A stretch of DNA of 64,000 bases, from the NCBI GenBank assembly GCA_964036045.1, contig OZ038379.1:68448001-68512000 (forward strand), written 5' to 3'. Shown here in pieces: positions 1 to 64,000 of the stretch (within the stretch, counting starts at the first letter, position 1; each line of letters starts with the position of its first letter). The position numbers and the translations under genes were made by a program. This stretch comes from Eutreptiella sp. 'Long Island Sound 2002'. Its lineage: Eukaryota > Protista > Euglenida. The notes under the pieces were generated by a model, which worked only from the letters and a program-made list of their open reading frames with translations, did no database searches and was not told the origin of the DNA.

Positions 1-269
1 GGTATTGACGGGCTAGAGCGTTACAGGGGCGGCCAGCGATGCCAGTTGGGCTACGGCGACACAAGCCGGTAAAGCAAGTTGAGCGGGGGGTTGAATTGGG
101 GTTGAGGTGTGGCTGTCGAAGCCTGCACAGAGCTACTCGGTGGCCGTGAGGGGCAGGGGGTGAGGTCCACGGGTGGCAGGGCCAAATCTTGCCGCAAGCA
201 TCCCCCTCCGACACCCCCTCCTATGAACATATGAAGGAGGGTGGTGTCGGCTAGTTTTCAAAATATTGT

Positions 270-370
270 TCCGGCGAAATTCTAGTAGCTTGTTCCGGCA
301 ACGTTCCGGCGGTGTTGCAGTGTCCGCTGAACCACTGCCGGAATGTGACCGGAGCAAGTCACCGGAACGT
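270..370. repeat. Cluster of self-complementary GTTCCGG/CCGGAAC motifs (CCGG variant of the transposon motif array)
   Basis: ttgttccggc..ttgttccggcaacgttccggc..ccggaatg..accggaacg. Same layout as the GTTCTAG/CTAGAAC clusters of the 7776-13207 element. Confidence 0.7.
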
Positions 371-474
371 CCCTATAAGGACGAAAATGAACAGCATGTT
401 CCACGCGCCCTTTGTGCGCAATGCGCACTATGGCCGGTTGGGGGGGGGGGGGGGTAACCAAGACAGGGCGCAGT

Positions 475-780
475 GCTCCTAGGGGTTTGGCTAACCCCCA
501 AAGGACCACAAAGCCGGGGGCACAACTCCTGGGGATTTGGCTTACCCCTTAAGGGACGTCAAAGCTGGGAGCACACTCGCCGGGGGTTGGGTAATCCTTG
601 AAGGGACAACATACGGGCCGGCACTGCCCCTTGGGGCCTAGCTAAGCACTTAGGGGGCAACAAAGATAGGGGCGCTGCCCTGGGGGTTTGACGAACCCCT
701 CAGGGGACAACGAAGCTTGGGGTAGCGCCCCAAGGAGTTTTCTTAACCCCTCAAGGAACCACGTAGCAGGGGGCACCGCC
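475..780. repeat. Degenerate ~50-bp tandem repeat, about 6 units
   Basis: Units of the form ggggtttggctaacccc..aaggg..aaagc.ggggg recur near 481, 531, 581, 631, 681 and 731. Confidence 0.7.
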
Positions 781-810
781 CCAATCTCGCACCGTGTGCG
801 CCCGCCTACC

Positions 811-1015
811 CCCTACGGCCTAGCTCGTAGCAAAGGCCACTCGCGGCGATGGTATGGCATGATGCACAAATGACCCACCTAGACCCTGGCCCCTACCGTG
901 TAGCCCATAGCAAAGGCCACTTGCGGCTATGGCATGCCATGATGCAAAAATGACCCGCCTAGCCCTTGGCCCCTACCCCTTAGCCCTATTCGGCCATGGC
1001 ATACCATGATGTACG
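811..1015. repeat. 80-bp tandem repeat, about 2.5 units
   Basis: ccctac..tagc..tagcaaaggccac..gcggc.atgg.atg.catgatgca.aaatgaccc at 811 and 891, with a partial copy at 971. Confidence 0.8.
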
Positions 1016-1194
1016 AGATGCACAGTCATTCACCGGCATTCACACACATTCACACACAACAAACTTCATTTTCGTGTCGCCTTCGACAGGGCAGTCACCT
1101 TGCCCCGCATATCGCCGTCGATGGGCACGGCCATGATGCGGAGCACAGGACAAAAGTGAGCTAATAAAGGGGGGTGCATAATGGGGTACGGACT

Positions 1195-1760
1195 CTAGGG
1201 AAGCCCTGGGAACACAAGGAACATGGTGAACAACATTGTTTTAGTGTAGAAAAGTCCATTGCAGCATTTGCCCCACGGTCTCGGCATGTGAGTCCACAAA
1301 GGCCTCGGGGCGTCCACAGGCACTTTGCCCGTTTTTTGCTGGCCCCCGCCCCAGGCAGTATGCACGTCAAAAGCCTGCTTTAGGAACCTGTTCAGGATCT
1401 CAACAATGTTGTTGGGGAATATTGCCATGCCGAAAGGCCATGTGTCCTCCGACAAGCGGTCAGCATCCTCCTCCAAAAAAAGGAGCTAGTGGGATGCAGA
1501 CACGGGGGGGTGGCCAGGCCGGGTCCTTGTATGCGAACCCCCCCAGCCCCCCCCCCCCACCCCCCCGGAGTTTTGAAAGATAGTGCTGCCGGGGCGGCCA
1601 CCAACAAGTGTTCCTAGATAAATCTCTCCGGCGCCAATTTTTTTCATACAATGTGTGTATACTCAAAATACTCAAAATTTTGTAGACAATCCATACTTTT
1701 TTAAAGCAACAAGAAAACTTTTGACCTGAATGAGGGCTATAGGCGCGCTGCACGCCTAAA
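1195..1760 (-). pseudogene. C-terminal fragment of a RAG1/Transib-like DDE transposase (relative of 7985-9950)
   Basis: EEDADRLSEDTWPFGMAIFPNNIVEILNRFLKQAFDVHTAWGGG aligns with EHDVDTILQNIKPFGLAMFSGDISESINRFLKHGRNEHSNRGGG near 9560-9690. Confidence 0.7.
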
Positions 1761-1765
1761 CAGCA

Positions 1766-1802
1766 ACCCTAGCCCTAACCCTAACCCTCTCTCTAACCCT
1801 AA
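1766..1802 (+). repeat. Interstitial telomere-like (CCCTAA)n
   Basis: aaccctagccctaaccctaaccctctctctaaccctaa. Confidence 0.75.
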
Positions 1803-1899
1803 TCAAGACCGAATGATGGGACCGAACTGGTGGGGGAGGGAACATTAGCTATGACTGGTGAGGGACATCAAGAATGATTCACACATTGATGGCTCCTGT

Positions 1900-2970
1900 G
1901 AAATCAGCTACCCCATCACCACGAGGCCCACTTTCAAGGCTTTTGGGACTTATGGGGGGCCAAAATGCCCCAAAATGGGGTCAAAATGGGCTCCTTTCAC
2001 CCGTTTGTGCACCCCAAATGGTCTAGGATGAGGTTTGGGAAAATGTGTTTTTGACCCATTTTTGACTCATTTTTGGTCCGAAAAAAGCCCATTTTCAAGG
2101 CATTTTGGGATTTTCAGAGGACCAAAATCGGCCAAGCTCAAAAGGGTCCAAAAACACTTGTTTTGGTGTCGCACATGGTCTAGGATCATTTTTTAGAAAA
2201 GTCATCTTTTTGCCCCTGCTGGACCCTGTGGACCCATTTGGGCACCCACCTGTTTGGGCTTGAGCTTGCGGCTTGCCGCAGCCCAGTGGGCCTAGGTATT
2301 GGGGTCTAGGCGTCCGTGTGGGCAATTTTGAGGGGTGGAAACCACAAAAAGTGGGGGGTTGCGGGTGGGGTAGGTGCCCTCGGAGTCTCATTTTGAGCCA
2401 TGTAGCCAAAGATATGGCCTATTCTTGGTTTGTGCCTGTCGGCATTTGGAGCCTCTGGGGAACTTTTTGGGCCGTTGCCGGGACATATCATGGAGTTAGT
2501 GGGCCGCAAACGGCTCGATGACCAGGGGAAGTCAAGCCGCACGTGAAGTGCAGCCACCGTTTCCCTTCGTTTGGCCGTTTGGAATATGTTCCGGGGCTGC
2601 TTTGCCCCCAAAATGGCTGTTTTTGGCCCTAAACTACAGTTTTTGAAACTGAGGTCCGCCACTTGCAAATCCCGTTTGCGGCCGCCAGCGTTGAGTTTCT
2701 CGCTCCAACTTTCTGTGATTGTACTTCACACCCACAGGTATCATCCACCAAAATTTCACTTGGATCTCAAACACCACAAATCAGTTCTGATTTTTGCCCA
2801 TTTCGCGCGAGCTGCTGCTTGCTTGCTGCTTGCTGCTGCTGGTGCTAAACCTGGTAGGTCGACCCTAGACGCTAAAAAGGGTTATAAAACCAAAACTCGT
2901 TCCACCAGCTCGGTGACCCTAACCCTTACCCTAACCCTAACCGCAACCGTACAACTAACCCTAACCCCCC
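1900..2970. repeat. Interspersed non-coding repeat rich in A/T tracts, ending in telomere-like repeats
   Basis: Recurring ccccaaaatgg, tttttgaccc and ttttggg tracts; ends in degenerate CCCTAA units at 2916-2966. Similar style at 25430-25590. Confidence 0.4.
2916..2966 (+). repeat. Interstitial telomere-like (CCCTAA)n, degenerate
   Basis: gaccctaacccttaccctaaccctaaccgcaaccgtacaactaaccctaaccc. Confidence 0.75.
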
Positions 2971-3798
2971 CTGCCTCCCTCACTCCTCGCTAGACGCCCC
3001 GCTTACCCACGGCCACACACGCCCCGACCCCCGGTAGGAACACCCCCCCCCCCGACCCCCGCGACGGTCGACCGTCCCCTATGCCAATACACGCCATTTT
3101 GCCTCCAACTTCTCAACCGCCCATTGAACCTCCCTTAGTGGGCACTTCCTGCCCAAAAGTTTTCGCTTGAAACGACCCCCCCCGGAACATCCCGAAGCTC
3201 CCGACAACGCGCGAACACTTCCTCAGATGCTCTGCATGTTTCCCGTCGCCTCCTTGACTAACGGCAACACCACACCCCAATATGCTACCCCCCCCCCCCC
3301 CCCCTTCAGTCCCTGTCGTCCTATGCGAGGGCACCATCAACACTGAGTGGATGGGCAAGACGTTGCGTACAACCATGGCAAACAAAGGTGCAACCTTCCC
3401 CTAAACAAATGAGATAGTGGGTCCTAACTCCCCTCCCCTAGACGCCTGCATCCTGAAATCGCCCCACCCAACCATCTACACTCTTCGGTGGTTGTTGATC
3501 CTTATACACAGCAAGGCCCAAAGCCACTGCTTGTGGCGCCCGGAGGATAGGGATGCACCGGGTGGGACCTTGGTGACGTGCGTGACGGGGTAAGGGAGCT
3601 CAACGTCCCTCCCAAATTATCAGTACCCCACCCATGCACCGAGTGGGGGGGGGGGGGATTTCTTACCGCCGCGGGGCAGATGGCGGGCAGCTGCCACTGG
3701 CAGCTCATTTTTTGACGTGGGCCTAACCATCGTCTAACGGGCGTGAAGCCCACGCCCGAAAAGGACGTTGTGGTCTTCCAGCCAAGTGGGTCAAGATC

Positions 3799-5260
3799 TT
3801 GAAGGAGGGGAACTACCCGGTCGAGGACGATGACAACTCCCACCGCCACGTCCCCGGCCAAACCCAGGTGCCCTCACGTGACGTGCGAGAAGGACACACA
3901 GCGCAACCACCTGAACGCATTGCAAGATGTCCTTGCGCAGAGAGAGAGGAAGCCGTCCGCACAGCTGCGGCACGCTTGGCTGCCCTAAAGGGAAACTTGG
4001 ACACGCAAGTGCGGGTATACCCCTTTCCGGCATGCCTTAGGGGGCCAATAGGGCCAGAAAAACCGTGTGGTGTTCTCCCCCACACTCTATTCAGATGATG
4101 TTGAAGCAGCTTGTTCCGGCGGTGTTCCAGTCTGTAGCACTCAAAAACCACCGGCACTTCGCCAGAACGTCGCCCGAAAAGCTTGTTGGAACGACGCCGC
4201 AACACATTTTCGTGGTGTCCTCTTTGTAGATGGAGGACATTTAGCTCAATCGTGACGACCCCCGAGCTGAGCACCTCATCATGCGGTGGCCGGGCTTCGA
4301 CCACGGGCCCATCTACGCCCTGGTACAAGAGTTGCAGCAGCATCCTATTGCAGCATTGGAGGTTTTGACAGCACTGCCCGACCATCTAGCCGGCCATAGT
4401 AGTGTCCTAGAGACGCAAATGGAGCGCTCAGGTAGCATTGACAACCTATCTCCGGCCCCCGCTCACCGCCAGCATTTGGTATCCACCGTCGCGAGTGCCG
4501 CCCCCTCGTCCCCTCCAGCCCTACTCCTAGTGCCAATACTTGCCCCCATGACCAGAACCAACCCCTCCCTTACCTCGAACTTGTCCGCTTGTTTTGCGGA
4601 CTGGCCCATGCGCCGCAAGTAGACACCCCAGCCCCCCAAAGAGAAGCCCGCCCTCCCCCCTCTAATACCCCAAGAAGTCCCCGAAGACTAGCCCACAAAC
4701 TGCCGCCTCGCCGCACCCAACCCCCAACTCCCCAGCAGCGGACATGCCGAGGGATATCCCCACACCTAAGCTCAAGCCCAAGGCGAAGGCAAGGGGGGTG
4801 TAAGTACAAGGCAGGGCAAAATGTTTATGTCATTTTTTGCGGGAAGGGGATGTGGGGGATCAAGAACGGCAAGGAGGCCCTGGCCGGGGATGGACCCCCC
4901 CGAAAAAGGGAAACGTGGGTGGGGTTCCTAGGGTATGAGGAAGTTTTTGGTGTGCCGAAAGCCCGCGTGTGGTGGACCTGAAGGCAAGCCAAGAAGCACG
5001 TGGGAAAGAAGAGGAAGGAGAAGAAGGCGGGCGAAGACAGGGAGGGTGACAAGGACGCCGAGGACACGGAGGCCGAGGATGGAAACGGGGATGGGGTGGG
5101 GATGGGGATGGGGGAGACAAAGGGGATGGGCAGGAGGCAGGTGACGGTGCCCCGGCGGCTAGCCGGGATGAGGGTAAGGGGGTGGGGGTTGCCGGGGTGT
5201 AGAGTGAAGGGGTGGTGGCTGACGGGGTGGTGGTCGACCAGAAAGAATGAGAGGTAAGTC
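3799..5260 (+). pseudogene. Decayed multi-exon gene of a relative of the RAG1-like element, with a Tudor-like segment at 4802-5002
   Basis: A GT(4015)..AG(4229) intron containing a CCGG motif array joins ORF 3799 to the frame of ORF 4281 (one in-frame TAG). KYKAGQNVYVIF..WVGFLGYEEVFGVPKARVWWT*RQAKKHV resembles FRVPGELLFRTREEAEAHL at 12341. Confidence 0.5.
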
Positions 5261-5376
5261 CCGGGGCGCCATGCACACCGGTGACAAGACAGGAGGAGTA
5301 GCCAAAGAAGGTACGAAGTGACTAACCCCATATGCCCTTGCCGGCACCCGAACTTACAATGTATGTTTCACTTACC

Positions 5377-6519
5377 CTTTATCCACACTTTGCTTTTTCT
5401 CTCGCCTGTGTGTTCTAGTGCTTACCCGTAGCTTGATCCGGCGGTGTTTTGGTGGTATTCCGGTAAAAACCGATTTGGAACGCAACTTTTTTTCGCACGA
5501 CAACATGTAAAACAACAAATCTGAAAATTCCAGCAGCACAACCTTCAGCTACCGAACAACAATCTTTCTTAGCATGTATGGGTGTGCTTGGTTCGGGCGG
5601 CTTGGATCCCATTGTGTGACCCGGCTTCGGATCTCCGTGGGAACCTCCCTTGCATCACACAGTGGAGATCGTACATACAGCAGATATGAAGTCTAAAACA
5701 AATGAGATGCGGCGCGTGGTTGAAACACCGGAGACAACCCTTTGCTTAGCAACGGGGGGGGGGGTAAGGGTGGGGGGCAAATGAAAAGGGGACCCACCCA
5801 CGTTTTGGCTAGAGGTAAAGCTCTATGCCTAGTCCTATGGGGGGGGGGGGGGTCAACCTCACGAGGTACCTACCCACAAAACTACCAAGACTGCGCAAGG
5901 GAATGTACACAAAGAAAAAATTTCCGGAAACAGGCCAACCTTTCATGCGGCTTAGTCCCATCAGGGGCGAGTGCCTCCACACCCTAGGTGACCGCAGCCC
6001 CATGGGCCGCGCTGCGGAAAGGCCAAGGGGTGCACCAACTGTTCTTGCCACTCCATCATCTCCTACAAGCGCACCCCTGCCAAGCGTCTGTAGACCACCG
6101 ACACGGAATGTGAGCGTAGGAGTGTCGAGGGCCCCCAACAAACTTTCCTTGGGTACCACAACGGTGTGCCAAAAGCTGCGGCATCACGTCAACTTATTTA
6201 GCTTTTGCGTGCTGTGCATACACAGGTTAGCGCAAAAACATGCCGTCGGCGTGGCCTCATGCCGTCTCCCCATCCCTTCGCCTTAGTGTACAGGGCACGA
6301 AAAGAGGACCCGCACCAAGGGCTCAAGTGTCATCGCAACTATGCCTACCGTGGCCCTCTTCTCAGGCCGCCGATCTTCTTCGGGGTGTCCGCGCTCTCCG
6401 TTGCCCCTTCTCCTATGGAAATGTCGCACTCCATGCCAACTTGGTGAAGTCCACAGCAAAGAGGCCGTGTGAGACTGCGGACCGTCCCAACGTGTAGCTA
6501 GCGCCTTCCCTACCTTGGT
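5377..6519. repeat. R1 ~1.25-kb tandem repeat unit, copy A (5'-truncated)
   Basis: ttatccacactttgc at 5379 and 6627 (period about 1248). Continuous similarity to 6520-7775 and 13208-15020. Confidence 0.9.
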
Positions 6520-7775
6520 GGAATCAGCACCCCGTGGCTGCGCGTGGACTTGCTGAGCGTTGAAAGCTGTGGCGACCCGGTATGCACTGACCTATTGCCT
6601 GCGGCCGCTGATCAACGCTTCCCGTTTATCCACACTTTGCTTTTTGTCTTGCCTGCATGTTCTAGTGCTTACCCGTAACTTGTTCCGGTGGTCTTTCGGT
6701 GGTGTTCCGGTAAAAACTGCTTTTGAACGCATCAATTTTTTCGCACGACGACGTGGAAAACGACGAACCTGAAAATTCCAGCAGCGCACCCTTCGGCTAG
6801 CAAACAACATACTTTCCCCGCATGCATGGGCGTGCTTGGTTGGGGCGGCTTGGATCTCCATTGTGTGAACCGGCTTTGGATCTCCATGGGAACCGGCTTT
6901 GCATCACACAGTGGAGATGGTACATACCACAGAGATATGAAGTCTCACACAAATGGGATGCGACGCCTGGTGGAAACATTGGGGACAGCCGTTTGCTTGG
7001 CAACCGGGGGGTGAGGGTTGGGGGGCAAATGAGAAGGGGACCCACCCACGCTTTGGCTAGAGGCAAAGCTTTGAGCCCAAGACTATGGGCGGGGGGGGGG
7101 GGGGTCGACCTCACGAGGTACCGACCAAAAAAAAACGACCACGACGGCATAAGGGAATGTACACAAAGAAAAATTTGCGGAAAGCGGGCAATCTTTCATG
7201 CGCCTCAGTCCCATCAGCGGCGAGTACCTCCACACCCTATGTAACCGCGCCCCCTTCGGCCGCGCTGCGGTAAGGCCAGGGGGTGCACCCACCGTTGTTG
7301 TGCCCTCAACACTCCTCCGCTCACATTGCGTGTCGGTGGTCTACAAACTGTGGGCAGGGATGCTCTTGTCGGAGATGATGGAGTACCCAACAGAGTTTCC
7401 TTGGGTACGGCAATGGTGTTCCAAAAGCTGCGAAATGCGGTTAACTTATTCAGGTTTTGCGCGCTGTGCACACACGGGTTGGCACAAAAACATGCCATCG
7501 GCGTGGCCTCATGCCGTCTCCCCATGCCTTCGCCTTAGTGTACATGGCACGAAAGGAGGCCCCGTGCCAAGGGCTCAAGTGTCATCGCAACTAGACCTAC
7601 CGTGGCCCTCTTCCGGGGCCGCCGATCTTCTTCGGGGCGTCCACGCACTCCGTGGCCCCTCCTCCTATGTAAACGTGGCACTCAACGCCAACTTGGTGAA
7701 TTCCACTGGAAAGAAGCCGTTTGAGACTGCGGACCTTCCTAACGTGTTGCTGGCGCCTTCCCTACCTTGGTGCAA
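6520..7775. repeat. R1 unit, copy B
   Basis: Head-to-tail with copy A. Ends ..ccttccctaccttggtgcaa at the left end of the transposon. Confidence 0.9.
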
Positions 7776-7984
7776 CCCTTGGTACACGCTAGAAGACCCA
7801 ATCTCGTTCTAGCCTAGAACACTCTAGCCTAGATGTTCTAGCCTAGATTAGATCAATACTAGAACGATATAATGTTTACCTAGGTGTGCCAATTTCTTCA
7901 TTGTTGCGCCGTGCATGCTTCCTATTGTCCGTAGTGCATTGTTCCATGGTTCCTTCTTTCCCCCTTAGATATTACACATTTCTT

Positions 7985-9950
7985 TGCAATGAAACGCCCC
8001 GCATGTCCCCCCTTGCTCCCTCCTCAACCGGGAAGGATACTTCCCTCTTGTCTAAGGCACTACGGGAGTTGAGTGGGGCATCTACCCTCAAGGATGAGCG
8101 GGTGGGCCATTACTTGGCCTGGGCGGTATCATGCACCCTAGCACGGCGGCATTTCAACAACGCCGTCCAATATGTGAACTCCGCCACTTCTACCCATACC
8201 ACGGGTGAGGCATGCAAGGCCGCCGTTGAGGCATACACCGCCTCCCTTCTCCCCCCACCGCCATGTGTGAACTAGTGATCAACACGAGGGCCCCCAAGTC
8301 CTCGTGGTGGACCCTCTCGGAGCTCTACACGCTTCGTAAGTTGGAGTATCACTGCACCGTCCCTAGTGGCCCCTACTCCCGTCCAATTTGTACCGTGCGG
8401 GCTTTCCAAGCCCGTTGGAAGGAGTTGGTCGCCCCGGTGCAATTGGATGACCCCGTTGCCACGGTGTTGCCCAAGGCCACCGGGATCTCATGGCCCTTCG
8501 CCTCATGGGTCACGTACATTCTCTCCCGGTCGGGCTTGGTGCGGTCAATCAACCGCAACTTCCTGTTGACGTTCATCGTCCGGGGAGATGCCTAGCCCGT
8601 GACCGGGGGCAATTGGACCCAACTTACCATCTCCTTGGCCAACTCCGACCGCTTGGCCCGCTACCCGGCGGGGCTTTGGGTGTTGAGCATGGCCAATTGC
8701 GATCACAAGGCCATGGACACCCTTGGGACGTTGTGGAAGAGCAATTGGGAGGTGCCTTTCGCTCGTTCTAGTTTTGATCTAGTTGGCCTGGAACGCCGCT
8801 CGCTAGACGCTAGATTGGACTACACTAGAACGAACTTAACCATCCCCCATGTCTCGTGTTGGGGTGATTCAAGATATCATCGACACGGGGCTGGTCCAAT
8901 GGGGGGCCTCCAAGGAGGAGGCAAAGGTGATCCTCGGGGGGGGTCAACCGTGGACGCGAAGGGTGATCGGGGTTGCCACATGCCCCCAAGTGGGCTCCAT
9001 GTTCAATGAGGGGATATGGAATGCCCAAACGAAGACTTGGGAGGGTAGTGCTATCCCGCGGACCATTGAGGGTGATGAGGCCAACTACACGGCCTTCCTC
9101 CTTGGGAAGCCTTCCTTGCAAGCCGCCGGCTGCAGTACGCCGCGCATTTTGTAATTGCCACGTGCCTGGGTGGTCTTGTGCATTTTGCACTTGACAATGG
9201 CCATGGGACGCTTGTTGGGGGAGTTTGTCAACCGGGAGGCTAGGTCGGTCACCCCTGCGCTCCGTCAAGACCTGCAAGTTCTCCTGTCGGAGGGGCGTGC
9301 AGGTTGGAGTGTTTATGGGTCAGCTTCCCCGGACGGGGAAGAGACTGCCATTTTTTTTGACGCATGGCCGCATATTGCTAAGTTCCTCGGCAATAGGCCG
9401 AGCTCGGCCAAGTACAAGGCCATCACGAACATGCTGGACCTGCTGCAGGCCCTCTATGGTACATATGACGGCCCTAACCCATTGAATCGTGCTGCCGTGG
9501 CCAGCGATTTCCGGCGCCACTGTACTGTCGGAATAGCATCATGGTATCTATTGAGCCTTGAGCATGATGTAGATACCATCTTGCAAAACATTAAGCCATT
9601 TGGGCTAGCTATGTTCTCGGGTGACATTTCGGAAAGCATCAACCGCTTTCTGAAACATGGTCGCAACGAGCACAGCAACCGGGGGGGGGGGGGGGCTGTC
9701 GGGTGGAGGGGGTGGACAGGGTGTCGGGTCGTCAGTGGTCGGCCATCCACAGGGAGGCCAACAATGCATGACATGGTTCTGCATACTTTGACGTGTCGTG
9801 GGTTGTGCATGGGGGGCCGCGGTCACAAGTGCCAAGCTCGGGTAGGGATGCCATGGAGGTAAGGAGGGGCGAGGGCCACATGCAGGCTTCCCTGAACCAG
9901 ACTATGGAGCAACAAAATGGCATTGAAAGAGTTGATGGACGAGGTGCTAC
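7985..9950 (+). pseudogene. RAG1-core/Transib-like DDE transposase, with stops and frameshifts
   Basis: FIVRGDA (D at 8587); VILGG[G]QPWTRRVIG (~8930-8965, probable D>G) or CDHK (8701) as second D; VVLCILHLTMAMGR (C/DxxH); FGLAMFSGDISESINRFLK (E at 9632). Order and spacing are like RAG1 D600/D708/E962. Confidence 0.7.
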
Positions 9951-9955
9951 GCCAG

Positions 9956-10104
9956 GTATATTGTCTTGCTGTGCGTTCTAGCGTCGATCTAAGGAATAGT
10001 TCTGGTCTTGATCTAGGCAGCACGATCGGTCGCTGCACTGTCGCTAGAACGCCACTAGAACGGTTGCCTAGAACGCCGCCAGAACGCTCCTGTGTCTGCT
10101 ACAG
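9956..10104 (+). other. Predicted GT-AG intron filled with CTAG motif array
   Basis: cag|GTATAT..CTGCTACAG|aat. Removal joins LKELMDEVLRQ in frame to NAATQALIAQVLEAHKQ (ORF 10135). Confidence 0.75.
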
Positions 10105-12835
10105 AATGCGGCGACCCAGGCGCTGATTGCGCAGGTGCTGGAGGCGCACAAGCAGGCACAGCAGGCGCCGGCCGAGGAGGCCGAGCCAAAGGCCCAGCAG
10201 GCCCCGAAGGGCAAGCCACCCCCCCTCGCCAAGCCCAAGGCCAAGCCTGAGCCCCAACCCCAAGCCCCACATCCACCATCGCCACCCCCTCGCCCCGTTG
10301 GTCGCCACGAAGTTGGCGGCGACGGTCCCCGCGTAGCACCCGGAAGTGGAGGAGGTGCGGGGGGGAGCTCAAAGGGCTCTCGGCTTCCCTCGCAGCCTCC
10401 AAGGGGGCCAAGGCCAGGGCTGAGGCCAAGGTCTCCGAATGGGAGACCAAATTGGCCGCCCTCTGGGCGGGGGGGGGCTGCAGATAGGATCCGCATGGCG
10501 GAGGACACCCTCCGCAAGGCGAAAGGGACGGTTGCGTAGAAGGAGGAGGCGATCGAGGCGCTCGATCGCGGGGTGCGGTGGATGGAGAGAGAGTTGGCGG
10601 TGGTGGTGGAGAGGGTGAAGGAGGAGGAGGTGGACGAGGCGGTGGAGGTGGACGTGGAGGCGGAGGAGATGGAGGAGGGGATCGTGAAGGAGGAGGTAGA
10701 GGCGAAGGTGGTGGTGGAGACACCGGCGAGGGGGGGGGGGGGGGGGCAGTGGCTCAAGGGGATGATGGGGTCGAGGAATGCGGGGGCCCTCCAGGACCTG
10801 CCATGGGACCCGCCTGTCCTGGCTGGCCCCCACCCCCCAAACCTGGACACCCCCCTCCTCGTCGCCCCAGAGAGTCCAGGTTGGACTCTCCGGTTTTGTT
10901 GCAACGGGTGCACCATCGGCTGTTGGGGGCGGGGCGGTGTGTATGGGTGGACGAGGGGGGGGTTGTCCACCTGGACAGGCCCCTGCGCCTAGGGGTGATC
11001 AACGGCTGGTGGGGGTGGCAACGTGAGTTGCCGGGGCCGAGGAAGGGATGGGGGGAGGTCCCCCCCCCCCCCCCGAAATGGGGCCGAAGATGTTCGAGTT
11101 GGCGCAAACCAACATCTTCACCCCCGAGAGGAAAAAGGGGGGGGGCCACCCACGCCAACTGCTAGCGGGGGCTGGGCTTGGGGGGGGGGAGAGGGTTGAG
11201 TATGCGGGGAAGGCCTGGAGCTGGACGCCAACCTGGTCGGCGCTCATGGACTTCGGGGGTTTCAACCCCGAGGCGGCGAACCGGGGGGCGTACGCCGGGG
11301 CGGTGCACGGCATCGCCTCCCGGCCCAACTCCAAGCCCAAGCCCGCCGCAACCCCCGCTGGGGCCCCCACGCAGCCGCACCCCCCCAACCCCCGGGACGC
11401 CTTCGCCAAGGCCCTAGAGCCATCTTTCCCGCCCTGGACCGCCAAGGCACGGTATGTTGATTGCGTTGTAGCGTTGATCTAGCGAACCGTTCTAGTCTTG
11501 ATCCAGCCACCGCCGTGCCGCCGCCGCTAGAACGTCCCTAGAACGCCGCAAAAACAGTTGCCTAGAACGCCGCTAGAACGCATCTGCATCATGTTTCTGT
11601 CTTCAGCCTGTCAGCGTGTAGACGTGTGGAGCCGACCCCCGTTGGGGTGCGCGTGGAGTGGCGCGATGGCGGAGGGCGAACGCGCCTCGTGGGGGTCACC
11701 AAGTTGGGCGAGATGATGGGGACGGACCCCAATCTGGCTTCTCGGTGTTGGAGGCTTTGGGTAGATGGGGATCGGGGAGGAGTGCAGGGGCCATGGACCC
11801 GCAGCGCAAGGGTTGGGTGAGGTTGCAGGACGGGACGGGGGAGACCAGCAGCAGCAGCAGCATCAGCAGCAGCAGTAGCAGCACCACCACCACCACCGGG
11901 AAGAAGACCCCCCCCCCCCAGTCTCCGAAACCCTCGCCCAAGGCCCCCAAGAAAAAACCCCGCCGCTTCGAGAGTAGCGAAGAAGAGCCCCCCCCCCCCC
12001 CCCCCTAAGCCCAGCAGAGCAAGCCCAAGGCCAAGGCCAAGCCCCAAGCCAAGGCCAAGGGCAACGCCCCCCCCCCCCCAACCCCAAGCCCCTCCCTTGC
12101 AAGATAGGGGTCGGGACCCCTATGGGAATGTGCCGGGTGTGGGGGACACCCGGTATGTCCCTTGGAGGGAGGGGGGCAATGGGGGGGACCGTCAGCCAAG
12201 TGACGGTGTTGGGGGATTGGGATGAGGAGTTGGACCCGGGGGAGTGGTTGGTGGTGTCGCAGGGGTCCAATGGGGAGAGGGAGGGGGGGAAGAAGGGGAA
12301 GAAGGGGAAGGAGAGAAGGCGGGAGAAAGAGGGGGGCACCTTCCGGGTGCCGGGAGAGCTTCTCTTCCGCACCAGGGAGGAGGCGGAGGCCCACCTCCGG
12401 GAGGCCTTGGGGGCGGGGACGAGGGGGACGAAGGGGATGACGGGGATGACGAAGGGGATGAGGGTGGTGACAAGGGGGGTGAGGTGGGGGGTGACAAGGG
12501 GGGGGATAAGGACGGGGACACGGGGGGTGAGAAGGGGGGTGCCGGGAGCAAGGATGAGCCCCGGCAACCCCGAAGGAGGGGTAACCTGCATGTCGCGACT
12601 CGCGAATGGGGGCCTGGGGGGGGGCAGGGAGGCTAATGGGGCTAACCGGGCGAATCGGGCTAACCCACCACCAAGTGACCCGGCGCCGGCCCGCCAAGTG
12701 ACCTTCCAAGTGACCTGTGGGGTGCGGTGGGGGGCTAACCGGGCTAACCCGGGGGTGGGGGGGGGGGGAACCCGGCGCTCCGTGAGTGGGGTCCAGCATC
12801 GGGACCTTATGATTGGCCACGGCTGGCCATGGTAG
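10105..12835 (+). pseudogene. Low-complexity 3' exons of the transposon gene(s), including a putative Tudor/SH3-like segment (12185-12397)
   Basis: Lys/Pro/Glu-rich exons linked by the predicted introns. GTVSQVTVLGDWDEELDPGEWLVVSQG..GTFRVPGELLFRTREEAEAHL. Confidence 0.45.
11452..11606 (+). other. Predicted GT-AG intron filled with CTAG motif array
   Basis: acg|GTATGT..GTCTTCAG|cct. Removal joins ORF 11048 (..WTAKAR) in frame to LSACRRVEPTPVG (ORF 11626). Confidence 0.75.
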
Positions 12836-13207
12836 CCAGGGCGGCTTCTCTTTGAGGAGTGGCGGAGCATTCATATATATTGTTCTAGCAGGGTTCTAGC
12901 GAACCGTTCTAGCGGCGTTCTAGCAACGCTCGCTAGAACGTCGCTAGAACGCCGCTAGAACGAAAAAATTTTGGACTCCAAAATCAGGTGAAAATAGTGA
13001 AATTGTGAAAAAAAAAAAAGGTATGGGCCCCCGAGTATGGATAGGGGGGTCCGAAAAAAGTATGGGCCCCGAGTATGGATAGGGGGGTCCAGGTTAGACA
13101 CCTCACCCCCCCCCTGCGGGGGGGGTATCCCCCTCTCTTTTTCGTTCTGGCCGCTCTAGCCGGTTCTAGGCTAGAACGAGATTGGGTATTCTAGCGTGTA
13201 CCGGGGG

Positions 13208-15110
13208 AACCGGCAGCCTGTGGCTGCGCTTGGACTTGCTGAGCGTTGAAAGCTGTGGCGATCCAGTATGCTCTGGCCTATTGCTGGCCGCCGATCAAAG
13301 CTTCCCGTTTATCCACACTTTGCTTTTTGTCTCGCCTACGTGTTCTAAACCCCCCCCCACTTATTACCCCCCCCCCGGGGGTAGTAGCAGTGCGGATTGG
13401 TTGAGGGTGCCGGGGGGTGGGTTATAAGTGGGGGGGGGGGGGTAGAAGTCCCTTGGTGGCATGGATGCAACCACATTTGCATCTTCAGACGTCATTCATC
13501 TTTTTGTAATGGAAATTGATTTGCACCGATCTGTGGGAGACCCTAGTGGTGCTGCAGCTCCTGATGATTGCTCAACTTGGGCATGTAAGAACCCAAATCT
13601 TAAGCTCACGTCTGATGGTAGCCACATTGATTTGACAGAACTGCCTGGTTATCAATATGACGCCAATGATGCATTGATTTGGTTCCGGCCAAAGCATGCT
13701 CTTGAGTGTGTGAATGCCAATGAGCAGCGCCCTGCAAAGAAATAGGCACAAGTCTCATTGATGCAGCTCTGGAAGAAGTAACCGATTCCTGATTATTGGC
13801 AATCCATCCGCTGGCACTTCTCGTTCTTGCTTGTGTGCTGACAAAGGGGGGTTATAAGTCCCTGGGTGGCACGGATCTCCTAGGGGGGGGGTGTTATTAG
13901 TGGGGGGGTATCATAAGTGGGGGGGGGGATAAGTGTGGGGGGGGGTGGGGGTTAGTGCTTACCCGTAACTTGTTCCGGCGGTCTTTCGGTGGTGTTCCGG
14001 GTAAAACTTTTTGTGAACGCAACTATTTTTTCACACGACAACATGGAAAACAACAAAATCTGAAAATTCTAGCAGCGCACCCTTCGGCTAGCGAACAACA
14101 TACTTTCCTAGCATGTATGGGCGTGCTTGGTTAGGGCGGCTTGGATCTCCATTGTGTGAACGGGCTTTGGATCTCCATGGGAACCGGCCTTGCATCACAC
14201 AGTGGAGATCGTACATGCAACAAAGATATGAAATCTCACACCAATGAGATGCGACGCGTGGTTGAAAAATTGGAGACAACCCTTTGCTTAGGAAAGGGGG
14301 GGGGGTAAGGGTGGAGGGGCAAATGATCAGGGGGCCCACCCATGTTTTGGCTAGTGACAAAGCTCTCAGCCTACTCCTATGGGGGGGGAGATTCAACCTC
14401 ACGAGGTACCTACCCACAAAACCACCAAGACTTCATACGGGAATGTACACAAAGAAAAGTTTCCGGAAACCGGGCAACCTTTCATGCGGCTGAGTCCCAT
14501 CAGCGGCGAGTACCTCCAAACACTATGTAACTGCAGCCCCATCGTCCGCGCTGCGGGAAGGCCAAGGGGTGCACCCACCGTTCTTACCACTCCACCATCT
14601 CCTACAAGCGCACCCCTGCCCGCATAGGGGTGTTGAGGGCCCCCAACAGACGTTCCTTACGTACCACAACGGTGTTCCAAAAGCTGCGGAATCCGGTCAA
14701 CTTATTTAGGTTTTGCGCGCTGTGCATACACGGGTTAGCAAAAAACATGCCGTCGGCGTGGCCTCATGCCGTCTCCCCATGCCTTCGCCTTAGTGTACAC
14801 GGCACGAAAGGAGGACCCGTGCCAAGGGCTCAAGTGTCATCGCAACTAGACCTACCGTGGCCCTCTTGCGGGGCCTCCGATCTTCTTCGGGCGTCCACGC
14901 TCTCCGCAGCCGCTTCTCCTATGTAAACGTCGCACTCCACGCCAACTTGGTCAATCCCAGACCAAGGAGGCCGTTTGAGACTGTGGACCATACCAACGTG
15001 TAGCTGGCGCCTTCCCTACCTTGGTGGAAGCGGCACCCCGGAGCGTTCAAACATGTGGCGATCCGGTATGCAATGGCCTATTGCCTGAAGCTGCCCATCA
15101 ACGCTTCCCT
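13208..15110. repeat. R1 unit, copy C (interrupted by a MITE) plus stub of the next unit
   Basis: Same sequence as 6520-7775. The next unit begins after ccttccctaccttggtgg at ~15020. Confidence 0.9.
13348..13952. mobile_element. ~605-bp MITE-like insertion with G/C-run TIRs
   Basis: Absent from R1 copies A and B (gttctagtgctt). Here gttcTA[aaccccccccacttatta..ataagtg..gggggt]TAgtgctt. TA duplication, with one extra A on the left. Confidence 0.8.
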
Positions 15111-16479
15111 CGGGGGGTGGGCTGGGGGGCTGGGGGGATTGGGAGCCTCCCGCTTCCCCCACCCCTCTGGGGTTGCCGCCCAGCCATTGCCCAGTGCTTT
15201 TCTCGGCTACCCATGGGGGGGGGGGGGGGCTCCTGTGCTGGCCCTCGAGGCGTCAGTGATTGTAGCCTCTCTCCGTCATGGGACAGGCCGGCCCATGTCG
15301 CCTTGCGCGGTGGTTCCTTCTCCAAGTTGCCTTTCTGCCAAGGGCGCCAAAGCCACTCTTCCATACCCCTTGCGACCACGTTGGTCTACACCAGTTGGTG
15401 AAGTGGTGGACCCAATCCATATCGTCCCCGGGTGCCTGAGCCCTTCGCTACCCGCGGGTGTCCCAAGTGGGCATACCTTCAGCAGTTGGCGAGCCCTTGC
15501 CAAGGCGCACAGCAATGGTCGCACAATGGTGCGCAATGAAAGGCGCAAAGACCACCGCTGGCTCTTGTGCCCTTCCAAACCTCTGGTGCACATGCGGAGC
15601 AACCACCGCCATGAACGATGAGGATGCTGCCGATGCCGGCATTGCCGCCCAAATTTGGCCCAGGGCAACCGTATCCTGGCCCCTTGTGCCGGCAACGCCG
15701 ATGACCCACACAAAGGCGGGTGTTCTCGCCTTTACCTTATGGTTCGATAGACCAATCGGTAGGTGTGACCAACTCCCATCAGCCCACGGGTCCCCGACAC
15801 CCGGCACCACAAAGCCGGGGGGACGTGCCGAGTAAATGGACTGGCCGGCGCTGGCCTGAATTGCACGTGTTGTGGCCACGAGCGTAGGGGCCAACAGCCA
15901 CCGGACGCCGAGGGGTCGGCACATTCCATTAGGCGGGGGGGGGGGGGGGGGCAACGCAGGCGGGGCGCTCAATGACCTCCATTTTGCGTCAAAATGGGGC
16001 CATATTGGGATGGGTACTGGGAAGGGTAGCCTAGTGCCAGCGGTGTAGGTGTCGCCCTAGCAGGCGACGTACTTAGACAAAACAAGGAAGGCGGACCAGG
16101 TTACAACCAACTCCAAAAGGAGCCCTACGAAATGGGGTGCGGGAAAGAGGGCCTCCGCATACATACGGATGGCATGCACCTTGCTTTTGTGGAACGCCCG
16201 GAGGGGAGTGTGCTAGATGGCCTCCGAGAAACAGGCCCGGATGAGGGGGGTCGATGACGTCCATTGGACGATCACATTGGACTACTTGCTGTCCCGAAGA
16301 ATGTTGGCACCACTAAGCCCAAAAAGTGTCCTCCTCGGCTCCGTGAAGACAGAGTAAGGGTAAGACATAACGAACACTTTGGACAAAGCAGAGTTCATAA
16401 AAGCTATTCATAGTTCATGGTTCATTTATGAATCGTTCATGGATGAAAAATAAATTATTAACAATGCTGCTATTCACGC

Positions 16480-17068
16480 AGGTACCAACGGTAGGATTCG
16501 AGCTCCTTTTTTGTGTGCCACATGAAATTTTGATGTGCGGGCAACCCATGTTTTATTAGTCCCTCAAGTGGCCCACAATTTCCTGACTCTAAACCCTAAA
16601 GATTGTAATTAGATTCTTGTGTCCCATATGAATTCTAAATGTTGCACAGATACATTTTTGGATGTTCCCCCATGTGGCATTGTTAGTTCCTAACAGTTAC
16701 GAAGAGGATGCGAATGTAAATTCTAGATTCCACATGACGTTTTGATGTGCGGAGGATCCATTTTGTATTGTTTCCCCAAGTGGCATTTATAAACTCCTAA
16801 ACCCAAACCCATAAAATAATGGTTTTTTTTTGTATCCCACATTAAGTTTTCATGTGGTGTGGATGCAGTTTTGGACATTCCCCCATGTGTCATCGTTAAC
16901 TCTTGGCCCTCATTAATAGGATTGGAATGTGGCTTTTGTCTCCCTCATGCAGTATTGATCTCCGAGGGAGCAAGCATTGTATATTCCCTTCTGTGCCATT
17001 TTTAACTCCTAACCCCATAGCAATAGGATTCGAAATTCATTTTGTGGCCTACCTAAGTTTTCATTTGG
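16480..17068. repeat. Degenerate ~212-bp AT-rich tandem repeat, resumed at 23441-23600
   Basis: ttggatgttccccatgtg near 16659 and ttggacattccccatgtg near 16871; tttgatgtgcgg near 16529 and 16741. The right flank of the 6.37-kb element continues the unit. Confidence 0.65.
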
Positions 17069-17723
17069 CTTAGGCCACGCTAACTGCCCACCCCCCTACC
17101 CACAGGCTCAACTCCGCGGGGCCATACTGTAACCCCCCCCCCCCGCCCCGCCAAAACAGGGTATGAATTTTGCACCTAGGGGACCCCTTACTCCTGGTAG
17201 GAAAAAATGAGTATCTCTATTTACCTAAAATGCCATTCTCATATAACCACATCCTAGTCGTCAAAACACAAGAAGCATGTATGCATACTGAAAAAGCACA
17301 CGAAGAATGCAGGTTTCTTCAATACAACAAACCTTTCTGTGTTACACACAAATGTATCAACCTGCGAAGCGATGCAGTGCAAGAAGTAGGGTAGCACACA
17401 CTTGGCAAGGGTTGCTGCACCCTGTGTGTGCCCAAAAACTGTCAATTGACAGTCACTCAAATTCATGCATCATAATCAAGGTCTCTATTTGCCATTAATG
17501 AGTCCTCTGGGCAAAATTTAGTCCCGCTTTGCAAAAATGTAAAAACGAACTGTGTATTCCAAGAAATACCTGAACTTGGGCGAAATTACTTCTAGCTTTA
17601 GTAAAGCACAAAAAAAACAGTGCCCAAAATGTCAATGGTATCTGTAGAGACAGCGCACAACGCCATTGTGACGTGCAACAGGGAAAACATACAACACAGC
17701 AGTCAGCACACACCACTGTCACT

Positions 17724-19903
17724 CTATCGCCGCTTCCTCAGGCCAGGTGCCTTTGGTTTGGCACCCTTACCAGTAAACTGCCCACCATTTGCTTGTGGTG
17801 CCTGGTGACGAGGCATCTCACTGTTAGCACTACCAGTGGCACCACGTCCATTCTGTGTCTGATGGGACGGTGTGAAGTGGGCTGCAAACATGCCCATCGC
17901 CTTGTTGGGTGAAGGCTTTGCTCCAGGCTTGGGGCTCTGCTGTGAGGGGCTTGCTCCACCCTTTGATTTTTTGGCCTTGGCGGGGGGCCGTCCCCGTGCT
18001 TGCCGGTTGCCTTTTGGGGGGGGGGGGTTCTGGGATTCACCGTCCACTTCCTCTGGTTGGGTGGCCTCCTCTTCTTGCTCTACATACCTCCTTCCCGTAC
18101 AATCTACTGGAAACCCATCTGCAAGTGCTTCACACACTCGGTCCCACTGGATTGGTGCCACAGCGTCGCAATTCTACACAGCGGCCCTCAAATTAGTAAC
18201 AATTGACTCAAGAATAGACTTCTCCTTAGAGAAATATGCAGCTGCAATGTTCACAGGAAAAATGCTCTGAATGGACAGGGCTACACAAAAATGTGGCTGC
18301 TGTGTGCAGACCGTTACCCCTGTACTATTCTGGTGAATCAAATCCAAAGCATACAGCAAATAACAGAACACTTCAACAGGAATGGCAGTCGTCAGGGGCC
18401 CTGAATATAAGAAAGATATCGAGGTAGGCGTGCAGAAAACTAGTGCAGACTACGCAGTGCAAGAGCAATCTGTCCCATGCTGTACAGTGCTGATGGCTTG
18501 GACAAGTTTCACACACATACATCGGCATGGAAAAATTCCTCAGCACAGGCAGCTTTCAGGTTGCGAACACGAGCCTGAACATCAGCAGTCTCACCAGTGA
18601 CTGCCATCAAAATACCATTCAATACAAATTGTGCCACAATATTGTGCAGGGCCAACGTCCACATACGTGGGACCTCAATCAGGATGCAGACAAATGGTAG
18701 TGCACTAATAAAGCTGGGAACACGGCAGCCTCCCCACAAAGGGAGTAGCTCAACTCTACCCTCGTCCTTCAGAACTTTCCCTGTGTTTGTCTCAATAATG
18801 GTGTCACCCAGCTTAAGACGCATATGCCCACCGTCAGCCTTTTCAATACTTGGCGTCACACGGGGCTTGTGAAGCCTGTCACGTAACCCTTGGTAAAGGT
18901 CGGAGGTCCAAAAGACTGCCTTGACAACAGAAGCCCACGGTGGCCAAGGTGACTCGGGACTCCACACTCAGCTGCCATACAGGAGCCGGATATGGGCCAC
19001 AACACGACATTGTTCTTTGCACATGGTCACAGTACCGAGATTTGCTGCAGAGGGTATACACAGGACACAAATGAGGCAGTTGAAAAATGGTATGCTTATG
19101 AACAAAAATCGAGGGACCTGGGCGAAATTTCGCCCAGCTCCGCCTAGGCAACGAAATAAACACCACGAAATCACTACCACTGAGAGTGCAGAATAATGCA
19201 GAATAAGTCAGCATACCCGTGGACTCGTGCACAAACCCCTCTGTGACTGCATCCGGATGGAGCACATGACAATTCCACAACTGCTCAACTTTGGCCAACT
19301 TTATTTCACGTTTGATACCCAGTACTGAGCTTTTAGTACCCCACATGTAGAGGACAATGCTTGACAGTCTGTCTGGCATCAATCCTTCGCATTCTTTGAA
19401 AACCCCAAGCGCCGGTTCAACATCTCGCTTCTCCATCCCATGGACTGCATAAACAGCTGGCTGCCCAATGAATTTGACAAGTTTGCCCAACCCTGCCCAA
19501 CGCTTGGCTACAGCCACCTTAAGACAGCAAGAGACACGTAAAAATACAGGCTGAAAGTAAGGTATAACGGATACAGTCGAAACGTTGAACACACCACATT
19601 GCCTTCATCAGCTGTAATACCAATTTCAGCCAACATGATTTGAGTATGGGTGAGCAGGGGGGCATCTGGATCCTCCGCAATATGCTCTAGTAGGAGTGCC
19701 ATCCGCTCACTGGTTGTTAACACACTACTGCTTGTGGTCTGCACTTGATGAAGCCCTGCTAGCTTTCTTCGTATGGGCAAAGGAGTGTCTCTTCTAACCT
19801 CAAAGCCTTCGAACTCTCTCGTCCATATAGGCAGGGGGTGATTTTTGGATTCCTTGTCCTTGCGATGTTGCATAGCAGCCGTGTAGATGTGCTGACCCCC
19901 CAT
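17724..19903 (-). pseudogene. Decayed multi-exon gene of unknown function inside the 6.37-kb element
   Basis: Same-strand ORF chain 19508-19903, 19196-19592, 18509-18967 and 17724-18161. Candidate GT(19216)..AG(18972) intron. No family recognised. Confidence 0.45.
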
Positions 19904-20318
19904 GGCATACCAAAACCTAGCTGTACATGAGCTAACAGGCGGTACAGAGTAACATCAAATGGCACTAAAGATCGAGTACAATCGAAACACGACAGGGCAG
20001 AACATACGCACGCCAAGTACCAGCAATAAATCGTAAGGAGTACACAAGGTTGGGACTGATTTGATTGTGTTATATGCTATTGTGCTTCCAGCTGGGCGAA
20101 ATTTCGCCTAGGCGCCCGACTTTCATGATTTTGAGTGTGGTATTATTTGAAACTGCCAGACCTGGGCGAAATTTCGCCCAGCTTTCCAGTCATTGCGAAT
20201 TTGGCATCCTTCAGCATCGTGTCATCCCTGTTGAACAGCAGTTTGTGTTTTTGGACCTGGGTTCTCCAAATTTGATCTAATTTGGCTAATATCTCTGTCG
20301 GAGCACCTGAATATCACC

Positions 20319-20700
20319 ATGTCTGCACTCTGCACCTGCTGTTTTGTTACCTTCCAAGCAATGTCTGCTATGGAAATCTCTCAAAATGTTGGTACACCGC
20401 CCGAAAACCTGGCCAATGATGAAGATCATCTTAGCGGAAGTGAGAAAACTCCTGCTGCTGAAGCCCCCACACCAGAACCAGAGCCCAAACCAGCCGCCAA
20501 ACCGAAGCCAAAGCCCAAACCCAAAGGAAAAGCAGAAATCAATCTGGCAAATTACCTCACTTCCACAAAACGCGTTCGTGTGCGATGGGATCAGATCCTG
20601 ATTGATAGAGACCGCGCAGAAGGCCAGGTTCGTGGGCTGAACCCTGACCGAGTCCAAGCCCGCTATGACGATTTATTACGGGCACCACCACCTGATTGTA
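20319..20700 (+). pseudogene. ORF with a putative ParB/Srx-like N-terminal segment, truncated
   Basis: VRVRWDQILIDRDRAEGQVRGLNPDRVQARYDDLLRAPPP resembles the start of ParB-like domains. The downstream GxH/GxxR motif is missing because the ORF runs into the antisense transposase tail. Confidence 0.4.
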
Positions 20701-22900
20701 TCCTCCCAACTCCTCCTCCTCATCAAGCACTTCCAGGGACGAGTCACTGCGCACCTCTTCTGGGCCCTCAGTGGCACTGTCAACATCATTGAAATCATCT
20801 ACCACCGGTAGAGCAGCATACATGGGGTGGAGGGCGAGGGGTTTGGGGGGGGGGGTCTAGGGGGAGGGGTGGGGGGGGCCGGGGGGACAACCACCGGCAC
20901 ACCGTGCGCTGGGGGTTTGGCGGCTGGTTTTGGAGCATTACCACCGGCTGTGTTGATACTCTGGTAGTGTGCACTTCGCTGCCTCTGATCAACATTGGAG
21001 CGTTTCTGATTGCATGCATTCAGAAAATCCTCAACACCATTGGGTATTTTAGTCTTGGCAATCAGACACCGTAGGCTATGCCGAACAAAGCTCAAAAATT
21101 GCTCCTCTATAACCCTTGTACGCGACAACACTCCCGGAAATTGCATGCGGGGGGCTTCATCAAGACGTTTGACCACATACTTATCCTCTTCCAGGACAGC
21201 AATGGGGAACCAGGAATGTGATATGTTCTGAATGAACAAACGCACGTGCTTTGTGTACTTGTCCACAGACTTCTGCGTCCGGACACCCTGGCACTTTTTC
21301 TAGCCTGGAAGTGTGGGGGGGAGAGTTAAAAAAATATCGGTTGTCTGCTGCACTGATTGCGCGTTATCAACCTCCCTTGACCTCATGAGTAGGCGACTAA
21401 GCATTGCTTCGCCGTACTCCTCAGAAAACAGGCAACCAAGTGCCCGGGTGTACGGGTCGGACCAAAAAAGGAGTGCTACAGTATTGGTACGCAGGTATTC
21501 AGTGCTCAGCCACTTGTCAGAAAGTATGCTATTCATCATCAAGACAGTACTCATTCCAATGCATTCTTTTGCAGCTGCACTGGAATTCAGAGAGCGACCG
21601 TTCCAGTTACATTCACGCACAACCCCTAGTGCCTGAAGTGCTGCGCAGTACGAGTGTAACAAGGCCTTCAGGGCTAACGGACATTTTAGACCCAGTCTTT
21701 GAGCATTAGACAACTCGGCAAGATTACTCATAAGGACCTGGGTAGTACTATCAAGCCGTGCTTTGTTAGCAGATGTAGCCAGGAACAAACCAACAATGGT
21801 TTTTTCCATGTGACGCAGTTTGACTTTCATGGGCACCACAGCCCTTGCCTTCAAGTCCCAACCCTCCTCAAGAAATTTAATAATAGGGGCAAATGCCTTA
21901 TAGGTTATTTCCACAGAATACTTATATGGGTGCCAGACACTGTGAAGCAACGGGTGTCCCAACAGGAACTGGTCTACGTGCCAAGGGGCATAGCTTGCTC
22001 CCAACGACATTTTCAGGAATGCGCAAAAGATCTTCATGTCAATGAGAAATGGCACAGTCCGTCTCGTCTTCACCTGCAAGCATTCTAGCCCACTAACAAA
22101 CTCCAATAACTCAACATGACTTCCGCATTTCAGGGGTGATAACAGAAAGGGCCTCCAGTTGAGGGATACCATAGCATTGCGAGCATAGTCCAGAGGTGCA
22201 CAAACCCAGGTCCGCAGAATAGGCCCATCTGGCAGTGTACTTGTTTGCAACAGCAACCCAACAGAGCGAACAAGGGAGTCCACAACCCCGGGTATACATT
22301 GTGCCACATCATCCAGACCGGGCAAACCGTGGTACTGGGGCGGCTCAGTACTGTGCAACACACCAACAGCAGTCACAGTCAAAGTCTTATCAGGGCTATG
22401 GGGGTCCACCCCATTGATGTAGCGATGGTAATTGTCGAACCACAGTGTAATTTGCTGTCTCTCCAATGAATGCCACAGGTGTGAAGCTTGAACACACGCC
22501 TGGGCCGAGATAGTAAGAGCATTGATAGTGCATTCCCCTGCCATTGCCACCTAGACTACGTCATTGTACCGCGATATGAGGCTCCAGTGGCTCTCTCCGC
22601 ACGGGGATATGTCAGCGCTCGCACAATGTTGTATAGTGAGAAAACTTGCTTCTACAGTACCAAAAACCATCTTGGTGGACGACTAGAACTGAAGGCAGCC
22701 CGCACATGCCCAGCATTACGTCTAGTCTTTCTATTGTGACGCAAATCGAGTGCCAGCTGCAGCAGCGGGAGTGTCCTCCCTTTGGTCATTGCCACCCAAA
22801 TGAGAGCCTTCGGGGTACGAACGCGAGTACCCCCGACGGCTGTTTGAAGAAAGCGCACATCAATCATGTCTCACAGCCACATTGGCAGAAGCACCCCTAA
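20700..22900 (-). pseudogene. DDE-type transposase (DUF6589-like motif order); 416-aa core ORF 21300-22550
   Basis: LWFDNY (~22435), PFLIDMKIF (~22035), VWHPYKY (~21925), FSEEYGEAMLSRL (~21415), i.e. D..D..H..E. Flanking frames 22652-22867 and 20799-21266 continue it. Confidence 0.6.
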
Positions 22901-23949
22901 GAGTCAGTGAACAGAAACCAACAAAGGTACCACCCCGTAGGTAAAGGGTGTCAAGGCAAGCTGGAAGAAATTTCGCCCAGGTTCAACTTTATCGACCGGT
23001 GGGCCTAAGTGACAGGCAGGCAAAGGGCAACATATCATGCACAGGACAAGGAAAGAAACAATTGGGGGGGGGGGCTGGAAGGAATTTCGCCCAGGATCAC
23101 TGATTGGTGTTTTTTAAGCTATATATTTTGCAGAACAGGCGTAGCTGGGCGAAATTTCGCCCAAGGTCATCAAGACATCAAAATATGTATACCTTTTTTG
23201 CTATCGAGGGGGGCTGGGGGAAATTTCGCCCACGTCTGGGCAAATTGGCAAATAGAGACAGTGAATTTGAGTTTGGAAGTGTGTATGCATAGGACACGCA
23301 AGAAATGTAGAACTATTCTATACCACCTATTACAATACAGGCGACACATGGAAAACATAGGCACAAAAACAAAGACACAGAAAAGGCGACAAAGTGCACA
23401 TGTTTGGGTCGTAAGGGGCGGGAAATTAGTGTGGCCTAAGTTTGGATGAGATCCGTTTTTGGGCATTCGCCTGGGTTACAGTCCTGATTCCGAAATCTAG
23501 ACCAAGGGGGTTAGAATGTCATTTTTGTGGCCTGCAAAAAAATTTGATGGAGGGGGGGGGGTCGAAATTTGGATGTTCCCTCAAGTCTTCATGTTTTGGG
23601 CGGGATAGGTAGCATGTTCGAGTCCCAACTCTTGCCCCACTGTCGTTCCACGTTTTTTACCGACAGCTCCATCTATCACGGACCCAGCACGGCCATAGTG
23701 CGCATAATGATAAGTCTACCTCATTGGTATTGATGTGAAAAGGCTTCGGGTGAAGAGAGTGCAAATTTCACACGAGATATGTACCAATTTCATGCCAACT
23801 TCGTACCAGTTCATGTGAATTTTTGTGCCATTCACTCACACCATCACCAATACGCCCCCCCACCCCACCGCGCGGTAAAACAGACTCCAAACCTTGTCAC
23901 ACAAGCCACCAACGCCATTGTGCACCATCCATATCCTTATTCTTCGTTT

Positions 23950-25400
23950 TCGGCATCCATACCAGCATGCAAAGGTTCAAAAGCTGTCTATCACGTTGAG
24001 AGACGGCCTCCTACCACATTTGACCTATTTTTTTTTGTATTCACAGGCCCCTACCCACATTATGCCCTCTACGTGACATCCCACCAATGAGGTACTCGGC
24101 TATCATCAATGGTTTCGTTGTTCACCACCACTTGCATCGCCAACATTCGCCGGAGGAAATTAGGGCCCTGTTGTTGCAAAATATGCGCATTAGCCTCCTG
24201 TGAGTCCCCTTCATTGTGAAGGAGGAGAACTTGGACAAGATTCTCCACTTCTTTGCAAATCAATGCATGTGGTCCATCCAAAGGTGCGTCCACAAATCTT
24301 TGCCCCAATTGAGGTAATTCTGGGTTTTGCCCATGGTCAAACTAGAGTTGTGCAGCCTGCTCACGTCGCCAAGAATGTGCCAACACGCCGCCAACACGGA
24401 TACCAGCAGACTGCCAAGCGAACACCCTGATTTTTTCACAATGCTCGCACCATGTGGGAAAAACAATCTCCCAACTTTTCCCTCCCAATCAAAGCCATTG
24501 CACACTAAGGTACAGAAGGCAGGCAACAATGGCCTTCTCTCACGCCTAATTTGGTGAAACATACCGCAGCAGCACACTGCAGCCTCACCTAACCTTTCTT
24601 GTTTGCGTTCTATTTTTTGAACAAGGAACGGGTGCAAGTGTTTGCAGCACACCATGCCTCATCTGAAATCGACTGCAAATGGGTTGGGCAACCGTGGCGA
24701 TTGCCTTCCCAATCACCTGGGCAGGGAGTACACGTGTCTCATTCTGCCACACAACAAAATATTGAGGACCCCATGCAGTCCAAAATTAAACACGTGAATG
24801 CCTATTGTAACGGGGCAATAAAATGCCGATATAGACACTGCCATTGGCCATTCAGTGTCATTTACCTCTACAGCATAAACGGTTGCAAGGCAAAGAGCAT
24901 GATTTCTCGAGCACACCAAGCACACGTTCAACCCTGGCGCTTCCGCCTAAAAATTTTGGCACCCTGCCATCAGCACTTGTGCCATCCTATGGGCACATCG
25001 GGAAAAAAAGCGACCGGCTCTTAGTCGCACCCTTGGTGTGAAAACTTATGTTTGCGGGGAGGGTAACTCCTCTTTGGAGAGTCGTGGCTGTTTGAGACGA
25101 CCAATTGAGAGGCTGCATATAGTGTCTTCCAATGCTTGCTGCCACCAATCAACCACCAACTAGACAACCAATTGGGGCTTGTAGTGCAAACCAACGTGCC
25201 CTGCAAAAAGGAGGCTTCAACCCTTGCTTCGCCATCCACAATCATGGATAGCCGATTGAGCTCCCGCTCTCCAAGCTGCCTGATGTTGGTTGGCTCGGGA
25301 GGGCACCAATTGTAGACGTGCTGCACCAGCTCGGGGAGGGAGCATGCATCCCATGGAGAGATGCATCGTACTGTGATCCATTGTATGTACATGCGGCTCA
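23950..25400 (-). pseudogene. Remnant of another RAG1/Transib-like transposase
   Basis: FGLHGVLNI (~24770); HLWMDH (HxxxxH, 24269-86); ILSKFSSFTM[K]GTHRRL, matching the catalytic-E helix with probable E>K. Confidence 0.5.
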
Positions 25401-25609
25401 CTTGCAAATGTCAATTTGGGGCTCAGTTGGGGCTAAAACGGCTCATTTGGGGCTAAGTGGTGTTTTTCAAGGGGTTTCATGTGAAAATTTTTGGCTTTCG
25501 AGGGGGGGGGTGTGGTTTAGGGGTGTCACCAAAGGGATCCCAATCCCTAGTCCAAGGAGATTGGACCAGGGGGTTTTTTCTTCGACGGATTAGTTGACTA
25601 AGCACCCCG

Positions 25610-25715
25610 ACTGAGCCGTCACTGAGCCGTCACTGAGCCGGCTCACTTACCTCTCACTAAGCTCTCACTTAGCTCTCACTGAGCGCGCCAAATGGCTCAC
25701 TGAGCGCTCACTGAG
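25610..25715. repeat. ~11-bp minisatellite (ctcactgagc-type)
   Basis: ctgagccgtca x3, then gctctcacta/tt variants. Confidence 0.75.
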
Positions 25716-25859
25716 AGCGAATTAGGGGCACAATCAGGGCCCACTCAGGAGTTTCACCCCCTTTCCGCCCTCTCTTCCCAACCTTGCCGGCCCACACTTC
25801 ACCCTTTTCATGCCAACATCGGTCCGCAGTTGTCACCATGTCTTTTCTCTAAGAACTTG

Positions 25860-27240
25860 AGCGTGCTTGCACACATACATACTTGCATACATGTACCCAC
25901 CGTGACAAACATAAAAACATCCAAACACACACACTTCGTGAGGGACACAAATATCCCAACACATACACACACATACACCCATACACACGTCCACACACAC
26001 ATGCACATGCACAAATTGACAACCACATTAATTCTTGTGTGCAATTATCTTGCGTGCACATAAACACATGGCCACATTGAACCATGCGAAGTGAAGGGCT
26101 AGGAAGAGATGGTTACGGGGTTGGGGTTCCGGGATATGAACCTAGCCATTTGCGAGGGTGTTCCCTGTTGCCTTATGACAATGGCACCGACCCCCACAGA
26201 CACACTCAGGCGCGCGTGCCATGAAGCACAAATAGGGCACAGAGGATATTGCTCGCTTTTGTGAGGTTCATCATACAACCATCTTGACCTACACCATGAC
26301 ACATTCAGTCCCCTCCCTCCTTATCCCCACCCCTCCCCTTTTGCCATGCCGCGCCTCCCCGCTTACCCCATGCGAACCCCTTCTGTTATGTTGCCTGTAC
26401 CCTCCCCATGCCCTACCCTTACCATGCCTTTCCTATCTTTTGGCCATGGCATCAAGTGCATGATGGTGGCGGCAATGACGATGACCTTTGCAGGTATGTT
26501 GTGCTATTGCGTGTGTTCATGTGTGTGTGCTTCTGCCCATGCGCATGTGCGCAAGTGTAGATGGTTTGTTCGCTCTTGGCTTAGTGTGTTCGTATGTATG
26601 TTTGTGTGTGAGTCGGGGGGGGGGCTTGCTTGGATCGATGCGTGGGTGAAGGTTCCTTTGTGCGTCAATGTGACTGTGTGACTGCATACTTTGGTTTTTC
26701 GTTGCGCACATTTGTGTGTGTATGTGGATTCGTGAATATGTGTACGTGCAGGTGTGTGTGTGTGTGCCAATGTGTGTGTGTGTGTGTGTGTGTGTGTGTT
26801 GTAGCTTTTGCACCTGTTGTTTTGGATGTTGTTGTTGGTTTTGGTGTTGCATGGCATACGCTTTGATTGTGTGCGCACAACATTGTGTATGTGGCTGCAG
26901 ATGCAGGTATGGTTGTGGTTGTGGTTGCGGCTGTGGTTTTGGGCTTGCGTGAGGTTTTGGCCATGGCCGTTGTGGTAGCTCTGGTTGTGGGTGTGGCTAT
27001 GGTAGTGGCCGTGGTTGCGGCTTTGGGTGTGGGTGTGGGTGTGGGTGTGGGTGTGCGTGTGGGTGTGGGTGTGGGTGCGTTTCTCCAAGCTGTGTTGTGT
27101 GTGGATTTCGTTGTGGTTGGTTCAGTGTGTGTGGCCCTGGCTGTGGTGAAGGCTGCACTAGCAGCTTTCACTGTGGCCGCAGCTGTTCTTTGGGTTCTGG
27201 CTGCAGCTGTTGGGGGGGGGGGGGGTAAAGGACTGCCAAG
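25860..27240. repeat. CA/TG-rich microsatellite region, including (TG)n and (GGTGTG)n
   Basis: (tg)n at 26752-26798; (ggtgtg)n at ~27026-27076. His/Thr-rich ORFs here are artefacts. Confidence 0.85.
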
Positions 27241-29419
27241 AGGGGGGCTCAAATTACCATCAACCCTCTCCAAAAAAAATCGCACCAACGTTACGGTGAC
27301 AGTGTACAGTGACAGTGTGCAATGACAGTGTGCAGTGAGAGCATACAGTGAGTGTAGAGTGACAGTGTAGAGTGCTAGTGTAGAGTCTTGGCCATTGTAG
27401 CGGACACACTGTGTGTGGGGAGACATTCTATGAGACTTTGGGGAGTACAGTGTACATCATATCATGGTAGCGGGTGGTGCAAAGGTATGCCCCCTTTATC
27501 GTTGCCAAAATGGTCATGGTTCGAATCTCGAGGTCATGGAGACACTATTCACCAAGCAAGATCATGCAGTATCCGGGACATGATGTAGACTTTTTCGCTC
27601 CCAGAAACTTCAATGTTAAATGAGCAGAAATCGTGTCTACACAATCGGCTAGTGAATCTACCGTCCCGTCCTTGACCACGCCCGATTCCCATGAGCATCA
27701 GTCAGAATCAGCCATTTTTGGCCTCACGATAGACCACACCACATGTGATTTATTCGTTGATGCTCTACTTCACAAGTTTGACACCGTGTCCAACAAATCT
27801 AACGACGAATATCGTCCACTGCAGGCGGATCTTGAGAATGTCTAGTGTTCATTGGACCATGTGTGCAAGTATTCGTCGCAACAAGAAGGCCGTGTGGCCC
27901 GGAAAAAACCAAATGGATAGAAGCTATGGCCTCCACTAAGGAATCCCACCTAGACGAGGTGCGCACTCTACATAAACGCATTGGTGCCCTTGCATCGGAT
28001 CTCAATGCGGCTCAAGCGGAGGCTCAAAGACTCCAGTCCCTCCAACGAACCCCCTTGGACCTTCTTCTATTCATTGGTATTTTGAGGGTTGTCCACTCCC
28101 ATCTGGACCTACCCTGCGAACCAGCCTTGCGTGCACTCACCAGTGACCTTCCTCGAGGCAAGTACCCGCTGCCTTCATTTTCTTGGCCATTGTTCTTATG
28201 GTTCATCCCCCGTATTGTGGCTATCGCTTTCTGTGTCGGCACCTGGGGACATTGACTGGACACCCCTAGTGCTTTCCATCCGACCGGCAAGGAGAGTCGG
28301 TTTCGAACTCCCAGAGGTTGCACCCTCTACACCCCGCAAACTCTCCTCCAATGCATCTTGTGCCCCCTCCCGCTCCCCTCAAGATTCCTCTCGCCGGCGA
28401 CCCCGGCTTTTGGTGCGCGTCCTAACCATCCCAGCGCCATGGCCAATCCCAAAGAGGCCTATTGCTCCGTATATCATATGAAGGGTCTCGTGTCACCCCG
28501 ACTAGTGCAGCGGCTCTCCAGTGGCACTTGAGTGTTGCAAACAACGCGGTTCGAACCATGACCATTTTGGCAATGATAAAGGGGGCATACCTTTGCATTA
28601 CCCGCTACCATGGTATGATGTACACTGTACTCCCCAAAGTCTCAAAGAATGTCTCCCCACACACAGTGCGTCCGCTACAATGGCCAAGACTCTACACTAG
28701 CACTCTACACTGTCACTCTACACTCGCTGTATGCTCTCACTGTACACTGTCCTTGTACACTGTCACTGTACACTGCAACCGTTGTTGACCCATTGTAGAT
28801 AACCTGCTAGGGATGTGCCCTTGGTGGGGAGGGTGGGGGAAGGAGTGGAGGCATGGAGGACAATCAGCCCCTGCCTATCAGAGGCCCACATTGCTGCAAC
28901 GGGTGTGCAACCACAGAAATTAGCACTTGGTGGTTGTCGAAAGCATAATCAAAATGGGGGAGTATCACGTTCTCCAACCGCCTCAAGCGTTCAAACGACC
29001 AACTTGTGCAACCTATGCAAAGTCCTTAGTACCCGAGTGGAGGACGGGCCTCATGCCGAATGCGAAGCAATTCGCTGGCTGAAGGTTCCGTGTGACTGGA
29101 GGAACAAGGGTTGGGCATAGCCTCCTGGCCCCGAACTCGAGCCTTACGCACCGCAACTCCCTCGGTCCTTGGACTGCGCCTCTGTTCCAGCTCCTGCAAT
29201 GATAATGCCTTGGCGTTTGAAAACTCCTTCATGTACGCCACGTCCCACGGCTGTGCTATGCCTTCTGGAAGAGCACGACAAAATGCACCTTCCAGTCGTA
29301 GAGAACGAGGGCCCCTAACGGAATGCAGCCAACCGTTGACGATGAATTGGTGAAAAGAAATGTCTAGAAAAATCCTAAAAGAGGAAACACAAATGGGCAC
29401 AAATGGGGTGTTGTGGGGT

Positions 29420-30030
29420 GTTTCATTACTGGATAGTCTGCACTCCAATTGGGTGTTTATTTGCCGGATAGTGTGCACTCCTGTGGGGTGTTTCGTTGCC
29501 GCATAGTTTGAAGTTCTACAGGGTGTTTCATTGCCGGATAGTCTACACTTCAATGGGGTGGTTCATTGCCGGATAGTTTGCACCTCAATGGGCTGTTTCA
29601 TCGCCGGATAATTTGCACTCCTGTGGGTTGTTTCATTGCCCCATAGTATGAAGTTATATGGGGTGTTTTATTGCCGGGTAGTCTGCACTTCAATAGGGTG
29701 CTTCATTGCCGGATAGTCTACACTTCTTTGGGGTGTTTCATTGCCGGATAGTTTGCACTCCTGTGGGGTGTTTCATTGCCGGATAGTCTCCTCTGTTGTG
29801 TGGTGTTTCATTGCCGGATAGTCTGCACTCGTGTGGGGTGTCTCCTTGCCGGATAGTCTGAAGTTCTATGGGGTGTTTCATTGCCGGATAGTCTGCACTT
29901 CAATGGGGTGTTTCATTGCCGGATAGTTTGCACTCCTATGGGGTGTTTGGTTGCCGGAAGTCTACAATGTTATGGGGTATTTCATTGCCGGATGGTCCGC
30001 ATCCTATCGGGTGTTTCATTGCCGGATAGT
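29420..30030. repeat. 35-bp minisatellite, about 17 units (left arm)
   Basis: ttcattgccggatagtctgcac.. at 29527, 29562, 29597 and onward. Confidence 0.9.
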
Positions 30031-31579
30031 CTGCAGAATAGGTGCAAGCAACACAGGACCAGATGAGTTAGACATGATTCCACTAAAAACACTACATAAG
30101 AGAGGGGCACGGAGCTTACCCGAGGGGTGAGTCTTTGGTGACGGAAATAGGTGTGCCGGGGTGCAACGTATTGCGGCCCACATTGATAGGGCTGCTACCG
30201 TGGCTTGATGGCAGGATGGGGTTGGGGTTTGGGGTGGGCCATTTGAGTCAAAGTGCGCGTATCCGGGCTCAACCGAAGGCGCCGCCTCACGGGGGTATGG
30301 GCGGGTTGCGGTGGTGGTGGTGGGTGGGGGTGCGATGGCAGCAGCGAAGTCCGCAAGGGCAACAGCGAAGTCTGCTTGTGTGTCAGCACACCGGGCAGTG
30401 TGGTGTGACCCGGTGGCACAGGGACTGCAGGGGCACGGGAGGGTTGCACACGGCGGCGCCCGAGGACCGAGGTGGCGAGGATGAGGCGTGCCCTCTCTAG
30501 ACGACCATCCCGAAAGTGAGGGCGCGAAACCCGCTGCCCAAGTTGCCTATTTGCCTTGTGCATCCCTTTTTGTTCTCTTCTTTCCCCCACCCCCTCCCGT
30601 TTATCCCATCTGCCACGTCTTGTGTTTTGGATCCCGTCCTCCCCGACAGGGTGTCAGAGTGGCAGGTACCCAAGCTGCAGTTCTTGGGTGATGGCCCTCC
30701 CTCTCCATGGGACAGCGACGCTGAGATACCCCCTTCGGAATTAGCTTCCCCGCCACCCACTCTGACCCCCCCTCCCACACCTCCGTCTCGACCACGCTAT
30801 TCCCTCCGACCCAGCCGAAATCCCCCATGACGGTACTCCATCTCGCCACCCACACCTACATCGATGCCACCTCAAGTCTGTGCACCGTCTTACTCCACCC
30901 TACCACCCAAGATCGTAACAGCAGATGCCAAAACGCCCCCCGCCCCCTAGCAAAGGCTACCGACCCCACAACACCCCGCACAGAGCAGTGGGTCACCTAG
31001 GATACTTTGACATTCGGTGGGCGGGATACCAATTCGCTATGCGCCGGAGGGGGTAGGTAGCGCTCTGGCAACTTGGGCAGCGGGTTTCGCGCCCTCACTT
31101 TCGGGATGGTAGTCTAGAGAGGGCACGCCTCATCCTCGCCACCTCGGTCCTCGGGCGCCGCCGTGTGCAACCCTCCTTTGCCCCTACAGTCCCTCTGCCA
31201 CTGGGTCACACTACACTGCCCAGTGTGCTGACACACAAGCAGACTTCGCTGTTGCCCTTGCGGACTTCGCTGCTGCCATCGCACCCCCACCCACCACCAC
31301 CACCGCAACCCGCCCATACCCCTGTGAGGCGGTGCCTTCGGTTGAGCCCGGATACGCGCACTTTGACTCAAATGGCCCACCCCAAACCCAAACCCCATCC
31401 TGCCATCAAGCCACGGTAGCAGCCCTATCAATGTGGGCCGCAATACGTTGCACCGCGGCACACCTATTTCCGTCACTAAAGACTCACCCCTCGGGTAAGC
31501 TCCGTGCCCCTCTTTTCTGTAGTGTTTTTAGTGGAATCATGTCTGACTCATCTGGTCCTGTGTTGCTTGCACCTATTCT

Positions 31580-32190
31580 GCAGACTATCCGGCAATGAAA
31601 CACCCCATAGGATGCGGACCATCCGGCAATGAAATACCCCATAACATTGTAGAGATCCCGCAATCAAACACCCCATAGGAGTGCAAACTATCCGGCAATG
31701 AAACACCCCATTGAAGTGCAGACTATCCGGCAATGAAACACCCCATAGAACTTCAGACTATCCGGCAAGGAGACACCCCACACGAGTGCAGACTATCCGG
31801 CAATGAAACACCACACAACAGAGGAGACTATCCGGCAATGAAAAACCCCATAGGAGTGCAAACTACCCGGCAATGGAACACCCCATAGAAGTGCAGACTA
31901 TCCGGCAATGAAACACCCTATTGAGGTGCAGACTATCTGGCAATGAAACACCCCATAGAACTTCATACTATGGGGCAATGAAACAACCCACAGGAGTGCA
32001 AATTATCCGGCGATGAAACAGCCCATTGAGGTGCAAACTATCCGGCAATGAACCACCCCATTGAAGTGTAGACTATCCGGCAATGAAACACCCTGTAGAA
32101 CTCCAAACTATGCGGCAACGAAACACCCCACAGGAGTGCACACTATCCGGCAAATAAACACCCCATTGGAGTGCAGACTATCCAGTAATG
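31580..32190. repeat. 35-bp minisatellite (right arm, reverse complement)
   Basis: actatccggcaatgaaacacccc repeats. Confidence 0.9.
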
Positions 32191-35100
32191 AAACACCCCA
32201 CAACACCCCATTTGTGCCCATTTGTGTTTCGTCTCTTAGGATTTTTCTAGACATTTCTTTTCACCGATTCATCGTCAACGGTTGGCTGCATTCCGTTAGG
32301 GGCCCTCGTTCTCTACGACTGGAAGGTGCATTTTGTCGTGCTCTTCCAGAAGGCATAGGGCACGGGTGGGACGTGGTGTACATGAAGGAGTTTCCGAACG
32401 CCAAGGCATTATCATTGCAGGAGCTGGAACACAGGCGCAGTCCAAGGACCGGAGGAGTTGCGGTGCGTAAGGCTTGAGTTCGGGGCCAGGAGGCTATGCC
32501 CAACCCTTGTACCTCCAGTCACACGGAACCTTCAGCCAGCGAATTGCTTCGCATTCGGCATGAGGCCCTGGCATCCACTCAGGTACCAAGGACTCTGCAT
32601 AGGTCATAGCCAAGTTGGTCGGTTGAAGGCTTGAGGCGCTTGGAGAACATGGTACTCCCCCATTTTGATTATGCTTTCGGCAACCACCAGGTGCTAATTT
32701 CTGTGGTTGCACACCCGTTGCAGCAATGTGGGCCTCTAATAGGCAGGGGCTGATTGCCCTAACCATCCCAGCGCCATGGCCAAGCCCAAAGAGGCCTATT
32801 GCTCCTTGTATCATATGAAGGGTCTCGTGTCACGCCGACTAGTGCAGCGGCTCTCCAGTGGCACTTGAGTGTTGCAAACAACGCGGTTTGAACCATGACC
32901 ATTTTCGCAATGATAAAGGGGGCATACCTTTGCACCACCCGCTACCATGATATGATGTACCCTGTACTCCTCAAAGTCTCATAGAATGTTTCCCCGCACA
33001 GTGTCCGCTACAATGGCCAAGACTCTACACTAGCACTCTACACTGTCACTCTACACTCACTGTATGCTCTCACTGTACAGTGTCATTGTACACTGTCAGT
33101 GTACACTGTAACCGTTGTGCACCCATGGTAGATAACGTGCTAGGGATGTGCCCTTGGTGGGGAGGGTGGGGGAAGGAGTGGGGGCATGGAGGAGGGATGT
33201 GGGCGCACCAAAAGCCGGGGTCGCCGGCGCCAGGAATCTTGAGGGGAGGGGGAGGGGGCACAAGATGCATTGGAGGAGAGTTTGCGGGGGTAGAGGGTGC
33301 AACCTCTGGGAGTTCGAAACCGACTCTCCTTGCCGGTCGGAGGGAAAGCACTAGGGGTTTCCGGTCAATGTCCCCAGGTGCCGACACAGAAAACGATAGC
33401 CCCAATACGGGGGATGAACCATAAGAACAATGGCCAAGAAAATGAAGGCAGCGGGTACTTGCCTCGAGGAAGGTCGATGGTGAGTGCACGCAAGGCTGGT
33501 TCGCAGGGTAGGTCCAGATGGGAGTGGACAACCCTCAAAATACCAATGAAAAGAAGAAGGTCCAGGGGGGTTCGTTGGAGGGACTGGAGTCTTTGAACCT
33601 CCGCTTGAGCCGCATTGAGATCCGATGCAAGGGCACCAATGCGTTTATGTAGAGTGCGCACCTCGTCTAGGTGGGATTCCTTAGTGGAGGCCATAGCTTC
33701 TATCCATTTGGTTTTTTCCGGGCCACACGGCCTTCTTGTTGCGACGAATACTTGCACACATGGTCCAATGCACACTAGACATTCTCAAGATCCGCCTGCA
33801 GTCGACGATATTCGTCGTTAAATTTGTTGGACACGGTGTCAAACTTGTGAAGTAGAGCATCAACGAATAAATCACATGTGGTGTGGTCTATCGTGAGGCC
33901 AAAAATGGCTGATTCTGATTGATGCTCATGGGAATCAGGCGTGGTCGAGGACGGGACGGTAGATTCACTAGCCGATTGTGTAGACACGATTTCTGCTCAT
34001 TCAACATTGAAGTTTCTGGGAGCAGAAAAGTCTACATCGTTGTCCCGGATACTGCATGATCTTGCTTGGTGAATAGTGTCTCCATAATTGCGAGGGAGTC
34101 ATCAAAATCCCGGGTGGCCGGTTAAGGATGCACACAAAAGGGGCTATGGCCCAGGGTAGTTCAGCAATTCCAACGAGTTCCCTCGACCGGGGGAAGTCGG
34201 ACGGCGGTACGGTGCATGCTTTGTAACAGGCCGTGAGGGTGGATGGGTCGTTGACATTCAATATCAGGGGTTGACGGGGAACTCCGGAGGCGATACCAGT
34301 GCGGACGGCGGAGGATGACCAGGAGAGTAGATCATACCAAAGATCCACTGAAGGGCCGTGACAGGATGCGGGTGTTGTGACAGAAATTTCTTGTGATAGA
34401 TGCCTGAGCATCGGAAGTGCATCGGGAGGCTAGATAAAATCCCACAAACGCCGGACGGATGTTTGCATGACGAAATTGCTGATGGGTTTCATGAGTTGCT
34501 TCTGAACACTTTTGTTATCGCATGTCAAAGCAGAGGCAACGTCGCGCCGCCACATGCGTGCAATGGAACTACGCAGGGTGATGGTGTCCGTGGCTGTATG
34601 TGCGGGCGACCAAGCAGTGAAAAGGGTTGTCACCAATGGATTGTCATGGTCGTGGAGATACTAGAAGAGCCTAGGGCCTGCTGCCATGGCCAGAAGAAGA
34701 AAGTATGAGTTGACCCGAGCACCGTCAAAAATCACAGTAGGTCGTCGTGCGGTGAAGTAAAATTCCGCTGGGGATTAAAACCGCTTCTACAAACGAGACA
34801 AGATGCAAGTGGCCCCGCAGGACACGCTAGCGAAGAGCATCACAGATTCCCGCATCTTTATTGTTCCGCTGCTCACCCAAGGTTGTTGTAGCTTGTGTGA
34901 GGACGTGGGAAGTGTACTGGTCATCCCACCGTTTGAGGAGTGTAACCGCGAGGGGATCAAACGCCAAGGCGGCATGGCTTCCATGGGGAAAAGAAACTGC
35001 GAGAGGTAACGAAGATAGATTGTGTCCATGAGCATGGTGAACGGGTTGAATGTTGTGATGATGTGTTCAAGTGGATATAAAGGGGACCAAAATTAATGAA

Positions 35101-36916
35101 CATTCCTACACGCACAGCGGGGGGTTTGGCACAGAGATTCACAGACAGCGAACATGGGGGTGGGTATTGTACATTCCCGAGGAAGAAGAGACAGGCAATC
35201 CATAAGAAGGACTGGTTAGACTAAAGTACAAGTGAAGGTTATGCCTGTGATCATACAATGGCCTTGGTATGGGGGATCTATCAGCCGGGAGAGCCACAAG
35301 ATGGCTGCCCAGGGGAGTGCGCATAGTGCAGGGATAATAATAAATGGACGGAGTGTGATATGGTGTCACGGCAACGTGGAGTGGCATGACGTCAAATCAT
35401 GGGGGTAGCTTGCTCTGAAGGAGACCTACATCTGCCCTGTTGGGCACACATCGCATGTGGCGGGTGAGTGTTTAGGTTGCCTCCGGCTGAGTGGGCACAA
35501 ATGCACCGTGTGATGAGTGGTGTGGGAGGAGTAAGATAAAACATATGAGGATACAGAGCACGAGTGTGCATGGGAGGGACATCGGGGCATGGTCTTTCGC
35601 GGGTAGGTAATCATCTAAGGAGTTGGAGGCCGCACAGGAGTGCACAACAGACCTCGGGTGTCTGAGGGGGTGCAGTGCAGGAGACAGAATGGTACAAAGC
35701 ACAGCCTACGGCAATATGAAGCACGTGAGCAAGATCTGAAGGTTCCGATGATCGGTTACAGCGAACGCAAACGGGGAGGTGGGCTTCGCAGCAGATTACA
35801 TTGTTAATCACCGCAAATGGAAGTGTATGATCACCAAGTTGCGTCTCCATCCAAAAGCGCAAAGAGAGCTCACGCCGGATCCCAACTCAGGAATAGTTCA
35901 CTCAAGGCAGCAACGGCGGAGCGTCATCAGAAGGACCCTCCTCGTCTCGCAATGTCCATTGAGGGGCTGCAACAATGTCATCAAAATTGGGGACCGGGAA
36001 TAGCACGTCTCTCAGCGACCTCAATAGATGTGCCGCCCCTTGGAAATGGAATTGTTGATTCCCTTGTTGAGACCTAAATCCAAATCCGAGCCCCCGGAGG
36101 TTTGATTGATCGAACCCGGGGGGGGGGGCGGGAGGGCAAGAAAAAAATTTTAACACCGGGTGCGGAATTTGCCTTCGGGAGGCGCCCCCCTAGGGGGGGG
36201 GGGGGGTACCAAACAATGGGTCCTACAGAAAAAACTTTTTTCCCATGTGGCACGTACCACACATAATCACCGTGTTTCCACCAAATAACATGCCCTTGCG
36301 ACTCGTTGGCATTCCTTAGGTTGGCTATTTGGGGTACTAGCCCTTGTCCAACATGCCATTTGCAACATGAAGCCGTCGGTGGCCCCTTCTCCAGGGAATC
36401 CTTCGCAGAACGATGGCACGAACCAGCAAACAACATCCATTGCCGACACGGCTGGAATCTATGTTTAGGGGAAAAAGGCTCCCGAGTACTCCCGGCTACG
36501 CATCGTGTCGTAGCGCTCCAACCTGGCCTCTTGTAGGCGGTAAGAGTCCCCATGCACACTGCATGGGGCAAGAACCCGGGCAAGCAACCGGTGGACCCCA
36601 CATGAGAACAATCGCCCGTCATGGCCGTTCAGTAGGTGCTCCAAATCTGCTGTGGACCCCACGACATCAATCTGCCCACCCGGCCGTTCCACTTTTCTTG
36701 CCACCGTGTACATGTCCATTGCCTTACAGCGCTAGGTGATGGACCCCGCGTGGTTGCGATGGCTCGTCTTGGCCGTTCAACGGGTGCCCCGTGTCCGTTG
36801 TGGACCCCACAACGCTCGTCTTTTCACCTCGCCGTTTCACTTCAAACCATCACACCGTGGACACGCCACAGCGGTGGTGCCAAGGTATGGCACCTGCTCC
36901 ACAATGACTTGCCTTG

Positions 36917-38670
36917 AAGATCCAAGCCGGGTCACACAACGGGGATCCAAGCTAGTTCACACAATGGAGATCCAAGCCGGTTCACACAATGGGGATCCAA
37001 AGGCGGTTCCGGTAATGGAGATCCAAGCCGGTTCACACAATGGAGATCCAAGCTGGTTCACACAATGGACATCCGAAGACAGCTCACACAATGGAGATCC
37101 ACGCCCCTGCACACAATGGAGGTTCAAACCGGTTCACACAATGGAGATCCAAGCTGGTTCACACAATGGACATCCGAAGACGATTCACACAATGGAGATC
37201 CACGCCCGTTCACACAATGGAGGTTCAAACCGGTTCACACAATGGAGATCCAAGCCGTGGAGATCGGACGCCGGCTCACATAATGGAGGTTCCAGCCGGT
37301 TCACACAATGGAGGTTCAAGCCGGTCCACACAATGGAGATCCGAGACGGTTCACACAATGGAGATCCAAGCAGGTTCACACAATGGAGATCCGAGGACGG
37401 TTCACGTAATGGAGATCCAAGCCGGTTCACGCAACGGACATCCGAAAACAGTTCACACAATGGAGATCCACGCCCGTTCACACAATGGAGGTTCAAACCA
37501 GTTCACACAATGGAGATCCAAGCCGTGGAGATCGGACGCCGGCTCACATAATGGAGGTTCCAGCCGGTTCACACAATGGAGGTTCAAGCCGGTCCACACA
37601 ATGGAGATCCAAAGCCGGTTCACACAATGGAGATCCAAGCAGGTTCACACAATGGAGATCCGAGACGGTTCACACAATGGAGATCCAAGCAGGTTCACAC
37701 AATGGAGATCCGAGGACGGTTCACGTAATGGAGATCCAAGCCGGTTCACGCAACGGACATCCGAAAACAGCTCACACAATGGAGATCCACGCCCGTTCAC
37801 ACAATGGAGGTTCAAACCAGTTCACACAATGGAGATCCAAGCCGTGGAGATCGGACGCCGGCTCACATAATGGAGGTTCCAGCCGGTTCACACAATGGAG
37901 GTTCAAGCCGGTCCACACAATGGAGATCCAAAGCCGGTTCACACAATGGAGATCCAAGCAGGTTCACACAATGGAGATCCGAGACGGTTCACACAATGGA
38001 GATCCAAGCATGTTCACACAATGGAGATCCGAGGACGGTTCACGTAATGGAGATCCAAGCCGGTTCACGCAACGGACATCCGAAAACAGCTCACACAATG
38101 GAGATCCACGCCCGTTCACACAATGGAGGTTCAAACCAGTTCACACAATGGAGATCCAAGCCGTGGAGATCGGACGCCGGCTCACATGATGGAGGTTCCA
38201 GCCGGTTCACACAATGGAGGTTCAAGCCGGTCCACACAATGGAGATCCAAAGCCGGTTCACACAATGGAGATCCAAGCAGGTTCACACAATGGAGATCCG
38301 AGACGGTTCACACAATGGAGATCCAAGCATGTTCACACAATGGAGATCCGAGGACGGTTCACGTAATGGAGATCCAAGCCGGTTCACGCAACGGACATCC
38401 GAAAATAGTTCACACAATGGAGATCCACGCCCGTTCACACAATGGAGGTTCAAACCAGTTCACACAATGGAGATCCAAGCCGTGGAGATCGGACGCCGGC
38501 TCACATAATGGAGGTTCCAGCCGGTTCACACAATGGAGGTTCAAGCCGGTCCACACAATGGAGATCCAAAGCCGGTTCACACAATAGAGATCCAAGCAGG
38601 TTCACACAATGAAGATCCGAGACGGTTCACACAATGGAGATCCAAGCCAGTTCACACAATGGAAATCCAA
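36917..38670. repeat. 25-bp satellite (GCCGGTTCACACAATGGAGATCCAA) with 319-bp higher-order repeat
   Basis: gttcacac at 37031 and 37056. Identical ORF starts recur at 37453/37772/38091/38410 and 37485/37804/38123. Confidence 0.95.
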
Positions 38671-38759
38671 ATTAGCTCACGAGACTTCAGTGGGAATCCC
38701 TTCCAAATTAGATGGCCTTTGTTTTCTTTCGAGCTTTAGCTTCAACAGAAGGCGTACGC

Positions 38760-41100
38760 TTAGCCACGTAGACCTTCTTTGCGGTGCACTCCTTTTTTTG
38801 AGGTGCCAGCATTTACCGCTGCAGCACTAGATTTGGATGAGGAGCTAGATGATGAGGATGTGCTGGAGCTTGAGTTGGAGGAGTCGGAGTCTGAGGCATC
38901 AGAGGCACCCGGACTACTGCCCACTTTCTCCTCATCAGAATTTGAGGCCTCTGATCGGCGGCGTGGATCACAATCAAGATCAGCCATGTCTTGGGTTGCC
39001 ATAGCTTGCTCGGCGTCTTGGTCGCCTAGGTGCAACGCCTGTTGCCGGCATACATCCTCTTCGGCCTTACCTGGTTTGGCCGCTGCCTCCCGTTGCAATT
39101 TCGACTCACCGCGGAGTTTTTTGCTAGTTTTCGGTTCCTTGTGCCTTATTGGCAGCACGTGCTACCTTTTGCGTTGCATTGTTGGCGATTGCCCCTACCT
39201 CCAAAGTGCGTTGCTCAGCCGCGGAGCGCCGCCACACTTCTTGCTCCGAGGGAGAGGCTTCAAAGTTGGAGTGGTGTTCATCCACCTTCATGTGCTACTC
39301 CATGTTGTATGAGAACACCCAATCAGGACATCCTGCTACAGAGCACTTGATTGGCTCGTTGTGTACAACTAGTTTACACAATGATGCCACATAAAGCTTC
39401 ACGAAGCATCCGTGAACACAAGATGCAGCCGTTGGCTGAAAATATGCTTTGGAGGTCTTCACCTTGTTCATTACAAGGTGGCAACGCCCATGTGTACATG
39501 GGCACATGGTGGTGCCGCGGCAATTGGTATCTCCCCTCGACCAATGTGATATGCCATGTGCTGAAACATTTTCTTTACGTGTACCTCCATGTACGGCCCG
39601 GATACACAAAGCCTCGAAGCCTAACTTCCAATGTTGTACTCCGTTGTCTGGTTCTGTGACCTCAACCATCGGCCGTTGCAACACAACATTTCCCCTCACA
39701 CTAGCACATGGGGAACATGGTACAATGCACCCGTGGAATCATAGGATTCGTCGCTTGTACACGGTGGGTCTACCGATTCCAAGCCCAAGACATCAACTAG
39801 ACGCCATGAGGCCTTCTCATGTCCGTGGCGTAGTAGTGGATATGCCCGGTGTAAATGGTTTGCATCTTTGATTCCAAATGCCAGCACTGTCGGACAAGGT
39901 GGGGGTGGGAGTGGCAATTCTGCAGGCACAACGGATTGCTCGGTAATTGGGATGCTTGTCGCTGTACGCATGGTAAGAGTCCATTGCGGGCTGGGATTCC
40001 CACTGGACCGGTTTGCCGGGGAGAAAGTCAACAAGGTGCGTTCCCGTGGTTTAATGGGGCCATTCTCTTGCATGAAGCGCAAGTGTTCCTAGCGGGTCTT
40101 GCAGTGTTGCTCAAACATGCTAATGCTTGGCCGCACTGACCTGGACAACTTTTTCCCGCACAAGCAAAACCAATGGTCACCATTAGAAGAATTGTAAGCC
40201 TTTTGGTATTCTTGCTCATTGTTTCCAGGCCAAACTACTTGCGCAGAAGAATCTGAAAAGAAATACTTCGGAGCATGGGTGCTTGCAATGTACGTAGTAC
40301 GCCGAGGGTGCGCAATACTTCATGCACATCAGCAGGAGTGGCGATGATATGTGCATATTGTAGCATTGATGTAATAGCTGCACAATCCTGAGTAACCTTC
40401 CGACGGATGTCGTGAACAGGTCAACGGCCCAATGTGCCCTTGGTGAGTGTGCTTGGCATAATTTTGGCTCTAACCGCAACTGTCCCAATTCGGCACGCTT
40501 GGGCCTCATTGGATGAGGTGGCCACCCGTGCCAAACCATCGGGAAGTAGCACAGCGTCGACAAGGTCCGCAAGAGTGGAAAACTCGGTATAGAGTGCACG
40601 GCCACTTGGAGCCCGGGGAGATCCTTGTACATCAACATAAAAGCATCGGTCATTCCTGCTCCCCACACCAATCAAGAAACCCTCGTACTCCATCAAAAAG
40701 CAAATGCGCAGGGTTGCTGGAGGAGGGGTGGTTGCAAGGCACAGCAAAGTTTCCTTGGCTTTATGCAAAGAAATGAATTCCGTATCTTCAAAGGAGGTGA
40801 AAGGCAACAACTTCACTTGGAATGATGCACCAGTGCAACTAGCACGCAACCCGCCACCTCGTGTGATCCAAGTGGTTTCCGCCCCAATAGCAACACAAAT
40901 GGGCTCTCGGAGCGTGTACCCCATGACCGGCATAGATGTTGAAGACAATGCCGTTGTCAACAACGTTGTAGAAGTCCTGTATGAGGTAGTGGCGCCCAAA
41001 AGAGGAAGGTCCAGCACGCTAAATGGGCTCACAACGCCACTACATTGCACCCCACCAAAGTCCAACAAGCCCACATCGGGGTTCAACATTGCTTGCACAA
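38760..41100 (-). pseudogene. Decayed transposon-associated gene: papain-like (herpes-tegument C76-like) segment, Cys/His finger and Ser/acidic tail
   Basis: FLIGVGSRNDRCFYVDVQGS..ALYTEFSTLADLVD (40421-41098); NEPIKCSVAGCPDWVFSYNME*HM (~39290-39350); poly-Ser/Asp tail 38760-39158. Confidence 0.35.
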
Positions 41101-44100
41101 AACCAGTTGAAACGTTGCCGATTCAACTAGGGTCGTAAAAAAACCTGCAACAAGGGAACAATATGAAGCACTATGGCATGCAAAAGAGGGATCCCGAACC
41201 CTCACTTATGCCACACGTAGTTTGCTACCTCTGCTATTGCCGAACCCTCACCTATGCCACACCTAGTTTGCTACCTGTGCTATTGCTACTATTCCTAGAA
41301 AAAGTGGAAGGTCATTTTGACCAATTTTACCCTAAGCCAAACCTCTTAGGGCCCCACTGCCAGCACCCTCGCTTTGTGGTGGCTGAACTTTGGGCCGACA
41401 GGGATATGTAGGGGTCAAAATTTGTAACGGCAACATAGGGAACGTTTGGGGTCCTCAAAGCAATATGTAGGCTACGCTTACACAATATGAAAAAGCCACT
41501 AGTGGTGTTCTTTAGAGAAAAATTGGGGTTGCTAAACTTTTTTACACATAGAGGTGGGATGTTTTTGTTCGGGCCGTACCCCCCCTAGTGGGGGGGGGGG
41601 GGATGAAAAAACGGTGATACCGCGAATTTCTTTGCCCCCCCCCCCCCGTGATCGAACCATAGTCTCCACCGTTGGTCGTGTAGGTGAGTGCCGGCTGCCT
41701 CAGAAGAGTGCAATTCAAGGCGTACGTTCGGCCACAATGGACGCACAATGCGGACAAGCCAACCTCTAAAACGCTCAAATGCAGCGGGAGCAAGACTGTT
41801 CAGCACAGGGGGCCTGAGTTCTATCTCGAGGAGACACACATCTAATTGTAGATGTACATATTGCGGGTGCTGCAGCTTCTAGGCGCACAACTTCTTCTAT
41901 ATGGATCGCCTCCATCTACGACGGATTTGATTGCAGTGCCCGGCGCCACTGCGCTTTCCCATTGTGAAGATCTATGGGCTGATCGAGGGACGGAGAGCCA
42001 CGAAAAGAGCATAGGATAGAAGAGAGGGGTGAGAATCACATCTACCACGAACTGCTCCGTGCGGACCTTGTGTAAAAAGAATGAGACAGTTAAGTGACAA
42101 CGGTAAAGGGATGTGAAATAAAGAGAATTTACTTCCCTAGGTTCGCTAGACGTCTAGGTTTGGATCAAGTGGTTGTGATTCGTGTATGTCGAACTGTGGA
42201 ATGCACACCCTGGCCCGAATGAGGAAGCGAATCATAGGAAGACAACAGTTGTTCAGGTACCTGTGTGGTGTGGTGGTTGGCACGTGCTGGGGCCATCACC
42301 CCATGAGAAAAGGCATGGGGGGGGGGGGCGGTTCCGAGAGAGACATATGAGATCGACAAGCAATGCACAGAAGCGATGATGGAACCGGCACACCAATGAA
42401 CGAGGATGTTTCCAAGGCAGGAAAATTTGAAGAATGAAAAGGGTGGTTGATTTGAGGCAGCGTGTTTCGAGTACTGGAAATGGATAGTTCATGGAGCGGA
42501 CGGGGGATGACCGCGATAACATGTGACGCACAATCGCTGAGTTGAATTCATCATGACCGGTTGAAATCTATTGTTCTTGGTAATTCAACATACAGTGGAT
42601 TACCCCACAAAGAGTGAATCAAGCGTGCAAACAGGCGACCAAAAGAACAAGAACGACTATAGTTCCGCAAATGAGAGTTAAATGTGAGATTTGTAGCATC
42701 ACCCGTGTCTGATGTAATGGGCCAACTAGTAACCGATACTAACCAATATATCTCCACCTTGCGGGCTACACATCGTCAAATGACGAGTAAGACGATTAAA
42801 GTGAATTGCTTGCCAGCCAACGCGGCAGAAGTGGTAGACAGAAACCAACCAGGGGAGACACCGACCCAATCCTCCGTTGCTCCTCACCCTGAGACCCAGC
42901 GAGGACACAAGGGGGGTGGTAATGGCTCATTGAGCATGGAGGACAATGGGGGATGGGTCCCCATGGAACTTCTCGGTCCTCTCCGGGACCCCCCTTTTCC
43001 GGTCTGTTCGCGGTGTCCCGTTGTCCACCGGGCCCCCACACCACGACAAGGTCACCGGCCCTAAGGTTTGAGAGGGCGTGGAGGGAGGCGGGGGATCCCA
43101 GCCCACCCCAAAAGCGCCCCCCTCTAAGGGCACCCCCCTCGTTGTGACGGGGTAGAGTGGGATGGGGCCAAATCCTTTGACGGCCAAAATTGAAAGTGGA
43201 AGGTGATAGCATTTTTGGCCTAGCTAGATGATTACTATTTATTCTCGATGGTTGTTGTTCAAAACATATTCAACACGTTGCGGCCTACAAAAAGAATGGG
43301 ATGGCACAGGACACAGCTAGGGCCATGTTGGCCAAGCTGCAACCTCCAATAACACATGGTGTCTTGTGCCCTGAGCCTTGTACACATCAAAGCAGTTGAA
43401 AGGCACCAAGCAGCAATTCAAAATACAGAGTGCTAAGGTATGCGACCCCACCCCAGCCCAAAAGCCCCCCCCCCATGTATAAGAACCCCCCCCCCCCTTT
43501 CTGTGAAAGGCAAGCCACATGGCCGCCGTCAGCACCACACCTATACCCCACACGGAACGGCCAAGAACCCCAACCTGCCGGCTCGGGAGAAATCCCCAAT
43601 CAGGCCTCTTGCCCTCGACTTTGACGGTGTTCCGGGCCCCCGTGGTCACAGCACAACACCCGAACCGGTTCGACTCCCATCCTCCCCTCCATGCCTAAGT
43701 GATCTAGGCCTTCAGTGTATGGCCGATAGTGTTGACAGCTAGCTTCTCCCCGGCACATTCCGTATTAGCTTTCCTGCACACCCCATTTCCTGCCAGGTCT
43801 AGCTCGAGCCCCTCCTCCCCGGCGGGACGCCAAACCTCTACCTCATGCAGTGAGAGGGGGACCCCCCCAGAAAGACGGCCCCGCTCCCCAGCACGTAGGC
43901 TATTGTTCCAGAGAGGCGCTAACCGCATCCCCTCGACCTCCTGTAGTGAACAGTGCGAGTGCCAGTTTCTGCCGGAATGTCTCATGAGCTCGTGGTGCAT
44001 TGTGAGGCTTGTCCCTGGTGCAGGGGTATATAGACGGTGCGCTATAGTTGGTCGTGCACTCTTCGTCAATCCCACGGGAGGTGGTTCAAACCCCGGGGAG

Positions 44101-45129
44101 GATATGATACCACCGAAGGATCCGCGTCTCCAGAGGCTGATGTTTTTCGAGTTTAGGGATCAAAGGCCACGTTTTCATGTCGCATATGAATAGTAAGATA
44201 CGAGCATACCTGAAAGTGCACGGGGGCCCGGCCCCACATTGCGCTCCGTCATCGCGGCCCGTCGCGGACCGTGGAGGCGACGGCGCCGGCCACCCCATGA
44301 ACAGCTGTTGTTCTTGGTATACCGAAAAAGTGCGACCACAAAACGCCGCTGTTGGGATTTTCCATTGTCGGGTGGTGGTCTGTGTTTTGGGTTTCTCTAC
44401 CACATCGGTGGCGTAGCATACTGGAAGTGCACAGGGGCTTCGTCCCGGAGGGCGTAGGTTCGATGCCCGGCGTGGTGACAATGGCACCGGCGGCCCTCCT
44501 CTTGCTTTTCTTGATTGAGCCGAACACTCTAACGGGAAACTCGCGCGTGTGAGGAGAAATGCACGATAATGCACACATCGTCGTGGCACTCTAGTGGACA
44601 GCCACCCGGCCCTGGGTTCCCTGGGGGTATATTCGAATCCTGGGGGCTCATAGTGGGTGGGTTGGCAACACAGTCCATAGATATCTCCCTCCTGTCGGCC
44701 ACTTTTTTTTGCACTTATTTTGACCCTCATAGACAAAGGACACCGTATCTTCCTGTCTTGCAGTTTCTTCCCTGGATCCTTCAGGTGGTACACCGGGGGT
44801 GACGGCCGTCGACAGGTTATGGCTTCGCCCTGTTTGTGTTAGTACTGTCTGTCTTGTTTGCTATGTTGTCGGGTTCATGAAGGTCCTAGTCGGCGCCACG
44901 CAGTTCTTGTGGTGTACATATCATGCTCTATCTTAGCAATTGAATGTAGCATAGCACTTGGATTGTGTGCTGATTCTTGGAACATTGGCTGGAATTTCCG
45001 GGGCGGGAGCATCCAATATCTGTTACCGACCATGATTGAGCAAGTGGGAAGGGTTGGGAAGCCCCCGCCCGCCATGTGAAATTGGCTCCGCCTAGGCTAA
45101 GAAAAGGACAGTCATGGATGTCGGTGCGA

Positions 45130-46930
45130 AGGCAGGGTTCGCAAACTGACAACACGAAATGTCCAAGTGAAGGCGGTGGCTCACTAAACGATAATAGTGG
45201 AGGTGCAAATGGTGCCAGGGCCTACTTGAATGACAAGCATGGATGTACACCTGACAGCAGTGGCTCACGAATTGACGATAGTGGATTTGTGACTGATATC
45301 AGTGGCTCACAATGTGACAACATTGCATGTTTAACCAATAGCAATGGTTCATTGTCTGATGACAGTGGATGTGTGGTTGACGACAGTAGCTCACAAACTA
45401 ACAACAACTGATATCTAATCAACCGTGGTAGCTGAGTAATTCACCACATTGACACAATAACTAGCAATACAGAATATGTGACTAATGGCAGTGGTTGACT
45501 AACAAACAACACTGGGTAGCCAATTGACGGCGGTAGCTCAATAATTGACCACATTGGATGTGTAACTGACGGCACTTGCTCACTAACCGACAACACTGGA
45601 TGTGCAACTGACGACGGTGGCTCACTAATTGACAACACAGGATGAGAAAATGATGGTAGTGCCTCATTAACTGACAACAATGATGTGCCACTAGCATCAG
45701 TGGCTCACTAAATGACAACAGTGGGTGGGCAACTGACGGCATTGGCCTCGCTACAAACAACACTAGACGTGAAGCCGACAGGAGTGCGTCGCTAACTGAC
45801 AGCGGCGTATCTGCGAACCAGGGCAGTAGCTCAATAACTGACAGCACTGGACGTCTAACCGAAGGCACTGGTTCGCCAATTGACAACACTGGATGTGTGA
45901 CTTCGCTCAAACACAACAATAGGGTATGTATCACTGACGGCAGTGGCTCACAAACTGACAACGGTGGATATCTAATGGACAGGAGTGGCTCGCTCACTGA
46001 CAAAGGTGGATGTCTCATTGACGACAATGGCTTGCGAACTGACAACCGTGTAAATCTGACTGAAGGCAGTAGGCGATTGCTTAGAGACATTGAGGGTGGG
46101 GGGTGGGGGGTTATTTGGGGGCCTGGCCAAGCCTAGACAACCCACCCACCCATCCACATCAGAAAAAAAATCCTCGGGCCAAAAATGGAATTTGGTAAAG
46201 GGGCCCTAACCCTAACTTGACAATAGTGAATGTCTACTTGATGACAGTAGCTTACTAGAAGACAACAGTGGATGTCTAACTGACGGCAGTGGGTCACTGA
46301 GTGACGACAATGAATGCGCAAAAAACGGCATTGGCTCCCTAGCTCACAAAATTGGATCTGTCAATAACGGCGGTGGCTCACTAACTGACAACATGACAAC
46401 AATGGATGCCCAAATGACTTCCGTGGCTAGCTGACTACCAGTGGTGGATGTCTACCGGTGGATGTCTAACCAATGGCAGTGGCTCACTAATTCACGACAG
46501 TGGATGTGCAACTGACAACATTCATTCACTCATTGACAAGAGTGGATGTGTAACTGAATGCAGTGGGTCACAAACTGACAACAGTGGATGTCTAACTGAC
46601 AGCGGTGGCTCACTAACTGACAAGAGTAGATGTGTAATTGAAGGCAGTGGCTCTCCAGCTGACGGTGGTGGCTCACTAACTGACAACAGTGGGTGTGTAA
46701 CTGACAGCAGTGGTTCACTAAATGACAACAGTGCATCTCCAACGACCTGCAACTGACGGCCGTGGCTAACTCACTGACAACAGTGGCCCAACTGATGGCA
46801 CTGGCTCACTAACTGACAACAGTAGATTTTGTAACTGACGGCAGTGGGTCAATGACTGGCAGTAGTAGCTGTCCAACTGATGCCGGTGCCTGTTTTATTG
46901 ATGGCAGTTGCTGTCCAACCGAAGGCAGCT
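45130..46930. repeat. 21-bp minisatellite with a 42-bp dimer (gacagcggtggctcactaact/gacaacagtggatgtgtaact)
   Basis: 7-aa periodicity in ORFs 45076 and 46448 (TDNSGCL/TDSGGSL). Interrupted at ~46090-46216. Confidence 0.85.
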
Positions 46931-49900
46931 GCTTTGAACTAATGGTTGTGACAGTCCTGGGTGCACTGGCCGGAAGTGGCCCTCAGACTGATAACAGGGG
47001 ATAACTTATTGACTGCAGTGCCTGTCTCATTGACGACAGTGGTTGTCGAACTGGCTGCATGCACAATCAAACAGAAAAAAGAGAAAGATGTCTTTCAGAA
47101 TAATGGTTCAAGAGTTCTGGTGATCCCTCGTCCAGTGTATGGTTACTGAGGGTGGATTCCCATTTGATGCATGACCCATGAAAATATGAACAATGGTACA
47201 GGGTGGATTTTGATGCGTGCTGGTGCACACTGATGCATGTTGGTGATGTGGCCGACTGACCGACAACAGACTGACCGACAACAGGGGGCAAAGCACAGTT
47301 TCGACGTCAAGTAGGTATCAATTCGTTCAAACTCTGAGTTCTAAAAGTTTTCAAACAACCAACGAGACATTGGCAGTCGGCTGTTTGACGGCAGTGGGTG
47401 TCTGACAAAAATGCAGCAAATCAAAAATAGGGGGTCTGTGAAATGGGAGTTTGTTCAACAGTTGTGCACGGAATGCTGCAAATCATTACGTCTCCCTTGG
47501 GTAAACAGCAGCACAAACTAAACCATCAGGACTGGCCATAGGTACGCCCAGATACCACATCAACAAAATACGTACAATACGACCATGTGTTGCATGTGCA
47601 GCATTGTCATGCATGCATCCCCATGCTGATCTGTTCTATGACCCACTCGTGGCAAAGTCAAATGCACAGTCGTATCATTTTGCCCTCAGCCATTGATGCA
47701 CTCCTCTGTTGGTAGCCATGTCATCCAAAGCACAATGCCTTTTCGACTCCAAATCCTCACGTCTCAGCGTGCCACTGTAATTGTTGACTGATCAAACTAG
47801 GCACCCCCCCCCCTTTGCGCTAACATGCCTTCGTCCAGACACCGCAACCCTGTGGTGTTGCACTTCCACTGCCTCTGGCCTGTGTTGGCGCAAGGTTGGG
47901 GGGGGGGGGGCAGAATCAGACAGTAAGAGCGCTCTGTCGGAAGAGGCGCAAATATCTCTCGCACTGGTAAGCGCACAATTCCCAGCCCTGTTCCGCCCTT
48001 TGCGCAGCAATGAGAATCCAGGACTCGGTGGCCACACCCCTACTGTCTCTTGGACAGGGCGAATCTTGGTACTCTGCTCTACTTCTTCGCTCATTCAATG
48101 ACTGGATGGGAACGCAACAACGCAGTTCTTGAACTGTGGATACTTGACCCCCTTCCCCATACCCCCGCATTGTGCACTGGTCTGAGTTTTGCAGTGCGGT
48201 TTTGTGTAGCAACTGTGGTAAAGCAGGAAGGGCAGCCGCCACCTGCAGTTGGCTGAGACACAGGATTCATTAGCTCCTGCTGCAGCGTGTGAAGCCTTTG
48301 AATAGTCTTCTGCAGTTTGTCATTGTATTCATCCCTGAGGCACGTGAACGATGTAGGTCATGCAAATGCCAATAATCGTGAAGCATGAAGGAATAAGTTT
48401 GGGGCTATTGGTTCATTTGTGTCGGGGTTTCCTCCGCTTCAGGACACAGCGTCGACACCAGGTCGCCTCCATACCCCCACCCCCATGTACCCTCCCGGCG
48501 TTCGATTCCCAGACACACTGGAGGACTTCCAAGAGCTCATGCGCCAGGCCCGGGAGTTGCACTGTGGCCACGCTGGTTTACCCATGGACTATTCAAGGCT
48601 GGCAGTGCCCACAGACATCAGCTACCTGGCGGATGACACGGACTTCGTCTGGTGGCCGGTACTAGGCCATTCGGCGCGGACCAAATGCTGAGCACCGCAA
48701 CATCCGGGGAAAGGCGAGCATGGATAGACCACCAGAGGGCTAGCGAGGCCGCTGCCGCCGCTGGTGCCCGCTGCTCTAGTCGGAGGTGCGCCCACCGGAA
48801 CCGACAACACGACAGGTTGGCTGCTGTGAAGATGCGGTCCCCGAACCCCAGGTCGCACTCAAGCAGGAGGTGCGTACGCAGCCTGGGGAGGTGCCAGCGC
48901 TCTCCCCCCCCCCCCCTCCGGCAACGGGTGTCCAGACCAATGAGCACCCAGCCAAGGTTGCCCTCAGATGGGCGGCCCACTTGCCGCACCATGTTGGTGG
49001 GGTAGCTTGGCGGGTACGGGCTGCACAACCTAGGGTCCCTTGGCGCTCAGCACCTTGTGGGCCCAAGGACTAATTCAGCTCCCCATCTAATAGCTGGACA
49101 CCTACCCCCGTCGTCCTTAGGAACGCCGCTGCGTCGCCCACCACCTCCCATCGACGGTGGGAGGTGTAGGTTGACGGTGGCGGCCGACAGGCCCCTTGCG
49201 GGTTCTTCTACCTTCACGCATAGGGAGTGCTCCTGCAGGTGGGCCCGGACCTAGGAGCGGAGACAATCCAGTGATGGAGCACGATGGCCAGGTCACCACC
49301 AGTGAACACCGGCCCTGCCTTGATGACATACAGCACGATGCGGAGCCATGCTGGTGTGAAAACCGGGCCTAGCACCTGCAAGTGGACAACATCGGGCTCC
49401 GCGCACACGAAATAGGCGATGAGGCACGGTACTTTGCGCGGCACCAAGCCAAGCCCCCCATGGTTGACCATAGTCACGTGGAAGCACTCCATGTTCGGCG
49501 GCCGCTGGGCTAGGTGCTCCAGTGGGTCTTGCTAGAAGCGGCCGGGCCACGACTCGTAGTCAGTTGGGGGGGCTGGGGGGGGGGCAGCTGGCGGAGCACA
49601 CCACAAGCCCCGAAGGCGACCTAGGGGCAAGGCCCCAGCCACGCACCCCTCCCCGGACATCCGCACTGTCCCTGGCTTGTGATCGCCACCGCTACCGGCC
49701 GTGTGGCATCTAGGCGGTTGCATAGCAAGCCGGGCTGTGGAGTGTCCTAAGGGGGGGAGGGGGGCACACTCCCGCCGTCCGCAGCCCACCACAACTAGCG
49801 CAATGCCCACCAAGAATGTATGGCAAGGCCCCGGTCACTCGTTGACACCGGTCGCAGTTCACGATGATGGTCACCCTGGTCATAGGTCCACTCCGCAAAG

Positions 49901-51961
49901 ACGCGAGCAGCGGGGCCCGAGTCTTGCTCGCACCATGCATAAAGAATGACCTGGTGCACTACCATGGGGACGGAGGGCACCTCGGACTGCAAGCGGTGGG
50001 ATGAGTGCAACAGCTGCAGCCAGCAGAGTGCAACCGGAAGTCCCAACGGCGGGGCAGGCTGGGGAAGGCTGGCCAGCTCCCCACCCTGTCCTGCACCAGT
50101 TTTTGGAAGACAGAGTGCCAGTCCTACCACGTTGTAGTGAGCTCTAGCAGTCGCAGCGCGTTTGGTCTGCCACATTCTAGTTGCCTGCCCCCCCCCCCCT
50201 AGCAATAGACAGTGGGGGCAAGGGAGCATGGCCCCCTTGCATAACTGTGGCCCACTTATCAGTGGCCCTCGGCCTTGCTCTCCACCACATTTGATGTGGG
50301 AAGTGTGCACAGGGCACAGGGTCACGGGGTTCTGGATCAGCTAGTATTACCCTTCAGTGGTGCACTGCATGTCCAATTTGGTGGTGAAGTGTGGTAAACC
50401 TCCTGCAGTCAACCTCAAGCATGCGGTGGCGGCCATCCGAGAGGGCCAAGTGTTATGTAGCGTGTTTTCGCAGCCTTGGGCCCCACTACCCTCATTTTCG
50501 ATCAAGAGATTGGGAATCATCTATTTCGAGAGTGCTTCGGCAAGAAGCCGCCCCCCCCCTCCTACCCCCCTCGTACCCCCTTCCCCCTGTTACCCCCACC
50601 CCCCCCTCCATGCATCCCCTCCTGTTCAACGGGGTCCTCAGCCTCAACGTGGCGTGCCGGTGAACCCGACGGTGTGGGCTACTGACCTGCCACCAGGGGG
50701 CCAATGGAGGAACAGTCGCAAAGGGCTGAAGGGTAGCCACACACAGGGACCTGCTTCATCGACGGTGGATGAAGTGGCAGCCCCCCCCCCCCCCTTTGCT
50801 CTCCTCGCTCCCCTCTCTCCAATTTCCAAGAACTCCGTCGTTGTGTCGTGCATTTTGCTCGTTGGTGTGATGGGATTCGGTCTACCCATCCTGCAGTTGC
50901 CGCGGGCTCTGCCCGGTTGTAATTTCCTATAGCAGTACCCAGGAGAGGAGCCCAGTCTCACCTAATTGCCCGTTCACCCCTGCTGCCCCGCCGTGTACTT
51001 ACTTCTCCTGCCTTCTCCCCCATGTCCTTCCGCCCACTGTATTTTCTACTCTCCGCATGTTCGTCCTTTTCTCGCAGTGTATGCTGAGTGTGTTGGGCCT
51101 GCCTCACGACTGTACCACGCCGTTGTCTTCTGCCTGCAGTTGTTCGCCATGCCTAACTTTCGCGCTCTAAGCTCTGAGAGGCAGAGGGAGACAATCCAGC
51201 CGAAAGATATCTGGACCGTGTCCAAAGTGTACAAAAAAGAGGGGTCCCTTCTCTTCAATTGTACTCATGGACCCACCAAAGTTGATGTGACTAAGGTGGC
51301 GGTTACTGATGCAGTTGCCTCGTCTTTCGGCTTGTGGCTGTCCGTATTGAGAGGTGTTGTCAAGCCGCTTATGCTCGCGTACGTTCTTGGCCTCTGCTAC
51401 CCCAGATGCCGAGTAGCTGTTGTGCTCCTCGATTGCTGAGCACATGCTGTGGGAACCTGCCGAATCTGAGTTCCGCGACGCTGTGGAGCATGACCTTGCC
51501 GCCTTCAGGTTGATCTCGCACCAGAAGCCCTTGTCCCCGAAACCTGATTTCAAGATGGCAGCTGGCTCGTTATGCCTGTGGCACGCTGTATATTGCGCCT
51601 GGGCCGAGCACGAGTCACTGGAGTGCCCATGGACTGGTCTTGTTGACGCTTCTAGCCTGCCATCGGATCCCCCTTGTGATTTGGCCGTCCTGAGGTCCAC
51701 TCTCTGCTAGTATGCGGCCATAGCCAAGCCACTTTCGACCTTGCCACCCCGTGTTGCATACGAAGAGCCCCCGTTGCTTGCTGAATCGTCCAGTGTAGCC
51801 CCTCACTCTCTTGTTGAGTGCACCACGACCAGCCTTCAGTCAGAGCTGGGTGCTGCCCTCATTGCCTTCCTTTCGCTGGCTGCAGAGGCTGTCCCCCAAG
51901 CGGCTGCTAGTCTTGGTCTCCATCTCTCTGCCCTCCCTCTACTGCGACCATCGTCCCGTTC

Positions 51962-52954
51962 GTGGTCAAGGCCAAGAGCGGCAACCAGCTAGCGACCATT
52001 CTGTCCAGCAACCCCCTGCTTCTGGGTTCCGACACCGCTGCTACTGCCAAACAGCTGAAGCTGTGGAGGTCATATGTCCCCGAGAAGTGCGCTCCCTCTG
52101 GTGGTCCGCCCCAACTGCAGTGTCTCGAGTCCCTGAAGACGATGCTTCTAAGCCTGCCTGACAATACTCATTGGCAGGCTGCTTCCGGTGCCATTGCTCT
52201 GTTCTTCCCAGGAAGCCTTGGTGCCCGCCAGCACATGCTTGAAGCTAACTCCAAACCAGAACTTGTTGCCGGTCTCATCCATGCGTTGATTAACTCCAAG
52301 GATATGTCCGCGGACCTGGCTGTTGTAAAATATGTGCTCGAGCCCTTGGCCAAAGAGTTTGTTGGTCTTCCCCTATGGGCTCGGCACTTTCTATCGTCCT
52401 TCCGGTCTGTCCCCCATACCCCCTCTCCCCCCCAGTCCACGGACTCCCAACCCCCCGCGGTTGAGGCCGCATCCTACCCCACCTTTCCGTTTGACTCCCC
52501 CAAGGTGCATTTGCATGTGTCCGGAGGTATGGGCCCTGATCTGGATCACCTAGAGGAGGCGCTTCGCCGCAAGTTTGGTGGGGATACAGACGTTGGGCCT
52601 GGGCTAGTTTCCAAAGGATTGTGGTATCTGAAGGTCCCCTCCGCTGCATGGCAGGCCTTCGTCGGCAACAAAGTGAGGTCGAGCTTGAAATCCCCTTGGG
52701 GTGTCTGGCTCAGCCTGCGATCCCGGAGTCGTGATGGCTCCTCCTTCGCGCCTAAAAATGGGAAGCGTGCTCGCACCGATTCCCCTGCAGCCCCCCCCTT
52801 GGCGCCCCCTATTGTGGCCCCTGTGGCCCAGGTGCATGGGCTTCCGGGTGTCTGCTATGTACCCCCTACTAGTTTGCCGGGTCCATTTTCCACTGTGCCC
52901 TTGTCCGTGTTCTCTACAACGCCGATGGCTACTCACCTGCCTGTCAGTGACTAG
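51962..52954 (+). CDS. ORF1-like protein of the LINE (330 aa)
   Basis: Long open frame upstream of the RT on the same strand. No domain recognised. Confidence 0.45.
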   Translation: MVKAKSGNQLATILSSNPLLLGSDTAATAKQLKLWRSYVPEKCAPSGGPPQLQCLESLKTMLLSLPDNTHWQAASGAIALFFPGSLGARQHMLEANSKPELVAGLIHALINSKDMSADLAVVKYVLEPLAKEFVGLPLWARHFLSSFRSVPHTPSPPQSTDSQPPAVEAASYPTFPFDSPKVHLHVSGGMGPDLDHLEEALRRKFGGDTDVGPGLVSKGLWYLKVPSAAWQAFVGNKVRSSLKSPWGVWLSLRSRSRDGSSFAPKNGKRARTDSPAAPPLAPPIVAPVAQVHGLPGVCYVPPTSLPGPFSTVPLSVFSTTPMATHLPVSD

Positions 52955-55390
52955 TCCACCGTAGCGATGCCCTCCCACGCCCAGGTGCTGACCTTACCCC
53001 CCTCTCGGTCTGAGTCAGCTGGTAGCACGGGATCCGCAGCTTCAGCACCTGCTGCACCCCCAGAAGATGCCACAGAATGCTGACAGGAGGAGCTCAAAGC
53101 TATGGTGCCTCTCTACCCGCAGTTGTAGGTTACACACATGGCCCCTACTGATATCCCTGGGTGCTTCCTAAGTCTTGGAATGCCCTGCCATCTCTTCTGC
53201 GAGTTTTTCATGCATTTGTCCCTGTTGTCTGTAACCTTGCCTCGCTGACGACGAGTTTGCTCTCTCGCTTGGCAAACTGGCTACCGGCCGGTCCCTCGGC
53301 TCTTGGGAGCACCTTGGAATCTGATGAACCCCCTCCCGCTCTGCCCCCGCCCCCCACCACCACCACTGATCGCTTTGTGGTGTGTTGGTCATGTGGCCTT
53401 ATTAGCGACCGGGCCTCAGGGAGTTGCAGCATGTGCCCCGGCGCTCCCCAGTGGGTCCTTCCCGAAGTGCCCCCCTCCTTCGCGAACACCGAGCAGTCCT
53501 CCCTTATTTCCAGGTTTTGTGAGCCGGCCCCTTTGTCTTACCTCCTGTGGGATGTGATGCGGTTCTCTCTTTGCGCCGTTTGGCTGTGGCTGTTGTAGGT
53601 TAATGGGCGGAGGAGTAACCTTTCCTCCCAAGGACCGTCCATTTCTGTTGCTCAGGGATGCACTGTCCTAGTTTTGTGGGCTCCATGCCCGGGCCGTCCC
53701 TCCTGCAACTCGCCGTACGGGTATGTGGCGCATGCCGGTCGTTGGGTGCTGTCTCTCTCTGCCCCCTCCTCCCCCTGCCCAGTGCCCTCGGATTGGCTAG
53801 TGGGTGAGCCTTGCTCTTCGAGTGGTCGTTTGTGGGGTCTCACCGTCACTTTGCATCCCCCTCGCCCGCCCCTTGTTCCCTCGGGCCGGGTGTCTGTGTG
53901 CTAATCTTGGCGAGATGGCTAGCCAGTTACTTAAGTCATGGCATCCCGTGTGTTGTGTCGGGTCGACCCCCAAGCCATGGCATCCCGTGTGTTGTGTCGG
54001 GTCGGCCCCCATTCTCTCCTTGGCACTTTCCCCTTGTCGGTGGCTGAGTTGCACCCCTGTGAGCCCCCCACGCTCTCCCGGAGGGAGGTTTGCCTGCTCG
54101 TGTGCAAGATGCTCTGACCCATGCGGCCTCGTGGTATGCAGCCTGTGTTGTGAAGCCTCGTGACATTCAATCCCCCCTTGGCTGGTTAGCCAAAATGTTG
54201 GCCTCCGGAGCCTGCTTTTTGCACTGCCCTTACACTGACCATAGCCCCTCAGACATAGTGCATCTTCGTAGGCTTGGCCGGTCCGAGCGGCATGTCTCCA
54301 AGAAGCTCACCGACTGGCTTTTTGTCTTAGCTCGGTTCCCTCCAGTGTCATGTCATCGGCACCAATTGCCTGGGCTCAGCACCCACGTGGCACAATATGT
54401 CTGCTTTGTCTTCAACCCCTGCCATGTCCGCCCCCTGGACCCTGTAGGTCGTCTTTTTGACATCCGCTGTATGGATGATGCGCTCAAAGAGCGGGTGGCG
54501 GCAGCCTTGTCCCTTGTCTTCTCGTGGGCTCGCCTCGGGGCCTGGTTCCCAGACGTGTGCATGCAAGCCTACCACCACTTGATGCTTCACTCCGCTCCTC
54601 CGCGGTCTTCTGTTGCTTCCTTACCTAGAGACTCTCCCGGTGTCGTTTCCCGTATGTCTCGGGCTGTTGTGTCACGTGACTCTGCAGAGGTGGACCGCTG
54701 GTGGTCAGAGAAAAAGGATGTGGCCACCCTCCGCAAAGTAGGCATCCCTGCCTGCCGCCTTCAAGGCTACAGCATTTCCTCTGCCATGTCCCGCACCCTA
54801 GCCATCAAGCATAAGGCGTTAACCAAGTGAGTGCTAACGGTCAATTTTCCCCGACATCCAGGTCCGCCCTTGAGGCTGAGCTTGTGTCGCAAGCAGCGGA
54901 GCTGCACAACAGCCGCCGGGGTCAGGAGCCCGTCCTCTCCCATCTGCTTGATGGCGTCTCCCGCGATTCCACTGCACTGCACGATGACCTTGATTTTTGC
55001 TCTCAAATGGAGCTTTTTCATCTCAAGCAGGTGGGTTCTTGTGTTGCCGGTGAGGCCGGGCAGCCGCCCTCTTTCGTGGAGTTGCATCAGGGCATTCGTA
55101 GCTCGGCCTCTGAGGCCACATCCCTTGATGAATTGCCAGCCTCCTAGGTCCGCTTGTTGGACGGTTTCAGTGTCAGCCTCCTGTGCGTTATATTATGTGC
55201 TTTGTTCCACGGCACCTCCTTTTGGTGGCTGTCTGTTTTCCTTCACCTCTCCCTGAAGAAGAAATTCCCCATGTACGTGGTAGGTAATAGTAGACCGATT
55301 CTTCTTGAGGCCTTCTTGCGGCGCCTCGAGGCCACAAATGTTTTTCGTCGCTTCAACCTCCAAGCCGAGTCGCGGCGATACCTTCTCGCG

Positions 55391-56496
55391 AGTCATGTGA
55401 AGGACATGACGCGCAGTCTCCCGGGTGAGGATGCTGCGACTATTGATGCCCTTAAACGGGCCCTTCAGGTATCGCAGCTTAGACCGCAGAAAAAGGAGGG
55501 GCACGCAAAACCCTAGGGTCTGGGGGGCCCCATACAGAACCGCCCTTGGGAGATGCTGGCGAATTCCTGGTGACGTCGGGGCCACACGATGGACAAGGGT
55601 TTGGGCAGAGGAGAGCCAAGCCTCGACGGGAGGCATCGCCTCAAAGACAGAGTCTATGGTGGACAGGACATACACCAGCAGCAAGCGTAGTGTGAGAAGA
55701 AACATGGGTTTGTAGCGGAGCACACTGCGGTGAAGCGCCTGGAGCGCCCGGGTAAGTCGATGCAGAGGGTCTTGCGCGGCATCGCCCATCACCAGAGGAA
55801 CCCCCGTCATAACAAAACCCGAAGTGGAGAAAGAGCTGCGGCCCAGGAATGAGTTCCAGTCATCTGATTGGTACCGGGGGCCTGCGGGAGAGCAACACAA
55901 TTGGAATCCCTTGAGTTTAAGGCTCTGAGGGGTGCCCCCTCCGCTCCAAGAGCTTTGACAGTTGGCCTCCACGATGCGGTCCGGGCCCTCCCGAGAGAGG
56001 CCAAACAGTGACCTGTCGTCAATCCAAACAACCTCATGAATACACTCAGGGGAGGATAGGGAAGAGGGTGGGGGGGGGCTGAGACCAAGTTGCAAAGCAG
56101 AGGGTGAGAGACCGTGATTGAGAACACCTCTTTTAAAGCGGGTGCGCACAACACTAGCAACACTAAAAGCACCAACCCCCATGCTGTCCCCCTGGGCCCC
56201 GCCATGAGAGATGGGGTAGGGCCCATCAAGACCCCATGGGGACACCATAAAAACAGACATGGAACCATAAAAGGCAGAGCACCATCGTTCGATGCTCAGC
56301 CCGAGAAAATGCTCAGCCAGGGCATCTAAACCCAACCGCAGCACGTTACAAAAAGGCATTACTCTCATCCCAATCAGCCGCATACATCACTCCATACCGG
56401 CAAACCCATTAGGCAATGGCCCACCTACAAAATATGGCACAAAGTTGGGACTGAGCTGACGGCACCCTTCTTCCACAGCCCATGCACGGTGACCGG
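55391..56496 (-). pseudogene. Reverse transcriptase core and thumb, inverted relative to the rest of the LINE
   Basis: AADWDESNAF (domain 3), ISHGGAQGDSMG (domain 4), VVWIDD (domain 5), LKLKGF, MTGVPL, then thumb LRYLKGPFKGINSRSILTRE. Confidence 0.85.
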
Positions 56497-57010
56497 GACT
56501 GCACCCGCAGTTGGCTCGTGGGGTTTGAATTGCAACTGTTGCCTGCAGCCATCGATCTCTTGGTCCCGGCATCTGTTGAGTGGGTCCACGATGGCGCTCC
56601 CGTTGGCAGCGTCCTGGCGGTTCTCGATGGTGCTGCACATGGCTGGGCTGTAATACTGGTCGATGCGTTGGGCATTTTTGCGTGGGCCTGCTCAGGTGCC
56701 TTGCTGTCTTGTGGCTCTTCTTGGGTTGCAGAATGGTGTGCCAAAAGTCTAGTGGTGTGGCTCTTGCGGCTGCTGTCTATGGCCATGAGCGATGTGTTAG
56801 GCTTTGTGGCCGATAATCTGGCTGTGAGTTTAGGTTCCTGTAGGGGCAGCCCTCTCGGTGTGTGTGGGTTGATGCCCTGCGGTTGGACTATGCCTCTTTT
56901 CTGGCTGATGGTCCGGTCCCCGAATTTTTTGTTCCCGCGCAGCATGATACCCTCCGTGTTGACCTAATCGCCTCTTGGCAGGATGAGGTTGATAGGCTTG
57001 CCAAGGCAGG
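56497..57010 (+). pseudogene. RNase H domain of the LINE
   Basis: VLAVLDGAAHGWAVILVD, SSWVAEW, FVADN, then FVPAQHD..DEVDRLAK. This is the D-E-D..D order of RNase HI. Confidence 0.75.
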
Positions 57011-58199
57011 CCTGCTTTTAGCTAGACCCTTCACTGTCCCCCTCCCCTCTCTTCTTTCGAACCTCTACCTTGTGTTTTATGGATCTCACTTGGTCTGTGA
57101 TGTTGTCTCTGCTTTAGATGCCAAATATTCAGGTGTGTGTCGGGCACGGTCCCCTGATGCTGTTGGTTTTGACACTGCATGCTGGGAACGTTGCCTGTCC
57201 TCTGGCCTTCTGCCTAACCCTGCTTTCAAATTTGCTCATTGGCTGCGTTCTGCACCATATTGTCATGTGTCTAAGCGTCTTGATTTCCACTGGTCTATGG
57301 CTTTCATCTGTATTTTGATTGTGTACATACTGCAGCTGCCTGGTTCGTGGGGTTTCATGCGCTCGCGGGCGCCGTGCACAAGTAGGTAGGGACGATTGCT
57401 TGGTCTTCTGTGACCCAGTTCAGCTCTCAGTCAGATGATGTCTGCATTCTCTAGACCCTTGACCACCCCGCCTCCCCTTCCGCCCCGCCGGAGATGTGTG
57501 CTGACGTGTTTTTTGACTGGATGGGTGCAGTGTATGTCTCCCCTGGTGTTCCCCTCCAACCCTATGTCTTAGATTAGTTAGTGGTTACCTTCCTCACATC
57601 GGCAGCGACGTGGATGAACTACGATCCTGCCTCATGCCGCGACGCCCTTGCTGTTGCTTCCGTCCTAGGCTCCTGGCCGTGCCCTTTCCCCTGGGCTACA
57701 ATGGTCGTCGCGACAGCTCTGGCGCATGTAGGCTCCCCCGGATCTCAGGCCTATTCCACTCTTCCCATGTGTCCCATGTGCCAGAGCGGCGGCTAACTGG
57801 AGCTCCCTTGCCTCGCTTCTGTGCGTCTCTCACTGTGTCGCCACCTCCTGCCTTCTAATCAGGGGTGTGGATCTCAAGAGCCCCTGATTTGGATGCGGTG
57901 CCACTTGGGTCCACATAGCTGTGTCCGATCATTTTGCTCTGGCCTATCCCCCCTCTGTGTTCTCCCTTGAGTTGCGTGTTGCCATTATCGTTATTACTGG
58001 GGACTCATGGGACCCGGTGCAGGATGACACCCCCTCCCGCGTGGACTCATTTGTTGATGGTTGTTCTAAGGACTCACAGGTCCTGTCGATTGACTCGGCC
58101 TCCGAGGACGAACTCAATTTCTAGAATTTCCAGTCTCACCTCCGCGTAGTGTTGATGCCTGTGTGCTGCAATGTGCCTGTGTGCTTCGTAAACCATTAC

Positions 58200-61100
58200 T
58201 TCACCTCGCTACGGGCTGGTACGGGAGGCCATGTCAGTACCAAGATGCCTATGTCGTGCCTGGTCTGTAGACCGGCGGTCGATATCCGCGCCCTGAGCGT
58301 TCAACAACACTGAATTCCGGAATCCAAACTCGACAAGCGTAGCTGGCAGGGACCATAAGCATTCAGAGCCTGTGTCCCAGGGATCAGCCCCCCAAAAGCT
58401 TACGCCATCCATCCATTCATCCATCCCCACCCCCCCCCTCTCTACCCTGTACCCTCCCCCCCTACCTCCTGTACACCCCCACTGCGGGCCCTGGTACAGG
58501 CGCTCTTGTTGGAGCCCACGCCGGATGTGGTGTGTTAGTGCTGCAGCAGCAGGCTGTCTAACATCCTGTGAGATGTCCTGGCGTCCACGAGGGCGGGGGC
58601 ACATCTGCCTGAAATGCGAGCTGTGGTACAGTACATCAGCGCAGGGTAACAAGCACCTGAAGATGCTGCTGATCACTGATGACCCTTATGCTTGACATGT
58701 CTCACAGTGCAACCCACAGGAGGTTGCAGGTGGAGGAGGAAGTGAGTGGGCCAAGTATCGCTCAGGTCTGTCCCCGGCAGTTTGAAAGAACAACCCCGGC
58801 TTCTGCATTGGGGCGTATCGGCAGAGCACGCACATGACAGGGAGAAATTGGGGGTTTTTTGCTACAATTGGCAATACTCTTGCCTATCTAGACCATACTA
58901 CACCCCCACAACATTGGGCAGCCTCATAACGCAATGGGGATTCTTTTTGTCCTGACAGCTCCAAAGGTACCGAGAAGTCTTAAGAACGATACATATGGCC
59001 CAACCGGAGTTTCCCCGATCTTTTCTAGTGAAAAGACCATCCCTTGTCACTTGGGGCGCCCAAGCGACACGTTGCTCCCTGTCGCCCAAGCGACGCAATG
59101 GTCCCTGTCAGTTGACGATTGGTCAACCAAATCCCTCATCGTCAAAAGTTATTGGAAAAGATATTCAATGATATTGAGGCCATCGCCGAAATCACATCCC
59201 CAACCGGAAAGGGCAATCCAAATCCAAATTCTTGATAGATACTCCGAACCTCTTGGAAAGGATGCAAAAAACAACACACACCAATACACTACAAATGAGG
59301 GGAAAGCATGCAAGCAACTCAAAGAGATGCATAACAAGGCTCATTGTTACTGGTACTAGGCAGTACTATGCAGCTTGGGTACAGTCCTGTACAAACTTTG
59401 TGCACAGAGCGCGCATGGCGCGCAGTACGCCCCCCACCACCACAGTCAACCACCGTTGTCCATTTCATCAATGGACCAAAGTACGTCAGTTAGCCCCCGA
59501 CCATCAAGAGACCACGGTCAGTCGAGAGGTTAAAGCACGTAATCCTACCACTGAAGGCTCCAGGTTCGACGTCGAACATTCCAAGGGTGCAGTCGAGCAG
59601 TGACCCCCGGACACTCACAGAGAGCCCATGGTCGAGGAGTTTCACAACGAAGGTTGGAAACACGCCCGGTCATGCACCATTGTGTCGGTGAGTGTTCACC
59701 AGAGAGAGAACGAATGCTCAGAAATACCCTCAAACCACCATCAAATACTACCACTGTCTGCATCAGGCTGTGAAATCATAATTGACACGGTCTGTTAAGA
59801 ACAGCCTGGACACCACCACATGGCCACACCAGCACACCACAGACCTTTCGTGGGCCCTCGGCTGTGGTGTGAGGCCCGGAGTGTCAATCTGGGAGTTGGG
59901 CGGGACGGACTCGGCTGGAGACAGGCATGGTGCGCTGGGAGGGATCAACGCATAAGCAGGACTCAACGTGCCAGGCAGAGGGCAAGGGGTAGGCGTCAGC
60001 GTCCGCAGCTGAGGCAGCGGGGTCTGGGATGGGGATGGGAAGTGGTACTGCCCCGGCGAGCTGAAGGCCTGCATGGCCAGAGATCCGCTGTGCTGGACCT
60101 ACAGTACATACACAACACAAACGTGGGGTCTGGCCCAAGTGTGCAGTCACACAAGCGGCTGTTGTAGAAGGGCTCTCAGCCCAAGTACTACCCCAGTCAG
60201 CGGCAGCCTGTGGGCAGGAGCCTGAAAGGCCGTGCTGCACTTTAACCAGCCGACCCCCCTGTGCAACTCTGGAGATAGCGGGTGCCACTCATCCGTTTGA
60301 TTCTGGGGAGCATGTTTGATCCCTCCGTCATTGGGTCAGCGGGCCCCAGTAGATTGCCAGCGCTCTGCTGGAGTTGTCTCCGGGTGGGGCCCGGTGGTTC
60401 TATCTTGGCTGTGATGGAGTCCATCCCTGTGTGTGTGTGTCGACACACCTCTGGACTGCCGGCTGCCGTCCACCACCAAACAGAGCCAACATTTGTCGCA
60501 CAGGTTTGCTTGGACTTCGCGCTTGAATGTCCTCTCCACTCGGTGTACCTGGCTGTAAATCTTCCAAAAGTGCACCGTGCTTGGCACTCCAGGAGGGGCA
60601 CTCTGTCCCACTATGCAAGGCAGACGAGCCACGGGTGGTGCTTGCCTGAACTCATTTGGTGGTCTATTGGAAACCGCTGCTCATTTACAGCCCCGCTGAG
60701 GACTGGGGACAACACCCAAATGTTGGCTGGTGAGGACCACAAAAGGATCGGGGTACACATTGACACGGGCTCTCTGTCCCTCCCTTCCCCGCTCCCAGAC
60801 TTGGGGGTTGGGGTCAAGCAATGGCGTGAAGCAATAGAATGAGCATTGGGTACCTCCCCAGAGCGGTCCTCGGTTATACCGGCCTCGCCGAAGGTTTTGG
60901 GCGGTTGCAACATTGTCTGACCTGCAAGGCGAGCGAATTGGGGTGACGTGAGATGAATGCACAAGGCAGGTCCATTGCAGCACTGTGCCACTGTAAGGGC
61001 TAAGGGCTGGAATGCTGCACCACACTAACGCCTCTGGACCAGAAGGGTTCTGACATAATGTCATCATCACTGGGAGCACTTACTACATGTTGCAGGCGCA

Positions 61101-63300
61101 CAGCATGCGCCACAGGGTAAGGGTAATTAGCTTTAGTGTACACTTTCCAGGAAATGTACACCAGAACAAAAAAGTTCCGTGCAGTTGATCTGTGGACACC
61201 GTCGCTTTCTACAGAAGAGAGACTACAGCCCCGGCTTAACGTGCAAAGCGTGGTAGGGAATCCCACCCTTCTATTGTGGTTAAGGAGGAGGGACGCCAAA
61301 CCCTCCGTCAGAAGTAGCAGAGCCCCAATGCCACTCCTTCCCCCATACCCCTTATACCCCTTGAATCAGGCAACTAGATGATTGTATGTGAGCCCTCCGC
61401 TATGCTATGGTTGTGTGCGAGTGTGTATGGGTTTATGGGTGTGTCTTGCTGCATTCCGTGGTTGTTTTGTGCGCACATCAACAACAAACACTACCTATTT
61501 TTATGATGTTTGGATTTATTGAGAGGTTCACAAACTAGCACAACATGCTTTATTGCAAAATTTTTCCAAAGAAGCATTGTATGTACTCCGGGATACGCAA
61601 TGTGCCGCACAACGTATGTCCAATCCCCCACCGTAGCACAACGTTGGTCCCACCATCACACTTTGTTGCCTTACCCCTACATCATAGGGTGCCTAAACCC
61701 ATGATGCAGACTTTTCGAGTCATTTTTGGCATTTTGAAGATTGGAGTCCCACTCGGATGTGGACAAGTCGCTGTGAACAAAGAGCAAGGTTTCGTCCCAA
61801 ACATCCGCTTGGGGAAATGGCCCCATGGACCGTAGGGCAGGTGCTTGACGTTGCGCTTGTCGATGAATTGTTGGATGTGAAACACGGCATAGACCATCTA
61901 ACTGAGTCGCAAGATACACTCCTTGCAGTTCATCCCCAACTTTGTGCACCCCTCACGGCACACAGCCCAAGTGTACAATTGGTTGGGCAAACCGATGCTC
62001 TCCGCGGCCCCGAATGAAGGAGTGCCCATCATGGTACTTGGCTTGCCATGTTGGGTGATCCCCGCCCTTTGGCTTCGGAAATGGTATAATACCATGCTTC
62101 CTTCTGGGGAAACCGCCATCAAGCAGGATCACCTCCCCTTGTTTGAGGTCTTGGAGCTAGAGCCCAAGTTCTTTCAAGATCCACGTGCCGCTTTGCACAC
62201 CGCATGCAAGCCCGCCAACCCAACAATATTCATCCAACTGGTCAATCAACAACAACAGCTTGTAGACCTCATCCTCATACTTGGGTTCGGATTACACGTT
62301 GTAGAACCATTTTGGGGTGCGTAGAGGGGGGGGGGGAGTGGGGTTCCCCCCCTTGGGGTCGGGTCACGGCTGGCAACCAACCCAATGCCATCCGAAATTT
62401 TGAAGAGAAATCCAAAAATGAGAGGCTCCAATTTTAGGTACACCAACTTTCGTTTGCCCTCATACCCCCCCTTGGAGTGACTGGTTGTGAGGTCTATTCG
62501 GATTCCAATTCGGGTTCGCCTAGATGCGATGGTCCCCTCCCCAGGAATGGGTTCTCCTCTTGTTTTCATACATCTCCAAACAGCACCCTCCATGATAACA
62601 GCAGATTCGGATCCTCTATTTTTTGTTGTTGCTTCACTACAAAGCGGGGGTGTGTCCCGAGCCTCTAAGGCACTCCGTGCTGGCTGTGGTAGGCATTGCC
62701 TCCAAGTTAGCATGATTGTAATGCAAACACATGCAACCCAATGGGCGCAACAACAACTGTCCAGCATGTGAGCCAGACAGTTGTTTCCCATGCCGGCGGC
62801 ACAAGTACCAAGAGATATGCGGGAACATCCAGCGGATTCTATTTCCCACAAACTCACACCGGCTTGGCGGGCATAATAGCCGTCAGCACTCACAAGGCCT
62901 AGGCTCATCCCTCAACGAAAAGCCCCCCGCCCCCGCCCAGACACAACACATCTGCGTCAAACAGTGCACCCCAGTAGATCAGCACCTGCAGTGCAATACT
63001 AACCAATGCACTCAGCCATAGTAAAAACGGACGCACATAGGGAAGACGTTCCGCAAACGTGGTCGCGTACTAGCCCAAGCCTGTGATATACCCGCCCAGA
63101 CCGCACACTGAGGGCGGCTTTCCAGCCACCCAAGCCAACAAGATTGGGGCGACGCCGCAAAGGCAGATATATACCGCAAAAACAAACAGATAAATACGCC
63201 AACGGGGCAAGAAAATAGGCAGCACCGTTGCCCGCGAGCTATTGCACCTCCGGGGCCCTTGGCAAAAGTGCCCGGCCCAAGCGTACCCCACAGCCGGCGG
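58200..63300 (-). mobile_element. Heavily degraded non-LTR retroelement remnants
   Basis: Weak RT-like pieces only: HIRRGLQQ (~58520), IGIRIDLTTSH..RKLVYLKL (~62430-62520), GLVSADG (~62890). Confidence 0.3.
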
Positions 63301-63455
63301 TATGACCACCGTTGTGTTTATTTGTGGTGCTGCGAAGTACGCCCAGTGCCCGGCGCATCATCACTGATATTATACCTTGGAGAAGACTCGGCTCACCAAA
63401 ACTACAGACAACAAACAACCGACAATACACAACCCACATAAAAAAGAAAACTTAC

Positions 63456-64000
63456 ATCCCTTGCGTGCGCCAGACCAGCAGTGTCCCAGCCGTAGTCCCC
63501 AGGGTGCTCCCCAGTCAAACACTCTGCAACGGCACCAGCAGAGGATGGGCCCTCACCGATCACGACGGCCTGCACGTAGTAGCCAAACACGGAGGACACG
63601 GCCAATTGGCTGTTCTTGATCTCCTTCACCTTCAACTCAGCCAGGGTCTCAAGGTCGTTGCCCGGACCCAGGGGGTCGAAGGCGCCTCCAATGTACAGCA
63701 GCTCGTCGCCTCACCAAATGGACCACCTTTCAAATGGTACGACTCCACGGTGCCCATCAACACAACTTGGCACCCCCGAATGGCCGGAATCTATCGGGCG
63801 TGGGCCAGGCCGGAGTTGTCCATGTAGTCCAGGCCACCCTCGGAGAAGATTTGGACTCCAGTCTTGAACCACAGAGTCTCAGCGATGGGGAACCCCGCCT
63901 TGCCAAGCAGTTCGGGCGTCAAGCACCCCAAGGCGTCCAGCATGGGCCAGTGGGCGTACATCAGCTCGGCGCCACGGTACCGCTCGAAGGTGACAGGGTC
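63456..64000 (-). pseudogene. Lhcbm: Chlorophyll a/b-binding LHCII (Lhcbm-like) polyprotein pseudogene, running off the window
   Basis: [87 protein letters not shown], then [16 protein letters not shown] of a second unit. Stop at 63791-93; frameshift at ~63705. Confidence 0.92.

Follow-up and report, generated by a model that had tools for sequence, protein, structure and literature searches.

Arrays of a terminal motif occupy the predicted introns of a euglenid transposon

The window, by which we mean the whole 64-kb stretch of DNA analyzed here, contains at positions 7776-13207 a full-length, dead cut-and-paste transposon of high copy number with two genes. A short word that is present at both ends of the element recurs in hairpin arrays forming the body of its introns, and related elements carry arrays of other words in an intron at the same codon. 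This layout in the window element and its relatives suggests a built-in self-recognition signal. Our preferred reading, with a probability of roughly 55%, is that the arrays are lineage-specific protein-binding arrays, located in introns because these are the only non-coding space available to the element within its coding part.

Results

Structure and coding capacity of the element

The element is 5,432 nt long and has termini of the form CCC...GGG (CCCTTGGTACACGC), terminal inverted repeats (TIRs) of 52 nt and a target-site duplication (TSD) of 2 bp. The TIR arms are 88% complementary, and more than 250 public contigs have loose ends beginning at 7775/7776. A 2-bp TSD was found in three insertions: AA in the window copy, AT in L002 at the places matching this AA, and CT in a derivative at locus L011. 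The features of the window copy are as follows.

7774-7775, no strand: left TSD copy, AA (flanks align to an uninterrupted neighboring repeat unit reading ...GGTGGAATCAG...)
7776-7827, plus: left TIR, begins CCC (inverted-repeat pair I1; public contig ends)
7805-7865, plus: left subterminal array, four exact sites at 7806, 7814, 7835 and 7859
7886-8751, plus: transposase exon A, dead, with a frameshift near 8250 and a stop at 8593 (open reading frames; tblastn with the L003 exon)
8752-8863, plus: predicted intron 1, a hairpin array; this copy has a mutated acceptor and a 16-nt deletion (copy comparison; fold z −2.8)
8864-9860, plus: transposase exon B, predicted RAG1-fold catalytic core with CILH and ESINRFLK motifs (homology, structure model)
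9917-9955, plus: gene 2 exon 1, MALKELMDEVLRQ (L003 and L001 have a homologous short first exon)
9956-10104, plus: predicted intron 2, GT-AG hairpin array (frame shift, copy comparison; four forward and five reverse sites in the copy consensus)
10105-11451, plus: gene 2 exon 2, proline/lysine/glutamate-rich and coiled-coil-like, with several frameshifts (open reading frames)
11452-11606, plus: predicted intron 3, GT-AG hairpin array, paralogue of intron 2 (direct repeats D10 and D19; copy comparison)
11607-11820, plus: gene 2 exon 3, downstream extent uncertain (the L010 homologue comes after the third array of L010)
12880-12962, plus: 3' hairpin module, four forward and three reverse sites, nearly perfect (inverted-repeat pairs I9 and I14; fold z −8.6)
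13144-13177, minus: right subterminal array, first site 30 nt from the terminus
13156-13207, minus: right TIR, GGG at its end (inverted-repeat pair I1)
13208-13209, no strand: right TSD copy, AA (same comparison with the neighboring repeat unit)

According to structure modeling, the transposase core is a RAG1 fold. The AlphaFold model of protein P0031, based on 23 sequences, had a pLDDT of 75 and a pTM of 0.78. All of the top 47 Foldseek matches in the PDB were RAG1, RAG-like or Transib proteins (best E 5.4e-9, TM 0.52), and the Atlas feature score to RAG1 clusters was 0.94. Pfam gave no match for any piece and thus no DNA-binding domain, and the model of the N-terminal exon was poor (pLDDT 56).

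Distribution of the terminal word

The word GTTCTAG occurs 27 times in the window, compared with 4.07 expected occurrences and a maximum of 9 in shuffled sequences. This bears out the preliminary description of the region, in which dense self-complementary arrays of a TIR motif were reported at both ends. Of the 27 exact GTTCTAG/CTAGAAC sites, 24 fall in the element, where they are confined to 690 nt (7776-7870, 8752-8863, 9956-10104, 11452-11606, 12870-12970 and 13130-13207), and its other 4,742 nt, which include the exons, contain none. The first CGTTCTAGC site of the left array begins 30 nt from the terminus, and the right end has two exact and three one-mismatch sites in addition to the seven-site hairpin that follows gene 2. 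The repeated unit or module is an imperfect hairpin of 70-120 bp, in which two to four forward sites of about 10 nt resembling CGTTCTAGCG are followed by three to five reverse sites. This module or a short form of it is found beside both TIRs, after gene 2, and as the body of all three recognizable GT-AG introns. No arrays were found outside transposons in the window or in loci L001, L002 and L011.

In the 5' arms GTTCTAG alternates regularly with GATCTAG, which mispairs with CTAGAAC. This alternation persists in most copies and in each of the three introns, and fits a sequence constraint better than one on the stem. The spacing of the sites is 11-13-11 nt in the window family and 8-16 nt in other families, so helical phasing is not conserved.

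Introns of the window copy

The three introns are predicted from the sequence to be of the conventional GT-AG type. Introns 2 (149 nt) and 3 (155 nt) begin with GT and end with AG, and each shifts the reading frame from 2 to 1, so that their removal restores the frame as had been proposed. For intron 1, the earlier candidate at 8752-8850 was correctly seen as an intron with a damaged acceptor, but its end is at 8863, where other copies have their acceptor. Protein P0031 is colinear across this junction. In other copies the donor is GAG/GTAG and the acceptor TTTAG/GTGATT; in the window copy, a deletion has removed 16 nt following the donor, and GGG stands in place of TAG. Position 8861 is T in public reads from runs that look like DNA.

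The splice sites are conserved across copies: GT..AG and the arrays are retained in L002, L001 and L011, whose identity to the window copy is about 72-86%. The motif columns are 85.9% identical between copies and the other intron columns 76.2%, a comparison that is mildly circular and based on few related copies. Introns 2 and 3 can be aligned over their full length, including the stretches adjoining the splice sites, with blocks that are 81% identical. No repeated flanks resembling a TSD occur at the module or intron borders, and the modules do not contain the outer TIR sequence. The introns of the window copy do fold as hairpins, with stems that are weakly better than those of shuffled sequences (z −2.1 to −2.8).

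Related lineages and a non-autonomous derivative

The transposases of related elements are 36-47% identical, and an intron at the same codon carries an array of another word. Intron 1 follows this codon in seven lineages, with these array words:

Window family: GTTCTAG
L003: GTTCAAA
L008: TTTCTAG
L009: CTTATAA
L010: GTTATAG
L012: GTCAAA
L014: GTTCCGG

Each word is private to its lineage, common to all the non-coding parts of that lineage and absent from its exons. In L003 there are five sites in the 5' subterminal region, three in intron 1, five in intron 2 and none in the exons, and the first site lies 28 nt from the likely terminus. The three arrays of L010 hold 5, 10 and 9 sites, again with none in the exons. 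The ten modules tested from other lineages all form hairpins when folded (z −2.5 to −11.4). Lineage L004 is without intron 1 and carries, where other lineages have none, a non-coding and probably intronic stretch that bears an array. Arrays are not present in every intron of every relative; in L009, the later introns have another repeated block in common.

The derivative at 761-3690 of locus L011 is non-coding, 2.9 kb long and flanked by a 2-bp TSD of its own, and it has retained both ends and three modules. In this non-autonomous derivative, as in L001, modules are situated at the centers of long palindromes.

Two further features of the window belong to related elements.

255-372, minus: hairpin array with the word GTTCCGG/CCGGAAC in a related-element fragment (fold z −5.7)
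4015-4229, plus: decayed candidate intron of a relative with a GTTCCRG-type word (3542-4211 homologous to L013; fold z −0.87)

Positions 5-1494 are homologous to L013, and the region 3542-5593 can be assigned to a related lineage with the word GTTCCGG/GTTCCAG because of its homology to L013 and L014. The preliminary description had seen in this relative the same pattern with a CCGG version of the motif. The relationship stands, but the candidate intron at 4015-4229 is decayed and folds no better than shuffled sequences. The array at 255-372 is the clearer CCGG-type hairpin.

Discussion

Function and origin of the arrays

Binding arrays and an introner-like origin had initially been put forward as alternatives. 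Both found support, the one for the question of function and the other for that of origin. With respect to function, sequence comparison supports the view that the arrays act like a lineage-specific cis signal under selection, since the word differs by lineage at the same intron position and is absent from the exons, and since the modules are kept in a transposed derivative. A module would then be a cluster of binding sites for an element-encoded protein, either the N-terminal part of the transposase or a partner protein, and the bound protein may recognize, pair, compact or regulate the element's own DNA. Within the coding part such sites could sit only in introns. The change of word between lineages supports such binding indirectly. 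Protein binding, the identity of the binder and the effect of binding are what we infer here. Gene conversion from selected end arrays could also keep the intron arrays alike without selection on the latter.

With respect to origin, at least some introns probably arose when a module was duplicated along with its splice signals, as introns 2 and 3 are paralogues and L004 has its array elsewhere. Introners also carry inverted termini and a target-site duplication at the intron borders; the modules have neither the outer TIR sequence nor a duplication of their own.

Retention of the modules without a role for the element, as selfish or neutral passengers tolerated only where they are spliced out, appears rather unlikely. 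They could be hairpin mini-units of an introner-like kind, or the subterminal hairpin could have been copied and spread by repair and gene conversion. The full-length paralogy of introns 2 and 3 and the displaced array of L004 agree with this, as does the position of modules at the centers of long palindromes, which is expected if hairpins promote rearrangement. A MITE-like origin has moreover been proposed for euglenid introns (PMC11282704, PMC12501133). However, the codon of intron 1 is constant across lineages that are 37-47% identical while the word changes in step with the element, a combination that needs selection or very persistent conversion. Modules without TIR sequence or target duplication also argue against passengers, as does the finding that the remaining ~58 kb of the window holds no solo modules. 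A function at the RNA level, with the introns selected as pre-mRNA hairpins, we regard as improbable. Such hairpins could bring the splice sites close together or, in a mirtron-like way, serve as a hairpin-RNA source of small RNAs that target the element's ends, for self-limitation or through host silencing. RNA interference operates in Euglena, every module folds as a hairpin (z −2.1 to −11.4), the stems of introns 2 and 3 begin and end about 10-25 nt from the splice sites, and where the word changed between lineages both arms changed together and pairing was kept. Nevertheless, the same modules also occur where there is no intron, namely next to the TIRs, downstream of the stop codon and in the non-coding derivative, and a stem alone need not share one word across the element's introns and ends. 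The intronic stems of this family are also weak and contain conserved mispairs.

The resemblance to structured euglenid introns suggested in the preliminary description did not hold, and removal of these introns as nonconventional or intermediate introns, through pairing of the intron ends, is scarcely credible. The source organism is a euglenid and such introns do have an end-pairing structure (PMC6221363, PMC11282704), in which CAG at +4 to +6 pairs with CTG at −8 to −6 (PMC11282704, PMC12501133). In contrast, GT..AG borders and pyrimidine-rich 3' ends are present in nearly all copies, with the intron 1 acceptor of the window copy as the sole exception. Intron 2 obeys the CAG/CTG rule only at shifted borders, which give 154 nt and do not restore the frame, and intron 3 lacks a CAG close to its 5' end.

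A broader form of the binding-array reading is possible but tentative, namely that each lineage of RAG1-fold transposons has a private DNA "barcode" that co-evolves with a DNA-binding part of its proteins and is spread by self-made introns. Duplication of a module would create an intron and place the barcode along the whole element. The transposase could then distinguish its own copies from the sister-lineage copies that crowd the genome, and the arrays could fold the 5-kb element such that its ends meet. Intron gain would then be driven by a cis signal of the transposon itself, as part of a system for self-recognition.

If the arrays bind protein, the introns would be kept as holders of cis signals that cannot be written in coding sequence, and the element would be a case of intron creation by its own regulatory module. 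The findings bear on how private words, changing along with the element, keep related transposon lineages apart within a genome, on how long elements bring their ends together, and on the source of new introns in euglenids, long suspected to be transposon-derived. Given the RAG1 fold and a word at a fixed distance from the cut end, the system may also illustrate how RAG-like enzymes employ a second recognition site separated by a spacer. Should gene conversion have produced the arrays as neutral by-products, little more remains than an odd repeat structure that can be explained.

Comparison with known systems

An architecture of this kind was not found in the literature searched, in line with the earlier statement that no description was known. 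What is new is the conservation of the splice sites across copies, the paralogy of introns 2 and 3, the exchange of the word at the same codon, its confinement to non-coding parts, and the presence of modules in a mobilized derivative.

Subterminal arrays occur in plant DNA transposons, with 12-bp TnpA sites in En/Spm and AAACGG hexamers in Ac/Ds. Such arrays are bound by an element-encoded protein that helps join the ends, and En/Spm has two gene products. The window element likewise has many copies of a short element-specific word in both orientations inside both ends, as well as two genes. Unlike the plant arrays (see also PMC1636448, PMC5499845), those of the window element also occur deep inside, every ~1-1.5 kb, as hairpins forming intron bodies, and binding is here a proposal.

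Introners are transposon-derived introns of Micromonas, Aureococcus and dinoflagellates (PMC9860276, PMC12130899, PMC7789003). The resemblance lies in sequence-related introns with inverted repeats at non-homologous positions, as in introns 2 and 3, and in splice sites that are carried along or co-opted. Whereas introners spread through unrelated host genes, the window modules belong to genes of the transposon itself, have the same word as its ends and hold a constant position across old lineages, with no recognizable target duplication.

With Transib and RAG1 the element shares the predicted fold, and the short word ~30 nt from the cleaved terminus recalls the heptamer-spacer-nonamer layout, an analogy that is only a lead. 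It differs in its TSD of 2 bp instead of 5 bp, its CCC termini instead of a CACGGTG-like heptamer, and its two intron-containing genes without Pfam match. In the CACTA/Mirage/Chapaev group the TSD ranges from 2 to 4 bp and is 2 bp in Mirage. The TSD of the window element fits Mirage, but no Pfam family matches any piece.

In Foldback-like elements such as Drosophila FB and Galileo, the ends and interior consist of short-repeat arrays forming long palindromes. The 2.9-kb derivative is similar in this respect, but Foldback arrays form the inverted repeats themselves whereas the window arrays are introns of the element's genes. Additional sites away from the cleaved ends are also a feature of phage Mu, with its internal activation sequence, and of Sleeping Beauty, with its IR/DR structure and half-site enhancer, where these extra transposase-binding sites govern complex assembly (PMC5224488). 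In both cases the sites are single or lie within inverted repeats, whereas the window element has intron-housed hairpin arrays repeated along its length.

Word distribution and hairpin modules

The 64-kb window contains the heptamer GTTCTAG 27 times, where 4.07 occurrences would be expected. Of these, 24 lie in the transposon, all within 690 nt that make up its two ends, three blocks in the coding part and a hairpin near the right end; the other 4,742 nt of the element contain none. Including its flanks, the site reads CGTTCTAGCG. Since in each block the forward sites stand 5′ and the reverse sites 3′, every block forms an imperfect hairpin, and homology among the four blocks extends past the 7-mer. 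We refer to the site as the word, to a hairpin cluster of it as a module or array, and to the transposon with its copies at loci L001, L002 and L011 (ca. 72-86% identical) as the window family. The main features in the window are:

7776-13207, transposon
8752-8863, intron 1, transposase gene
9155-9862, open reading frame
9956-10104, intron 2, gene 2
11452-11606, intron 3, gene 2
12880-12962, 3′ hairpin

In the window copy the first site begins 30 nt from each terminus; in the related element at L003 the distance to the likely terminus is 28 nt. Telomere-like CCCTAA repeats occur at L003 45-67, directly 5′ of this likely left terminus. Helical phasing was dropped as general evidence: sites of the window family are spaced 11-13-11 nt, those of L003 and L010 8-16 nt.

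Introns of the window family

Introns 2 (149 nt) and 3 (155 nt) had been proposed in a preliminary description from the sequence, with the claim that their removal restores the frame. Both start with GT and carry a pyrimidine-rich stretch before the terminal AG, and across each of them the open frame indeed changes from 2 to 1. The block proposed as the first intron is likewise read as an intron, but its acceptor had been set slightly off, at 8850. In the copies at L002, L001 and L011 the donor is GAG/GTAG or CAG/GTAC and the acceptor TTTAG/GTGATT. In the window copy, 16 nt are deleted downstream of the donor, and positions 8861-8863 read GGG instead of TAG; public reads carry T at 8861. From these splice sites, the deletion, the mutation and the reads, intron 1 was placed at 8752-8863. 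It is in phase 0, with the junction ...SNWE / VIQDIID..., and the related transposase P0031 (36% identical) aligns across it without a gap (LWQHNLSAIQAIID vs LWKSNWE/VIQDIID). A further protein, P0144, covers the position with a 21-residue gap there and is uninformative on this point. For all three introns the donor and acceptor sites are conserved in the other copies, which share ca. 72-86% identity with the window copy.

The three public runs that cover the window stretch are DNA-like, and an RNA-labelled run was nearly empty. None of the joints listed falls at the three predicted splice junctions. A search for annotated, spliced protein models among the relatives returned unannotated ORF calls from assemblies in 45 of 45 matches.

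Comparison across lineages

The comparison set consisted of fetched relatives with a transposase 36-47% identical. In the window family, L003, L008, L009, L010, L012 and L014, intron 1 follows one shared codon (residue 239 of the L003 reference), with GT..AG borders in every compared lineage where these were read. In each of these lineages it is a hairpin array, and the word differs, as in CGTTCTAGCG of the window family vs CGTTCAAA and CGTTATAGCG.

Array words in loci carrying related elements
L003: GTTCAAA, intron 1
L010: GTTATAG, intron 1
L008: TTTCTAG, intron 1
L009: CTTATAA, intron 1
L012: GTCAAA, intron 1
L014: GTTCCGG/GTTCCAG, intron 1
L004: GTTCTAC, array (intron 1 absent)

The words are private to their lineages and restricted to non-coding parts. 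In L003 the 5′ subterminal region has five sites, intron 1 three and intron 2 five; the three arrays of L010 have 5, 10 and 9. The exons of both are free of sites. All 10 modules tested from other lineages fold better than shuffles (z −2.5 to −11.4). The shared codon together with the differing words indicates that the position of intron 1 is old and that its content was replaced along with the other non-coding DNA of the element. Mini-elements cannot credibly have inserted independently at one codon in seven separate lineages. Since the ends of L010 and L013 could be placed only tentatively, the agreement of end and intron words is drawn from the window family and L003.

Several neighboring sequences were encountered in these loci. 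A 2.2-kb element at L013 12748-14947, either nested in a RAG1-fold element or adjacent to it, has internal GTTCCAGCG hairpin arrays, and the arms of its 43-nt inverted repeat are 98% complementary. An ORF of 456 residues at L014 6495-7865, adjoining the RAG1-fold element, encodes a transposase domain of piggyBac type (PF13843). Two later introns of L009 (2990-3050, 3440-3490) have a repeated block in common, TTGATTTGGGT...GAGAC.TGGGTCC, which is not the intron 1 word; they are paralogous introns of another kind.

Relatives also occur inside the window. Positions 5-1494 (minus strand) are homologous to L013/L014 and hold a RAG1-fold transposase fragment with the lineage word GTTCCGG/GTTCCAG, including a well-formed GTTCCGG/CCGGAAC hairpin at 255-372, minus strand. 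The relative that had been described further along holds up at the family level, since the stretch 3542-5593 is homologous to L013/L014, but its supposed intron 4015-4229 is decayed (z −0.87). Comparison of 3500-5320 with the element by tblastx gave no real homology, and the relation is visible only via L013/L014.

Encoded proteins

The ORF at 9155-9862 has 232 relatives among 1.8 billion proteins, and every one examined was an unannotated assembly ORF call. For P0031 (434 residues) a structure was predicted with pLDDT 75 and pTM 0.78. Each of its best 47 PDB matches is to RAG1, a RAG-like protein or Transib (top E 5.4e-9, TM 0.52), and a language-model search agreed in assigning the transposase to the RAG1 family. 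Pfam gave zero matches above curated thresholds for 15 distinct pieces. The model of the N-terminal transposase exon, in which a nonamer-binding-like domain was sought, was too poor for searching (pLDDT 56, pTM 0.36). The first exon of gene 2, beginning at 9917, is very short, and introns 2 and 3 lie in this gene. Its product is mostly low-complexity sequence, and an Atlas search with the C-terminal half found no credible relative.

Element anatomy and insertion

The element is bordered by a 52-nt inverted repeat with arms 88% complementary, starting with CCC and ending with GGG. Its host site is a single unit of a tandem repeat (unit ca. 1.15-1.25 kb). When both flanks were aligned to the uninterrupted unit, AA was found on both sides, giving a target-site duplication of 2 bp. 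L002 8573-13978 is a second full-length copy, ca. 86% identical, flanked by the dinucleotide AT. Each of three public runs yielded >10,000 contigs on the window stretch, and hundreds diverge exactly at 7775/7776; the family is therefore very abundant and the left terminus real.

The window copy is dead: several frameshifts and stop codons interrupt it, and many of these fall at long runs of G or C. Frame changes coincide with G or C runs of 12-18 nt at 9681-9695, 10729-10746, 11062-11076 and 11984-12002, and some of them may reflect errors in long-read assembly and not mutations. L002 12430-12645 is inverted relative to the homologous window segment 11644-11858. A tandem duplication of ca. 38-52 bp near the right end (13015-13067) is missing from L002, and public contigs show both forms.

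The surrounding tandem repeat spans 5371-7775 and 13208-15109, with units 82-83% alike. Its part 6618-6845 is homologous to L014 10869-11096 and contains pieces of a GTTCCGG-type array, so that the repeat seems derived from a related transposon. A satellite at 37000-38600 has a 319-bp period, with GTTCAAA and GTTCCAG each recurring every 319 nt, and has a 55-60-bp block in common with the 1.2-kb repeat unit (6846-6905).

Origin and role of the modules

Introns 2 and 3 can be aligned over their full length, including the nucleotides beside both splice sites, and thus either one is derived from the other or a common module gave rise to both. Near residue 88 of the L003 reference, L004 carries a non-coding stretch with an array that ends in TTTTAG; the other lineages have no such stretch there. 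The introner-like origin that had been suggested is accordingly supported for the formation of introns within the element, by the paralogy of introns 2 and 3 and the L004 stretch. Neither the outer TIR sequence nor a target duplication of their own is present in the modules.

We consider it somewhat more probable than its opposite (roughly 0.55) that the module is a lineage-specific array of putative protein-binding sites by which the element would recognize, pair, compact or regulate its own DNA. Such arrays would be housed in introns because nothing else is free inside genes. GTTCTAG and GATCTAG alternate regularly in the 5′ arms of all three introns in most copies, and GATCTAG mispairs with CTAGAAC; a constraint on sequence would fit this alternation better than one on stems. 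An action of the hairpins at the RNA level, as a splicing aid or small-RNA source, seems unlikely. RNA folding, which had been proposed as a check, did place the internal blocks at z −2.1, −2.7 and −2.8 and the 3′ hairpin at −8.6. The 2.9-kb derivative at L011 761-3690 lacks coding capacity but retains both ends and three modules and is flanked by a 2-bp duplication of its own (CT). Two of the modules form the centers of long GT-rich/CA-rich palindromes. Modules are thus carried by DNA without any introns. This derivative is foldback-like and non-autonomous, and L001 7357-9100 is built likewise.

That the modules are neutral or selfish and that conversion keeps them alike is a rather doubtful explanation. 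To account for the pattern across lineages, either a shared word must be under selection or conversion among arrays must be persistent, or both. Motif columns are 85.9% conserved and other intron columns 76.2% in the four window-family copies, a mildly circular comparison with non-independent pairs. Very improbable is that the introns are of the nonconventional euglenid kind, to which a likeness had been noted. Those introns lack GT-AG borders, and CAG at +4 to +6 pairs with CTG at −8 to −6 (PMC11282704, PMC12501133); the borders here are GT-AG. The nonconventional rule could be applied to intron 2 only with frame-breaking borders and to intron 3 not at all.

Subterminal binding arrays, internal enhancers and introners are described in the literature searched; their combination as seen here was not found there, in line with the preliminary description, which knew of none. 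Among known systems, Transib does not fit the 2-bp duplication and CCC termini of the window element. RAG/Transib signals have a second site separated by a spacer, and the fixed distance of 30 or 28 nt between word and terminus recalls this arrangement and offers a lead.
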